Shown here one piece after another: positions 1-64,000 of a stretch of DNA of 64,000 nt. The number at the start of each line of letters is the position of its first letter. Within the stretch, counting starts at the first letter, position 1. The translations under genes and the position numbers were made by a program. The stretch spans positions 8,618,001 to 8,682,000 of the forward strand of contig NC_086097.1 of NCBI RefSeq assembly GCF_963921235.1, in the 5' to 3' direction. The notes beneath the pieces were generated by a model. That model saw only the letters and a list, made by a program, of their open reading frames with translations. It was not told the origin of the DNA and made no database searches. This DNA comes from Mobula hypostoma. Its lineage: Eukaryota.

Positions 1-413
1 CATTTGCTTTGTTCATGATACTCCTTGCATTAGAATAGACACATTTCAAACCATTAGTTTGATTGCATCCCTTCTCTATCACCTGCCTATCCTCCCTCTT
101 ACGTTGCCTACACACTTTCTCTATTTGTACCCCAAGCGCCCCCTCTCTGTCTCTTCAGTTTAGTTCCCACCCCCCAGCAATTCTAGTTTAAACTCTCCCC
201 AATAGCCTTAGCGAATCTCCCTGCCAGGATATTGGTCCCCTTCGGATTCAAGTGCAACCCATCCTCTTTGTACAGGTCACGCCTGCCCCAAAAGAGATCA
301 CAATGATGCAGAAATCTGAATCCCTGTCCCCTGCTCCATTCCCTCAGACATGCCTTTACCCTCCAGCTCACTCCATTCCTATACTCACTGTCGCGTGACA
401 CAGGCAGTAGTCC
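1..413 (-). mobile_element. CR1-clade LINE fragment: end of ORF1 (SGNH/GDSL esterase), spacer and start of ORF2, running off the window start
   Basis: ORF 183..401 ends ...LFWGRRDLYKEDGLHLNPKGTNILAGRFAKAIGESLN (DGLHL esterase motif); the minus strand near 1-57 reads LKCVYSNARSIMNKAN (start of the APE endonuclease). Confidence 0.85.
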
Positions 414-415
414 TG

Positions 416-3400
416 TATCATATCGTAGGAAAGGCAGATGATCTCAGGGCATGGATCAATACCTGGAATTACAAAATTGTAGCCATTAGTGAGATTTGGT
501 AGCAGGAGAGGCAGGACTGGCAGCTCAATATTCTGGGGTTCGGTTGTTTTAGATGCGACAGAGCAGGAGGAATTAAAGGAGGAGGGGTTGGCGTTGCTAG
601 TCAGGGAAAATGTCATGGCGGTGCTCAGTCAGAATAGACTGGAGATCTCATCTAGTGAGGACTTATGATGGAAATGAGAAATAGGAAAGATATGAGCACG
701 TTAATGGGGCTGCATTACAGGCCACTCAACCGTCCGAGGGATTTAGAAGAACAAATTTGCAGAGAGATCGCAGACTGTTGTAAGAAACACAAAGTTGTTA
801 TAGTAGGTGATATTAACTTTCCATCCATTGAATGGAACTCCCATACTGTGAAAGGACTAGATGGGATAGCATTTGTAAAATGTGTTCAGGAAAGTTTCCT
901 CATTAGTATTTAGAAGTCCCAATTAGAGAGTGCGCAGCACTTGATCTGCTATTATAGAATGAGAGAGGGCAGGTGATAAAAGTTTGTGTTGGGAAACACT
1001 TTGGATGTAGAGATTACAATGCCATTTACTTCATGGCTTGGCTTCACAAACGAAGATTTAGGAAGGGGGCTGCCCACGTCCGCTGTAGACTCGTTGGTGG
1101 CTGATGAGGCCAATACGGGACAGGCCAGGCTCGGCCACAGCGACTGCAAGGGAAATTCTGTTCTGGGTTTGGTGCTGCAGTGTCACGGTTCTTCCTCCTT
1201 CTCCTTTTGTCCTCAATGCCAGCCCTGCGTGCGTTCTCGAAGGAGGAAACAGACTGGTGAATGGTGTGTCACCAGGCCTCGCGATCGGAGGCTAGATTAG
1301 ACCACTGGCGATGGTCAATGTGACAGGCACCAAGGGATTCCTTCAGAGAGTCCTTGTACCTTTTCTTCGGTGCCCCTCTGTCACGGTGGCCAGTGGAGAG
1401 TTCACCATACAGCACAATCTTGGGCAGGCAATGATCCTCCATCCTGGAGACGTGCCCTGCCCAGCGCAGCTGCGTCTTCAACAGCATGGCCTCGATTCTG
1501 GTGACCTCCGCCTGTTTGAGGACTTCGATGTTGCTGACGAAGTCACTCCGGTGGATGTTGAGGATGGTGTGGAAGCAGTGCTGGTGGAAATGCTCAAGGA
1601 GTCGTAGGTGGTGACGGTAGATGACCCAGGACTCAGACCGTACAGGAGGGTGGTCAGTACAACGGCTCTGTACACGCTGATCTTTGTGCCTTTCTTCAAA
1701 TGCTTGTTGTTCCAGATTCTTTGTACAGCCTGCCAAATGCACCGTTTGCCTTTGTCCGTCTGTTGTCAATCTCTTTGTTGATCTTGGCATCTGACGAGTT
1801 GGTGCACCCCAGGTAGCTGAACTGGTGGACTGGCTTCAGCTCTACCTCACCGATGGTGATGCAGGGAGGGTGGTAATCTTCCTGAGGTGTGGGCTGATGG
1901 AAAACTTCTGTCTTCTTCAAGCTGATTTCTAGTCTGAAGAGCTCGGCAGCCTTTGCAAAGCAGGATGTTATATGCTGCAGGGCTGTCTCTGTGTGGGCAA
2001 CAAGGGCAGCAACAATGCCATTAGTTTCAAAGTAAATATGCAAAAAGAAAGTCTGCTCTGTGGATTAAAATTTTAAATTGGAGAAAGGCCAATTTTGATG
2101 GTATAAGAAAGGATCTGGCAAGTGTAGATTGGAACAGGATGTTTTCTGGAAAGAACAGAGTTGTAAAAAGGAGGCCTTAAAAAGTGAAATTTTGAGAGTA
2201 CAAAGCATGTATGTGCCTCTCAGAATAAAAGATAAAGATGGCAAGGAACCTTGGTTTTCAAGAGATATTGAGGCCCTGGTTAAGAAAAAAGATGTGAATG
2301 GCAGGTATAGGCAAATAGGGATAACGGAGGTGCATATGAAGCATTATAAATTCACTTAAAAAAGAAATCAGGAGGGCTAAAAGAGGCATGAAGTTGCTAT
2401 TGCAGACAAGGTGAAAGAGCAAAAGGATTGCAAGTCACAAAACTGGTCCTCTGGAAGATCAAATTGCCAATCCATGAGTGAAGCTAAAAGAGATGTGGGA
2501 GATCTTAAATAGATTTTTTGTATCTGTATTTACTCTGGAGATGAACGGAGAGTCTATAGACGTGAGGCAAAATGGCATCAACTTCATGGACCCTGTACAG
2601 ATTATGGAGCAGGAGGTGTTTGCTGTTTGAATGCAGATTAGGGTGGATAAATCCCTAGGGCATGACAAGGGATTGGATCCTTTGGGAGACAAGTGTAGAA
2701 ATTACTGGGGCGCCAGCAGAGATATTTAAATCATCCCTGGAGACAGATGAAGTACCAGAGATTTGGAGGATATCTCGTGTTGTTTTGCTATTCAAGAAAG
2801 ACTAACAATAAACCAGGACATTATAGGGCCAGTGACTCTGGCATCAGTCATGGGAAAGTTTTGGAAGGTATTCCGAAGGACTGAATATGTAAGTATTTGG
2901 ATAGACATGAATTGATTAAGGATGGTCAGCATGGCTTTGTGCATGGTAGGTCATGTCTAACCAATCTTGTAGAATTTTTCAAAGAAGTTACCAAGGAAGT
3001 AGATGAAGACAAGGCAGTGGATGTTGTCTACATGGACCTTAGTAAGGCATTTGACAAGGTCCCTCATGGAAGGTTGGTCAAGAAGCTTCAGTCACTCGGC
3101 ATTCAAGATAAAGTTGTAAATTGAATTAGACATTGTCTTTGTGGGAGAAGCCAGAGAGTGGTAGTAGATGGTTGCCTCTCTGACTTGAGACGTGTGACTA
3201 GTGGTTTGCCGCAGGGATCGGTGCTGGGTCCATTGTTGCTTGTTATCTATATCAACGATCTGGATAATAATGTGGTTAACTGGGTTAGCATATTTGTGGA
3301 TGACACCAAGATTGGGAGTGCAGTGAACAACAAGGAAGGCTATCATGACTTGCAGTGGGATCTAGACAAATGAAAAAATGGGATGAAGAAATGGCAGATG

Positions 3401-4185
3401 GAAATTAATGCAGACAAGAGGGATGTGTTCCACTTCGGTAGGAACAACCAGGGTAGGTCTTACATAGGGGACTAAGGAGTGTAGTAGAACTAAGGGATCC
3501 AGGCATACAGGTCCATAATTCATTGAAAGTGGCATCACGGGTAGATAGGATTGTAAAGAAAGCTTTTGGCACATCGGCCATCATAAATCAGAATATTGAG
3601 TACAGGAGATGGGATGTTATTTTGTAGCTGCATAAGACATTTGTGAGGCCTAATTTGGAGTTCTGGGTCACCTACCTACAGGGAAGATGTAAATAAGCTG
3701 AAAAGAGTGCAGCGAAAATTTACAAGGATGTTTCCAGGTCTGGAGGACCTGAATTATAAGGAAAGATTGAATATGTTAGGAATTTATTTCTTGGAATGTT
3801 GAAGATTGAGACGAGATTTAATAGAGGTGTACAAAGTTATGCAGTGTATAGACAGGGTAAATACAACCAGGCTTTTTCCCACTGAGGTTGGGTGAGACTT
3901 CAACTGGAAGTTACGGGTTAAGGTGAAAGGTGAGAATTTTAAGGGGAGCATGAGGGGAAACCTCTTATCTCAGAGGGGCATGAGAGTGTGGAATGAGCTG
4001 CCAGCACAAGTGGTGCATGCAAGCTTGATTTTAGCATTTAAGAGAAATTTGGATAGGTACATGGATGGTAGGGACATGGAGGGCTAAGATACAGGTAATT
4101 GAGAACAGGCAGTTTAAGTGTTTTGGAATGGACTAATGGGCTGAAGGGTCTGTTTCTGTGCTATACTTTTCTATAGCTCTATAGG
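416..4185 (+). mobile_element. Degenerate CR1/HER1-type LINE, near-complete ORF2 (APE endonuclease + RT) and 3' tail, interrupted by an RTE at 1027-2011
   Basis: Fragments IVGKADDLRAW, HYRPLN, VIVGDINFP, QHGFVHGRSCLTNL, YMDLSKAFDKVPH, GLPQGSVLGP, FVDDTK; CR1 3' end ...tgtttctgtgctatactttttctatagctctatag. Many stops and frameshifts. Confidence 0.92.
1027..2011 (-). mobile_element. 5'-truncated RTE-clade LINE (end of RT to C-terminal C2H2 finger) inserted in CR1
   Basis: ORFs 1696..2043 (FSYLGC) and 1269..1790 (QLRWAGHVSRMEDHCLPKIVLYGEL); FPCSRCGR..SRIGLISH near the 3' end; 11-bp TSD acaatgccatt at 1016-1026 and 2012-2022. Confidence 0.92.
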
Positions 4186-4410
4186 TGAGCTGCCAGCTAT
4201 GGCTGATGAGCTCTATCTGCCCAAAGCAACTGGTTTCAAGGTGCCAGTAACCCACCTATGTCCTCTTATCAGTGGCTAAGCCACACATGAAGGGCATGAG
4301 CTGGATTTGGTTGTCAGAGGCTATTTGAGATGCAAGTCATTGTGAGAATCTAATAGGTAGTGAGAGCTTATCCCACTACCTCCCCCCTCGGCTATGGCAA
4401 CTTTAAGGAT
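4185..4410 (-). repeat. Interspersed repeat fragment, homologous in opposite orientation to 56120-56415; possibly a LINE 5' UTR
   Basis: Shared segments such as gcccaaagcaactggtttcaaggtgc / gcaccttaaaaccagttgctttggc and gtgagctgccagc / gctggcagctcac. Confidence 0.55.
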
Positions 4411-5555
4411 CCTTTGATGTAACACCAGAGATAAAACATTAACATAAAAAATGTGCTCATTGCAGATGCACACTGCTGGCCCCATGACAAACTTGAATTA
4501 CTGCTAAATATGGGGCCATCAGCAACATCATGGGTTAATTAACCACATAAAACAATCCAGGTTCTTCAGCTTTTTAAATAAGTTTCATTTTGAAAACACC
4601 TGCAGCTCCATTAATGAAAAGCTTTGTCACGTTGTCATGGTGTCAAAAGAATGAACTCTTTTGCCAGTGATGTGCAAACTCAAATTTTTGCATTGAGTAA
4701 GTGTTTTCCCAAGCATTGAATATAAAAGACAAGATATGGTTTACAATGACTGTTTGCACAATACATGGACTTATTAAAGGCAAGTCGCATTTGACAAATT
4801 CAATAATGTTTTTTTTCTCTGAAGTAGTGATCACTTCCTATAAATTCATCCCTGGGTCATTAGCACTGAAATACTCAGCTTCTGAAATTTAGTTCGACTG
4901 AAATTAAAAGCACAGAACATGATTCCATTATTACAGACCAAATGAAGAAGGATATCATGGCAAAGACACCTTTTTTTTATACAATTTATAACAAACCAGT
5001 TCAGATACTAAGAGAAGAGAAAACATATCCAGCTGCCAGACATATAGCAAAAGATTAAGTTTAATGAGTGTTGATTTTGATTGGTTAATCAGAGGCTGGC
5101 ATACTTCAGGCTCAGTGGTGCATCCAATTACTCTCCTGAAAATGCAATATTATGTATAATTGCTTGAGTTTGTTGAAAACAAAACTCATACTGTTCTACA
5201 CAAATTCAGATAAGCACTCGCCTTCTAAATGGTCATGAAAATTAACTCAACACTGGAGGAAATCAGCAAGTCAGGTTGCATCTTTGTAGTGAATAAACAG
5301 TCGATGACAAAGAGTGGGAAGAAAGGGACTTTTCTCGACTGGCATGTTGTAGCCAGTGGGATACTCCTACAGTATTGAAAATTTGCTGCTAGACTTGCTT
5401 CAGATTTCTATACATGTGGCTGCAAGATGGTCATCATTGAGAAGTGGTCAGGTAAAAATCCTGCTTCTGACATTGGACTCTTTGAGTAATTATCTGGATA
5501 AATGGTTCAATATTGAGCTCAGCTTTGAAGGGCAAAATTGAATCATTTTGCCATA

Positions 5556-5915
5556 CTTACTTACTTCCTGTTAGGCCTGCTGACATTAAGGGCGGCAATG
5601 AAGGTCCTCCATCTCTGTCTGTTCTTGGCCATCTCCCTATCGTGCCCGGGATGTGGTTCAACATCCACAATGTTTCACACAGATGTAGAAGGATTTTTCA
5701 TTGTTGTTTCTGTAACAGTTTGGTTTGACCTGTTATGGTTTTTAGCCCTGTGCTGAATCCCCAAACCTGGAGAACTGGTGCACCACTCTTTGTCTGGCCT
5801 CCACACTTTGATCTGTTTGGCATGTGTGACCCTACCAAGAGCCAAAGCATAAAGCCCTGACTCCAGCTAGCATTGCTCTCTGGATCACTGAGGCACACAA
5901 GCCTCCAAACCACCA
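5556..5915 (-). mobile_element. Bipartite non-autonomous RTE (Expander/Rex3-like 5' UTR fused to the RTE 3' end with a TAAG tail)
   Basis: Minus strand ends AKNRQRWRTFIAALN..* then aagtaagtaa; the 5' part has the ctcttggtagggtcac..ggccagacaaagagtgg motif. Second copy at 48810-49430. Confidence 0.7.
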
Positions 5916-6034
5916 TATAGTTATGTCCTCTTGTTAGATTTTGCCTTTCTGGAATAACAAATTTGCCTATTTCTCTATTGCTGTAATTTATAAATTTAAA
6001 CCTAGAATGTCCATAATGGATTTGTAATCTGTAG

Positions 6035-6845
6035 CAGAACATCAATAATTTCAGATATGCAGATGACACTGTGTTAATTGCAAGTACGGAGGAAGAACTA
6101 CAAAACGTAATTGATATAGTTGTTGAAGAAAGTGCAAAAATGGGTCTATATATCAATTGCAAAATGACAGAATGTATGGTGATATCCAGAAAGAAGGAGA
6201 ATCCTGTCTGCAGGCTGAGAATAAACAGGGAAGACATAAAACAAGTACAGAACTTTTGCTACTTAGGAAGCTGGGTGACATCAGGTGGCAGGTGCAACAT
6301 GGACATCAAAAGAAGAATAGGGATGGTAAAAGACACCTTTACGAGAATGAAGAGTATACTGACCAACACTAAACTAGGCATGACAACTCGCCTCAGAGTA
6401 CTGAAATGTTACGTTTATCCAATTATGTTATATGGCTCAGAATGTTGGACAATATCTAGTAAACTGAGGAAAGGAAATGAAGCAGCAGAGGTGTGGTTTT
6501 TGAGGAAGATGCAAAGAATATCATGGATGAAATGAATATCTAAAGAGAATATCATGAACAGAGCAAACACTAAAAGAGAAATAATATATGAGATCATGAA
6601 AGGACAATGTAACTTCATTGGACGTGTAATTAGGAAAGAGGCGTTAGAATGCACGGTACTTATGGGAAAGATTGAAGGGAAGAAAGCAAGAGGAAGACAA
6701 AGACAAATGATGATGGAGACAGCAGCCAGAGAACTGGAAATGAATACTGTACCAATGAATTGATCCACTTGACCTGAAACAGGAGTGTGTGGGCCATGGC
6801 AGCCAAAGCTCAAACTGGGCATGGCACCTGATGATGGTGATGATG
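6035..6845 (+). mobile_element. 5'-truncated RTE (BovB-like) LINE
   Basis: NINNFRYADDTVLIA, FCYLGSW, YPIMLYGSECWT, GKIEGKKARGRQR; (TGA)n tail; 9-bp TSD aatctgtag at 6026-6034 and 6846-6854. Confidence 0.92.
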
Positions 6846-7394
6846 AATCTGTAGTGAGAAACTGGTGAAAATTCTTCATTATAAAATAGATGCCGAGTGA
6901 TTCATTTTCTACCTGCATTCACTTTTACTTAAAGTGCAAGATCTAAATACTCCTGGCTTCTCCTGCCCATCTTCCAAGTTTAAAGTTCAGAGTAAATTCT
7001 ATTATCAAAGTATATATACCATGTACAACCTTGAGATTCATCTTCTTCCAGGCAGCTACGGAACAAAGAAATACAAGAGAATCCACAAAAGATCCCCACA
7101 CAAAGACCAACAAACATCCAATGTGCGAAAAAAGAACAGATTACGTAAACTATAAAAAAACAAACAATACACAGGATATGCACCACAAATCCCAGGTGAT
7201 TCATTTCCACTTTTTAGTTTCAGATATCACATGTGGTTTCACAAGTCCTTGTTGTAGCAGGAAGATACATCTATTACATCTATGCTTAATCATTTTTGTG
7301 CATAAATCTAATGCTGTCAACTCTTTGCCCGATTTCCATTTTGCATTCACCTCAAGGAGCAGGTTCAGTGGTTAAAATGCATGTATGTTATTAT

Positions 7395-7670
7395 TTATCT
7401 ATTTATTCAGATACAGTGTGGAATACGTCCTTTCTGGCCCTTTGAGCCGCACTGCCCACCAATTCCCAATCTAATCCCAGCTAATCATGGGAGATCTACA
7501 ATGACGTACCAACAGGTACACCTTTGGCTGTGGGAAGAAACCGGATCATCTAGAGGAAACACATGCAGTCATACAAACATAAGAACTCCTTATAGACAGT
7601 GGCAGGAATTGAACATGGGTCACCTATACAATACAATGCTGTGCAAACCATTATGCCACTGTAGCACCCC
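7395..7670 (-). mobile_element. HE1-type tRNA-derived SINE (degenerate)
   Basis: Reverse-complement homology to plus-strand copies at 16238-16482 and 61625-61925: tRNA-like head, central ccacagccaaag segment and CR1-like tail. Confidence 0.7.
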
Positions 7671-7767
7671 AAAACATTTGTCTAATACACGATTATAAAA
7701 GACGAGCTGTGCCACATTTTCCATTTTTTTTACCCTTAATACAAGCATCAGTTTTCAATCTCAGATT

Positions 7768-9230
7768 GAGAGTATGCACGGTAGAGAGCATCCTAACATA
7801 CTGCAACACTGCACGGTATGGAAGCTGCACTGTGGCGGACAGGAAGGCTCTACAACAGGTAGTCAAAACTGCCCAATGCATCACTGGCACCAGCCTACAT
7901 TTCATCAAGGGCATACATACAGAAAAGTTGCAGAAAAGGGCCAGTAACATCATGAAGGATCCCATACTACCTGCTCATGGATTGTTTGTCCCACTTCCAT
8001 CAGAGAGGAGGCTACGTAGCATCCACGCCAGGATCACCAGGCTCAAAAACAGTTCCTTTTCCCGAGCAGTAAGGCTGATGAACACATCCACCCACTGAAC
8101 CACCCCTCCACACCCCACACCACCATTACTTTGTCATTTCCTATCAGGGTCACCTTATCTACAGACACCCCTGTGCCTAGTGTCACTTTGCGTACATACT
8201 GTCAATCTATGTATATAAGCCATCTAATGTATTTATATTCATCGTCTTTATTATTGTGTTTTTTATATTACTGTGTTATTTTGTGCTGCATTAGATCAGG
8301 AGTAACAATTATTTCATTCTCCTTTACACTTGTGATGGGGTCCTGAATTACCCCTATGAACTGTGTTCGTTTACACCCATTAACTGTGCTTTTGAAAAGA
8401 GAGAGAGAGTTATTTAACACCAACAACTTGTTTTTAAAAGAGAGAGAGAGAGATGAAGACTGCTCACAGGTTGTTTATACTTTCTTCAAGGATATTTGCC
8501 TGCTTGTACATTCTTACACAGAGAGAGGAAGGAGGAGTTATTTGAGTGACAGTTGATGCTCAGCATGGGAAGATAAAATAGGAGGTCAGATGATAGACCT
8601 CTGACACATGTTTTGGGACACTGAATGAGCATTGTTGTGCCTGCAGGAAAAGTGGGTTTTGGAGGATCGATCAGGCGGATCAATCCGTCGCTCTTGCAGT
8701 GGAAAGAGGAAAGGGGTTGACCGGTGGGGAGTTGTCCATGTGTCCACCCTCGCCTGGGTGATAGCTCCACCACAGAAAACTGATCCCCTTCTATTGTGGT
8801 CAGTCGGTGACTTTTAAAGGATTTTGAAGGACAATGAGAAGATCGACGGCGTCAGCTTGCCTGAAGACTCAAATCTCTCCCTCTCTCTCTCTCCATCACT
8901 ACTTAACTCAATACCACGAACTGAACTGAACTGAACTGAACTTTACTCATTATCGTAAGACTGTATCTTTTTACCCCTAGACTTAAAGAAGCTTGGTTTT
9001 TCATACATATATTTCCACACTTACTGATATACTTACTTATATGTATATAATCATTGCTAATCTGTTTGAGTTATCTACATTTATATCACTGTATTGCATA
9101 GTTACTAATAAATATTATTAGTTTATAGCAATACTGGACTGCAAAGTGTTTTCCACCTCTGCTGCTTCTTTATTCCCGTCACGGGGTACATAACACACTT
9201 GAGTATTGGAAATGACATTAAACATCTTGA
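7768..9230 (+). mobile_element. Rex1/Babar-clade LINE 3' fragment, with its 3' UTR interrupted by a solo LTR
   Basis: CTVESILTYC..RKALQQVVKTAQCITG..IMKDPILPAHGLFVPLPS..RLKNSSF; the 3' UTR resumes after 9199. The UTR matches 19420-19725 and 39540-39660. Confidence 0.85.
8331..9195. mobile_element. Solo LTR (865 bp), probably Gypsy- or ERV-type
   Basis: Starts TGTGATGGGG, ends GTACATAACA; 4-bp TSD CACT at 8327-8330 and 9196-9199; AATAAA near 9107; removing it restores the LINE tail tttacacttg..tggaaatgacattaaac. Confidence 0.85.
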
Positions 9231-10120
9231 TAGTTATATAAGCATTTTGGAAATTTTTCTAAAATACAGAAGCATCTTCCTCAGTAGTAATGGCAATAAG
9301 AAGGCCTTACTAGCTGAATAAACAATAGTTACATTTTAACCAGGGTCTGATCCATTTTAGACATGTATGACAATAAATAATTGCAATGGCAAGGACACAA
9401 TTAACAACTTCAGAAAACTTTTGATAGGTTAAATCTAAAATTAATTCAAAAATTAAGTTATTCTTCCTTGATTAACAAAGGGAAAACAATGTTCATGTGT
9501 CTGTAAATATTTTGTGGAAACAAAATTATTTAACTATATGTACATCTGATTGTATCTCCTCTCATCACAAAATATTTCTGTGCTGCATTCACTCCATAAA
9601 CACAGTATGTCTAAATGTCTGACTCATAGGTTAACACAAAATCTCTATCTTCATTTGTCAAAATTCAGTCTTTCCACATGCATACATGAGGAATGTAAAT
9701 AGTTGGTTGAATAGGCAAGTTATAAGTGTTCGAATATGCCACAGTAGTGTAGCGTTTAGCACAATGCTATTACAGCTTGGGATGTCGGTGCTTGAGTTCA
9801 ATTCCAGCATCAGATATCAGGGGTAAGGTTTTTTTACTCAGAGTAGTGAGTGCGTGGAATGGGCTGCCAGCAACGGTGATGGAGGCGGATACGATAGGGC
9901 CTTTTAAGAGACTTTTGGATAGGTACATGGAGCTCAGAAAACTAGAGAGCTATGGGTAACCCTAAGTAATTTATCAGGTAAGGATATGTTCGGCAAAGTT
10001 TAATGGGCCGAAGGGCCTGTATTGTGCTGTAGGTTTTCTATGATTCTATCACTTGTAAGGAGTCTGAACGTCCTCCTACTGGAATACATGGGTTTTCTTC
10101 AAGTGTTTCGATGTACTCCA

Positions 10121-10237
10121 ACACTCACAACACGCTGGAGGAACTCAGCAGGTCGGGCAGTATCCGTGGAAACAATCAGTCAACGTTTCGGGCTGGAGCC
10201 CTTCATCAGGAGTGAAGAGGGAAGGGGAAGAGGCCCT
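10121..10237 (-). mobile_element. Penelope-like pLTR fragment (second subfamily)
   Basis: acaacacgctggaggaactcagcaggtcgggcag..caacgtttcgggc..cccttcatcagg; same subfamily as 49131-49266. Confidence 0.8.
10177..10214 (-). ncRNA. Variant minimal hammerhead ribozyme motif
   Basis: Minus strand CACUC-CUGAUGA-A-GGG-cuccag-CCC-GAAAC-GUU-GACUG; helix I has one mismatch; GUU cleavage triplet. Confidence 0.6.
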
Positions 10238-10516
10238 CAACTTCCTTCTTAACTCCCTGTAGTCTATTTTTAGGACCTCCTCCCTTTTCCCACCTATGTC
10301 ATTGGTACCAATATGTGCCATGACCTCTGGCTGTTCTCCCTCCCACTGCAGGATATCATGGACACGATTTGAAACATCTCGGACCCTGGCACCTGGGAGG
10401 CAAACTACCATCCGAGTTTCTTTCCTGCATCCACAGATTCGCCTGTCTGACACTCTAACAATAGAGTCCCCTATCACTATTGCCTTTCTCTTCCTTTCCC
10501 TACCCTTCTGAGCCAC
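10238..10516 (-). mobile_element. CR1 ORF1 esterase fragment
   Basis: KAIVIGDSIVR..VVCLPGARVRDV..HIGTNDIG (GDSL/SGNH blocks I-III). Confidence 0.88.
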
Positions 10517-10710
10517 AGTCCAAAGTCATACTGGTAGGTTAATTGGTCAGTGTAAAATTGTCTCTGATTAGGCTATGGTTAAATCAGGCATTGCTAGGCA
10601 GCGCAATTTGAAGGGCCAGAAGGGCCTATTCTGCACTGTGCCTCAATAAATAAATAAATAATATAATATATTTTACCATTTCTTTGTGTTTCTCTATATC
10701 TTCTGCTATG

Positions 10711-11020
10711 TGGGCAGAATAGTAGCGCAGTGATTAGCCTAACATTTTACAGCATCAGTGATCCAGGTTCCTGCCGCTGTCTGTAAAAAGTTTCTAAGTT
10801 CTCCGAGTGACCACATGGGTTCCCATCCGTTGCTCTATTTTCCACCCCCAGATCAGAGACGCATGGGCTAAGGTTAGTAAGCTGTGAACATGTGATGTTG
10901 GCACAGTGACTCATGCTGGCTCTATCCAGCACATTCATGGATGGTGTTGGTCGTTGACACAAACAATGCACTTCACTGTATGCTCCAATGTTTCTATGCA
11001 CCAGTGACAAATAAAGATAT
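10711..11020 (+). mobile_element. tRNA-derived SINE with HE1-like head and a different tail ending gtgacaaataaag
   Basis: tagtagcgcagtgattagc head; 3' part matches 13530-13865 and, reversed, 30345-30630. Confidence 0.6.
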
Positions 11021-11173
11021 CCTCCTTCTTCTTCTTCATGTCTGGTTCTGAAGTAAGAAATATGTGCATTGCTACATTGAGTGATCTCGCAAAGCATCGC
11101 TGGAAAACATCCATTTCACATAAATGCTTTGAAAATCACTGATTTGGAAAGGATATCCATAATTAAGGAATTA

Positions 11174-12011
11174 CAAGACGAACACCCCTTATCCAAAATA
11201 GTTGGAGCTCTAAATTTGTGGATTTTTTTGTATTTTGGAATATTTGTATCTACATAATGAGATACCTTGGGGATGGGACCCAAGTTAAACACAAAAAACA
11301 TTTACATTACATATACATATACATTGAAGGCAGTTTTATCTAATAATTTAATAACTTTGTACACGAAACAATAATGGGTACATTGAACCATCAGAAAAGT
11401 AAGCTGTCACTACCTTATTTGCAGAGGTAGACAGTTAGAGGCTGTTCAGCATTGCCATCATTCCAACTCTGAATTAATGTGCAACCAGTAAGCAGTCTTT
11501 GTCCTACACTTGTTCATCGCACAAATGTACTGATGCAGTCGTTCAGTGTGTTAAATTTTTATCAGCGAAGATCTTGCCAAACTCATCAATGAATTTCTCT
11601 GCTGCTTCATGATCAGCAGACGCTTTATCCCCACAAATCTTTAAAAAAAATCCTGTGCTTTTCTTAAATTTCTGCAACCAGCCTGCTGAATATTCACAAT
11701 AACTTTCAATTTTCAGTTTGTCATGACAGATTAATGAACAGCATACCTTTAAGTGGCCTATGTTGACTTCAACACAGCTGAATCCACTCTTTCAATACAC
11801 ATTCAAGATCTTCATTCTTCACTCTATGCAGTGTTTTTTTTCTATTTTTCATTAACTTCTGTTCATTACATATGTGAGGTCACTTCTCAGAACTATGATG
11901 TACAGAACTCGTTCCCAGAGCCTTATGGAATCTTCCATTTGTGACGTCATGTCAAAAAAAATTGAATTTCAGAGGTTTTCAGATTGTGGAATTTCAGGTA
12001 AGGGAAACCTG
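11174..12011 (-). mobile_element. Internally deleted pogo/Tigger DNA transposon resembling Tigger4 (Zombi)
   Basis: TA at 11172-73 and 12012-13; degenerate TIRs (caagacgaacaccccttatcc / ggtaagggaaacctg); minus strand at ~11560-11695 reads EYSAGWLQKFKK..KICGDKASADHEAAEKFIDEF (CENP-B-type transposase). Confidence 0.82.
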
Positions 12012-12309
12012 TATAATGAAATGAATGCTTTATAAAGATGATAATATGGGTTAATATTGTCTCTCTTCAGGTAGTGATATTACAAAGTCATGTTAAAATG
12101 GGACTGTATGCCTTATTGCATCATCAATATTATGGTATGGTTGTCTCTAATTTGAATGACAGCTGATTTTTCTAAATGAAAGGCTCTTCTTAACGTAAAT
12201 AGAAATATTTTCACACTTTATTAAATAGCCTTATTCTAAATTTAAACTATTTATATGAATAGAATGGCTTCAGCTACTTAATACTGGTTTGGTAAAACAG
12301 TGAGAGATG

Positions 12310-13865
12310 CCTCACCATAGCATAGGAGTGGAAAATAGCACAAGGGCTAGTGTCTGGCTTTACAGTGCTAGCGATCAGGCTACCATTCCTGCCGCCACCT
12401 GTAAGGAGTTTGTTCATTCTCTTTGTGACCATGTGGGTTTCCTCTGGGTGCAAAGGCATATAAGTTATAGAGGTCATAGAAAAGTACAGCACAGAAACAA
12501 GCCTTTTGGCCCATCTAGTCCATGCTGAACCATTTAAACATCTTAGTCCCATTGACCCTACACCAGGATCATAGCCCTCCGTAACCCTACTATCCATGTA
12601 CCTATCTAAATTTCTCTTAAGCTTGGAAATCGAGCTCACATGCACCTCTTGTGCTGGCAGCTCATTCCATACTTTCACAACCCTCTTAGCGAAGATGTTT
12701 TCTCTCACGTTCCTCTTAAATTTCTCGCCTTTCATCCTTAACCCATGACCACTTGTTGTAGTCCCACTCAACCACAGTGGAAAAAACTTGCTTGCAGTTA
12801 CCTTATCTACACCCCTCTTAATTTTGTACATTTCTATCAAATCTCCTCTTAATCGTCTACACTCCAAGGAATAAATTCTTAACCTATTCAGTCTTTCCTT
12901 ATAACTCAGGTCCTCCAGACCCAGCAACATCCTTGTAAATTTTCTCTGATGTAAATTGAGATGATGAGAGATGTAAATTTTATATACAACTTCATATACA
13001 ACTTTAACATAATGTCCCATCACCTGTACTCAATACAGGCCAATGTACAAAAGCTTTCTTTACAAACCTATCTATCTGTGACAGTACTTTCAAGGAATTA
13101 CAGTCCTCTATTCCCAGATTCTTTTGTTCTACCACACTCCTCAGTGCCCTATCATTCACCTTGTAAGACCTACCCTGGTTGGTCCTACCAAAGTGCAACA
13201 CCGCACACTTGTCAGCATTAAATCCTACCTGCCATTTTTCCAGCTAGTCCAGATCCTGCTGCAAGCTCTGATAGTCTTCCTCACTGTCCACTACACCCCC
13301 AATCTTGGTGTCACGTGCAAATTTGCTAATCGAATTAACTGCATTGTCATGCAGATCATTGACAAACAACAGCATGTCCACACCGAACCCTGCGGCACTC
13401 CACTTGTCACAGGTCTCCAGTCAGAGAGGCCACCATCTACTACCATTCTCTGACTTTGCCTGCAAAGCCCATGTCTATTCCAATTTACTACCCCATCATG
13501 AAGCCAAGAACTGAACCAACCTCCCATGTGGATTAGTAAGTGAGACTAAATTGTGGCTATGCTAAATGGCGCTGGAAGCATGGCAACACTTGAGTGCTGT
13601 CCCCAGCGCATCCTCAGGCTGTGTTGGTCATTGACACGAACAATGCATTTTACTGCATTTCACCATTCAGCCCTGAAACTTTGACTGTACCTTTTTCCAT
13701 AGATGCTGCCTGACCTGCAAAATTCCACCAGAATTGTACCTGTATTGCTTGGATTTTCAGCATCTGTAGATTTTCTCTTGAATGTGATTACATTTTACTC
13801 TACGTTTTGATGTATATTTTGATGTATATTTGATGTATATTTGATAAATAAATCTAATCTAATCT
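12310..13865 (+). mobile_element. tRNA SINE split by a CR1 insertion and a Penelope-derived fragment (~13665-13780)
   Basis: Head at 12310-12455; the tail at 13530-13865 matches 10870-11020. Confidence 0.55.
12465..13528 (-). mobile_element. 5'-truncated CR1 LINE (RT C-terminus to 3' tail)
   Basis: QRMVVDG..SGVPQGSV, LHFGRTNQ, QRKFTRMLLGLEDLSYKERL..RRLRGDLIE; CR1 tail at 12465-12520. Confidence 0.9.
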
Positions 13866-13919
13866 TTTATTAATTACAAAATCAGATTTTGGCCTCTATT
13901 CATCCCTCAGCACCAGCAG

Positions 13920-14092
13920 AATCATAGTGATACTTTATTGCTCCCGGGGGAAATTGGTTTTTGTTAGTTGCACCATAAATAATAAATAGTAATAGAACCA
14001 TAAATAGTTAAATAGTAATATGTAAATTATGAAATAAGTCCAGGACCAGCCTATTGGCTCAGCGTGTCTGACCCTCCAAGGGAGGAGTTGTA
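13920..14092 (-). mobile_element. Short 3' end of a Rex1-type LINE
   Basis: Near-identical to 17310-17490 (tactttattgctcccgggggaaatt..ccagcctattggctcag..ggagttgta). Confidence 0.8.
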
Positions 14093-14216
14093 TTACCATA
14101 TCCAATATAAAGCCCACTACCAGTCCTCAGAAGCACCTGGATATTACTGATATCTGTGATGAAAGGTTCCACATTGAGAGTCAGACAATGATTATTCAAA
14201 TAAGAATAACCTTATT

Positions 14217-15132
14217 AGGGAGAGGGAGAGGGGGAGAGAGGGGGGGAGAGAGGGAGGGAGGGGGGAGAGGGGGAGAGAGGGGAGAGAGGGAGGGAGAGAG
14301 GGGAGAGAGGGAGGGAGGGAGGGGGGAGAGAGGGAGGGAGGGAGGGGGGAGAGAGGGAGGGAGGGAGGGGGAGAGAGGGAGGGAGGGAGGGAGGGAGGGA
14401 GGGAGGGAGGGAGGGAGGGAGGGAGGGAGAGGGGGGAGGGAGGGAGGGAGGGGGGAGGGAGAGAGAGGGAGGGAGAGAGAGGGAGGGAGAGAGAGGGAGG
14501 GAGAGAGAGGGAGGGAGAGAGAGGGAGGGAGAGAGAGGGAGGGAGGGGGAGAGGGGGAGGGAGAGGGGGAGGGAGAGGGGGAGGGAGGGGGGGGAGGGGG
14601 GAGGGAGGGGGGAGGGAGGGGGGAGGGAGAGGGGGAGGGAGGGGGGAGGGAGGGGGGAGGGAGGGGAGAGGGGGAGGGAGGGGAGAGGGGGAGGGAGGGG
14701 AGAGGGGGAGAGGGGGAGGGGGAGGGGGAGAGAGGGAGGGGGGAGAGGGGGAGGGGGGAGAGGGGGAGAGGGGGAGGGGGGAGAGGGGGAGAGGGGGAGG
14801 GGGGGAGAGGGGGAGGGGGAGGGGGAGGGGGGAGAGGGGGAGAGGGGGAGGGGGAGGGGGAGGGGGGAGAGGGGGAGGGGGAGGGGGAGAGGGGGAGAGG
14901 GGGGAGGGGGAGGGGGGAGGGGGAGGGGGAGGGGGAGGGGGGAGGGGGAGGGGGAGGGGGGAGGGGGAGGGGGAGGGGGAGGGGGAGGGGGGGAGAGAGG
15001 GGGAGGGAGGAGAGAGAGGGGGAGGGAGGGAGAGGGGGGAGGGAGAGGGGGGAGGGAGAGGGGGACGGAGAGGGGGACGGAGAGGGGGACGGAGAGGGAG
15101 AGAGACGGAGAGAGAGAGAGAGAGAGAGAGAG
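14217..15132. repeat. ~915-bp polypurine (G/A) low-complexity tract
   Basis: Almost only G and A (GGGA, GGGGA and GAGAGG units, ending in (GA)n, with a few GGAC units); it generates the four spurious 300+ aa ORFs. Confidence 0.97.
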
Positions 15133-15470
15133 CGCCTGTGGCATGTCGAATACTGGGTGAACAAGTAGTCTTCGGGGTACAGCAAGTATGTGTCTTTGCT
15201 GTTACTTTGCTGCACGCTTGAGTGCTCGGTGGTGGATGCTGATGCTTTTTTTTGCTGGTGGGAGAGGGGGGATCATTGCTTTGTTGCTGCATACGTGTGG
15301 GAGGGAGGGGGGAGCTGGAGGGACTTTGGGGTTCTAACAGTTAACTATCATTCATTCTTTGGGAGCACTCCACTGTTTTCGTGGATAGTTGCGAAGAAAA
15401 AGCATCTCAGGATGTATATTGTGTACACATCTCTGACGTTAAAAGTACCTTTAAAACCTTTTGAAACCTG
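15125..15470 (+). mobile_element. 3' half of the non-coding element seen at 33503-34345
   Basis: Shared ctttggggttctaa, ttgttgctgc and gtatattgt..ctctga..ttaaa..tttga terminal segments. Confidence 0.6.
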
Positions 15471-15569
15471 AGTTTCTTCTACTGGCTCCAATCATTTTGC
15501 CAATGTGCCGAGAGCTATTTTCCTTCTTCGTGAAGAGCAGTTTTCTGAAGAGGCTGAAGAGAGCTGGAC

Positions 15570-15980
15570 TCATCATCATTATTACATGTCGCGTTGTATG
15601 ACATAGGTGATCATGTTCTTCTGCTTGTCTTTAATCTGTCATCCCATCTGTTGTATTTATTCATTTCTTTATCCATGACCATGATTTTTCTTGGCAAATT
15701 TTTCTACAGAAGTGGTTTGCCATGGCCTTCTTTTGGGCAGTGCCTTTACAAGATGGGTAACTCCAGCTATTGTCAATACTTTTCAGAGATTGTCTGCCTA
15801 GAGTCAGTGGTCGCAGAACCAGGACTTGTGATGTGCACCGACTGCTCATACGACCATCCACCACCTGCTCCCATGGCTTTATGTGACCCTGAGCAGGTGC
15901 TACACCTTGTCCAAGGGTGACCTGCAGCCTGGCGGAGGGAAAGAGCACCTTACATCTTCTTTGGTAAAGAGGTATAATTC
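15570..15980 (-). mobile_element. Bipartite RTE-derived non-autonomous element (RTE 5' UTR plus (TGA)n tail)
   Basis: Minus strand has a Bov-A-like gaaggccatggcaaaccacttctgtagaaaaatttgccaagaaaaatcatgg and a tail matching the RTE at 22427; relatives at 19731-19875 and 46487-47072. Confidence 0.7.
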
Positions 15981-16029
15981 CTGTGTCTTGGGTGGCAGGG
16001 TGGAAAGCTGGAGTAGGCACATCAAAACT

Positions 16030-16615
16030 CACGCCATTCTACAGATGTGCAATGGAGAGCATCCTAACATGCTGCATCACTGCATAGTACAGAAACTGCA
16101 CTGCGGTGGACAAGAAGATTCCACAACGGGTAGCCAAAACTGCATCAATGGCACCAGCCTACCCACCATCGAGGACATATAGACAGAAGGGTTTCCCTAA
16201 GCAGTAAGGCTGATCAACAACTCTACCCACTAACCCTGGGCATTGTGGTTAGCACAATACTTTACAGTATCAGTGACCCAGTTTCATTTCCCGCTGCTGT
16301 CCGTAAGGAGTTAGTATATTCTCCGCATGACAGTGTGGAATTTCTCCAGGTGTTCCGGTTCCTCCCACTGTCCAAATCCATACCGGCTAATAGGTTGATT
16401 GGTCATTGCTAGTTGTCCCATGGTTAGGCTAGCATTAAATTGAGGGTCCAGAAGGGCCTACTCCACACTGTATCTCAATAAATGAACATCCACCTTCCAC
16501 CCCCTCCAACACTACTTACCATTTCATGTCAGAGTCACCTTATGTACAAACACTCCTGTGCCAAGTGTCCCTTTATGTATGTACAATCAATCTATGTATA
16601 TAAGCAGCTTGCTTT
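16030..16615 (+). mobile_element. Degenerate Rex1/Babar 3' fragment containing an HE1-type SINE (~16238-16482)
   Basis: Matches 7770-8220 (gagagcatcctaaca, ggcaccagcctac, gcagtaaggctgat); the SINE has an A-box-like tgtggttagc, a taattggtca-like core and a ctcaataaa tail. Confidence 0.7.
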
Positions 16616-17299
16616 TCATATCGTACTGCCCAGGTTTGCACATCTAGACAGCTATGACACAACATCCATGGTCGACCCTGACCAATGGAGGCCTCAAACT
16701 TTTTCTAATTCTAATAATAAATTACTTTACAATAAATTAGTGATAATGAGTGATATACTCATGAACTAGTTCAGCGATGAGTGAAGTTATCCTACTGATT
16801 GAAGAGCCTGATGGTTGAGGGGTAATAACTGTTCCTGAACCTGAGTCTTGTGACTCCTGTACCTCATTCCTAATGGTAACAGCAAAAAGAGAAATGTTTT
16901 ACAACTCAACTATAACTCCATAAGATTTAGGAGCAGAAGGAGGCCATTCGGCCCACCAAGTCTGCTCTGCCATTCAATCATGGGCTGATTCAATTCTTCC
17001 AGTCATCCACACTTCCCTGCCTTCACCCCATATCCTTTGAAGACCTGGCTAATCAAGAACCTATCTACCTCTGCCAGCTAGCTTGCAGACTTTGTTTAGC
17101 ACAGTACCGCTGAAACTGACCAAATGAAAGAAGAGAATATCTGAAGAATCAGCTCACAAATTCAACAGGGAAGTTAAATTGCAACAACAAAACAAAGTGA
17201 AGAAGAAATTTGTCTTTGTTCACTCGGTCTGAGTATGTCCTTGAATATGGGTCATCATTTATACATTCCTCTGCACAATAAGTCCAATTGATATGACTA

Positions 17300-18100
17300 C
17301 ATAGTCATAGTCATAGTCATACTTTATTGCTCCCGGGGGAAATTAGTTTTTGTTACAGTTGCACCATAAATAATTAAATAGTAATAAAACCATAAATAAT
17401 TAAATAGTAATATGTAAATTATGCCAGGAAATAAGTCCAGGACCAGCCTATTGGCTCAGGGTGTCTGACCCTCCAAGGGTGGAGTTGTAAAGTTTGATGG
17501 CCACAGGCAGGAATGACTTCCTATGACGCTCTGTGTTGCATCTCGGTGGAATGAGTCTCTGGCTGAATGTACTCCTGTGCCCAACCAGTACATTATGCAG
17601 TGGATGGGAGACATTGTCCAAGATGGCATGCAACTTGGACAGCATCCTCTTTTCAGACACCACCGTCAGAGAGTCCATTTTCATCCCTACAACATCACTG
17701 GCCTTACGAATGAGTTTGTTGATTCTATTGGTGTCTGCTACCCTCAGCCTGCTGCCCCAGCACACAACAGCAAATATGATCGCACTGGCCACCACAGACT
17801 CGTAGAACATCCTCAGCATCGTCCGGCAGATGTTATAAGGACCTCAGTCTCCTCAGGAAATAGAGATGGCTCTGACCCTTCTTGTAGACAGCCTCAGTGT
17901 TCTTTGACCAGTCCAGTTTATTGTCAATTCATATCCCCAGGTATTTGTAATCCTCCACGATGTCCACACTGACCCTCTGGATGGAAACAGGGGTCTCCGG
18001 TATCTTAGCTCTCCTCAGGTCTACCACCAGCTCCTTAGTCTTTTTCATGTTAAGCTGCAGATAATTCTGCTCACACCATGTGACAAAGTTTCCCACCGTA
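17300..18100 (-). mobile_element. 5'-truncated, well-preserved Rex1-type LINE
   Basis: ORF 17448..17819 MLRMFYESVVASAIIFAVVCWG..ILDNVSHPLH..RCNTERHRKSFLPVAIKLYN; upstream YKYLG..LDWSKN; (ctatga)n tail at 17300-17320. Confidence 0.9.
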
Positions 18101-18644
18101 CAGTACAAGGTTTAATATTTTTTTCTACCATTAATATTAAATTACATTACGATAATTAAAGATAACTAGTGAAATACAATTTGATTTCTACATTAAAATC
18201 TCATTTGCTGCTATTTAGATACCACCAAGTTAATGGAGTCGCTTTCAAATCCAGAGGGGAAACATTGACTCAGGCTCAATAACTGGACTTAGAAACCTTC
18301 CTTGCTAACAATGGTGGAACAGTAGCTCTGCCCACAATACGAAGTAGAGAGCGATTACTCCATTCACAAAGCTTCGAGCAAGATTCTTATTCAGTGTACA
18401 ATAAAAGAAACCTTTGCCTTTGAAACATGTTAACAATGATTTAGACAGGAGAACTGCAAACAGCATTTCCAGGACATTTTCAATTGCAGTTCACCCAGTT
18501 TTTTGCCTAAAAAGTGCGGAGGTCTCCAGCTGAATATTTTGGATCAGGAAAGGTGGTAAGTTTAGTAACTGGAACACACACCTACAGGAAATATGCCATC
18601 ATGTTTCAGAACGGACAATGAATCCATATACACTACCATACTAT

Positions 18645-18966
18645 GCAAACATGAGGAATTCTGCAGATGCTGGAAATTCAGGCAACACACATCAAAGTTG
18701 CTGGTGAACACAGCAGGCCAGGCAGCATCTCTAGGAAGAGGTACAGTCGACGTTTCAGGCCGAGACCCTTCGTCAGGACTAACTGAAGGAAGAACTAGTA
18801 AGAGGTATGAAAGTGGGAGGGGGAGTGGGAGATCCAAAATGAATCTCCCTCCCACTTTCAAATCTCCTACTAGCTCTTCTTTTAGTTAGAAACGTCGACT
18901 GTACCTCTTCCTAGAGATGCTGCCTGGCCTGCTGCATTCACCAGCAACTTTGATTTGTGTTGCTTG
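18645..18966. mobile_element. Short inverted (tail-out) Penelope-like insertion
   Basis: 15-bp TSD acactaccatactat at 18630-18644 and 18967-18981; the right arm is the reverse complement of the left but lacks the hammerhead core. Confidence 0.9.
18744..18781 (-). ncRNA. Minimal type-I hammerhead ribozyme motif (Penelope pLTR)
   Basis: Minus strand UAGUC-CUGACGA-AGGgucucggCCU-GAAAC-GUC-GACUG. Confidence 0.8.
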
Positions 18967-19419
18967 ACACTACCATACTATTTTTGCTCTCTTTTTCTAT
19001 GACTTATTTAATTTAATTTTATATATTTATTGTATTTTATGGCTTTTTTTATTATCTATTGCATTGTACTGTTGGCACAAAACAACAAATTTTACAACAC
19101 ATGCCCGTAATCTAAAACCTGATTTTGATTTTGATTCTGAAGTCTATGCAACAGAACATGGTGGTTGCCCCTCAATGACAGGAAATCTACGTGGGATCTT
19201 CTTCATCAAAATGATACCCAAGTTCAAGTCCAATGTTATTGTCATTCTGTTGCATACACAGGCTATAAACATCAAGAAATGTATCGGGCACCACAGTGGA
19301 CTATGGATTGAGCTTTCGAAGATCAAAGCTCAAAGTAAAATTGCTGTGTAATTCTTGCCATATACTATGAGAGGAAAAATAAAAAAAAAGCCAGTTAACT
19401 ATTCCAAATGATCATAAAC

Positions 19420-19725
19420 CAGTTACTTTCCCCGAGCAGTAAGTTTGATCAACACCTCCTCCCACTAACTTACCCCATCACACACTTCCCTCCCACCACC
19501 ATCACTACTTTACCATTTCATGTCAGTCACCTTATGTACAGCCAGTACCGTGCCTGGTGTCACTTTATGTACATTCAATCAATCTCTGTATATAAACTAT
19601 CTTATGTACTTATATTTATATTTATTGTGTTTTTTATTATTGGGTTCTTTATCATATTATGTTTACTTCTGTGCTGCATCAGATCCAGAGTAACAATAAT
19701 TTTGTTCTCCTTTACACTTGTGTAC
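19420..19725 (+). mobile_element. Rex1/Babar 3' UTR fragment
   Basis: Matches 8050-8330. Confidence 0.75.
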
Positions 19726-19730
19726 TGAAG

Positions 19731-19875
19731 TGGGTGGCGGGGTGGAGATACGTGTCTACCAAAGGAGGTGTAAGGTGTTCCTTCCCTCTGCTAGCCAGCA
19801 AGTCATCCTTGGGCAAAGTGTAGCACCTGCTTAGCCCCTCAGTCAGGGTCACGTAAAGCCATGGGGAGCAGATGT
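19731..19875 (+). mobile_element. 5' part of the RTE-derived non-autonomous element
   Basis: gggtggcggggtggagatacg..ccttgggcaaagtgtagcacctgcttagc matches the reverse complement of 15880-15975 and 46975-47072. Confidence 0.7.
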
Positions 19876-19964
19876 GGGTTTTTGTATTGAAATTATGTAT
19901 TTATAAATATTGTGTTCTTTATTATTATTGTGCTCTTTATCTTATTGTGCTTTTTTCAATTTAT

Positions 19965-20325
19965 CTGTTGAGAGACAGCACATAATAGGCTCTTTTAGTT
20001 CTTCAAGCCACTGTGCTCAACAATCCTCAGATTTAGGTAATTTCTCAGGTAAGGATGTGTTCATCACAGCTTTGTGGGTCGAAGGGCCTGTATTGTGCTG
20101 TAAGTTTTCTATATTTCTATGTTTAATCTTAACCTAATCACGGGATAATTTACAAGGACCAATTGTAATGACCAACCAATAGATCTTTCAACTGTGATAG
20201 AAACGGGAGCACCTGGAAGAATCCCACTCAGTCATGGAGAGTAGGTATAAACTCCTTTCAGGCGGAATTGAACCCAGACCACAGGTACTGTAAGGCATTG
20301 TGCTAACCATAACACTACCATGCCA
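19965..20325 (-). mobile_element. HE1-type SINE containing a short plus-strand CR1 tail (~20030-20120)
   Basis: ggaattgaacccag..gtgctaaccataacactacc is the reversed tRNA-like head. Confidence 0.6.
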
Positions 20326-21329
20326 TTGTGCTGCATCAGATCCAGAGTAACAATTATTTTGTTATTGAATTTTGAATCTTGGTCTTGGATCTGAAATTCT
20401 GGGAAGCTGCTTTTTAATCTATTACCAGGTGAAAACTGTAATATTTTTCCTGATATCAGGTGCTTGAATTGTTGTCAAATCTCTTTGATTCCAGTCTTTC
20501 AGAAGTCAGTTCTTTTATCACTGCCTGGAGTTGTGGATAAAAGCTGGCCACTTGACTACTTGGTGTTTGTCAAGTGTTATCAGTACCTGCAGGGGCCACA
20601 GAAACCCACAGGACACCACAGAACAATCTTAACACAATTTTGAAACTGAGAGGTTAGACTCAGTTTGAGAAATGCTTTCCTCCTGGGAGCACAGGGAGAT
20701 GTCATTAATAACCAATGAACAAAGCAATGAAAAAGACCTCATTTTGAAGAGAGAGAGGGTGGGGAAGAGCAGAAAATAATAAAAATGAGCAGAAGTTTGA
20801 AAATGGATTCATGCCATTGAAACAATGCTGCTCTGCCATTCTGAAAGTGGGAAAACAAGACCGTTTGTTACAAATGGTCTTGCTTTCTCACTTCCAGAAT
20901 AGAATCTTCAGATAAGACGCAAATATACTGTGAGGCATCAGTGAAAAGATGGAGTCTCATGAACAGCTGATCTTAATCCACAAATTTCAAATTACAAGAT
21001 TCAAGATTGTTTAATGTAATCTCCAATACACAAGTGTACACAAGGAGAATGAAACAATTGTAATTTTGGATCCGATGCAGCACAAAAAAATCACACAATA
21101 CGATAAAGAACACAATAATAAAAAAAACACAATAAAACACTATATTGTTCTTTTTCCATGACTTATTTAATTTAATTTTACATATTTCTTATTTAATTTA
21201 TATATTTTTATTATTATGTATTGTATTGTACTGCTCCCATAAAACAACAAATTCCATGACATGACAAATACCAATGATATTAGACCTGATTTTGATTCTA
21301 ATTCTGAAATATATACATACTGATGGCTT

Positions 21330-21586
21330 TTTTTTAAGCCTGTCGCACCAGACAGTCAGCCATTCTTGTCTGGTGCGTGGTGTCAGGATTGGTCTCCTTT
21401 CAGATTAACTGTGTTATGATATGGACTTTCCTGACTCAACCTTTTTTTTACAAGGCCGCGTGGCTAGCTCGACGCTCAACCCGGCACTGATGGAAAGCGT
21501 GCTCGGGGGTAGCCCGACTTGGGTTCGAACTCGGGAGTCTTCGCTCTGGAGTCTGGCACTGATGCCATTGCGCCACCAGCCGGCCA
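21330..21586 (-). mobile_element. Young tRNA-derived SINE distinct from HE1
   Basis: Minus strand: A box TGGCGCAATGG, B box GAGTTCGAACC, A-tail; 11-bp TSD actgatggctt at 21319-21329 and 21587-21597; diverged relative at ~34693-34895. Confidence 0.85.
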
Positions 21587-21964
21587 ACTGATGGCTTATT
21601 ATTCTATAAACAGGCACACTTATGACCAACCAGGAACAGGACACAAACAGTTATGCAAATCCATTTCCTACCCAACTCTCGGACTCCATCTGTGTAAAGC
21701 CTGTGGAGATTAGTCAAGGTCTACATGAATGATGGAATAGACAAGTAGGGCTGAATGGCCTGTTTTACGTCAATTGGGCCATTTTTACAGGTCTTGATTT
21801 CAGAATTACATAAGATGAGAACGGGAAAAAAAATCTTTACTCCAGCTGGGCAGAGTATGTATAGAGCACAGGGATTCCAGTGATATCCCAGACACATCTT
21901 CATGGAGCAATGCCTCAAAAAAGTGGCATTCATCATTAAAGAACACCATCACCACCTCATCAAA

Positions 21965-22140
21965 TCACAAACAAGAGAAAATCTGCAGATGCTGGAAATC
22001 CAAGCAACACAAGCAAAATGTTGGAGGAACTCAGCAGGCCAGGCAGCATCTATGGAAAAAAGTACAGTCAATGTTTGAGGCCAAAACCCTTCGGCGATGC
22101 TGCCTGGCCTGCTGAGTTCCTCCAGCATTTTGTGTTTTGC
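21965..22140. mobile_element. Older short inverted Penelope-like insertion in a Rex1 remnant
   Basis: aaaatgttggaggaactcagcaggccaggcagcatc ... gatgctgcctggcctgctgagttcctccagcatttt; hammerhead core decayed or truncated. Confidence 0.78.
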
Positions 22141-22426
22141 TCGCATCACCAGGTCATGCCTTGTTCTCATCAGGACGGAAGGCACACACCTAGTGATTCA
22201 GGAACAGCTTTTTGCCTCTGCCGTCTGATTTCTGAATGGGCATTACTTATTTAATTTAACTATTTATTATATATAAAATAGAATTACAGTAGATGAGACC
22301 AGGGAGATTTTTTTTTTAACTCCAGTCGGGCAGAATACATGTAGAGCAGAAGATTCCAGTGATGATTGAAAAGGTGAATGAAAGAAAAATAAAGACTTTC
22401 ATAAAAATAAATCATTGTTTGAAATG

Positions 22427-22750
22427 AATCATCATCATCATTACATGCCATGTCATATGATGTGAGCAAAGATGGTCTTCCGTCTGTCTTCAATCTAAAA
22501 AGCTCTAATAAGCTTTTCAAACCTTTTGGGTGTCCATCCCTTGAAGTAACTCATAAATGTTGTGCACTGTCGACCGTTACTTTTTCTTCGATCATTTTTT
22601 CCCGTCACTGCATGATATTTGAGTTACTCTTTCCTTAATACATGTTTCAGAAATCCCTGATTGATGATATCAGCTCTCTTCTTATTCCGGCTTTTTCACA
22701 ACACCCTCATTTGTTACTCTGTCCTTCCATGATAATTTTGTCATTCTTCT
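22427..22750 (-). mobile_element. Degenerate RTE 3' fragment with (TGA)n tail
   Basis: Minus strand MTKLSWKDRVTNEGV..FLKHVLRKE..GRQCTTFM, then gacatggcatgtaatgatgatgat. Confidence 0.72.
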
Positions 22751-22754
22751 CAAA

Positions 22755-25700
22755 AACCAGACTGTGTGGGTATGCGTGGGCACACTACCTCACTACTGAA
22801 ACCCTGGCTCTCTGGCAGGGCAGATCCAGACAGCAGAGCTGCCGAGGGCAGCAATGACCACCGCCCTACAACGATCCAACGCAACACAGCAGAACCTGGG
22901 GCAAGTGGTGGTGACGGCACTTCAGGAGCCAACCGGCAGTGAGGTAGACTTCCCCACCATTGACCAGCAGCTAGTGAGCAGGTGAGTGGTCCTGTGCTGG
23001 CACGAGTGAGGGGATGGTAGCCAGAGTGGGCAAAGGTCTCTGCCCTAGATCCAGAGACCGAAACCCTATACTCTCAGTGGGGCACACGACAGGCTGCTGT
23101 TCTGGCAGTGACCATTTTCTGACAACACCAGACATTCAATGGAAAAGTGTGTATGGAACCAGAGGAAAAAGTGGAGGTACTTAATGAATACTTTGCTTCT
23201 GTATTCACTATGGAAAAGGATCTTGGCGATTGTAGGGATGACTTGCAGTGGACTGAAAAACTTGAGAATGCAGGTATTAAGAAAGAGGTCGTGCTAGAGC
23301 TTTTGGAAAGCATCAAGTTGGATAAGTCACCGGGACCAGACGGGATGTACCCCAGGCTACTGTGGGAAGCGAGGGAGGAGATTGCTGAGCCTCTGGCAAT
23401 GATCTTTGCATCATCAATGAGGACGGGAGAGGTTTCAGAGGATTGGAGGGTTGCAGATGTTGTTCCCTTATTCAAGAAAGTGAGTAGGGATAGCCCAGGA
23501 AATTATAGGCCAGTAAGTCTTACTTCAGTGTTTTGTAAGTTGATGGAGAAGATCCTGAGAGGCAGGATTTATGAACATTTGGAGAGGCATAATATGATTA
23601 GGAATAGTCAGCATGGCTTTGTCAAAGGCAGGTTGTGCCTTACGAACCGGACTGAATTTTTTGAGGATGTGACTAAACACTTTGATGAAGGAAGAGTAGT
23701 AGATGTAATGTATATGGATTTCAGCAAGGCATTTGATAAGGTACCCCATGCTAGGCTTATTGAGAAAGTAAGGAAGCATGGAATCCAAGGGGACATTACT
23801 TTGTGGATCCAGAATTGGCTTGCCCCCAGAAGGCAAAGAGTGGTTATAGATGGGTCATTTTCTGTGTGGAGGCAGGTGACCAGTGGTGTGCCTCAAGGAT
23901 TTGTTCTGGGACCCCTACTCTTTGTGATTTTTATAAATGACCTGGATGAGGAAGTGGAGGGATGGGTTAGTAAATTTGCTAATGACACTAAGGTTGACTG
24001 TGTTGTGGATAGTGTGGAGGGCTGTCAGAGGTTACAACAGGACATTGATAGGATGCAAAACTGGGCTGAAAAGTGGCAGATGGAGTTCAACCCAGATAAG
24101 TGTGAGGTGTTTCACTTTGGTAAGTCAAATATGATGGCATAATACAGTATTAATGGCAGTGTGGAGGATCAGAGGGATCTTGGGGTCCGAGTCCATAGCA
24201 CACTCAAAGCAGCTGCGCAGGTTGACTCTGTGGTTAAGAAGGCATAGGGTGCATTGGCCTTCATCAACTGCAGGATTGAGTTCAAGAACCAAGAGGTAAT
24301 GTTGCAGCTATATAGGACCCTGGTCAGACCCCACTAGGAGTACCGTGCTCAGTTCTGTCGCCTCACTATAAGAAGGACGTGGAAACCATAGAAAGGGTGT
24401 AGAGGAGATTTAAAAGGCTGTTGCCTGGATTGGGGAGCATGCTTTATGAGAATAGGTTGAGTGTACTTGGCCTTTTCTCCTTGGAGCGATGGAGGATGAG
24501 AGGTGACTTGATAGAGGTATGCAAGATAATAAGAGGCATTGATCATGTGGACAATCAGAGGCTTTTCCCCAGGGCTGAAATGGCTAGCACGATTGGGCAT
24601 AGTTTTAAGACGCTTGGCAGTAGGTACAGAGGAGATGTCGGGGTAAGTTTTTTTACGCAGAGAGTGGTGAGTGCATGGAATGGACTGCCAGTGGCAGTGG
24701 TGGAGGCAGATACGATAGGGTCTTTCAAGAGTCTCTTGGATGGCTACATGGAGCTTTGAAAAATAGAGGGCTATGGGTAAAACCTAGGTAGTTCTAAGGT
24801 AGGGACAAGGTCGTCACAGCTTTGTGGGCTGAAGGGCCTGTATTGTGTTGTATGTTTTTCTCTATTTCTATCTCCTGAAGCTGGTAGTCCCCTGGGGGCT
24901 CCATGCCATGGTGCTGCGGTCAGTGCACAGTGGGGCCAGCTATTTCAGGGTTGCAAAGACATTGGTCAAGCTGTGAGAATGTTTCTGTTGGCCTGGTACA
25001 AGCAGGACATGGAGCTATTTGTGCACTGCTGTGACGCTTGCCACCCTAGAAGGAGCTGTGCTGCCATTCTCGGGCACCAGTGCAACAGTACCTTGTGGGG
25101 TCCAAGTATGAGTCTACAGCCCCACCCAGAAGAGACAATTCCCCAAGCTTGGAACCCATTGGAAGGGGTCAGGAGAGATGCTCGACTACCTCTCCAATGT
25201 GACCTACCGGGTGTAGTTGCATGAGCAACAGAAGGCATATGTGCTGCACTGGGACTGACTGGCCCTATATTGGTCCTGGGCCACCACTGGCCCAGCGAGA
25301 CTGAAAGCAGGAAGAGACTCTCCTAGTGCCCTACCTTTTGCTTCACCAAACAGTGCCTCCCACGAGGTGGGTGGGGGTGGGAACAACAGGATACCCACAA
25401 TCCCACAGGCAGCAGTGTTGACCACCACCAGGACTTTTGAACTTTGTTGCGGACTCTGAGGTTACTTACCCCTCAGGTGGGGGCAGGGTAGCAATTCAGT
25501 GATGGGCCTGGTTGACAGCCCTCCCGAGCATTCCTGGTAGCCAGCACTTTTTATTGTTCTTGTTTTAAAACACTTGTGAGGGATTATAGTGCCATGTTCA
25601 AGTTCATTTAATATTACATCTTAGCTTGGGTTATACAGTTATTCACATATGTGTTTGCAGGTCCCCCTAACTGTAACCAGGATGTGCAATGATCACCTCC

Positions 25701-25830
25701 TCCATCTGTATCTGACTGACTGGGTTCCCTCCCCGGACACAGCGCTCGGTCTGTTTTTGAGCTTGGTGCCATAAAAATCTTGAGCTAAACGAGCTTCTCT
25801 CGTTTGTCATCACGGACTGAATGTTCACCA
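22755..25830 (+). mobile_element. Degenerate Gypsy LTR-retrotransposon remnant (integrase zinc-binding region, probable 3' LTR) split by a CR1
   Basis: EWAKVSALDPETETLYSQW before the CR1; after it LLKLVVP..FRVAKTL..FCWPG..QDMELFVHCCDAC; purine-rich ggtgggggcaggg near 25476 precedes a non-coding segment ending ..ttcacca. Confidence 0.62.
23135..24871 (+). mobile_element. 5'-truncated CR1 LINE with a 331-aa open RT frame
   Basis: ORF 23147..24142: KSPGPDG, GNYRPVSLTS, QHGF, DFSKAFDKVPH, GVPQG, FANDTK (one catalytic Asp changed to Asn); CR1 tail ..gaagggcctgtattgtgttgta..tttctat. Confidence 0.95.
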
Positions 25831-26242
25831 TAATATGTTGTAAAATTTATTGCCTTTGTAGCAGCAGTGCAATGCAATACCATAATAGAGAGAAAACACA
25901 TACTATAGAAAGTATACACAAATACTCAAATTAAATAAGTAGGTGAAGATAAAAATGATAGTACTGAGGTAATATTCATGGGTTCAAGGTCCATTCAGAA
26001 ATCAGATGACAGAGGCAAATTCACTGAGTGTGTACCTTCAGGCTCCCGTACCTCCTGCCTGATAGTAGTAACAAGGAGGAGGTATGTCTAGGGTGATGGA
26101 GGCCCTGAATGATGGATGCCATCATTTTTGAGATACTATAAAGGCCAGTGCCCTTGATTGAGCTGACTATGTTTACAACTCTCTGCAGTTTACTTCAATT
26201 TATTTCCATTTCCATCCAAGTTATTTGAACCATCTCTTGTTC

Positions 26243-27230
26243 ATAAGATATAGATGCAGAATTAGGCCAGTCAGCCCATTGAGTCTGCTCTGCTATTTTG
26301 TCATGGCTGATCCCGTATCCCATTCAACCCCCTGCACCTGCCTCCTCGACATATTCTTTGATGCCCTGACCAATTAGGAAACTATCAACTTTCACCTTAA
26401 ATATACCCTTGGACTTGACCTCAACTGCAGTCTGTGGCAGGGCATTCCACAGATTCACTACTCTCTGGCTAAAAAAATTCCTCCTTACCTCTGTTCTAAA
26501 AGGTTACCCCTCAATTTTGAGGCTGTGCCCTGTAGTTCTGGATACCTCCACCACAGGAGACATCTTCTCCACATCCATCCTATCTAGTCATTTGTTAGGG
26601 TTCAATGAGATTCCCTCTGCTATCTTCTAAATTCCAGGGAGTACAGGCCCAAAGCTGCCATATGCCTTCATTCCTAGAATCATCCTTCTGAACTTCCTCT
26701 GGACTCTCCCCAATGACAACACATTCTTTCTGAGATTTGGGGCACAAAACTGTTGACAATACTCCAAATGTGGCCTGACTTGTGTCTTATAAAGACTCAG
26801 CATTATCTTATGTTTATATTCTGTTCCCCTTGAAATAAATGCCAACATTGAATTTGCCTTCTTTACCACAGACTCAACCTATAAATTAATCTTCTGGGAG
26901 TCCTGCACGAGATCTCCCAAGTCCCTCTGCACCTCTAATGTTTGAACCTTCTCATTTAGATTGCACAATTGTTCATTTTACCAAAACGCATTATCATACA
27001 TTTTCCAACACTCTGTTCCATCTACCATTTCTTTGCCCTTTCTTCCAATATGTCCAAGTCCTGCTGCAATCTTGTTGCTTCCTCAGCCTTGTCTATCCCT
27101 CCACCTATGTTCATATCATCTGCAAACTTCACCATAAAGCCTTCAATTCCATTACCCAAATCATTGCAAACAATGAAGAAAGTAGTGGTCCCAATACTGA
27201 CCCCTGAGGAACACATCTAGTCACTGGCAC
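26243..27230 (-). mobile_element. Degenerate CR1 3' fragment
   Basis: VKFADDMNIGG, KKANSMLAFISRG..RPHLEYC..QRKFRRMI. Confidence 0.88.
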
Positions 27231-28643
27231 TTTCCTGTTACAAAAGCTACTATCCTTTAGTCTTTGTTCACAGCCATTGACTGAAGCTAAACTCTCACAA
27301 AACAATTACCACATTTGTGGTATCAGGATCAGAATTAATCACCCTATTACTCCCTTGGTGCTGTAATAACCCAAATGAATATCTGCCATTGTGACTGAAG
27401 AATATAAAATAAATTTATCAAGGATTTTGCCTTACTGAAAATGACTGGCTTAACATAATCCTTTCTGTATTAGAAGAAGTGCTAGTACAACGAAAGGAAT
27501 GAAAATTCAGGAAGTAATTGACAAGGTTCTTTGGAAAACAAGGCTACAGGGAATACATTTTAGGCACAAGTTATATAGGGGAAGAGAATCATAAAGATTA
27601 CCTTAGGCCTGTCTTGTAGCACATATTTCAATGTGAAAAAGGAAGAATTTAGCTACATTGCATCATTTACAACTGTCATAAGCCCTGCAGGCTTCTGCTG
27701 CGGGCAGTAGAGTGTTGGGTTTCTGGGTTTCTTAAGCACCTGAATTTACTAATTGTTAGGACCATTAAGCCCTGGTGCTTTTGGTTTAATCTTGTCGAGT
27801 TAATTGTGATCAGCATGTGCTTCCAGGATTCTATCATTATTTAAATTGGACTTTCGTTATGTTCTGTTAGGGAATCCTATTGTAGGTTTGTTAGAATAAT
27901 TTGTCACATGGTGTTCCTTGATTATACCTCTATTGCCTTATGATATACCTGTGCCTAATCTCTTGTTTTTGTCTCTTTGTGGGGAGTCTGCTGTTCCTCT
28001 GCTGCTGGGTCTAGTCCTGAGGAAAGTGCACCATAAGAGTCACCACAGGTTATCATGAAGTATGTTATAGCCAGCCAATAGTTTAGAGATATAGTGGAAA
28101 ACAGGCCCTTCCAGCCCACTGAGCTGCACTGCCTAGCAAATCATAGCTTAATCAGAGGATAGTTTACAACAACCACCAGGAAATCCATGTGGTCACTGGG
28201 AGAATATGTAACCCTAAATTCTGACACCTTGAATTGTGTAATAGTGTCAAACTAACTCCTGTGCTACCATAATGCCACAAAATCAAAGATTTATCAAAGT
28301 TGTTCTGTCAACTGCTACTGTTTCCACACTTCACCAGCAATTTACATAAAGCATTAGCAACAGAGAAATTTTCCTTAAAATTGTATTTCCTCATCAAAGT
28401 ATATGGATGACCCTTTAGGACAGAGATGAGGAAGAATTTCTTTAGATAGAGGGTGGTGATCAAACAGCTGATAGTCAATACCTTATCCAGATGTTGGCAT
28501 CATTGGTTCAGTAGCCTTCCCTCTGTTCTGGATGAGAATTTCAACAGACATTTTGAGTAGAAGTTGGACATGGAGCTACTTCCTTTTGATTCAGCGCTAC
28601 TTAAAATCAAATGTTCCTACAACCAATGATCTCACTTTAAGGA

Positions 28644-30050
28644 ACACACATCAAAGTTGCTGGTGAACGCAGCAGGCCAGGTAGCATCTGTAGGAAGAGG
28701 TGCAGTCGACGTTTCAGGCCGAGACCCTTCGTCAGGACTAACTGAAGGAAGAGTGAGTAAGGGATTTGAAAGTGGGAGGGGGAGATCCAAAATGATAGGA
28801 GAAGACAGGAGGAGGAGGGATGGAACTAAGAGCTGGACAGGTGATTGGCAAAGGGGATACAAGAGGATTATGGGACAGGAGGTCCAGGAAGAAAGACAAG
28901 GAGGTGGGGTACCCAGAGGATGGGCAAGAGGTATATTCAGAGGGACAGAGGGAGAAAAAGGAGAGTGAGAGAAAGAATGTGTGCATAAAAATAAGTAACA
29001 GATGGGGTACGAGGGGGAGGTGGGGCCTTAGCGGAAGTTAGAGAAGTCGATGTTCATGCCATCAGGTTGGAGGCTACCCAGACAGAATATAAGGCGTTGT
29101 TCCTCCAACCTGAGTGTGGCTTCATCTTTGGGATGTGGAATTAAAATGTGTGGCCACTGGGAGATCCTGCTTTCTCTGGCAGACAGAGCGTAGATGTTCA
29201 GCAAAGCGGTCTCCCAGTCTGCGTCGGGTCTCGCCAATATATAAAAGGCCACATCGGGAGCACCGGACGCAGTATATCACCCCAGTCGACTCACAGGTGA
29301 AGTGTTGCCTCACCTGGAAGGACTGTTTGGGGCCCTGAATGGTGGTAAGGGAGGAAGTGTAAGGGCATGTGTAGCACTTGTTCCGCTTACACGGATAAGT
29401 GCCAGGAGGGAGATCAGTGGGGAGGGATGGGGGGGATGAATGGACAAGGGAGTTGCGTAGGGAGCGATTCCTGCAGAATGCAGGGGGGGGGGGAGGGAAA
29501 GATGTGCTTAGTGGTGGGATCCCGTTGGAGGTGGCGGAAGTTACGGAGAATAATATGTTGGACCCGGAGGCTGGTGGAGTGGTAGGTGAGGACCAGGGGA
29601 ACCCTATTCCTAGTGGGGTGGCGGGAGGATGGAGTGAGAGCAGATGTACGTGAAATGGGGGAGATGCGTTTAAGAGCAGAGTTGATAGTGGAGGAATGGA
29701 ATCCCCTTTCTTTAAAAAAGGAAGACATCTCCCTCGTCCTAGAATGAAAAGCCTCATCCTGAGAGCAGATGCAGTGGAGACGGAGGAATTGCAAGAAGGG
29801 GATGGCGTTTTTGCAAGAGACAGGGTGAGAAGAGGAATAGACCAGATAGCTGTGAGAGTCAGTAGGCTTATAGTAGACATCAGTGGATAAGCTGTCTCCA
29901 GAGACAGAGACAGAAAGATCTAGAAAGGGGAGGGAGGTGTCGGAAATGGACCAGGTAAACTTGAGGGCAGGGTGAAAGTTGGAGGCAAAGTTAATAAAGT
30001 CAACGAGTTCTGCATGCGTGCAGGAAGCAGCGCCAATGCAGTCGTTGATG
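28644..30050 (-). mobile_element. 5'-truncated Penelope-like element: RT C-terminus, GIY-YIG endonuclease and pLTR with hammerhead
   Basis: Minus strand INDCIGA..NFHPALKFT..LPFLDL..YYKPTDSHSYL; CKRNKCYTC..FTCESTGVIYCVRCSRCGLLYIGETRRRLGDRFAEH; LEEQRLIFCLGSLQPDGMNIDF; 10-bp TSD actttaagga at 28634-28643 and 30051-30060; frameshifted. Confidence 0.93.
28703..28740 (-). ncRNA. Minimal type-I hammerhead ribozyme motif (Penelope pLTR)
   Basis: Identical 38-mer to 18744-18781; same sense as the GIY-YIG ORF and ~290 nt downstream of its end. Confidence 0.82.
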
Positions 30051-30344
30051 ACTTTAAGGACTCTTTATCTCATTCTTATGTTCTCATTATTTATTGTGAT
30101 TTACTTAAATTTGCACATTTTATTGTTTTCTGCATTCTGAATGATCTTTCATCGATCCTGTTATAGTTATTATTTTATAGATTTGCTGAGAATTCCCACA
30201 ATAAAATGAATCTCAGAATTGTATGTGCGCTTTGAGAATAAAATTTACTTTGAACTTTTGAGCATTGAATCTATTGAGTCCTGAGCTGATAACTGACAAA
30301 GTATTCATTACCATTCAATAGTGTGTAGTTAAAAAGATAGTAGA

Positions 30345-30630
30345 GATAAAAATATTAGCTTTATTTGTCACATGTACATCAAAATGTATAGTGAAATGCT
30401 TTGTTTGTGTCAATGACCAGCACGCTCTGAGCATTTGCTGGGGATAGCCTGCAACTCTTGTCACAACTTGCCCTAACCTGTATGTCTTTGGAATATGGGA
30501 GGCAACTGAGTCACATGGAGGAAACCCATGTAGTCACAGGGAGAATATAATGTCTCCTTACAGGCAGCCGTGGAAATTGAATGCAGATCGCAGGTGCTAT
30601 AAAGCGTTACACTCGCCAGTATGTTACAGA
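30345..30630 (-). mobile_element. tRNA-derived SINE (10711-type)
   Basis: tagctttatttgtcacatg tail and ggaaattgaa..taaagcgttacac head, both reversed. Confidence 0.55.
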
Positions 30631-30711
30631 GCCAACCGGTATATCAGTATATAAAACCATAAGAATAGAGTTCTTAACCACAAGAACCATAAGAACCATA
30701 AAAAAAAAACA

Positions 30712-31465
30712 TAAAACCATTTAGAACGGAGTTGAGGAAAAGCTTTTTCACCCAGAGAGTTGTGGATCTGTGTTTGCTCTGCCTCAGAAGGCAATGGAGG
30801 CCAATTCTCTGAATGCTTTCAAGAAAGAGTTAGATAGAGCTCTTAATGATAGCGGAGTCAAGGGATATGGGGAGAAGGCAGGAAAAGGGTACTGATTGTG
30901 GATGATCAGCCATGATCACAGTGAATGGGGGCGCTGGCTCAAAGTGCTGAATGGCCTACTCCTGCACCTACAGGAGCAAAATTAGGCCATTTGGCCCATT
31001 GGGTCCGCTCTACCATTCAATCATGGCTGATCCTTTCTTTCTCCCCCTCAGTTATAAGACCACAAGACATGGGAGCAAGGATGTAATGTTGAGGCTTTGT
31101 GTGACACTGTGGAGGCCTCACTTGGAATATTGTGAACAGTTTTGGGCACCTTATCTAAGAAAGAATGTGCTAACTTTTGAGAGGGTGCAAAGAAAGTTCA
31201 TAAAAATGATTCTGGGATTGAAAGGTATATCATATGATAGCTCTGAGCCTATACTCACTGAAATTCAGAAGACTAGGGGCAGGGGTGAAATCTCATTGAA
31301 ACCTATCAAGTGTTGAAAGCTCTCAATAGAGTTGATGTGGAGAGAACCATTCCTATGGTGTGGGAGTCCAAGACAACTTTACTAGGGTATAAAGGGATAT
31401 CGGGAGAAAGCAGGAGATTGAGGCTGAGAAGGAAATGGATTAGCCATGATGAATTGATGGAGCAC
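30712..31465 (+). mobile_element. Cluster of CR1 3' fragments (plus tail 30712-30970, short minus tail, plus fragment 31045-31465)
   Basis: SKDVMLRL..RPHLEYCEQFWAPY; CR1 3' UTR gatgatcagccatgatc..ggcctactcctgcacc. Confidence 0.78.
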
Positions 31466-31584
31466 TCAATCATTATAAACCAGGAATGAATTTTTAGGCT
31501 TAATCAAAATCAAATTTATTATCACTGACTTAGATGACATAAAATTTATTGTTTTGTGGTAACAAAAATAAATAAACTGTGCAA

Positions 31585-32298
31585 TAAACATAGAACATAG
31601 AAGCATAGAAAACCTAAAGCACAATACAGGCCCTTTGGCCCATAATGCTGTGCCAAACTTGTCCTTACCTTAGAAATTACCTAGGGTTACCCATATTTTT
31701 CATACCTCTATTTTTCTGAGCTCTATGTACCTATCCAGGAGTCTCTTAAAAGAACCTATCGTATCCTTCTCCACCACCATTGACAGCATCCCATTGCACG
31801 CACTCACCACGCTCTGCATAAAAAACTTACCTCTGACATCTCCTCTGTACCCTCTTCCAAACACCTTAAAACTGTGCCCTGTCGTTCTAGTCGTTTCAGC
31901 CCTGGGAAAAAGCCTCTGACTCGCCACACGATCAATGCCTCTCATCATCGTGTACACGTCTATCAGGTCACCTCTCATCCTCCGTCACTCCAAGGAAAAA
32001 AGGTCGAGGTCACTCAACCTATTCTCATAAGGCATGCTCCCCAACCCAGGCAACACTCTTGCTCCTCTGCACCATTTCTATGGTTTGCACATCCTTCCTG
32101 TAGTGAGGCAACCAGAACTGAGCACAGTACTCCAAGTGGGGTCTGACTAGGATCCTATATAGCTGCAACATTACCTCTCGGCTCCTAAACTCTATCCCAC
32201 AATTGATGAAGGCTAATGTCAACCTGCGTAGTAGCTTGGAGTGGCCTATGGACTCGGACCCCAAGGTCCCTCTGATCCTCCACACTGCCAAGAGTCTT
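31585..32298 (-). mobile_element. 5'-truncated CR1
   Basis: RPHLEYCAQFW, MRGDLIDVY..FKRLLDRYIE; (catagaa)n tail at 31585-31612. Confidence 0.9.
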
Positions 32299-32621
32299 AA
32301 AAAAGAAATAATGAGTTTGTTCATGGTTCATGGTTCATGGATTCATGCTTATTCAGAAATCTGGTAGTGGAGGGAAAGAAGTAGTTCCTAAATCACTGAG
32401 TGTGGATCTTCAGGCTCCTGTAACCTCCACCCTGATGGTATAAATCAGAAAAAAGCATAGCCTGGATGATGTGGGCCCTTCGTGGGAATGCCACTATCTT
32501 GAGGCACCAGCTCCTGATAATGTCCTTGATAGTCCATGATGAAGTTGAATGAGTCTATATTTCTCCACAGCCTCTAGTGATCATGTACATTGGAGCCTCC
32601 ATGCCAGTCTGTTTTAATGAT

Positions 32622-32885
32622 ATTTACTTACTTACTTAAGCCCACCAACCCTACTGGAATATACACTTCTGAGAGCAGCTCCTCCGAGCCCTCTGTCCTG
32701 GGCAAGTCTTTCAAGTTGTCCCTAGGTGTAGCCATCTTTGAAGATCCTTCCTCTCCCAGGGATGAGATCTTTGGAGCTTTTGCTGGTGTTTCTGTAGCTC
32801 TGGGTTTGTACAAGATGGAGTTGCTAGCCCAATGCCCAACCCACCACCTTTTGCTGCCAAGCTTGGGACGATCCATGGTGGAATT
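32622..32885 (-). mobile_element. Short bipartite RTE-derived element with (TAAG)n tail
   Basis: ttacttacttacttaa tail; reversed ..cccaggacagagggctcggagg (AQDR..-like RTE end); RTE-type 5' motif gggttgggcattgggctagcaactccatcttgtacaaa. Confidence 0.6.
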
Positions 32886-33502
32886 TTAATAATGTTTGTT
32901 TACTGGATAAATATTGGAGATACTCCCACAGTGAGCATTAGCAAACTACATCCTGAAGGAATGAAAAAGGCCAATAATTATAAGTGCCTTTGACAATGTC
33001 CTTAATAGGACACTGCAAAACTGAAATCACACCACAAGACATTGCTGCATCTTGCAACTGTAGGAAAAAAAGAATCTATTTATGATAGATAAAGCATCTG
33101 CAGAATTCCTGTTGTTTGCATCTATTTATGATATATTAGACTGTAATATCAGTAGGGACTCTGTAAAAATCCAGCTTTGTTGTCATGTTGTCAACCAGCT
33201 ACTCGTTCCAATAGGAATTCCCAAGCTTATGGTGTAAACTTTAATTAAACTTGCCGTCAGTGGTGTTACCCAGCAGTTCAATGATTCAAAGGCACTAATT
33301 ATAATTTAGTCAGATGCAAGTTTCTCTGCAAGGAAATGGCAGACCACAGGAACAAATTACATTGCTCTACACACTTTTGCAAAGATTTTTGTGTCTGGGC
33401 CTTCCACCTAAAAAATCAAAATAAGTGATTTCTTCTCACTGATGCCATCACAAAGGAGGTACAAGACCCTCAGTACCCACACAGCCAGGTTCAGGAACAG
33501 TG

Positions 33503-34345
33503 ATGGCACCAGCAGTTTTTGGAGTCCAAGGTGACTCTTTCCAGTTCATCCACAAAACAGCTTACTGTTCTTCTCTTATGTCTTTCCTTTCATTTCAAGC
33601 AGACTGTTGGAGCCTGTGATCGACAGTTCGAATGGCGGTTCTTCACAAGCATTGGGTCTACGGACCAGCTTTATGTGTGGCCTGGTGTTTCGTTATCTCC
33701 AGGAATGGGCTGGAAGATGTGCACCTTCAGGGAGTGGCCACGTAGATAACCAGTTCCTCAGCAATTTTTCCAATTGAAGCGTTGTGGGAGACTGAAGCAT
33801 TGGGGCAGCAGGTGGTATGTGCTGCTGTTGGATGAATGCCCCTGTACTCAAGCGATTCCTTTCTCTCTTTTCCTCTTTTGACATTGAGAGCCTGTCAGTC
33901 CTCAGTGGGGTGGGGGGGGCCGGTTTCTGGGAGTAGTGACATGAGATTGTAACATTGGAACAGGGGCCACTGGTCTCCACACTCATTGTTGCAGGAACGA
34001 TCTCTCTCTCTGTCATTGGTGCGAGAGTCTGTCTGAGATACTGAAGTGTTCATTTATAGACTGTAGCTTTTGATGGACTTTAGATCAAGAGCTCTTTTGA
34101 GGGGGCATTTGCTATTGTTTGTATGGTGGGGGATGGTGGGGTTGGTGTTTCTATCGGGGCAGGTGGGGGAGGGAAGTGGGAAGGTTGCTGCTCTTTGTGT
34201 GTGTGAAGGGGAGAGGGTGCTTTGGGGTTCTAATGCTTCTGTCATTCTTTCTTTGGGGTTTCTTGTTTTGTGGATGCCTGCAAAGTGTAAAATTTCAGGT
34301 TGTACACTGTATACATTCTCTGATATTAAATTGAATCATTTGAGT
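33503..34345 (+). mobile_element. Non-coding, probably non-autonomous element inserted in a Rex1 3' remnant
   Basis: Starts gatggcacc, ends atacattctctgatattaaattgaatcatttga; the host reads ttcaggaacagt | ..caaccatcagactcttgaa across it; 3' half shared with 15125-15470. Confidence 0.55.
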
Positions 34346-34634
34346 AATTATCAACCATCAGACTCTTGAATCAGAGGGGATAACTTCACTCACCCCAGCA
34401 GTGAACTGTTTCCCACATATGGACTCACTTTTAAGGACTCTACCACTTATGTTATTAATATTTATTATTTATTAATTATTATTATTATTTTTCTTTTTGC
34501 TCCTTTTATATATTTGCACAATGTTTTTGCACATTGACAGAAATAAACATAAACAACATATATAATAGAATCTGTACAAAGCTGCACACAATAAAGATCA
34601 ACAGATTCTATTATATATTTTGTTTATGTTTCTT

Positions 34635-35485
34635 TCTGTTGTGTATTTAATATTTCAGTAATATTTGAGTAATACAGTAAATATATTGTTTTATTGTTGT
34701 TGTTCCTCCTCCCCACACCAGTCTGGCACATCAGTCAGTAACATTGCTGTTTCTTTAGTGTTTGTCTGTTTTACGAGGCTGAGTTACTAGGTTGATGCTC
34801 AACCCAGCACGAGTAGAACTTGCGCAAGGAGCTGACCGGGTTCAAACCCATACCTCTCACTCCAAAGTCTGGTGCAGATGTCACTACACTACTGGCACAG
34901 ACATATTGCTTTATTAAACATTCATTGTGATTACATAATGCATGGCGGCTTATTTGTAAAAGTATGTACGTCATTATGCCACCATGTTGTACATGTGTGG
35001 CTTGCTTAAAGTAAAAACAAAACTAAGACCTGTTCTCCTGTGCTTCAGTCACTCTCTTGCAATTAGTTTTATGTCTTGGAGTTACAATATATAATAGTGG
35101 TGGTGAGAATGTCTTAAACAAACCTGAGGTAATTGTCTACCTGTTTAAACTCAGCAAGATGTTCGAGTTAAAAAAAAGCTACATAGCACAGGCTTTACCA
35201 TCAAGTTAAAAAAAAAGGCTAAATTCATGGATTAGTAAACAGAGAGTATGGTTGATAAAAATCATGATTTTTTAAAAAAGCAGAAATGGGAAGATAGATG
35301 TGCTTGATTGCACAAGAGATGACTGGAATATGAGCAAATTGAGCAGTATTTGAAGAGAATGGAAAAGCAGACGAGAATCAAGTATCAGTTTTGCTGAGTG
35401 CATTGGGTGGAAAAGTATAGTTTGCTGAGAAGGTTGACTGTTCCAACCAAATGAGTTGAGATGAAATTTGCTGATGTCATGAAAA
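34635..35485 (+). mobile_element. Gypsy remnant: 5' LTR (interrupted by a SINE), PBS-like site and decayed gag start
   Basis: Decayed GKIDVLDCTRDDWN..EQIEQY..VSVLLSALGGK..SLLR..MKFADV; agtggtggtgag near 35097 resembles a tggcgacgag PBS. Confidence 0.6.
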
Positions 35486-36007
35486 CTATTTCATATATAT
35501 ACAGTGGTATGCAAAAGTTTGGGCACCCCTGGTCAAAATTTCTGTTACTGTGAATAGCTAAGCGAGTAAAAGATGAACTGATCTCCAAAAGTCATAATGT
35601 TAAAGGTGAAACATTCTTTTCAACATTTTAAGCAAGATTAGTTTATTATTTTTGTTTTGTACAATTTTAGAGTGAGAAAGGAATGGAGCACCGTGCAAAA
35701 GTTTGGGCACCCCAAGAGATTTGAGCTCTCTGATAACTTTTGCCAAGGCCTCAGACCTTAATTAGCTTATTAGGCCTATGGCTTGTTCATAGTCATCGTT
35801 AGGAAGGGCCAGGTAATGCAAATTTCAAAGCTTTATAAATGCCCTGTCTCCTCAAACCTTGTCCCAATAATCAGCAGCCATGGGCTCCTCTAAGCAGCTG
35901 CCTAGCACTCTAAAAGTTAAAATAAATGATACCCACAAAGCAGGAGAAGACTATAAGAAGATAGCAAAGCGTCTTCAGGTAGCTACTTCCTCAATTCGTA
36001 ATGTAAT

Positions 36008-36936
36008 CAGAATCAGAATCCTTTATTATTGCCAAGTATGTGGACACATACAGGGGGCTTGATACTGATTTCCCTGAGCTCTCGCTGTACAGAATCAAAA
36101 AGCAAACAAAACAATAGTGCAAATAATCGTGAACTATATACAATGAAGTATACCTGTGTATGTACAGGTGGACTTGGTTTATAATAGACTAAAATTCAAG
36201 TGTTCATAAGACTGATGGCATACGGAAAGAAACTGTTCTTGTACCTATTTGTCCTGGCATACAGTGATCTAAAGCGCCTACCAGAAGGAAGGAGTTGGAA
36301 CAGGTGATGTCCAGGGTGTGATGGGTCTACAATGATGCTGCTTGCTTGTTTCCTGACTCTAGATGCATATAAATGCTGGATCGAGGGCAGCTTCACACCA
36401 ATAATCCTTTCCGTAGCCCTGACGGTTCTTTGGAGTCTATTCTTGTCTTGTTTGGTAGCTGATCCAAACCAGACAGTGATGGACGAACAGAGAACAGACT
36501 GGATTATTCCTGAATAGAATTGAATCAGCAGCTCCTGAGGCAGGTTGTACTTCCTGAGTTGACGTAGGAAATACAACCTCTGCTGAGCCTTTTTGATAAG
36601 AGTATCCGCGCTGGGTGTCCACTTCAGATCCTAGGAGATTGTGACACCCAGAAACCTGAAGGTCTCCACAGCAGACACAACACTGTTGAGTATAGTGAGC
36701 GGGGGGAGCACTGGGGGCCTCCTCCTGAAATCCACTGTCATCTCCACAGTCTTGAGCGTATTTAGCTCCAGATTGTTCAGACCACACCAGAGGGCCAGCC
36801 ATTCCACCACCCATCTGTATGCAGACTCATCACCATCTCGGATAAGGCCAATGACAATTGTGTCGTCTGCAAACTTCAGGAGTTTAACAGATGTATCCTG
36901 TGAGGTGCAGTCATTAGTGTCAAGGGAGAAGAGCAG
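36008..36936 (-). mobile_element. 5'-truncated Rex1/Babar LINE inserted in the Tc1 transposase
   Basis: TNDCTS..LLKFADDTIVIGLI, FRFLGVTIS, YFLRQLRK..DPSHPGHHLFQLLPSGRR; (attctg)n tail; TSD tgtaat at 36002-36007 and 36937-36942. Confidence 0.92.
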
Positions 36937-37480
36937 TGTAATTAAGTAATGGCAGTTAACAGGAATGGTGGAGGTCAATTTGAGGTCTGGAAGACCAAGA
37001 AAACTTTCCGAGAGAACTGCTCATAGGATTGCTAGAAAGGCAAATCAAAACCCAATGGACTACCTCAAGAGGTGCAAACTGAAGGTTTTGCCATGGCCCT
37101 CACAGTCTCCCGACCTAAACATCATCTAAAATCTGTGGATAGACCTGAAAAGAGCAGTGCATGCAAGACTGCCAAAGAATTTCACAGAACTAGAAGCCTT
37201 TTGCAAAGAAGAATGGGTGAAAATCCCCCAAACAAGAATTGAAAGACTCTTAGCTGGCTACAGGAAGCGTTTACAAGCTGTGATACTTGCCAAAGGGGGT
37301 GTTACCAAGTACTGCCATGCAGGTTGCCCAAACTTTTGCTTTGGGCTCTTTTCCTTTTTTGTTATTTTGAAACTGTAAAAGATGGAAATTAGAAAGTAAT
37401 CTTGCTTAAAATATTGAAGAAACATACATCAAAGTTGCTGGTGAACGCAGCAGGCCAAGCAGCATCTATAGGAAGAGGCG

Positions 37481-37518
37481 CAGTCGACGTTTCAGGCCGA
37501 GACCCTTCGTCAGGACTA
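37481..37518 (-). ncRNA. Minimal type-I hammerhead ribozyme motif
   Basis: Identical 38-mer, left arm. Confidence 0.8.
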
Positions 37519-37825
37519 ACTGAAGGAAGAGTGAGTAAGGGATTTGAAAGCTGGAGGGAGAGGGGGAGATGCAAAATGATAGGAGAAGACAGGAGGGGGA
37601 GGGATGGAGCCGAGAGCTGGACAGGTGATAGGCAAAAGGGGATACGAGAGGATCATGGGACAGGAGGTCCGGGAAGAAAGACAAGGAGGAGGGGTGACCC
37701 AGAGGATGGGCAAGAGGTCCTGTCCAGCTCTTGGCTCTATCCCTCCCCCTCCTGTCTTCTCCTATCATTTTGCATCTCCCCCTCCCCCTCCAGCTTTCAA
37801 ATCCCTTACTCACTCTTCCTTCAGT

Positions 37826-37863
37826 TAGTCCTGACGAAGGGTCTCGGCCTGAAACGTCGACTG
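37826..37863 (+). ncRNA. Minimal type-I hammerhead ribozyme motif
   Basis: tagtc-ctgacga-agggtctcggcct-gaaac-gtc-gactg, right arm. Confidence 0.8.
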
Positions 37864-38924
37864 CGCCTCTTCCTATAGATGCTGCTTGGCCTGCTGCGTT
37901 CACCAGCAACTTTGATGTATGTTGCTAAAATATTGAAGAAATGTGTCATCTTTAACTTTATGCTTTTTGGAAATCTAGTCATCTTTTACTCGCTTAGCTA
38001 TTCACAGTAACAGAAATTTTGACCAGGTGTGCCCAAACTTTTGCACGCCACTGTATCTGTCTTATTGCAATTTATAGTGATTTTATTATGTATTGCAATG
38101 TACTGCTACAGTGAAACAACAAATTTCATGATTTATACCAGTAATATAAAACTTGATTCTGATTCTGATTCTGAGAATGAAATATGATCAGTGAATATCA
38201 GGTACTTGGTGACCAGCATGAACTCGGTGAGCTGAAGGGACGTTTCTGTGTTTTATATTTCTACAAAAACAAATGATAAAATCCTATAGCTGGTAGGACA
38301 CCTGATTGACTTTCCTCCTTGTGGTGAATCTTGCTGTGGTTTATCTCTTCAAACTAAAATACAAATTGGAATTGAATTGCAAAACCTCTCATGCAATGAT
38401 TCTCAAAGGTGACTATAAGCTGATACATTTCTCATCAAAACATTCTCTTCCCCAGGAGAGCAGAAAGTGGGAAGTTCATTCCAGCAGAGATATTTCAGGT
38501 AATGTATGTGAAACCCCAGCTGCTGATTGTGTCTGGGGCTGAGGTGGGGACTGAATTTGATAGTAGATGAGAACTGGCATTGGGCTTGCCATCAGTCCAT
38601 CTTCTCAGTGCATTGCAACCAGGCCAAATTCATGGTTTACCCTAACTGAAACAAAAGCATTGTTTACTGGTCAGCTGCTTCATGATGAAGCCAATGTTAT
38701 GAGAGGCAAAGTCTATCATAACGCTTCACAATGGTTGAAATTGCAACATTGAAGAGAACAGACTTCATTTCTTGAAGATCTTGATGGAGACAAAGGTAAT
38801 AGAGAGAGAGAGAGATATGTGCAGTACCAACTGGTGGGTTATGAACCCTATGACATAGATGGAAGAGATGCTGTCTCACAGTGGCAGAGACCTGGGTTCA
38901 GTGCTTTCCTTGGTCCTGTTTGAC

Positions 38925-39482
38925 CATAAAACCACAAGACTATAAGACATAGGAACAGAATTAGGGCATTTGTCCCATCAAGTCTATTCTGCCATTCCAT
39001 CAGGGTTGATTTATTACCCCGCTCAACCCCATTCTCTCACCTTCTTCCCATGACCTTTGACACCCTGATTAATCAAGAACCTATCAACCTCCACTTTAAA
39101 TATAGCCAATGACTTGGTCTCCACAGCCATCTGTGGCAGTGAATTCCACAGATTCGTCATCTTCTGGCTAAAGAAATTCCTCCTCATCTCTGTTCTAAAT
39201 GGATGTCCCTCTATTCTGAGGGTGTGCCCTCTAGTCCAAGATTTTCACCACAGGAAACATCCTTTCCACATCCACTCTATCTAGATCTTTCAATATTCAA
39301 TAGGTTTCAGTGAGATCCCACCTAGTTTTTATGAACTTCAGGGAGTACAGGGTAAGAACCATCAAATGTTCCCCCATCATTATTCCTTTCATTCCCAGAA
39401 TCATTCTTTTGAACTTCCTTAAGAGCCTCTCCAGTACTAGCATATCCTTCCTTAGTTAAAGGGCACAAAACTGCTCATAACT
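38925..39482 (-). mobile_element. CR1 3' fragment
   Basis: CR1 tail (cataagac)n and 3' UTR; homologous to 26243-26760 and 52470-53010. Confidence 0.82.
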
Positions 39483-40429
39483 TCAAACAGAATATGAGGG
39501 AAATGTGTTTCTCATTGCTAAGAAGAAGAATAATTCATGTATTTGTATCTATTGTGTTTTTTTTCTTTTTGTGATGCATTGAATCTGTCATTTATGTTAT
39601 GTTGCTCTCCTTTACACTTGTCTACTGGAAATCATGTGAAACAATCTTAAATCTTGAATCTCGAAGAAGTAGGTCTTCAGGTCCCCTCAGACATCTTTGT
39701 CATTTGGCAAATTCATGGCTATTTTATACCTTGTCCATCATGTCACTGATCCCAATATCTCATAGTCTGTGCTTTTTGCATCCAAAGTTCAATGGAAGTC
39801 AACAGAATTACTTCTTCTAAATAAATCACATAACATTTTATAAAACAAAACTTATAGCTTTACATGGTCAATTAAACCAACTCCTGGAAATCTTGAACAG
39901 CAGATAGAAAATGCTAGAGGAAATGAGCAGGTCAGACAGCACTCATCGAAAGGAATAAGTAGTTGATATTTCCAGCCAAGACACTTCATCAGGAAATATC
40001 CCAATTATAGTGGGGCATGGCAGACTTCGCAATTGCTAAAGACATTTATCTACCTTTGCTGTATTTTTTCTGTAACTTGCTCTATATTCTGCATCAACAC
40101 ACACAAAATGTCAACTGTTTACTCTTTCCCATAGATGCTGCCTGGCCTGGTGAGTTCCTCCAACATTTTGGGTGTGTTGCTCTGGATTTCCAGCGTCTGC
40201 AAATTTTCTCCTGTTTTTCTATTTTCTGCCTTCTGTTTTTGTTTGCCTTTTTTTACTCTTTCAATGTGCCAGTGTTCAGAATGATTTGTCTAAGAGACAT
40301 GCAGACAAAAGCTTTTCACCGTATCTCCATGCATGTGACAATATTAAACCAAAACGTTTGCTTCCTCAGCAGTTTTCTGTGGTTATGATTGACCACTTGA
40401 AATGAAGACAAATACAATTTCAGACGACT

Positions 40430-41095
40430 TGTATCATGTAGGAATTTGGAGAAACAAGAAATATACTTTTATTGAATACAATGTGTTAATTTGCACAATG
40501 GTCCTGATACTTTGCAACAGTTCAACTAAGCTAAAAACGTTTTGTTGATGATTTTCATTTGTACTCAGTACCTGAGGCTTCTAGCTTAAGGGTCCAATAA
40601 TCAGCTAGCATTGATGGATTCCAGTTGCTCTGATGCTGTTTATCCATGACTGCAATGTCCTGGTGAAACCTTTCATTATGCTTGTCACTGACAGTACCAA
40701 GACTTGCAGAAAATGCAAATCTTTAGTGATATGTTATACTTCATGTTTTTTTATGCTTGAAACATGTTGTCAACCAGCTGCACATAATTTGGTGCTCTGT
40801 AGTTGCCAAGAAAATTGTTAACAACATCCTTGAACCCCTTCCATGAGATTTCCTCTGGTTCCACTAGAAGTTCTTCAAATTGCCTGTCACTGGTGACCTG
40901 TTTGATTTGTGGACTAACAAAAGTGCCTTACTTAATCTTGCATCAGTTACTCTGACTTGAATTTTGAATTGAAATAACAAAAATAGGTAATTTCAATAAA
41001 AAAGGTGTGTGATCGGGAAATTTCATGACCAGCAGCCCAAAGTCCATAAGATACATACAAAAGTATCCAGGAAGCAAAATCCTTGTTGTCCAGTG
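40430..41095 (-). mobile_element. Internally deleted Chapaev3-like (CMC) DNA transposon remnant
   Basis: Minus strand starts CACTGGACAACAAG at 41095, then PQIKQV..WKGFKDVVNNFLGNYRAPNYVQLVDNM..ISLKI..LGTVSDKHNERFHQDIAVMDKQHQSNWNPSMLADY (consensus SDEHGERFHQDI). 3' boundary not found. Confidence 0.8.
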
Positions 41096-41974
41096 TTAGA
41101 AATTTGTACAAAGGCTTATGAAGAAATCAAGTACTTACCAAGTTCATGCAGTTTTGAATAAAATGTAATCCCATCTTCAATAACTGCCTTTCACGTTGGG
41201 TACAATAGATTTGTAGCAGTTACTTGAAAATAAACCCAAACCACTGGGACGCTGAGTATGACTGTGACGCATTTCCAATTAACTGAGTACGAAGCCCACA
41301 AACGTACGTTCAAGTCTTTATAATGAAGCCAGTAAAGCTGAGCAATCTAAGAGCAATATTAGAAGTAAGTTTAATAATAAAATAAGAATAACCAAGCTAT
41401 CAACAAGAAAATATCATTCCCCAGTGGCCTCTAGCTCTCAATGAAACTGAACTGATAAAGTGTGAGAATGAAACTATACTCATTTCATTTTATCACGCCC
41501 CAATGGACGTGACATATTATTCATAATAAATGCACAACACAAAATGCAGACAGACAGAAAACTAGGCCAGGTTAAATCAGGGTTGCTAGGCAGAGTGGCT
41601 TGAAGGGTGGGAAGGGCCAATTCCACACTGTATTTCAATAAATAAAATATAGATACATGACCCCTATAATATTATTCTGAATTAAAATGAAGATATCTGT
41701 TAAAGTGACATTTTTCAAATGATAAATTAGAAAGAAACAAAAGTTGTGACCAGTGTTTGCTTGCGTATTTAAAATGACGATCTTTGTTCCCCTATGTATC
41801 TTTCATTAATGTCGTGGAAATGACTTGGATTAGAGTTTGCAGAATCTCCAAAGTGTGTAGATAATTAAATGAAGGACAAGAAACAAGGTTGTGAGGAAAG
41901 TCCTACGCTTATATACTATCTCACAGCTCAGAATGGTAAATGCACTGTGAAGGCAATGTGAAGTGTAACCTCCA

Positions 41975-42310
41975 CTGCTTCAATGTCAGAGACAGAGGTA
42001 GAGGGGACAATGCGAGCATATAGAGGTAGGGTGCAGAGGGTTTGCTGGCTGCTTGCTATGCAGAACCCACTCTCTCCTTGGCAAAGAAAAGAGCCATCAG
42101 GACGGTCACAGAGGCTGCTGAACGAGCCTCCAGATGGCTATGGATCAACAGGTGTGACCCATAGACCACTGCTGCTGGGACACAAGCCAGGGTCTGATGA
42201 AGCTGGGTTGGCTGAGTGAGAAGGTTTGATGTTGAAAGACCTGAAACACCTGATAACCCCAGGGTACATCACTGATGATGTGAACCAGTGCATTCTAGGA
42301 TGTACCTCAG
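41975..42310 (+). mobile_element. 3' end of a HERO-like (R2-group, restriction-like endonuclease) non-LTR element
   Basis: gaggtagggtgcagagggtttgctggc (EVGCRGFAG) ..RAIRTVTEAAERASRWLWINRCDP; 3' UTR gatgttgaaagacc.gaaacacc.gataacccc..catcactgatgatgtg. Confidence 0.75.
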
Positions 42311-42547
42311 CATTGTAATGCAAGAAATGAGGCAATTAATGCCAGTGAAATAACTGGCCACATAAACATTCATTTCTTGCAATGATTTTTATGAGGTTGA
42401 AAAATAGCAGCTCAGCTAGCTGGCCACAAAGTCATAAAGAGCAACTGAATTGCACAGCACAGAAATGGGCCTTTGGCTCACTATGACCAACATCCATCCA
42501 TACTAATCCCAGTACAGCACTTGCCTTCTCTGCCTTGGTGATTCAAG

Positions 42548-43118
42548 GACTAGAGGGTACAACCTCGGAATAGGATGACGTTCATTTAAAACGGAGATGA
42601 GGAGGAATTTCTTAAGCCTGAGGTGCTGAATCTATGGAATTCATTGCCATAGGAGGTGTGGAGTCCAGGTCATTGGGTGTATTTAACAGAAAGGTTGGTA
42701 AGTTTTTGATCAGTCAAGATGTGAACGTTTACAGGGAGAAGGCAGGAGAATTGTGTTGAGAGTGAAATGGATCAGTCATGACCAAATGGTGGAGTAGACT
42801 TGATGGACTGCATGGCCTAATTCTCCTCATAAGTCTTATGGTCTTAAATGGTTGTCCAGACTAAGATACTGTATGTGTCTGTCTTTACAGACGTCACTCA
42901 GATTGTGGTGTTAGTGTGGAACATGCTGCCTGCGGAAGTGGTAGACACTGGTTCATTGTTAACGTTTAAGAGAAGTTTGGATAGATGCATGAATTAGAGA
43001 GGTACGGAGGGCTGTGGTCCAGGTGCAGGTAGCTGGAATTAGACATCAATCAATCAGACCAGCACAGACTAAATGGGCCAAAGGGCCAGTTTCCATGCCG
43101 CAGTGCTCTGTGACTCAA
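42548..43118 (+). mobile_element. Two CR1 3' tail fragments
   Basis: 3' UTRs ending ..taagtcttatggtctt and ..gcagtgctctgtgactc. Confidence 0.72.
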
Positions 43119-43727
43119 TAACTGCAAATCAAAGGAGACCTGTGAGACTGTCAAGAATGGTGCAAAATAAAAGATTGCTGGTTGGCAGACACAGGCTTGC
43201 AGCTTTCAAAGGCATGGTGAAGGAGGTAGAGAGGAGGATCATTTGAGATGAACGATGTTTTTGAGCAATGGTACTTGAATGCAGAGTCACTGACCTCGCA
43301 TACTGACTGGTTACATCACAGCCTGGTATGGAAACACCAAAGCCCTTGAACAAAACAGCCCACGAAAATGATGCAGCCCAGTCATTTACTGGTAAAGTCT
43401 TCCCGCCATTTAGCACATACACAAGGAGCACAGTCACAGGAAAGCAACACCCATCATCAAGGACCGCCACGATCCAGGCCAAGCACAACCCATGGACTCA
43501 TTTTCAAGCACTCTTCATCTCATGTTCTTTATATTTATTAATTATTTTGGTTGTTATTTTTTTCTTTTTAATTTGTAGTTTGTTGCCTTTTGCACATTGG
43601 TTGTATTATTGGTTATGTTTTGTGCACTTTTTCCATTGATTTTGTTGTGTCTCTGTGCTTATTGGGTATGCTCGCAAGAAAATGAGTCTCTGAATTGTAT
43701 ATGGTGATGTTGATAATAAATTTGCTT

Positions 43728-44335
43728 TGATTTCCTCCTTGCTGACAATCAACACTGGTGTTCCACGGAGGTGTGTGCTTAGCGCACTACTCTACTCTTT
43801 CTACACCCATGACTGTGTGGCTAGACACAACTCAAATGCCATCTATAAATCTGCTGACATTGTTGACCAAATCTCAGATGGTGACAAGAGGGCGTACAGG
43901 AGCAAGATATACCAGCTAGTTGAGAGGTGTCATATCAGCAACCCTCTACTCAACGTCAGTAAGAACAAAGAACTGAACGTAGCCCTCAGAAAGGGTAACA
44001 CAAGGGAACACAAACCAATCCTCATAGACAGATCAGGGTGGAGAGAGTGAGCAATTTCAATTTCCTGAGTGTCAATATCTCTGAGGACCTACCTTGGTCC
44101 CAACATATCAATGTAGCTATAGAGAAGGCAAGGCAGCCTTCCAATATTTCATTAGGAGTTTGAGGAGATCTGATATGTCGCCTAAAACAATCAAGCTTCT
44201 ACAGCTATACTGTGGAGAGCAATCTGACTGGCTGCATCATCAACTGGTTTGGGTTGGGGGGAGTTACTGCACAGAATCAAAGTAAGCTGCAGAAAGTTGT
44301 AAAATTAGTCAGCTGCATCATGGGTGCTAGCTCAT
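43728..44335 (+). mobile_element. Degenerate Rex1/Babar RT fragment
   Basis: LTINTGVPRRCVLSALLYSFYTHDCVARH..IYK; homologous to 61000-61400 reversed. Confidence 0.82.
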
Positions 44336-44551
44336 TCTGTAATGATCAATAAACCAATTGTTTGGAATCAAATAACCTTGCCTGGTGTCTCAGGGCTGGG
44401 TGTGTCTGCACACGCATCACCCTCAGCCACAGGCATTCCATCTCTGCCGCTCGTCATGCACCCCTCCCACAGCGCTCCACACCCACCTTTCCAAACACCC
44501 TTTGCTCCCGCCAGATTTCAAAACTCACTTTCTGCTTCACCTTGGCAAATA

Positions 44552-46151
44552 CAGTACCATGCAAAAGTCTTAACAACACTGAATAACAGTGGATTTATTT
44601 TGGCTTTTTTGACACTGATCACCAGAAAAAGACTCTTTCATGTCAAAGTGAAAACAGATCTCTGCAAAGTGACCTAAATTAATTACAAATATTACACACA
44701 AAATAATTGATTTCATAACTATTCACTCCCTTTAATATGACATATTAAGTCATCACTGGTGCAGCCAATTGGTTTTAGAAATCACATAATTAGTTAAATG
44801 GAGAACACTGTGTGTAATCAAGATGTTTCAATTATTTGTAGTGAAAATACACCTGTATCTGGAAGGTGCAACTGCTGGTAAGTCAGTATCTTGGCAAAAA
44901 CTACACCATGAAGTCAAAAGAACACTTCAAGCAACTCCATGGACAGGTTATTGAAAAGCACAAGTTAGGAGTTGGATACAAGAAAATTTCCAAGTCACTG
45001 AATATTGCTGGGAATACACTTAACTCAATCATCAAGAAATGGAAAAGAATATGGCACAGCTGTAAATCTCCCTGGAGCAGGCCATCCTCAATACCTGAGT
45101 GGCCATGCAAGAAGAGGACTCGTGAGGGAGACCAGCAAAGGACCTATGACAACTCTGGAGGGGTTACAAGGTTCAGTGGCTGAGATGGGAGAGACTGCGT
45201 ATGCAACAGCTGTTGCCTGGGTGCTTCACCAGTCACAGGTTTATGGGAGAATGGCAAAGAGAAAGACATAGTTGAAAAAAATCTCACAAGGAATCTTGGC
45301 TATAGATTGCTAGAAGGCATGTGGGAGACACTGAAGTCAGCTAAAAGTAAGTTCTATGGTCCAATGCAACCAAAATTGTGCTTTTTTTAGCCATCGAACT
45401 AAACGCTATGTTTGACATAAGCCAAAAACCATACATCATCAAAAACACACCATTCATACTGGGAAGTACGGTGGTGGCTGCATCATGCTGTTGGGAAGCT
45501 TCACTGCATCAGGACCTGTAAGGCTTGCGAAGATAGAGTGTAAAATGAATGCAGCAAAATACAGGGAAATCCTGGAGGAAAATGTGATTCAGTCTGCAAG
45601 AGAACTGAGACTTGGGAGAAGATTTGTTTTCCAGCAAGACAATGTCTCCAAACATAAAGCCAAACATCAACAACAAGGTTAATGTCCTGGAGTGGCCAAG
45701 TCAGAGTCCAGAACCCAATCCAATTGAGAGTTTTTGGCTGGCCTTGTAAAGAGCTGTTCACTCATGATCTCCAAGCAATCTGACAGAGTTTGAGCAGTTT
45801 TGTAAAGAATGGGGAAAAAATTGCAGAGTCTAGATATGCAAAGGTGATAGAGACCTATCCACACAGACTCAAGGCTATAATTGCTGCCAAATATGTATCT
45901 ACTCAAAGGGGGTGAATACTTATGCAATCAGTTATGTTGTGTTTTATATTTATAATAAATTGAGATCACTTTGTAGAGGTCTGTTTTCACTTTGATACAA
46001 AAGAATCTTTTTCTGTTGATCAATATAAAAAAAATTAAATCCATTGTGATTGAATGTTGTAAAACAATAAAAGATGAGAAGTTCCAGAGGTGTGGGGATT
46101 AATACTTTTTATAGGCATTGTATATGTGCCTAAGCCTTTTGCAAAATTCTG
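44552..46151 (+). mobile_element. Degenerate Tc1 transposon (~44575-46120) apparently nested in a tiny Tc1-type MITE
   Basis: MKSKEH..GYKKISKSL..KKWKEYGT; VLWSNATKI; GGGCIML; FQQDNVSKH; LEWPSQSPEPNPIE; right TIR ..tttttataggcattg-TA; outer ends TA-cagtaccatgcaaaagtctta and taagccttttgcaaaattctg-TA. Confidence 0.88.
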
Positions 46152-46189
46152 TAGGTAGGGGTAAGAAACCGATCTGCTGGGAGCATTGG

Positions 46190-46448
46190 GTTAAGTTAAA
46201 AAGCAGAACTAAAAGCATACTCCTACTTAAATTATTGCCAGTTTGCTCATGGCTGGAGGCGAGTGTTAATAGGTTCAAGGTGTCTAATTAATCACTCAAA
46301 GATTGTTGTGAGAGAGGTGGGTTTCAATTTGTTGGACACTCGGTTCAGTACTGGGGAAGAAGAGCTGTTCTTTTGGAATATACTACACTGGAACCAGTCA
46401 TCTAGTTAACTGAACAACAATGGAGGTAAATAGGTCTTTAAACTAAAT
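46190..46448 (+). mobile_element. Highly decayed CR1 ORF1 3' fragment
   Basis: ttaaaaagcagaac..gggtttcaatttgttggacac..tactggggaagaag..ctttaaactaa resembles the ORF1 end at 183-401. Confidence 0.5.
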
Positions 46449-46486
46449 GACAAACACACAACATTTTGCAGAAGCTGGAAATCAGG

Positions 46487-47072
46487 ATCATCATCATCGT
46501 TATATACTGTGGGCAATCATGGTCTTTGACCATAACTGTTTTAGTGAATTCTTCTACTGATGTAGTTTGCCATTGCTTTCTTCTGGACAGTGCCCTTTAC
46601 TAGATAGGAGACCCCAGCCATTATCAATACTTTTCAGAGATTAGCTGCCTGGACTTGTGATATACCCGGGCTGCACATATGACTATCCATCACCTGCTCC
46701 TGTGGTTTCACATGATCCAGATCGGGTGAGTGGGATAGCGGCTAACAACAAACAATAGGTGCAGGAGTAGGCCATTCGGCCCTTCGAGCCAGCACCGCCA
46801 TTCACTGTGATCATGGCTGATCATCCACAATCAGTACCCCGTTCCCGCCTTCTCCCCATATCCCTTGACTCGGCTATCATTAGAGCTCTATCTAACTCTT
46901 TCTTGAAAGAATCCAGAGAATTGGCCTCCACTGCCTTCTCAGGCAGAGCATTCCACAGATCCACAACTGTGGATGTGCTACACATTGTCAAAGATTGACC
47001 TGCAGTCTGTCTGAGGGAAGGAGTGTTTCTTAGACCTCCTTCAGTAGAGGCGTATCTCCACCCTGCCACTCA
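46487..47072 (-). mobile_element. Bipartite RTE-derived element containing a young CR1 tail (~46745-46970)
   Basis: Homology to 15570-15980; the CR1 tail is a reverse match to 30755-30970. Confidence 0.72.
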
Positions 47073-48809
47073 AAACCAAAAACAGCACACAAAAAGTGCT
47101 GGAGGAACTCTGCTGGTCAGGCGGCATCTATGGAATGTTTTTAGGGTAAGACCTTTCATCGAGACTGAATACCAAAATAACTAGGGGTTGTAAAGTGAAT
47201 TGCAAGAGGGAGCAAAGTATTGTAAAAGGAAATCAGTAACAATAAAAGAAAATAAAACTTCTTTTAGACTGCATTGAACCTGTAAAGGTCAATTTTATGA
47301 ACATTTTAAGGAGGTAGTTTATTTTCAGGAGGTAAAAACCATTAAGGGAATGATGGGAAGATGATGTTGAGGTAAAGGTTCAGGTATAATCATAATGAAT
47401 GATATAGCAGGAATGAAGGGCTGAATGTTATTTTCCCAATCCTATTCCATATATTTTTGTAGTTTTTCTTGAAATTTTTGAAGTAGTTTGCTTTGTTTGA
47501 AAATGAAAGTTATTTCTCCATGTACATTTCCAAGTAAATAACTGAAGTCCAAAAATTACTTTTGTTCTACTCAGTGGAACCAAATTGCAGAAGCAACAAA
47601 CAATGTATGCACACCACAACATACAGTGCAACAAAACTGAAATTTCATTTACCTTTTATCCACAACTTTTATAGATTAATTTCTCTTTGCTTCATGTTGA
47701 CATAATGGACAGTTGGAGTTTTAGCCAAAACAGAAGTCTGAACACTTTTGGCTCAGTAAAACTGGGCTTGAATCAAAATCTGATGTCAAACAGTTCATTC
47801 TAATTCAGGAAGAGAAAACACAGTAGTTCCTCTTTGGCAGAGCGGTATTGTTGACCGACAAGGTTTCCTATGTTATAACCACATGTAATTTGGAGGTGTT
47901 CTATTACTATATAGCTATGATTGAACACAGAGAGGTTGAGTTGGGTATCTGTCAGTTGTACTCTCTCAGGCAATATCACCAAAATTTGAGGGAATTTTCT
48001 GCTGTCCTGTAAAAGGGTCTTGACCTGTTTATTCATTTCCATAGAAGCTGCCTGACTTGCTGAGTTTTGTTTGTGTTGTTTTGAATTTACAGCCTCTGCA
48101 GAATCTCTTGTGCTTGGAAATTTCTGCTGCCAACGTTTCAGCAGCTTCTTTGAGAATGAAGCTCACCAAGGAAGCCAAAAGAAAGAATGAAAGGTAATGC
48201 TTTATGTCATAATCAAAAAAGCCAGAGACATTTCTGCTAAGGAAGTTTGGATCCATGATCCAAGGTAATGCTTTGGAATTATTTTTGACAACTGTAGATT
48301 GCTTCAGGAAGATTTTATAATGAATAAGTTGTGACTGGCAGGGAAACATTCGTTATTACACTGTTATTTTTGTAACTTCATATTCTTTGTTTGGAGAAAT
48401 ACCATGAAGAAGTAGAAGGATTGAGAAGCTAATTAATATTCTCAAAATCTGAGAGAGTTCCAACTTCAATATTGAGGATGGTTTCCTCAGGTTCTTGAAA
48501 CTTATATGTTGTGGATATTTAGTAGAGGGAGAAGGCAAGGATTCAGTGAAAATTAATTCAAAACTTGGAGCTTGAATCCCCATTCAGAGTGTAAAGCAGC
48601 AATACCATCCAATAAGCATTATTGTTTCTGTGAAAGTTATAGAGATCCAAGTAGTAAATTCAGAAATAGTGAAAAACACCCTGGGATAGTAAAATACATA
48701 TATTTTGTAAGTATATTAAGTAAAATGTGAGAGACACAGATAGAGTAGACAGACAGTATCCTTTTCCCAGGGTTGAAATATCTAATACCAGAGGGGATGC
48801 ATTTAAGGT

Positions 48810-49430
48810 ACTTCATTTTCTGCCCATTACACTACTGACATTTGGGGCAGCAATGTAAGTCCTCCATCTCTGTCCTTGGCTGAAACCAATTTTAGTCTTG
48901 GTCTTAATGGCGCTCAGAGCTTCCTTAATCATGTCAGTAGCTTTACTTGGTTTTCACTACTGTCAGTTGTGCAAGTCCCAGGTGGAGAATCGGGAATACC
49001 ATTGCACTCAGATGAAGAAAGATTTATCATTGTTGTTTCCATAACAGTTTTTCCTGACTTATCAGGGTTGTTAGCCCTGAGCTGAACCCCGGAACCTAGA
49101 AGACTGGTAGACCACTCTTAGTCTGGCCTCACAACTCGCTGGAGGAACTCAGCAGGTCGGGCAGCATCCGTGGAAACGACCAGTCAACGTTTCAGGCCAG
49201 AATCCTTCCTCCAGCATGTTGTGAGTGTTGCTTTGACCCCAGCATCTGCAGAGTATTTTGTGTTTACTTAGTCTGGCCTCTACCCTTTGACCTGCTTGGC
49301 ACGGTGACCCTACCAAGAGCCAAAGCATGAGGCCCTGATTCCAGCCAAAATAGCTTGTCGAGTCAGTAAGGCATGCAAACTCCCAAACCCTCCAAACCAT
49401 GACAAGGTTGTGGTCCCTTTGGAGGATGCA
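48810..49430 (-). mobile_element. Second bipartite Expander/RTE-like element, itself inserted in a CR1 tail and carrying a Penelope insertion
   Basis: Homology to 5556-5915; flanks gatgcatttaaggt (~48796) and gatgcacttaaggt (~49425) look like a TSD. Confidence 0.72.
49131..49266. mobile_element. 136-bp inverted Penelope-derived insertion
   Basis: 14-bp TSD cttagtctggcctc at 49117-49130 and 49267-49280; the left arm stops inside the hammerhead (caacgtttcaggcc); the right arm is ttcctccagc..ccagcatctgcag. Confidence 0.85.
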
Positions 49431-50199
49431 CTTAAGGTGAGATGTTTAGTTAGGCACACGAATGTGAGGAAAGTGGAAGGCTATGGACATTGTGTAGGCA
49501 GAAGAGATTTGCTTAGTTAGCCATTTGATTACTAATTTAATTGGTTTGGCAAAACATCATGGGCCAAAGAGCCTACTCCTGTGCTATACAGTTCTAAAGT
49601 ATGCTTGATATTCTATATTAGAAGAAAAGCAGGAAGGGCACACTTATAACTGCAACTAGCCAGAAAAGATCACTCTATGCATTGAGTGTATTTTTGGATA
49701 GAAAAATTAGAAATGACAGCCTGGAATTACTTAGGAACCAATTAGATGTTGCAATGGTCAGAACACTGTTCCTTTCTGGTCAGACTTAAATGGACTAATG
49801 GCCTTCCTCTTCCCTAATTTTCCTCTGACCTTAGGAAAAATAGAAGTGCATTGCACCAGATCAGTTGCTGTAATCATTGAAGAAACATGTTGGAAAGAAT
49901 AAGAGAAGCAAATGTCTCCCCATAGGGAAGATTATTGCCAGGTCAGACTCTAATTTAGATTAGTAGTTCAATATGTGCTTCAGTAGACATAGGGACTAAT
50001 GCGGGGGAACTGAAGAGGTTTCCAGTAACCAATTGTGGAAAAATGAAGTTGAAAAAAAATGAGTCTGGGATTTTTTGAATTAAGTCCTTTTTTCACTTAG
50101 CTTGCTGCATGCCAATGAAGGATAAGGAGTGTGACATATTATCCACATTTTTCTACTTCAGATGATCTATGATTGGCACAGAAGGCCAAGAAGACTATG

Positions 50200-51070
50200 C
50201 TCCAGGCATTTCTCATGGAATCCAGCATCCTCTAACATTATCTGCATATCCTTACTTTCCCTTCCTTTCTCCCTTGTGTATTGTGCATATTCCTAAGACA
50301 TCGTTCTCAATTTCTGGTGTCATGTTGCTGTCAGTGACATCATCACTGGGGGGTAAGTCTGGTGCCTGTAATGTACCCATCTTGTTGGATGCAACCTACT
50401 CAGGTGTGTTCTTTGGTTGAGCATCTAGTATCTGGAACACATAACATCTCCATGTCTGATCTTCAACAACCACTCCGTATATCAGTGGTCCAGTTCATCG
50501 TGGGAACAGAGTTCCAATACACAAAATGGAAACCATCCACCTTGTACTGTTGAGAAATATCCTCCATGTCCATTGCTTTAGTGGACTTCTTGAAGGTTTG
50601 GATAAACCTTCCAGCTAACCCATCTGTTACTGGATGATGCGAAGCTGACTTGAAATGTCCGATGCCATTTTACCTCATGAACTGTTGGAATTCTTCTGAA
50701 GTGTACTATGTACTTACTTGCACATCTCTTTGTTAGTGTTCGTGACGGCCTAATCTGTACTGCTTAACTCTTTCTTCTCACTGTTTCATCTCATAACTGT
50801 TGGTGCAATTGATGATATTCTCTGGCATCAGGTTCGTACTCGTCACCATTTTATTGTGTCTTTGCAACTATATATCAATTAAATAAGAACATGCCCGTGG
50901 GAGGTGGCTTTAACTGATGTATTCACATTTCAGCGAGAGAGAGAGATCAATGTGTATGCATAGACAACAGATCAATTTGTATGCGTAGGCAACAAATCAA
51001 TGCGCATGCATGGACAATAGTCCATACGTAGTGCTAAGGAAAATCATTGCTCTAAAATAAATGGATCCAT
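50200..51070 (-). mobile_element. Internally deleted Gypsy remnant (integrase core fragment, PBS-like site, probable LTR)
   Basis: Minus strand SEEFQQFMR*NGIGHFKSASHHPVTDGLAGRFIQTFKK at ~50570-50700; tggtgacgag near 50840. Confidence 0.68.
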
Positions 51071-51084
51071 ACATTACCATGAGG

Positions 51085-51740
51085 ACACGTATAGGAATGT
51101 GATAGATCAGCTGGTGTTTCAGCAACAACCTTGCTCTCAACATCAGTAAATGAAGGAACTGAATGTAGATGTCAGGAAGGGGAAGTCGAGGGAACACACA
51201 CCAGTCCTCATCAAGATATCAACTGTGGAAAGGGTGAACAGTTTCAAGTTCCTAGGTGTCAACATCTCTGAAGATCTATCTTGAGCCCAACATTTTGATG
51301 CAATTTCAAAGACGGTACAACAGTGGTGATATTTTATTAGGAGTTTGAGAAGACTTGGTATATCACCAAAGATTCTCGTAAATTCTTAAAAATGGACCAG
51401 GGAGAGTATTCTAATTGGTTACATCACATCTGGACTTGAGGAGGAACTCCATAGGATCAGAAAAAGCCGCAGAAAGTTGTAAACTCTGCTAACTCCATCA
51501 TGGGCACTAGCCTCACTAGCATCAAGGCATCTTCAAAAGCTGTTGCCTCAAAAAGGTGGCATTTATTATTAAAGATCCCTATCATCCAGGCCGTGCCCTC
51601 TCCTCATTACTACCATTAAAGAGGAGGTACAGGATCCTGAAGGCACACACTCAATATTCTAGGAACAGCTTCTTCTCTGCTATCAGGTTTCTGACTGGAT
51701 ATTAAACCCATGAACACTACCTCTATTTTTTTTGCTCTCT
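51085..51740 (+). mobile_element. Degenerate Rex1/Babar 3' fragment
   Basis: WCFSNNLALNISK, FKFLGVNISEDL, IIKDPYHPGRALSSLLP. Confidence 0.8.
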
Positions 51741-51769
51741 TTTTGCACTTTTGTTTAAGATTAGTTTAT

Positions 51770-52462
51770 TTAGCGGCACAGAGGCACTGCAAATGGCTGC
51801 CCAAGAACAGGCTCTGAGCATAAGAGCAATAGAAGCAAGGATCTATCACACCAGACAAGACCCAAGGTTCATACTGTTCAAGGAATCCACTGAAACCATC
51901 TAGCACATAGTAGCAGGGTATAAGATGCAGGCAGGGGCAGCATATATTTAATGGCACAACTAAATTGCAGGAACTGTGTACAGGAACAGCTGCGCTGAGT
52001 ATGGATTGGACACACCCAAGTCCAAAGAGGAAACAACCAAGAAGATATTGGATAGTGACAGAAATACAGTCCTATGGGATTTCCTACTACAGACTGATGA
52101 GCAGGTACTGGCTGATCAACCAGACATAGTAACACTGGACAAGAAACGGAAGAAAGTAATAGTAATAGATGTGGCAATCCCGAATGACAGTAACATCAGG
52201 AAGAAAGAATGAGAAGTTAGAGAAATACTAGGGCTTGAAAGAGAAGACAGAAAGGATGTGGAATGTTAATGTCAGAGTAATCCCAGTGGTGATAGGAGCA
52301 CTTGACACCTGGTCTGGGAGAGTGACTCCAACAAGTCCCGGGAGCAACATCTGAGATTTCAGTCCAGAAGAGCACACTACTATGAACAGCAAGGACTCTG
52401 CACTGAACGCTCAAACTCCCAGGCCTTTGGTAGAGAACCCGCGATTGAGGGAGAAATACACA
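51770..52462 (+). mobile_element. R4-clade (Rex6/Dong-like) non-LTR 3' fragment with a PD-(D/E)xK endonuclease remnant
   Basis: MAAQEQALSIRAIEARIYHTRQDPR..ETI*HIVAG..VLWDFLLQTD..QPDIV..IVIDVAIPNDSNIRKKE. Confidence 0.85.
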
Positions 52463-52467
52463 TTCAC

Positions 52468-55400
52468 ACAAGATCACAAGACAAAAGAGCAGAAGTAGGC
52501 CATTCGGCCCATCGAGTCTGCTCCGCCACTCCACCATGAGCTAAACTATTCTCCCATCTAGTTCCAATCTCCAGCTTTTTCCCCATATCCCTTGATACCC
52601 TGACTAATTAGATACCTATCAATCTCCTCAAACACCCTCAGTGATCGGGCCTCCACAGCTGTATGTGGCAACAAGTTCCATAAATCCGCAACTGTCTGGC
52701 TAAAAAAATTTCTCCTCATCTCTGTTTTAAATGGGTACCCTCTAATTCTAAGAATGTGGCCTCTTGTCCTGGACTCACCCACCAAGGGAAACAGCCTTTC
52801 CACATCCACTCTGTCCAACCCTTTCAACATTCGAAATATTTCTATGAGATCCCCTCTCATTCTTCTATACTCTAATGAATACAGTCCAAGAGCAAACGCT
52901 CTTCATATGTTAGCCCCTGCATTCCAGGAATCATCCTTGTAAATCTTCTCTGAACACTCCCCAACATCAGAACATCCCTTCTAAGATAGGGGGCCCAAAA
53001 CTGCACACAGTTTTCCAAATGAGATCTCACCAGTGCCCCATAGAGCCTCATCAACACCTCCTTACTCTTATACACTATTCCTCTTGAAATGAATGTCAAC
53101 ACAGCATTCACTTTCCTTACTGCCAATCCAACCTGGTGGTTAACCTTTAGGGTATCCGGCACGAGGACCCCCAAGTCCCTTTACACTTCTGATTCTTGAA
53201 TGTTCTCTCCATCTAAATAATAATATGCCCGATTATTTCTTCTTCCAAAATGTACAACAGTACATTTTTCAACATTGTAACTCAACTGTCATTTCTTTGC
53301 CCACTCTCCTAAACTGACCAAGTCTCTCTGCAACCTTTCTGTTTCTTCAACACTTCCTGCTCTTCCACCTATCTTGGTGTCATTCCCAAACTTAGCCACA
53401 AAACCTAGTAATCCATAATCTAAATCATCGATATACATTGTAAAAAGTAGCGGCCCCAACACCGACCCCTGCGGAACACCACTAGTAACTGGCAACCAAT
53501 CAGAATAGGATCCCTTTATTCCCACCCTTTGCTTTCTGCCTATCAGCCAATGCTCCACCCATTCCAATATCTTTCCCGTAATTCCATGGGCTCTCATCTT
53601 ATTAAGCAGCCTCTTATGCCGCACCTTATCGAAGGCCTTTTGAAAATCCAAATACACAACATCCACAGCCTCTCCCTTATCAATCTTATTTGAGATTACC
53701 TCAAAATTCCAATAGTTTGATGAGGCAGGATCTTCCCTTCATGAAACCATGCTGGCTTGGGCCTATCTTGTCCTGCTCCTCAAGGTGTTTCATAGCCTCG
53801 TTCCTGAGGATCGACTCCAATAACTTTCCAACTACCAATGTCAGACTAATAGGTCTGTAATTTTCTTTTTGTTGCCTCCCTCCTTTCTTAAACAGCGGAA
53901 CTACATTTGCGACCTTCCAGTCCTCTGGAACCATGCCAGAGTCTATTGATTCCTGGGAAGATCATTTCCAATGCTTCCACAATCTCCAAAGCCACCTCCT
54001 TCAGAACCCTTGGGTGCACCTCATCCGGACCAGGAGACTTATCTATTCTTAGTCCACTTAGATTCCCAGGCACTTTCTCTCTAGTAATCTTGACTGTACC
54101 TAATTCTATTCCCTGATACCTCTGGCTATCAGGTATGTTGCTAATGTCTTCCACTGTGAAGACTGATGCAAAATACTCATTTAGTTCCTCTGCCATCTCT
54201 TTGTTACCCATTATAATTTCTGCAGCATCATTTTCAATCGGTCCTATATCTACCCATGTCACTCTTTTACTCTTCATATATTTAAAAAAACTCTTAGTAT
54301 CCTTTTATATGTTAATTGCCAACTTCCTTTCATAATTCATCTTTTCTTTCCTCATGACTTCCTTAGTTTCCTTCTGTAAGTTTTTAAAAGTTGTCCAGTC
54401 CTCAGTTTTCCCACTAATTTTTGCTTCCTTGTACGTCGTCTCTTTTGCTTTTATTTTAGCCTTAACCTCTCTCGTTAGCCACATTTGTCCCATTTTTCCA
54501 TTCATGGGTTTCTTTTTTCTTGGAATATATTTTTTCTGAACTTTCGTTATTTCTTGTAAGAATTTCCTCCAATTCTGCTCTACTGTCCCTCCATTGAGAT
54601 TACTTCTCCAATCTACTTGGGCCAGTTCCTCTCGCATACCACTGTAATTTCCTTTGTTCCACTGAAATATCGATATACCTGATACCAGCTTCTCCTTTTC
54701 AAATTTGAAACTGAACTCAATCATATTATGAGCACTACTTCCAAGGGGTTCCTTTACCTCCAGCTCCCTAATCAGCTCAGGTTCATTACACAGCACCCAA
54801 TCCAAAACAGCCAATCCCCTGGTGGACTTATGGACAAGCTGCTCCAAAAAGCCATCCTGTAGGCATTCTACAAACTCCCTCTCCTGGGATCCAGTACCTT
54901 CCTGACTTTCCCAATCCACTTTCATATTAAAATCCCCCATGATTATCTTGACATTTTCCTTCTGACACGCTTTTTCTGTTTCCAGCTGTAACTTGTCGTC
55001 CACATTCCAGCTGCTGTTTGGAGGCCTGTATATAACTGCTATTAGTGTCTTTTTACCTTTGCCATTTCTTAACTCGACCCAAAGGATTCTACTTCTTCTG
55101 ATCCTATGTCCCTTCTTTCTAGTGATTTGATATCATTGCTTACCATCAGGGCCACGCTACCCCCTTTACCTACCTTCCTATCTTTCCTATACACTGTGTA
55201 TCCTTGGACATTCAGCTCCCAATCACACCCATCAGTTAGCCATGACTCGGTGATGGCCACAATGCCATATCTTTTAACCTGTAGCTGTACAACAAGGTCA
55301 TCCACTTTATTTCTAATGCTGCGTGCATTTAAGTACAGTACATTTAGATCAGTATCTGTTACCAATTTTGCTATATTTCTATCGCACAGCAAATTATCCT

Positions 55401-55540
55401 GTCTATTCACCTGCCTGTCCTTCTTGCCATCTCTGCTGCACAGTATCTTTGACTTATTTCTATTTTCCTCTTCCTCGACCCTAACATCCTGGTTTCCTTC
55501 CCCCTGCCAACTTAGTTTAAACCCTCCCTAACAGCTATAT
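52468..55540 (-). mobile_element. CR1 LINE with essentially complete but frameshifted ORF2
   Basis: ORF1 end AVREGLN*; LYLNARSIRNK, AITESWL, IMGDFN, KSPGPD, NYRPISLT, DFQKAFDKV, GVPQGSVLGP, RGDLIE; 3' tail at 52468-52520. Confidence 0.95.
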
Positions 55541-56119
55541 TAAACATACCACCCATATGGCGTGAGGAAAAAAAAAATATATATATATATTCACAGCATA
55601 TTCCTGTGATATTAAATCTGACTCTGATTCTGGTTCCGGTTTTATCACTTGCCAGCTCTTGTCCACGCCTTCTCTTTGCCTTTTTACACAGTCTATGTTT
55701 CATTTATCTTTCAGTCCAGATAAACGGTCTTAATTCAGAGCATTACCGTCCATTTCACTGCAAAGATGATGCCTAACCTGCTGAGTTACTCCAACTTTCT
55801 GTCTATGGCTTGAAAATTCTGTCACAACATGTAATTTTGTCACTCTGTATGCAGTGTGGCTTCAAAAAAAAAGATATTTATTAAGTTGAACTGGTACTGC
55901 ACTTAAATTTTAAAGTCCATTGTATTCATTTCCAGTCCTGTGTGAGTATTATAATGTGGAATGCAGAAGGTGACTGCACCTGTCCGGTGGTGTACACTAT
56001 GTGTGCTAGGAATTATGGAAGGCGAAACCAGCTTTATATACGCTAAAAGAATCAACTCGTACTTATGGTGTCTAATCTTGGGAGCAGATATATATATTTA
56101 AATAACTAGTGCAAAATGT

Positions 56120-56415
56120 ATTCCTTAAGGTTGTTATAGCTGGGTGTGGTTATGGGGATGAACTCCCACTACTTATTAAATGCTCCCAATGGCATGCGCC
56201 TCATATAGCCTCTCAACCAAGTCCAGCTCCTGGCCTTCACGTGTGGCCCAGGAGAACCATTTGTACCGCCTGGAGAAGGGGAAAAGGCAAGACACTTGCA
56301 CCTTAAAACCAGTTGCTTTGGCAGATGGGGCTTTTCAGGTGTGGCTGGCAGCTCACCTAGAAGAAGGAAAGTTCTGATCTCAAACCCCTGCTGCCTTGTG
56401 GTTATCCCCACTCAT
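56120..56415 (+). repeat. Interspersed repeat homologous to 4185-4410
   Basis: See the 4185-4410 entry. Confidence 0.55.
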
Positions 56416-56429
56416 GGTTGTTGGTGGTT

Positions 56430-58832
56430 ACTTAAAAAAGGAACTTTAAGGGAGTTTGTCCATTGTACATGTCCTATCAGTGGCATCAACAGAGCTCTAC
56501 CAAAAGGTATATCTCGCAGTTCGACAACGGTTATTTAAAAAGGGAGCTTTGAGGGCATTTGTCCATTGTACGGGCCCTATCAATGGCATCAACAGAGCTC
56601 AGCAAGCTAAATAAAAGTTCAGAAGGGATAAGCGAAATGGCCATTGTCAGGAGTAGGCCAGTGGCGAGAGTAGAAAGGACAGGTTTTGGCTCGGAAGAGG
56701 CGTCGACTCTGTTAAGGTTTCCTTCTTATCTTTTTTCTCCTCTCTTACTTTACCATTTAAGTGGCTGTGGTGTGTTCTTTGTGCTGGATGTTGGAGTCTT
56801 GGGAGACCCAGAGTCTCCCAGGGAACTACATCTGCGTGAAGTGCATCCTGCTGTGGCTCCTTGAAGACCGTGTTAAGGATCTGGAGCAGCAGCTGGCTGA
56901 CCTTTGGCTTGCATGGGAGAACGAAGATATAGTTGATCAAATCTATAGGGAAGTAGTCACCCCAAAGTTGCAGGAGGTGAGTAGCTGGGTGATCATCAGG
57001 AGAAATAGAAATAGGCAGGTAGAGCAAAGCACCCCTGTGGCTATTCCCCTCAAAAACAAGTGTACTGTTTTGGATACTTTTGTGGGGGATGACCTCCCAG
57101 AAGAATGCCATGGCGACCGGCTTACAGGAACTGAGCATGGGTCCGTGGTGCAGAAGGGAAAGAGACAGAAGAAGGGAGCAGTACTGATTGGGTACACGAT
57201 AGCAAGGGGAACAGACATGAGAAACTGTTAATGTGAATGGGACACCCAGATGGTATGTTGCCTCCCAGGTGCCAGGGTCAGGGATGTCTCAGATCACGTC
57301 CACAACATTTTGTGGAGGGACGGGGAGAAGCCAGATGTCTTGGTACATATTAGCACCAATGACATAGAAAGAAAAAGCACTGAGGTCCTGAAAAGAGAAT
57401 TTAGAGAGCTACGTAGAAAGCTGAGAAGCTGGAGTCGGTGTTGGGACCATTTCTTTTTATGCTGTACATAAATGATTTAGATGATGGAATAGATGGCTTT
57501 GTTGCCAAGTTTGCAGATGATATGAAGATTGATGGAGGGGCAGGTAGTGTTGAGGAAACAGGTAGGATGCTGAAGGACTTACACAGATAAGGAGAATGAG
57601 TAAGAAAGTGACAAATGAAATACAATGTTGGAAAATGCATGGTCATACACTTTGGTAGTAGAAATAAATGTGCAGACTATTTCCTAAATGTGGAGAAAAT
57701 CCAAAAATTTGAGATGCAGAGAGACTTGGGAGTTCTTGTGCAGAACACCACGAAGGTTAACTTGCAGGTGAGGAAGGCAAATGCCATCTTAACATTTATT
57801 TCAAGTGGTCTAGAATAAAAGAGCAAGGATGTAAAGCTAAGGCTTTATAACACACTGGTGAGGCCTCACCTTGAGTATTGTGAACAGTTTTGGGCCCCTC
57901 ATCTTAAAAAAGATGTGCTGGCATTGGAGAGGGTCCAGAAGAGGTTCACAAGGATGATTTCAGGAATGAAAGGGTTATCATACGAGGAATATTTGATGGC
58001 TCTAGGTCTGTACTCACTAGAATTCAGAAGAATGAGGGGAATCTCATTGAAACCTACAAAAGTTGAAAGGCCTAGACAGAGTATATGTGGAAAGGATGTT
58101 TCCCATGGTGGGAGAGTCTAGGACAAGAGGGCACAGCCTCAGGATAGAGGGGTGCCCTTTCAAAACAGAGATGCGGGAATATTTCTTTAGCAGAATAGTG
58201 GTGAATTTGTGTAATTTATTGCCACATGTTGCTGTGGAGGCTAGGTCGTTGGCTGAATTTAACCCTTACATACTGTTTGGGTCAAATTTGACCCATTTTG
58301 ACATTTGACAGCAGTAAAAACACCCTAAATGCCATTTTTGTAGCCGAAATTTGATGTCTTTTCTAAAGTGACCCAAAATGTGCAAAAATGAAAATATTTA
58401 AAAATTTTATGCTTTTGTACAGGTGCTACAAATTTTTGTACATTAAAGCTATTCCGAGTCAGATTTGACCCATATCTATTGAAATGGATTTTAGATCTTT
58501 GAAGCATTAATAAGGATAATTCACTCATTTATTAATGTCAGATAGGCTATTTATACATTGTAAATAGATCTGTGGTTCAAAATTTGGTATAGACACATGT
58601 TGTGAGGGGATTCTTGGGCCGGGTCAAAATTGACCCAGACCACACTGTGAAGGTATAGAATATGAACAGGTTGCCTGGGTTAAGGCAGAGATTGATAGGT
58701 TCTTGATTGGACATGGTATCAAAGGTTACGGGGAGAAGGCCGGGAACTGGAGTTGGAGAGGAGAAAGAGAAAAGCATCAGCATGGTTGAATGGGCCAGGT
58801 GGCCTAATTCTGCTCCTACGCCTTATGGTCTT
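56430..58832 (+). mobile_element. CR1 LINE retaining 5' UTR and ORF1, fused directly to the RT C-terminus and tail; interrupted by a piggyBac-type MITE
   Basis: ORF1 VVCSLC..YICVKC..RVKDLEQQL (zinc finger/leucine zipper), CLPGARVRDV..HISTNDI; at ~57430 jumps to SVLGP..KFADDMKI; tail ..cctacgccttatggtctt. Confidence 0.88.
58263..58679. mobile_element. piggyBac-type non-autonomous element (417 bp)
   Basis: TTAA at 58259-62 and 58680-83; CCC...GGG termini; subterminal palindromes gggtcaaatttgaccc and gggtcaaaattgaccc; excision restores the CR1 sequence gaatttaaggcagagattgatagg. Confidence 0.85.
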
Positions 58833-59529
58833 TTGGTCCAAATCATGTTCCTAATTAGAATACATTTATCCTCAATATACATTTTGAGCTCATCGTAGTT
58901 TGATTCTCCATTGATATTTGTTTTTAACTTTTTACAAAAGAGAATCTCTTCATAAACGTCTCTGTTTTTGATAAACCGTACATATGCCATTCGGTGTTGG
59001 CAGCTTCACTGATTGGCTCTATTTCACCGTTTGTTTCTGGCCAGCACTGTATGGTTTAGAACCTGATTTTCGTAGATCTGTAGAGAAAGTTGAGAGTGTG
59101 TACTTGACTTACCAACAGTTAAATTGCATGAAATCATTCTGTGCCGTGAGCCAAGGGAAACTGGTTGTGAATGTATGCATCCTCAATAATGTTTGTTTGA
59201 TTGGTAAAATCAGATGAGGTTGCCGTGTTGTGATAATGAGTGTTCACCGCCCACAGAGCTTTTGTTCTTCCTGTGTTCCAGTGCCTCATTCTTATTTTTG
59301 GAAGTGCCTGCTCTACTAACAGTCCGTCAGGTCTCATACTGCAAGTTAGGCTGCCCCCTGAAGAATCTTGAATGCAACCCCCCCCCACCCCCGACCACTG
59401 CTATTTCCCCTAATGCCCCCTAAGGGCATGTAGTTGCCTCCATTGGGAATTACTGGCTTATAGCCTACCAAATGGTCTAATGAAATGTTTCCTTAAAGTG
59501 AAGAAAGATCCCTGAGGATCTGAAACACA

Positions 59530-61478
59530 CGAATCAGAATCAGCTTTATTATCATCAGCATGTGTCGTGAAATTTGTTAACTTAGCAGCAGCAGTTCAAT
59601 AAATACATAGTATAGAAGAAGAAGGAAATAAAAATAAAATAATAAGAATAAATAAATAAGTAAATCAATTACGGTATATGTATATTGAATAGATTAAAAA
59701 ACGTACAAAAACAGAAATAATATATTCTAAAAAATGAGGTAGTGTTCATGGGTTCAATGTCCATTTAGGAATCGGATGGCAGGGGGGAAGAAGCTGTTCC
59801 TGAATCACTGAGTGTGTGCCTTCAGGCTTCTGTACCTCCTACTTGATGGTAACAGTGAGAAAAGGGCATGATCTGGGTGCTGGAGTTCCTTAATAATGGA
59901 CACTGCCTTTCTGAGACACCGCTCCTTGAGGATGTCCTGGGTACTTTGCAGGCTAGTATGCAAAAGATGGAGCTGACTAAATTTACGGCCCTCTGCAGCT
60001 TCTTTCGGTCCTGCGCTGTGACACCCCCGCACCCCCCCCCCCCTCACCGCCATAGCAGACAGTGATGCAGCCTGTCAGAATGCTCTCCATGGTACATCTA
60101 TAGAAGTTTTTGAGTGTATTTGTTGACATACCAAATCTCTTCAAGCCTCTAATGAATTATAGCCGCTGTCTTTGGTGGCAAAAATAGGAAAACAGATTAT
60201 TATCTGAATGGTGGCCGATTAGGAAAAGGGGAGGTGCAACGAGACCTGGGTGTCATTATACACCAGTCATTGAAAGTGGGCATGCAGGTACAGCAGGCGG
60301 TGAAAAAGGCGAACGGTATGCTGGCATTTATAGCGAGAGGATTCGAGTACAGGAGCAGGGAGGTACTACTGCAGTTGTACAAGGCCTTGGTGAGACCACA
60401 CCTGGAGTATTGTGTGCAGTTTTGGTCCCCTAATCTGAGGAAAGACATCTTTGCCATAGAGGGAGTACAAAGAAGGTTCACCAGATTGATTCCTGGGATG
60501 GCAGGTCTTTCATATGAAGAAAGACTGGATGAACTGGGCTTGTACTCGTTGGAATTTAGAAGATTGAGGGGGGATCTGATTGAAACGTATAAGATCCTAA
60601 AGGGATTGGACAGGCTAGATGCAGGAAGATTGTTCCCGATGTTGGGGAGGTCTAGAACGAGGGGTCACAGTTTGAGGATAGAGGGGAAGCCTTTTAGGAC
60701 CGAGGTTAGGAAAAACTTCTTCACACAGAGAGTGGTGAATCTGTGGAATTCTCTGCCACAGCAAACTGTTGAGGCCAGTTCATTAGCTATGTTTAAAAGG
60801 AAGTTAGATATGGCCCTTGTGGCTACAGGGGTCAGGGGGTATGGAGGGAAGGCTGGGTTCTGAGTTGGATGATCAGCCATGATCATAATAAATGGCGGTG
60901 CAGGCTCGAAGGGCCGAATGGCCTACTCCTGCACCTATTTTCTATGTTTCTATGTTTCTATGTCTTGCCTTCTTTGTAACTGCATCGATATGCTGGGACC
61001 AGGTTAGATCCTCAAAGATCTTGACACCCAGGAACTTGAAACTGCTCACTCTCTCCACTTCTGATCCCTCTATGAGGATTGGTATGAGATCCTTCATCTT
61101 ACCCTTCCTGAAGTCCACAGTCAGCTCTTTTGTTGAGTGCCAGGTTGTTGCTGCAACACCACTCCACTAGTTGGCATATCTCACTCCTGTATGCCCTCTC
61201 ATCTCCATCTGAGATTCCACCAACAATGGTTGTATCGTCAGCAAATTTGTAGATGGTACTTGAGCTATTCCTAGCCACACAGTCATGTGTATACAGAGAG
61301 AGTAGAGCAGTGGGATAAGCACACACCCCTGAGGTGCACCAGTGTTGATTGTCAGTGAGGAGAAGATATTATCACCAATCCGCACAGATCGTGGTCTTCA
61401 GGTTAGGAGGTCCAATTGTAGGGGGAGGTACAGATGTTCAGGTTCTGGTACTTATCAGTCAGGATTGTGGGAATGATT
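59530..61478 (-). mobile_element. 5'-truncated Rex1/Babar LINE split by a CR1
   Basis: SLTINTGAPQGCVL, YTHDCVA..YKFADDTTIVG, HPDHALFSLLPSSRRYRSLK; (attctg)n tail near 59532. Confidence 0.9.
60173..60960 (+). mobile_element. Young 5'-truncated CR1 with an uninterrupted ORF2 C-terminus
   Basis: ORF 60234..60863 (209 aa, RDLGV..RPHLEYCVQFW..RRLRGDLIE); (tttctatg)n tail; TSD tgtctt at 60167-72 and 60961-66. Confidence 0.93.
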
Positions 61479-61624
61479 AGAGCTTTCCATTTGATATTTG
61501 TGCTAACTGCTGACTGTCTAGATGAAAATGCATTTATACTTTGGGCGTAATGATTGATCCTTGGAATTGGACCGAGGCCACAGAATCTATGGAAGTTAAG
61601 TAGTTAAGCATTGGAGTAGATTGG

Positions 61625-61925
61625 GAAGTGCAGTGGCGTAATGGTTAGCACAATGCTTTACAGTACAGGTAACCCAGGTTCAATTTCCGCCACTGCTTGT
61701 CAGGAGTTTGTACTTTCTCTCTGTGACTACAGGGATTTCCTCTACATGCTCTGGTTTCCACCTACAGACCAAAGACATACCAGTTGGTAGCTTAATTGGT
61801 CATTGTAAATTGTCCTGTGATTAAGGTAGGATTAAATTTGGGGATTGCTGGGCAGCATGGCTCCAAGGACGAGAAGGACCTATTCAGTGCTGTATCTCAA
61901 TCAATCAATAATTGAATAAATAAAT
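61625..61925 (+). mobile_element. HE1-type tRNA SINE
   Basis: A box TGGCGTAATGG, B box GGTTCAATTTCC, taattggtcattgtaaattgtcc core, CR1-like tail. Confidence 0.8.
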
Positions 61926-62137
61926 ACATAGATAGATTGATTGATAAATTAATGAATGGATGATTGGCTGTATAAGACAACAGCCTTGACACCAAGGGAG
62001 TCAATGAGCTGATGTGAGTATAAGAGCACTAATCATATTAACTGTGGAGCATACTGATTGTTGTTACTGGGTCACTATGAACTAAACTTCAGAACCATCT
62101 ATTTTCATCTCCCTGGCAATCACTTTGTTGACTAGTG

Positions 62138-62437
62138 TAGCACAGTAGCGTAGTGTTTATTGTGACACTACTACAGCTTGGGGAGTTCTGGAGTTCAGAG
62201 TTCAGTTTCAGCACTGTCTGTAAGGAGACTTTGTCTGTCCTCCCTGTGTAACGTATGGATTTTCCATGGGTCCTCTCATTTTCTCTCTCAGTCTGAAGAT
62301 GTATCGGATAGGTTAAATGGTCATTATAAATTGTCCTGTGACGAGGTTAGGGTTAACCAGGGTTGTGTGGTTGCTGGGTAGCCTGGAAGGGCTGGAATTG
62401 CCTACTCCACGCTCTATCACTTAAAAAAAATAAATAA
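62138..62437 (+). mobile_element. HE1-type tRNA SINE (degenerate)
   Basis: Homologous to 61625-61925. Confidence 0.7.
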
Positions 62438-63471
62438 CTGGACTGACAAGTCCTGCTGGGTGTGTGCATTTGTTAGTCTAACAATAAAGAAAATGCTTTT
62501 GGGTGGTCTCTCTAGTGAACACTCCCATCCAGATGTGGTTTTTGCTGGAGAAATAATATCCCCTCTGTGGAATCCACAGGGGCCTCAAATGAAGAGAGCA
62601 TACTACCTTTCTTGACCCACTAAAAATACCAAGGATGAAATGATTATAACCAAAAGATTTTTAGCTCCCAGAGCTATGCGGTCACATCCACCTTTCTATA
62701 AGGCAATTGAGGTTTTGAGGAGTTAGATGATGAGGATAGATCTGGGAGGTTACAGATAATTTTTAATAACAATTTTGACAAGTTTGTATAGTATTGTGGG
62801 ATAGTTTTAATATTCTGTTTAATGATTTATATATTTTAGATTCCCAGGATTTATAGGGATTTTATTTTGAGTAAAAAATGATCAGAATCAGGTTTAACAT
62901 CCCTGACATATGACATTATTTGCTCATTTATTGCCATTTGTGTGACTTGTTCTGTTTTTTTTACATTTTGAGTGTTTGATGTTCTCTTTGGAAGGGTTCC
63001 ATAATGTTTCTTTGTTTCATGCCTGTCTGTGAAAAGATGGCCCTCAGGGCTATATACTGCATACTGTGTACACACTTTGATAATGAGAGTACTGTGACTG
63101 TGATATGTTATGAAGTTTATTGTTGTTGCATTACAGTACATTACGTAAAAAAAACCTTAAATTACCATATAAAGTACATATCAAAAAGAAAATAAATAAG
63201 AACTGCCAATAGAGAGGAAAAATAGTGAGTTAGTATTCATTGTATTCAGGTACCTCTTCACTGATGGTTACAATAAAAATAAGGCATATCCTGGGAGATG
63301 GGGGTTCTTAACGATGTTGTCTCTCTTGAGACACGACCTTCTGAGGATGTTCCAAATGCTGGGGAGGCAAAAGTTCATGATGGAACTGGCTGTGTTTGCA
63401 ACCCACTACAACTTTTTCGGATCCTCTGCAATGGTCCCTTCATACCAGGCAGTATTGCAACCATTTACAAT

Positions 63472-64000
63472 GCTCCTGTATATTATTGAAACCCAATGTA
63501 GGTTGGGAGACCACTTTGCTGGGCACCTACGCTCCAATGCCAGAAAAAGTGAGATTTCCCAGCGGCCACCCATTTTAATTCCACTTCCCATTCCTATTCC
63601 GATACGTCTATCTATGGCGCCTTTACTGACGTGATGAGGCCATACTCAGGTTGGAGAAACAACACCTTATATTCCGTCTGGGTAGTCTCCAACCTGATGG
63701 CATGGACATCAATTTCTCAAATTTCCTATTACGGTCCCCACCCTCCTTCACCATTCCCCATCCCCTTTTCCCTCTGTCACCTTATCACCTTCCTCTTTTC
63801 TCCCCTCTTTTCTCTCTTCCACGATCTTCTGTCCTCTCCTATTAGATTCCCCTTCTCAGTCCTGTACTTCTTTCAGCAATCAACTTCCCAGCTCTTTACT
63901 TCACCCCTCCGCCTCCTGGTTTCACCTTTCACCTTGTGTTTCTCTCTTTTCTCCCTCACCTTTTAAATCTACTCCTCATCTTTTTTCTTTCCAGTCCTGC
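63472..64000 (+). mobile_element. Degenerate Penelope-like 3' fragment, cut by the window end at the expected start of the hammerhead
   Basis: LYIIETQCRLGDHFAGHLRS; EKQHLIFRLGSLQPDGMDINFSNF; pyrimidine-rich pLTR ending ccagtcctg. Confidence 0.85.

What the first reader, a model, noticed from the sequence alone, without database searches (positions are those of the whole stretch)
28703..28740. Four identical minimal hammerhead ribozymes with a loopless helix III, foldable only as dimers
Seen: the 38-mer UAGUC CUGACGA AGGGUCUCGGCCU GAAAC GUC GACUG occurs identically at 18744-18781(-), 28703-28740(-), 37481-37518(-) and 37826-37863(+). It has both core boxes (CUGANGA, GAAA), a GUC triplet, helix I (U)AGUC/GACU(G) and a 3-bp helix II (AGG/CCU, or GGG/CCU after an extra A). 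Helix III is only the palindrome ACGU with no loop. Established: Penelope-like elements carry minimal hammerheads in their pLTRs that are proposed to cleave as dimers. Inference: this young family needs two copies, tandem or in trans, to self-cleave. The class is known; this family and its activity may be uncharacterised.
Basis: partly seen in the sequence, partly recalled or inferred. Interest (0 to 1): 0.8.

Follow-up and report, generated by a model that had tools for sequence, protein, structure and literature searches.

The report
Penelope retroelement minimal hammerhead motif copies
The four identical 38-base motifs are real, but they are ordinary copies of the loop-less "minimal hammerhead" ribozyme motif found near the 3' end of Penelope-like retrotransposons, a class described in 2014 and present here in tens of thousands of copies.

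Summary
The 38-mer occurs exactly at the four stated places, and none is expected by chance. It has every hammerhead core nucleotide, a 5-bp helix I and a GUC cleavage triplet. Helix II is best read as 4 bp after a bulged A. Helix III is only the ACGU palindrome, with no loop.

The motif lies on the coding strand downstream of a reverse transcriptase + GIY-YIG frame. That places it in the 3' part of a Penelope-like element (PLE). The four motifs come from three 5'-truncated insertions: one single copy and two head-to-head inverted pairs.

The genome (3.48 Gb) holds 29,805 exact copies and 74,566 matches to a relaxed pattern. The motif matches the "min-HHR" of Cervera & de la Peña 2014 feature by feature.

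Activity is untested. None of the four has a same-strand partner within 8.7 kb. The nearest-neighbour model favours inactive folds. Covariation does not exceed shuffles. Core positions are somewhat more conserved than their flanks.

Verdict: a new member of a known kind, of low interest.

The parts
28703..28740 (-). Minimal hammerhead motif, copy B. The predicted cleavage is after C17, between 28708 and 28707 on the minus strand.
   Evidence: Exact match; anatomy read.
28636..30049 (-). 5'-truncated Penelope-like element copy B: the end of the RT domain, the linker, a GIY-YIG remnant, the 3' UTR with the hammerhead, and a short 3' end.
   Evidence: Aligns at 92.8% over 1466 nt to the longer copy in L043. 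Other copies share its 3' end.
29122..29919 (-). Open frame of 265 aa with a Cys-rich linker and the start of a GIY-YIG endonuclease. It is broken near 29125-29129.
   Evidence: Pfam GIY-YIG E=0.0023, 18.6 bits, below the 22.6 cut-off. Translation. Contigs of other runs carry about 35-39 extra letters at 29128/29129 (tables 5c and 7).
29414..30064 (-). Overlapping open frame of 216 aa in another reading frame. It is the part of the element's coding region upstream of the linker.
   Evidence: Translation. No Pfam hit. The region is homologous to the RT-bearing copy in L043.
18744..18781 (-). Minimal hammerhead motif, copy A. The predicted cleavage is between 18749 and 18748.
18676..18843 (-). 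Minus arm of head-to-head pair A: the 3' module of the element, about 165 nt.
   Evidence: (D1, I25).
18844..18965 (+). Plus arm of pair A. It has a 23-base internal deletion that removes hammerhead positions 3-25, so it is a broken fifth copy.
   Evidence: Alignment A3; nhmmer hit at 18883-18961.
37481..37518 (-). Minimal hammerhead motif in the minus arm of pair C. The predicted cleavage is between 37486 and 37485.
37826..37863 (+). Minimal hammerhead motif in the plus arm of pair C. The predicted cleavage is between 37858 and 37859.
37414..37718 (-). Minus arm of head-to-head pair C: 305 nt of the element's 3' end.
   Evidence: reference positions 1469-1765, 91.8%; I2 (216-nt arms, 97% complementary).
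37719..37930 (+). Plus arm of pair C: 212 nt of the element's 3' end. It abuts the minus arm directly at 37718/37719.
10120..10216 (-). Diverged subfamily copy of the hammerhead + tail module. Its core is intact, and helix II is GGGC/GCCC with a UCCA loop.
22007..22106 (-). Diverged, decayed copy of the module. It belongs to the subfamily that has C at core position 6.
49131..49214 (-). Diverged, decayed copy of the module.
13670..13743 (+). Module copy truncated at its 5' end inside the hammerhead.
39904..40177 (.). Head-to-head pair of old, decayed module copies: 39904-39994(-) and 40103-40177(+).

Best explanation
The 38-mer is the minimal type I hammerhead motif (min-HHR) of a very abundant Penelope-like retroelement (PLE) family. 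It lies on the coding strand, about 290-380 nt after the RT + GIY-YIG frame. It sits 67 nt (short end) or about 103 nt (with a 36-nt 'tail') before the 3' end of the insertion.

Shown here: every core nucleotide is present (C3 U4 G5 A6 G8 A9 G12 A13 A14 A15.1 U16.1 C17). Helix I has 5 bp. Helix II has 4 bp after a bulged A. Helix III is reduced to the self-complementary ACGU with no loop.

Inferred from that structure and from published work: one molecule cannot close helix III. An active site can form only when the ACGU and the helix I strands of two sense copies pair with each other (a double hammerhead). Cleavage would then fall after the C of GUC, probably slowly and with help from the element's own protein or a chaperone.

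The four motifs come from three dead, 5'-truncated insertions: one single copy and two head-to-head pairs. Such pairs arise when both cut DNA ends prime reverse transcription. None of the four has a sense partner nearby, so these loci are most likely inert relics. Any function belongs to transcripts of master copies. My odds: 0.9 that this is a PLE min-HHR, and about 0.4-0.5 that this particular variant self-cleaves in vivo.
For: Exact copies and core boxes.

PLE context: GIY-YIG remnant and Cys-rich linker upstream on the same strand. A 547-aa frame with RVT_1 (E=1.7e-5) and GIY-YIG (E=4.3e-4) ends 295 nt before the motif in a sampled longer copy.

Retroelement behaviour: all copies share one 3' end and have scattered 5' ends. 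The 3' end comes in two classes that differ by about 36 nt.

Pair orientation: among the first 100 exact copies, 10 pairs within 1 kb are -/+ (head to head), none is +/-, and 1 is +/+ (binomial p=0.002).

Abundance: 29,805 exact copies and 74,566 relaxed-pattern matches, with reversed-pattern controls at 0.

Published PLE insertion features also match. Craig et al. 2021 (passages) describe 5' truncation, an adjacent inverted 5'-truncated copy and a 30-40 bp tail. PMC11167929 (passages and section 3 part 1) reports cleavage and extension of both DNA strands and internal initiation of reverse transcription.

Conservation: diverged subfamilies align to copy B only from the first bases of the hammerhead to the 3' end (nine HSPs start at reference 1662-1670, and the hammerhead starts at 1661). 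In one run of another organism code, contigs run on unlike exactly at 28703 and 28739, the borders of the motif (table 7). Within 15 close-family copies, non-CpG core positions differ in 1 of 150 cells against 47 of 1140 in non-CpG flank positions (Fisher p=0.018).
Against: No Rfam hammerhead model matches, even at E up to 10. This is expected for a motif without helix III, but it leaves the call without an independent model-based confirmation.

On 35 copies (31 distinct), covariation does not exceed shuffled controls: 84.6% paired against 84.2%, and 2 pairs with double changes against 2.4.

Nearest-neighbour energies favour inactive folds. The monomer MFE is -11.0 kcal/mol with GACG of the first core box paired to CGUC. 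The two-strand MFE is a -30.3 extended duplex. The double-hammerhead pairing scores only -11.5. The model ignores tertiary contacts.

The 10.1-11.1 pair is G.U in this 38-mer, not the G-C reported as highly conserved.

A subfamily with C at the essential position 6 has spread. There are 2,453 non-A copies, and of the first 100 listed 67 are C, 24 G and 9 T.

5' ends of truncated copies do not pile up at the cleavage site: 2 of 21 starts in reference 1641-1695 lie within 3 nt of it, and about 2.7 are expected if starts are uniform (HSP ends are approximate).

Published work reports low in vitro activity even for dimers. For an anole PLE it reports cleavage only with protein, no need for cleavage in the in vitro insertion assay, and no RNA-seq ends at the site.
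Confidence: 0.85

Rival explanations
1. The hammerhead-like fold plus the roughly 70-105 nt behind it is kept mainly as the recognition and initiation module for the element's reverse transcriptase. Self-cleavage is dispensable or vestigial in this family.
For: The motif sits directly upstream of the common 3' end where reverse transcription must begin. The whole module, not only the hammerhead, is conserved between diverged subfamilies (alignment A2). The most abundant variant has a G.U wobble at 10.1-11.1. A subfamily with C at core position 6 has multiplied. For the anole PLE, catalytic mutants did not affect in vitro insertion, and the RNA needed for insertion lies next to the hammerhead.
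Against: Core positions are more conserved than neighbouring positions in the close family. That is what selection for catalysis predicts, though protein binding could also produce it. No conserved secondary structure was found for the module (9 predicted pairs, none with compensatory changes). PLEs of fungi, plants and protists carry fully active hammerheads.
Confidence: 0.25
2. The short copies are a separate non-autonomous family, a non-LTR retrozyme or SINE-like element, that spreads through tandem units and circular RNAs. On this reading they are not 5'-truncated PLE copies.
For: Many copies are only 100-300 nt long. A 2026 preprint argues that animal retrozymes derive from PLE terminal regions (abstract and Results part 1 read).
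Against: 5' ends are scattered rather than fixed, and short copies are collinear with the 3' end of long RT-bearing copies. No head-to-tail tandem array occurs in the window or in the 200 kb sample. Only 1 same-strand pair within 1 kb occurs among the first 100 exact copies, against 10 head-to-head pairs.
Confidence: 0.05
3. The match to the hammerhead core is a chance resemblance inside a repeat, and the RNA has no ribozyme-related role.
For: No Rfam hit. No covariation beyond shuffles.
Against: All 12 core nucleotides, the two helices, the bulged nucleotide and the palindromic 15.2-16.2 occur together. They sit in exactly the element class and strand where such motifs are documented. The motif's borders coincide with the borders of between-subfamily and between-organism similarity.
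Confidence: 0.02

Closest known systems
min-HHR of metazoan Penelope-like elements (Cervera & de la Peña, Mol Biol Evol 2014, PMC4209133; parts 1-2 of the text read)
   Same: Type I topology. The core boxes are present. There is no helix III stem-loop, only a palindromic 15.2-16.2. One nucleotide is unpaired between 9 and 10.1. Helix I is short (5 bp). The motif lies in the non-coding terminal part of a PLE on the sense strand. Most copies are solitary, in truncated elements. Opposite-strand pairs lie a few hundred bp apart. There are thousands of copies per vertebrate genome.
   Different: The 10.1-11.1 pair is G.U in the dominant 38-mer, where the paper stresses G-C. Helix II has only 4 bp, two of them wobbles, whereas the Schistosoma families have 7-8 bp. 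Copy number is higher than the roughly 4,000 (coelacanth) and 9,000 (Xenopus) quoted. This exact sequence was not found in the searchable text of the paper library or in 2 of the paper's 3 supplementary files. Figures are not held.
Hammerhead of the anole Poseidon element PAc (Mob DNA 2024, PMC11167929; passages and section 3 part 1 read)
   Same: A PLE hammerhead with stems I and II and no real stem III. It lies a short distance upstream of the internal site where reverse transcription starts. The genomic copies carry a 'tail'. The element cleaves and extends both DNA strands, which fits the head-to-head pairs seen here.
   Different: In PAc the ORF start overlaps the hammerhead. Here the motif lies in the 3' UTR, and the short ATG frame behind it runs into a stop once the long tail is read. 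PAc activity was tested and found to be protein-assisted. Nothing was tested for this family.
Double-hammerhead self-cleavage of newt satellite and avocado sunblotch viroid RNAs (Forster et al. 1988; known to me only through citations)
   Same: An unstable helix III is completed between two copies, so that only dimers or multimers cleave.
   Different: Those RNAs keep a 1-2 bp helix III with a small loop, and they occur as tandem or rolling-circle multimers. Here there is no loop at all and tandem copies are rare.
Rfam Hammerhead_1 (type I) and related Rfam hammerhead models
   Same: The same catalytic core and helix I / helix II arrangement.
   Different: No match at the gathering score in the window. 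No match at E up to 10 in 28600-28850. The models require a helix III hairpin.

Membership tests
PLE min-HHR (Cervera & de la Peña 2014) | Hammerhead core: CUGANGA, GAAA, A15.1/U16.1 and a cleavable H17 | tested here: met
   CUGACGA ... GAAAC GUC read. Four exact copies. Pattern search.
PLE min-HHR (Cervera & de la Peña 2014) | No helix III stem-loop; positions 15.2-16.2 palindromic, so that helix III forms only between two copies | tested here: met
   ACGU is followed directly by C17. The 15.1/16.1 and 15.2/16.2 columns are complementary in 83.9% of cells on 31 distinct copies.
PLE min-HHR (Cervera & de la Peña 2014) | [quoted passage not shown] | tested here: met
   With the extra A unpaired, helix II is paired in 89.4% of cells. 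With the A paired (the 3-bp register) only 69.6% are paired.
PLE min-HHR (Cervera & de la Peña 2014) | A 10.1-11.1 pair closes helix II next to the core (G-C in the published consensus) | tested here: inconclusive
   The pair is kept, but as a G.U wobble in the 38-mer. Among 31 distinct copies it is G-C in 15, G.U in 11 and other in 5. In the contigs of four runs, C at 11.1 makes up 20-86% of depth (place 28716).
PLE min-HHR (Cervera & de la Peña 2014) | Short open helix I (type I topology, 4-5 bp) | tested here: met
   UAGUC/GACUG give 4 Watson-Crick pairs plus one U.G. 80.7% of cells are paired.
PLE min-HHR (Cervera & de la Peña 2014) | Located in the terminal non-coding region of a Penelope-like element (RT + GIY-YIG ORF) on the sense strand | tested here: met
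   copy B; sampled longer copy: RVT_1 and GIY-YIG in one 547-aa frame, both just under Pfam's cut-offs.
PLE min-HHR (Cervera & de la Peña 2014) | The motif is present in both flanking direct repeats (pLTRs) of full-length elements | tested here: inconclusive
   No full-length copy with two same-strand motifs was found in the 264 kb unbiased sample. One same-strand pair 2,858 nt apart proved to be two separate insertions. Further genome sampling was not possible.
PLE min-HHR (Cervera & de la Peña 2014) | Self-cleavage as a dimer | not testable with these tools
   Only energy estimates are available, and they do not favour the active pairing.
Rfam type I hammerhead (Hammerhead_1 and clan) | Match to the covariance model, which includes a helix III hairpin | tested here: not met
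   0 matches at gathering score. No hammerhead among 3 matches at E up to 10.
Non-LTR retrozyme | Head-to-tail tandem units, each with a type I hammerhead | tested here: not met
   No same-strand neighbour lies within 2.8 kb in the 264 kb sample. There is 1 same-strand pair within 1 kb among the first 100 exact copies.

The most novel reading that the evidence does not exclude
In this family the hammerhead is kept chiefly as part of the RNA module that the element's reverse transcriptase recognises at its internal start site, and catalysis is not needed for spread. Three observations point that way. The most successful variant carries a G.U wobble at the 10.1-11.1 pair. A subfamily with C at the essential core position 6 has multiplied to an estimated 1,600 or more copies. 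Truncated copies show no pile-up of 5' ends at the cleavage site.
Probability: 0.25. Interest if true: 0.5.

Novelty: new member of a known kind. Interest (0 to 1): 0.22.

Why it matters
The finding mainly serves annotation. Tens of thousands of hammerhead-like motifs in this genome escape Rfam because they lack helix III. They mark the 3' ends of Penelope-like element insertions and their head-to-head pairs.

What PLE hammerheads do in vivo is still an open question. This family gives a large natural sample of variants (U or C at 11.1, A or C at core position 6, two tail lengths). That sample could help decide whether self-cleavage is needed for retrotransposition. The class, its dimer logic and its association with PLEs are already in print, so a specialist would not be surprised.

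Tried and rejected
- Rfam: nothing at gathering score in the whole window. No hammerhead at E up to 10 around copy B.
- Expression: the look-up of sequencing runs listed no RNA holder; all 24 rows are contigs whose 'RNA?' label is a guess. Read laying on four of them gave no places where molecules begin or end (table 6: none). Contigs cannot show ends, so nothing can be said about expression or cleavage in vivo.
- ORF start in the tail: I asked whether the ATG 20 nt behind the cleavage site starts the element's ORF, as in the anole element. Rejected. Read through the long tail, the frame reaches TGA after about 16 codons (letters).
- A pLTR pair: two same-strand motifs lie 2,858 nt apart in L038/L039. 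Rejected. Homology to the long copy stops 1.5 kb before the upstream motif, which is a separate 100-nt insertion.
- Structure of the 3' module: RNAalifold on 14 diverse copies gave -4.13 kcal/mol and 9 pairs, none with a compensatory change.
- Covariation of the hammerhead helices: not above shuffles.
- 5' ends at the cleavage site as a fossil of cleaved templates: no excess.
- The 5' end of the element: a search with the upstream part of the L043 copy hit an unrelated 529-nt repeat instead, and no loci could be cut.
- Lünse, Weinberg & Breaker (RNA Biol, PMC5785218), the main experimental paper on dimer cleavage of PLE hammerheads, is not held. I know it only from the review passages.
- Earlier notes of this scan: none, by place or by sequence.
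- Literal search for the motif in the paper library and in 2 of 3 supplementary files of PMC4209133: no occurrence. One supplementary file and all figures could not be searched. Repbase and Dfam are not on hand, so the family may already be curated there.
Full report
**Observation.** No further match appears at up to three mismatches, and none occurs in 100 shuffles. A looser pattern (first core box, 5-30 bases, GAAACGTC) finds the same four places.

Read in the RNA sense, the motif is UAGUC / CUGACGA / A / GGGU CUCG GCCU / GAA / ACGU / C / GACUG. All hammerhead core nucleotides are there. Helix I has four Watson-Crick pairs and one U.G. The cleavage triplet is GUC. Helix III is only the self-complementary ACGU, with no loop.

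**Context in the window.** The motif is part of a repeat of 160-300 nt. Copy B (28636-30049, minus strand) is the longest. It has an open frame of 265 aa 381 nt upstream of the motif on the same strand. That frame ends in a Cys-rich linker and the start of a GIY-YIG domain (Pfam E=0.0023, below the curated cut-off). A second frame overlaps it further upstream.

The other three motifs belong to two head-to-head inverted pairs.
- Pair C is 37414-37718(-) abutting 37719-37930(+). Its shared 216 nt are 97% complementary.
- Pair A is 18676-18843(-) abutting 18844-18965(+). Its plus arm has lost 23 bases of the motif.

So the four identical motifs are three insertion events, and a fifth, broken copy exists. 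A profile search finds 16 copies of the hammerhead-plus-tail module in the window, most of them old and decayed.

**The element.** The window lies in a genome of 3.48 Gb. I held 30 motif-anchored loci and a contiguous 200 kb taken elsewhere on the same contig.

All copies share one 3' end and have scattered 5' ends, the signature of target-primed reverse transcription. One sampled longer copy has a 547-aa open frame with RVT_1 (E=1.7e-5) and GIY-YIG (E=4.3e-4). It ends 295 nt upstream of the motif, and its upstream part lies in a different frame. Both Pfam scores lie just under the curated cut-offs. A reverse transcriptase with a C-terminal GIY-YIG endonuclease in one frame is the architecture of Penelope-like elements. 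I did not resolve the clade (Penelope/Poseidon, Neptune or Nematis).

The 3' end comes in two classes, a short one and one about 36 nt longer. Copies B and C have the short end.

Close pairs are strongly oriented. Among the first 100 exact copies listed, ten pairs within 1 kb are -/+ (5' ends adjoining), none is +/-, and one is +/+ (p=0.002).

Three features of this picture are described for PLEs by Craig et al. 2021 (passages): 5' truncation, an adjacent inverted 5'-truncated copy, and a 30-40 bp tail. The 2024 in vitro study of an anole PLE found that the protein cleaves and extends both DNA strands and starts reverse transcription at internal sites. That would produce exactly such head-to-head pairs and tails. 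This link is my inference.

**Abundance.** The genome holds 14,868 + 14,937 = 29,805 exact copies of the 38-mer. It holds 37,185 + 37,381 = 74,566 matches to a pattern that frees N7, the loop, position 11.1 and position 17. Reversed-pattern controls gave 0 in both searches. The unbiased 264 kb (window plus 200 kb) hold 51 module hits. Of these, 15 have an intact core by a simple regular expression. Four copies in one window is therefore unremarkable; about 0.55 exact copies are expected per 64 kb.

**Comparison with what is known.** Cervera & de la Peña 2014 (parts 1-2 of the text read) defined a 'min-HHR' with no helix III or loop 3. They found it in the flanking repeats of PLEs and spread through metazoan genomes, including fishes, coelacanth (~4,000), Xenopus (~9,000) and reptiles. 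The recurrent features they list are:
- a G10.1-C11.1 pair;
- a palindromic 15.2-16.2;
- a helix I of 4-5 bp;
- many solitary copies in truncated elements;
- pairs on opposite strands 100-700 bp apart.

The present motif has all of these except that 11.1 is U, which gives a G.U wobble.

The bulged-A reading is also the better one on this genome's own copies. On 35 copies (31 distinct), the 4-bp helix II is paired in 89.4% of cells.

Contigs of four runs with four organism codes hold look-alike stretches. At place 28716, which is position 11.1, C makes up 28%, 20%, 86% and 59% of depth. So U at 11.1 looks like the derived state of the dominant subfamily here. It would arise by a CpG transition, since C11.1 is followed by G12.

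**Is the motif under constraint?** There are three lines of evidence, none of them strong.

(1) Diverged subfamilies align to copy B only from the first bases of the hammerhead to the 3' end. Nine HSPs start at reference positions 1662-1670, and the motif begins at 1661. In one run, hundreds of contigs run on unlike exactly at 28703 and 28739, the motif's borders (table 7). The motif and the tail behind it are thus the conserved island of the 3' UTR.

(2) Within 15 close-family copies, the 38 nt as a whole are no better conserved than the flanks. Cells differing from the column majority are 4.0% for the motif, 5.4% upstream and 3.7% downstream. The non-CpG core positions, however, differ in only 1 of 150 cells, against 47 of 1140 for non-CpG flank positions and 13 of 300 for non-core motif positions (Fisher p=0.018 and 0.026).

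(3) Covariation is absent: every measure equals its shuffled control. That is expected for dead copies of a few related masters, where most changes are CpG decay.

**Evidence that bears against efficient self-cleavage.**
- The nearest-neighbour model gives a monomer MFE of -11.0 kcal/mol, in which GACG of the first core box pairs with CGUC at the cleavage site.
- The same model gives a two-strand MFE of -30.3 kcal/mol as an extended duplex. The double-hammerhead pairing scores only -11.5. The model ignores tertiary contacts.
- A variant with C at the essential core position 6 has multiplied. Of 2,453 copies with a non-A there, the first 100 listed are C 67, G 24, T 9. Neutral decay would favour the transition to G.
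- 5' ends of truncated copies do not pile up at the cleavage site: 2 of 21, with about 2.7 expected.
- Published work reports low in vitro activity even for dimers. For the anole element it reports cleavage only when protein is added, no effect of catalytic mutants on in vitro insertion, and no RNA-seq ends at the site.

**These four loci.** The nearest same-strand intact motifs in the window are 8.6-10 kb apart. The two motifs of pair C are on opposite strands, so a read-through transcript would carry one sense and one antisense copy. It would fold into a long hairpin rather than a double hammerhead. The loci are truncated and partly broken. They are best seen as inert relics. Any ribozyme function belongs to the transcripts of master copies, which I could not find in the DNA available to me.

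**Mechanism, with odds.**
- Shown: the motif, its PLE context, its position next to the 3' end, the insertion architecture and the abundance.
- Inferred from structure and literature: helix III and helix I must form between two sense copies, with cleavage after C17, probably protein- or chaperone-assisted.
- Odds: 0.9 that this is a PLE min-HHR; 0.4-0.5 that this variant cleaves in vivo; about 0.25 that the module is kept mainly for recognition by the reverse transcriptase, with catalysis dispensable.

**Limits.**
- No full-length element or pLTR was seen.
- No RNA data with ends were available.
- The main experimental paper on dimer cleavage of PLE hammerheads is not held.
- Figures and one supplementary file of the 2014 paper could not be searched.
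- Repbase and Dfam are not on hand. The exact sequence does not occur in the searchable text of the paper library, but the family may still be curated elsewhere.

**Verdict.** The class is well known. This is a new (or at least not demonstrably published) member of a known kind, and of low interest.

Noticed in passing
G000:C1, first 100 exact copies; window 18676-18965 and 37414-37930: Close pairs of the element's 3' ends are almost always head to head. Ten pairs are -/+, none is +/-, and one is same-strand within 1 kb. The arms often abut with no spacer. This fits priming of reverse transcription from both cut DNA ends.
   Followed up: partly
Genome-wide; window 22007-22106(-); L049:1243-1280, L050:833-870, L048:6295-6332, L049:5625-5662: A subfamily carries C instead of the essential A at hammerhead core position 6. 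C accounts for 67 of the first 100 non-A copies, against 24 G and 9 T. The variant was therefore propagated and did not arise by random decay.
   Followed up: partly
3' flanks of module copies, e.g. window 18644-18683(-), L037, L046, L017: The insertions have two classes of 3' end. One is short (copies B and C in the window). The other is about 36 nt longer and is conserved between subfamilies. This resembles the 30-40 bp 'tail' described for PLEs.
   Followed up: partly
window 29125-29129: Copy B lacks about 35-39 nt that most related contigs carry at this point. Here its GIY-YIG frame stops, and a different frame runs on to a TAA at 29028-29030.
   Followed up: partly
window 14217-15132: A purine-rich simple repeat of about 900 nt (units AGGGAG / GGGGGAGGGAGG, 72-78% matches) leaves all six frames open. 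It accounts for the GC-skew peak at 12-16 kb.
   Followed up: yes
window 53289-55132(-), 23123-24142(+), 36196-37020(-), 6035-6535(+): Remnants of other retroelements. One has an endonuclease-reverse transcriptase (Exo_endo_phos_2) followed by RVT_1. One is a 339-aa RVT_1 frame (E=1.5e-33). One is an RVT_1 fragment followed by an ALKBH8_N-like match (E=4.4e-17). One is a further RVT_1 fragment. The window is largely interspersed repeats.
   Followed up: no
L043:3372-3900: A 529-nt repeat lies directly upstream of the sampled long PLE copy. It is about 95% identical in at least 40 scored places, out of 6,653 first-look candidates. I did not determine whether it is part of the element or a separate family.
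   Followed up: no
window 13805-13845: A short tandem array (unit TTTGATGTATA, 3.5 copies) sits just behind a truncated module copy whose tail ends in a similar word. It may be slippage at the 3' end, or insertion into a microsatellite.
   Followed up: no

What the first reader, a model, noticed from the sequence alone, without database searches (positions are those of the whole stretch)
37407..37941. Tail-out palindromic Penelope insertion: two hammerheads on opposite strands inside a 16-bp TSD
Seen: two ~205-bp inverted arms around a ~93-bp spacer, each ending in the element's 3' end and each with an intact hammerhead. The arms duplicate the same sequence and differ at three positions I could see. 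Inference: unlike L1 twin priming, which gives non-overlapping halves, both nicked strands appear to have primed at the same RNA 3' region. That points to two RNA templates or tandem pLTRs, consistent with a dimeric RNA. Read-through transcripts would form a long dsRNA hairpin, a candidate for ADAR editing or endo-siRNA production.
Basis: partly seen in the sequence, partly recalled or inferred. Interest (0 to 1): 0.72.

Follow-up and report, generated by a model that had tools for sequence, protein, structure and literature searches.

The report
Ordinary head-to-head Penelope-like element insertion
This is a short, dead-on-arrival insertion of a very abundant Penelope-like jumping gene, made of two truncated tail-end copies joined head to head, a layout that is already a textbook hallmark of this class and occurs thousands of times in this genome.

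Summary
Window 37423-37925 is a 503-bp insert flanked by a true 16-bp target-site duplication. It holds two inverted copies of one element's 3' UTR, each with a hammerhead core motif.

Three points need correcting:
- The "93-bp spacer" is element sequence. The left copy is 296 nt and the right copy 207 nt, joined head to head at 37718/37719.
- Both arms stop about 34 nt short of the family's full 3' end, the "tail".
- The hammerhead is a motif match only. Rfam and folding do not support it.

The family is a canonical Penelope-like element (RT plus C-terminal GIY-YIG ORF in long copies). The terminal 26-mer has 65,959 exact copies.

Head-to-head pairs are common. Among 100 listed motif hits I counted 16, 13 and 12 close (-,+) neighbours against 0, 1 and 1 (+,-). 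The joint here is unique in the genome, so this is not a MITE-like unit.

The published record already describes inverted 5'-truncated copies, a one-sided tail, and priming from both nicked strands (PMC8557442, PMC3846280, PMC11167929).

One side result: 28 of 29 pairs carry the tail on exactly one arm. The focal pair is the exception.

The parts
37407..37422 (.). Left copy of the 16-bp target-site duplication
   Evidence: Exact direct repeat. It is present once in uninterrupted paralogues of the host repeat.
37423..37718 (-). Left PLE copy, 296 nt, sense on the minus strand. It is the 5'-truncated 3' UTR and ends at the proximal (tail-less) 3' end.
   Evidence: Other genomic copies match 37413-37718 contiguously. 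It maps to reference L034[4901-7801] positions 2547-2852. 14 of 34 tail positions match, so there is no tail.
37486..37513 (-). Hammerhead core motif of the left copy (CUGACGA, short helix II, GAAAC, GUC)
   Evidence: Pattern match. The same 28-mer occurs 42,891 times in the genome. No Rfam hit. The fold is not recovered.
37719..37925 (+). Right PLE copy, 207 nt, sense on the plus strand, 5'-truncated, ending at the proximal (tail-less) 3' end
   Evidence: Maps to reference positions 2640-2847. No tail. It differs from the left copy at 3 of 203 positions.
37831..37858 (+). Hammerhead core motif of the right copy. The predicted cleavage site would lie after 37858.
   Evidence: Pattern match. 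The cleavage site is inferred from standard hammerhead numbering and was not tested.
37718..37719 (.). Head-to-head joint of the two copies, with no filler
   Evidence: BLAST coordinates abut. A 120-nt probe across the joint matches in full at 100% only at its own locus, among 40 scored of 313 candidates. The one 79% hit is a different pair with different break points.
37926..37941 (.). Right copy of the 16-bp target-site duplication
37130..38056 (+). Host repeat into which the PLE inserted. It is interrupted at 37423-37925. I recall it as the C-terminal and terminal part of a Tc1-like transposon.
   Evidence: At least 1,210 candidate copies in the genome, 40 scored at 94-96% identity. The right flank matches paralogues for about 131 nt. 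Pfam gave no hit for the 82-aa ORF at 37130-37378, so the Tc1 label is from recall only.

Best explanation
A Penelope-like element (PLE) made this insert in a single integration event.

Proposed steps:
1. The element's endonuclease nicked both strands of an AT-rich site 16 bp apart.
2. Each freed 3' end primed reverse transcription on PLE RNA. Both started at, or within a few nucleotides of, the proximal of the family's two start sites.
3. On the left, the primer shares about 10 of 13 letters with the RNA around that site.
4. The two cDNAs stopped after 296 and 207 nt.
5. They were joined end to end, probably by a template jump of one cDNA onto the end of the other. That gave two inverted copies with their 3' ends outward and one 16-bp duplication around the whole.

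The product is a non-coding, dead-on-arrival fragment with no function of its own.

Shown: the anatomy, the TSD, the family identity, the recurrence of such pairs, and the uniqueness of this joint. Inferred: the order of events, the template jump, and the use of RNA by both primers.
For: Anatomy and TSD.

Family identity: copies are 5'-truncated at many points, from 60 to at least 1,700 nt in 40 copies. Long copies share up to 2,858 bp. [quoted passage not shown] The nearest Atlas clusters, at score 0.98, combine RVT_1 and GIY-YIG.

Orientation bias of close neighbours (within 3.5 kb) among the first 100 listed hits:
- 16 (-,+) against 0 (+,-)
- 13 against 1
- 12 against 1

Single events: 26 of 28 pairs are flanked by an 11-17 nt direct repeat, median 14.

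Two start sites: 28 of 29 pairs have the 34-nt tail on exactly one arm.

Against copying one arm from the other: the tail-less arm reaches further 5' in 14 of 28 such pairs and the tail arm in 13.

Literature: a purified PLE protein cleaves and extends both strands, starting at two adjacent internal RNA sites whose spacing equals the tail (PMC11167929). An inverted 5'-truncated copy and a one-sided tail are described as typical (PMC8557442; PMC3846280).
Against: - No experiment or read data ties this locus to the mechanism.
- Pfam scores for RT and GIY-YIG are below the curated cut-offs, and the ORF start was not found.
- The focal pair breaks the family rule, since neither arm has the tail. 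It may have arisen by a variant route.
- Some pairs have symmetric or palindromic joints. L053 has both arms starting at the same reference position with a 15-nt overlap, and many contig joints lie at the 5' edge of the hammerhead. These fit self-priming as proposed in PMC3846280.
- PMC11167929 reports start sites not homologous to the target. Here 11 of 28 tail-less ends are followed by TT, like the start of the tail, which suggests microhomology.
Confidence: 0.8

Rival explanations
1. Self-priming (snap-back). One cDNA folded back on itself and copied itself, giving the inverted arm, as suggested for PLE inverted repeats with palindromic joints.
For: PMC3846280 (passages) proposes self-priming to explain palindromes at inverted junctions. 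L053 has both arms starting at the same reference position with a 15-nt overlap. Contigs of two runs show many symmetric joints about 3 nt upstream of the hammerhead core (table 5).
Against: A fold-back copy cannot be longer than its template, and it cannot gain a tail that the template lacks. Yet 28 of 29 pairs have one tail arm and one tail-less arm, and the tail-less arm is the longer one in 14 of 28. The focal joint is not palindromic, with arms of 296 and 207 nt. A fold-back copy running to the end of its template would also copy the flank in inverted orientation. What is seen instead are direct TSDs.
Confidence: 0.08
2. Two separate insertions. A second PLE copy landed in inverted orientation exactly beside an older one.
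For: The family is very dense: 65,959 terminal 26-mers and four hammerhead motifs in this window alone. The two arms differ at a shared polymorphic site, p113.
Against: One 16-bp TSD surrounds the whole structure and none surrounds either arm. The arms abut without host sequence. Chance neighbours would show no orientation bias, yet (-,+) outnumbers (+,-) by 16:0, 13:1 and 12:1.
Confidence: 0.04
3. A fixed fold-back (MITE-like) unit that moves as a whole.
For: Hairpin shape with a TSD. The structure folds at -453.9 kcal/mol, z -37.
Against: The joint is unique. A 120-nt probe across it matches in full only at its own locus. The one weak full-length hit is another pair with other break points. 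Arm lengths differ in every one of 28 pairs, from 76 to 1,903 nt.
Confidence: 0.02
4. Double priming on two different RNA molecules held by a dimeric RNA or protein complex.
For: The PLE protein is predicted to be a dimer (PMC11167929). Minimal PLE hammerheads are thought to act as dimers (PMC4209133). In the focal pair both arms start at the same proximal site and differ at a shared polymorphic site, p113 C/T, 9 against 28 copies.
Against: Family-wide, arms share subfamily alleles. The A/G site is concordant in 8 of 8 pairs and 11 of 12 pairs, where about 0.5-0.57 is expected by chance. Most arm differences are singletons. A symmetric two-RNA complex should give like ends, but 28 of 29 pairs have unlike ends. 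None of this separates two transcripts of one source locus from one molecule.
Confidence: 0.25

Closest known systems
Canonical endonuclease-positive Penelope-like elements (Penelope/Poseidon-type insertion units)
   Same: [quoted passage not shown] A hammerhead motif sits in the untranslated repeat region. Copies show strong 5' truncation. An adjacent inverted 5'-truncated copy gives a head-to-head inverted repeat. An optional 30-40 nt tail sits at one end (34 nt here). Short TSDs flank the whole insert (PMC8557442, PMC3846280, PMC11167929).
   Different: The focal insert contains no ORF and no tail on either arm. TSDs here are 11-17 bp, against 8-10 bp quoted for rotifer copies in PMC3846280. 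I saw no complete pLTR-ORF-pLTR unit in the four long copies I fetched.
L1 twin priming (recalled: Ostertag and Kazazian 2001; not read here)
   Same: The second nicked strand also primes reverse transcription, which gives an inversion inside one TSD.
   Different: In L1 the second primer anneals far upstream, so the two parts do not overlap and only one carries the 3' end. Here both arms start within a few nucleotides of each other near the RNA's entry site, and they duplicate the same 203 nt.
Minimal dimeric hammerheads of metazoan PLEs (Cervera and de la Pena 2014, PMC4209133)
   Same: Core letters CUGANGA and GAAA are present, as is the cleavage triplet GUC. There is no closed helix III, and positions 15.1-16.1 are palindromic (ACGU). 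The motif is extremely abundant.
   Different: The helix II closing pair is A-U or G-U rather than the conserved G10.1-C11.1. Helix II is only about 3 bp. No covariation was examined and no cleavage was tested.
Animal non-LTR retrozymes (tandem hammerhead repeats; PMC7229834 listing only; bioRxiv 10.64898/2026.07.22.740005 abstract only)
   Same: Non-autonomous, hammerhead-bearing sequence derived from the repeat region of a PLE.
   Different: Retrozymes are direct tandem repeats giving circular RNAs. This is an inverted pair, so one transcript carries one sense motif and one antisense motif.

Membership tests
Penelope-like elements (EN+) | Single ORF with reverse transcriptase followed by a C-terminal GIY-YIG endonuclease | tested here: met
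   L034 5118-7352 is a 744-aa open frame. RVT_1 covers residues 235-397 (E 9.7e-6, 25.9 bits, cut-off 29.6). GIY-YIG covers residues 647-686 (E 1.5e-3, 19.2 bits, cut-off 22.6). Both are below Pfam's cut-offs. The nearest Atlas clusters (0.98) carry RVT_1 and GIY-YIG. This is seen in long copies of the family, not in the focal insert.
Penelope-like elements (EN+) | Inverted 5'-truncated copy adjacent to the main copy, with the whole flanked by one TSD | tested here: met
   Focal locus. Another 27 pairs tabulated with TSDs, and one more pair.
Penelope-like elements (EN+) | [quoted passage not shown] | tested here: met
   The family has a 34-nt tail. It sits on exactly one arm in 28 of 29 pairs. 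It is absent from both arms of the focal pair.
Penelope-like elements (EN+) | Pseudo-LTRs formed by partial tandem copies | tested here: inconclusive
   Partial tandem pieces are seen in L006, along with same-strand close neighbours (6). No pLTR-ORF-pLTR unit was seen in the four long copies fetched.
Penelope-like elements (EN+) | RT groups with PLE and telomerase RTs in a phylogeny | not tested
   No tree was built. The PDB sequence search gave nothing useful.
Hammerhead ribozyme (minimal type I of PLEs) | Conserved core C3 U4 G5 A6 N7 G8 A9, G12 A13 A14, A15.1-U16.1, H17 | tested here: met
   Read directly at 37831-37858 (+) and 37486-37513 (-). Pattern match.
Hammerhead ribozyme (minimal type I of PLEs) | Conserved G10.1-C11.1 pair closing helix II (PMC4209133) | tested here: not met
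   The letter before G12 is U. The closing pair would be A-U, or G-U with a bulged A (read).
Hammerhead ribozyme (minimal type I of PLEs) | Match to a curated hammerhead covariance model | tested here: not met
   No Rfam match at gathering score in the 64-kb window. No hammerhead family among the 40 matches at E up to 10 in 37300-38050. Minimal motifs without helix III are not expected to fit these models.
Hammerhead ribozyme (minimal type I of PLEs) | Self-cleavage | not testable with these tools
   Monomer and dimer minimum-energy folds do not form the ribozyme.
L1-type twin priming | Two non-overlapping parts of one RNA, only one of them with the 3' end | tested here: not met
   The arms share 203 nt and both end at the 3' region.
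MITE-like fold-back element | The same unit with the same internal joint at many loci | tested here: not met

The most novel reading that the evidence does not exclude
Pairs use one distal and one proximal start site almost without exception: 28 of 29 pairs, against about 48% expected if ends were chosen as in solo copies. This would mean that a PLE dimer copies a single RNA molecule from two fixed sites 34 nt apart, one for each nicked DNA strand. The tail would then be the footprint of that spacing, and the rare both-proximal pair at this locus would be a two-RNA accident. This would settle how PLEs make their inverted repeats.
Probability: 0.3. Interest if true: 0.5.

Novelty: already known. 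Interest (0 to 1): 0.2.

Why it matters
For this locus, very little. It is one of an estimated few thousand such dead copies. That figure is a rough extrapolation of 12 pairs per 100 of 42,891 hammerhead motifs.

The family as a whole is a large and young natural record of PLE integration products. Simple counts on it bear on an open question, namely how PLEs build inverted repeats. Three counts are relevant: which arm carries the tail, which arm is longer, and microhomology at the tail-less ends. These counts argue for RNA-templated priming from both strands and against self-priming.

Tried and rejected
- Rfam found no hammerhead at either threshold. The miRNA-model hits are artefacts of the long hairpin.
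- Single-strand and dimer folding do not recover the ribozyme fold.
- A striking pattern turned out to be ascertainment, not biology. At site p160, allele C appeared only in partner arms (7 of 7 pairs). The genome search skips very common words, so the right arm as query found nothing. The first search therefore retrieved copies through the rare T allele, which 2 of 100 unbiased hits carry.
- Sequencing runs were uninformative. All four runs are contigs and tens of thousands of repeat contigs were laid. The joint that skips 37418-37940 comes from paralogous host-repeat copies. So there is no evidence on an empty allele, on transcription of this locus, on editing or on small RNAs.
- The PDB sequence search gave nothing useful.
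- Pfam gave no hit for the host repeat's 82-aa ORF.
- I wanted the AT content of the TSDs but did not compute it (see operators' field). TSD lengths are read.
- L006 was left out of the pair table because its right side is made of three pieces.
The census therefore rests on the first 100 listed places of each pattern search, all on one contig.

Full report
WHAT IS THERE

One search confirms the inverted arms at 37410-37625 and 37719-37934 (216 nt, 97% complementary), with 93 nt between them. It also confirms an exact 16-nt direct repeat at 37407-37422 and 37926-37941. Aligning one arm with the reverse complement of the other shows three mismatches in the 203 shared element positions.

The window lies in a 3.48-Gb, 200-contig genome.

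The sequence around the insert is itself a repeat, with 1,210 candidate copies and 40 scored at 94-96%. In uninterrupted copies the left and right flanks of the window overlap by exactly the 16-mer (three are shown aligned). The 16 bp are therefore a true target-site duplication, and the insert is 37423-37925 (503 bp).

ANATOMY

Other copies of the inserted family match window 37413-37718 without a break. The "spacer" is therefore simply the extra length of the left copy.

Against a long copy used as a ruler (L034 4901-7801), the left copy covers positions 2547-2852 on the minus strand. The right copy covers 2640-2847 on the plus strand. The two abut at 37718/37719.

FAMILY

- The 40 copies in the first 30 loci are 5'-truncated at many different points, from 60 to at least 1,700 nt.
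- Four longer stretches share up to 2,858 bp.
[quoted passage not shown] Both hits are below Pfam's cut-offs.
- By eye the frame also holds DKG and YIDD motifs.
- The nearest Atlas clusters (0.98) are animal proteins combining RVT_1 and GIY-YIG.
- RT plus C-terminal GIY-YIG is the definition of canonical EN+ Penelope-like elements (PMC8557442 abstract).
- The arms of the focal insert lie entirely in the roughly 500-nt stretch downstream of the ORF's stop.

HAMMERHEAD

Both arms carry the letters CUGACGA, a short helix II, GAAAC and GUC (4 matches in the window, 0.01 expected). The exact 28-mer occurs 42,891 times in the genome.

The motif fits the "minimal" PLE hammerhead, which has no closed helix III and a palindromic ACGU, and which is thought to act as a dimer (PMC4209133, passages). 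However:
- the helix II closing pair is not the conserved G-C;
- Rfam gives no hammerhead hit;
- neither monomer nor dimer folding recovers the ribozyme.

"Intact" therefore means core letters only.

THE 3' END

In 14 of 23 solo copies the sequence runs on for a further 34 nt (the "tail") beyond the point where both focal arms stop. The other 9 stop at the same proximal point, give or take a few nucleotides.

This matches the PLE tail. In vitro it corresponds to two adjacent internal start sites of reverse transcription (PMC11167929, main text).

HOW COMMON ARE SUCH PAIRS

Pattern searches give unbiased lists. I counted close neighbours (within 3.5 kb) among the first 100 places of each list:

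| Pattern | Exact hits in genome | (-,+) | (+,-) | Same strand |
|---|---|---|---|---|
| 27-mer 136 nt from the end | 9,844 | 16 | 0 | 1 |
| Terminal 26-mer | 65,959 | 13 | 1 | 6 |
| Hammerhead 28-mer | 42,891 | 12 | 1 | 2 |

I fetched 20 such places and added those already in hand.
- Of 28 tabulated pairs, 26 have an 11-17 nt flanking direct repeat, median 14. One has a 25-nt repeat and one has none found.
- Joints show 0-4 nt of overlap in most pairs. Others have 1-46 nt of filler, and one has a 15-nt overlap.
- Arm lengths differ in every pair.
- A 120-nt probe across the focal joint matches in full only at its own locus. The one 79% hit is another pair with different break points.

This is not a fold-back unit that moves as a whole.

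THE TAIL RULE

In 28 of 29 pairs exactly one arm has the tail (after correcting two one-base register shifts visible in its print). If the ends were chosen as in solo copies (14 of 23 with a tail), about 48% of pairs would be mixed. The focal pair is the single exception, with no tail on either arm.

The tail-less arm reaches further 5' in 14 pairs, the tail arm in 13, and they are equal in one. Copying one arm from the other cannot explain both the extra length and the extra tail. At least two independent RNA-templated starts are needed.

Tail-less ends are followed by TT, like the start of the tail, in 11 of 28 pairs. At the focal left end the target shares about 10 of 13 letters with the RNA there. 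This suggests that annealing helps the proximal start.

ARE THE ARMS FROM DIFFERENT SOURCES

The three focal differences are (with p160's genome-wide frequency):
- p107: a CpG change. The right arm has the T that 3 of 37 copies carry.
- p113: the left arm has C (9 of 37 copies). This is a shared polymorphism.
- p160: the left arm has T. Genome-wide this is rare, in 2 of 100 unbiased hits.

Across pairs, most differences are singletons. Arms differ at 26 of 1,886 positions, against about 39 expected from non-partner copies. The common A/G site is concordant in 8 of 8 pairs and 11 of 12 pairs.

Arms therefore usually come from the same source lineage. One molecule and two transcripts of one locus cannot be told apart.

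An apparent rule that partner arms always carry C at p160 was an artefact. It arose because the genome search skips common words.

COMPARISON WITH WHAT IS KNOWN

- PMC3846280 (passages) describes the same, calls head-to-head the most frequent arrangement, and proposes self-priming.
- PMC11167929 (main text) shows cleavage and extension of both strands, two internal start sites, and a predicted dimer.

The finding is real but belongs to a described kind.

THE HAIRPIN IDEA

A transcript through the insert would fold into a roughly 200-bp stem (-453.9 kcal/mol, z -37). Contigs of four runs could not be assigned to this locus because of the repeat load. Transcription, editing and small RNAs remain untested.

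Noticed in passing
window 18630-18981: A second, older head-to-head pair of the same family. The left arm is 18645-18842 (-, with tail, about 90% to the ruler copy). A 46-nt filler follows. The right arm is 18889-18967 (+, tail-less). A 15-nt direct repeat lies at 18630-18644 and 18967-18981.
   Followed up: partly
window 28645-28932 (-): A solo copy of the same family at 92% identity, with an exact hammerhead core at 28708-28735.
   Followed up: no
window 36196-37020 (-): Two open frames of another retroelement lie beside the host repeat. One has a weak RVT_1 hit (E 0.0014). The other has a clear ALKBH8_N hit (PF09004, E 4.4e-17).
   Followed up: no
ruler positions about 2739-2757 (window 37818-37836 on the right arm): Copies often end at their 5' side just upstream of the hammerhead core. 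This holds for 11 of 56 arms, and for many symmetric contig joints near 37516/37828 in two runs (table 5). It suggests a block to reverse transcription at the 5' edge of the motif.
   Followed up: partly
L006 276-1711; L057 337-2467: Complex products. In L006 the right side is three pieces (43 nt from far upstream, a 95-nt end with tail, then a 220-nt tail-less copy). In L057 the tail arm lacks ruler positions 1363-2699. Both look like template jumps.
   Followed up: no
L006, L016/L034, L025: first 10-11 nt after the tail: Several copies share the same letters beyond the usual tail end, and many tails end a few nucleotides apart. The RNA therefore seems to run on past the tail, and the distal start site is also fuzzy.
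   Followed up: no
runs X5-X8 (organism B): Contigs of a second organism label hold 42-44% of the sampled words and the same repeat joints. The family seems to be shared with a related organism.
   Followed up: no
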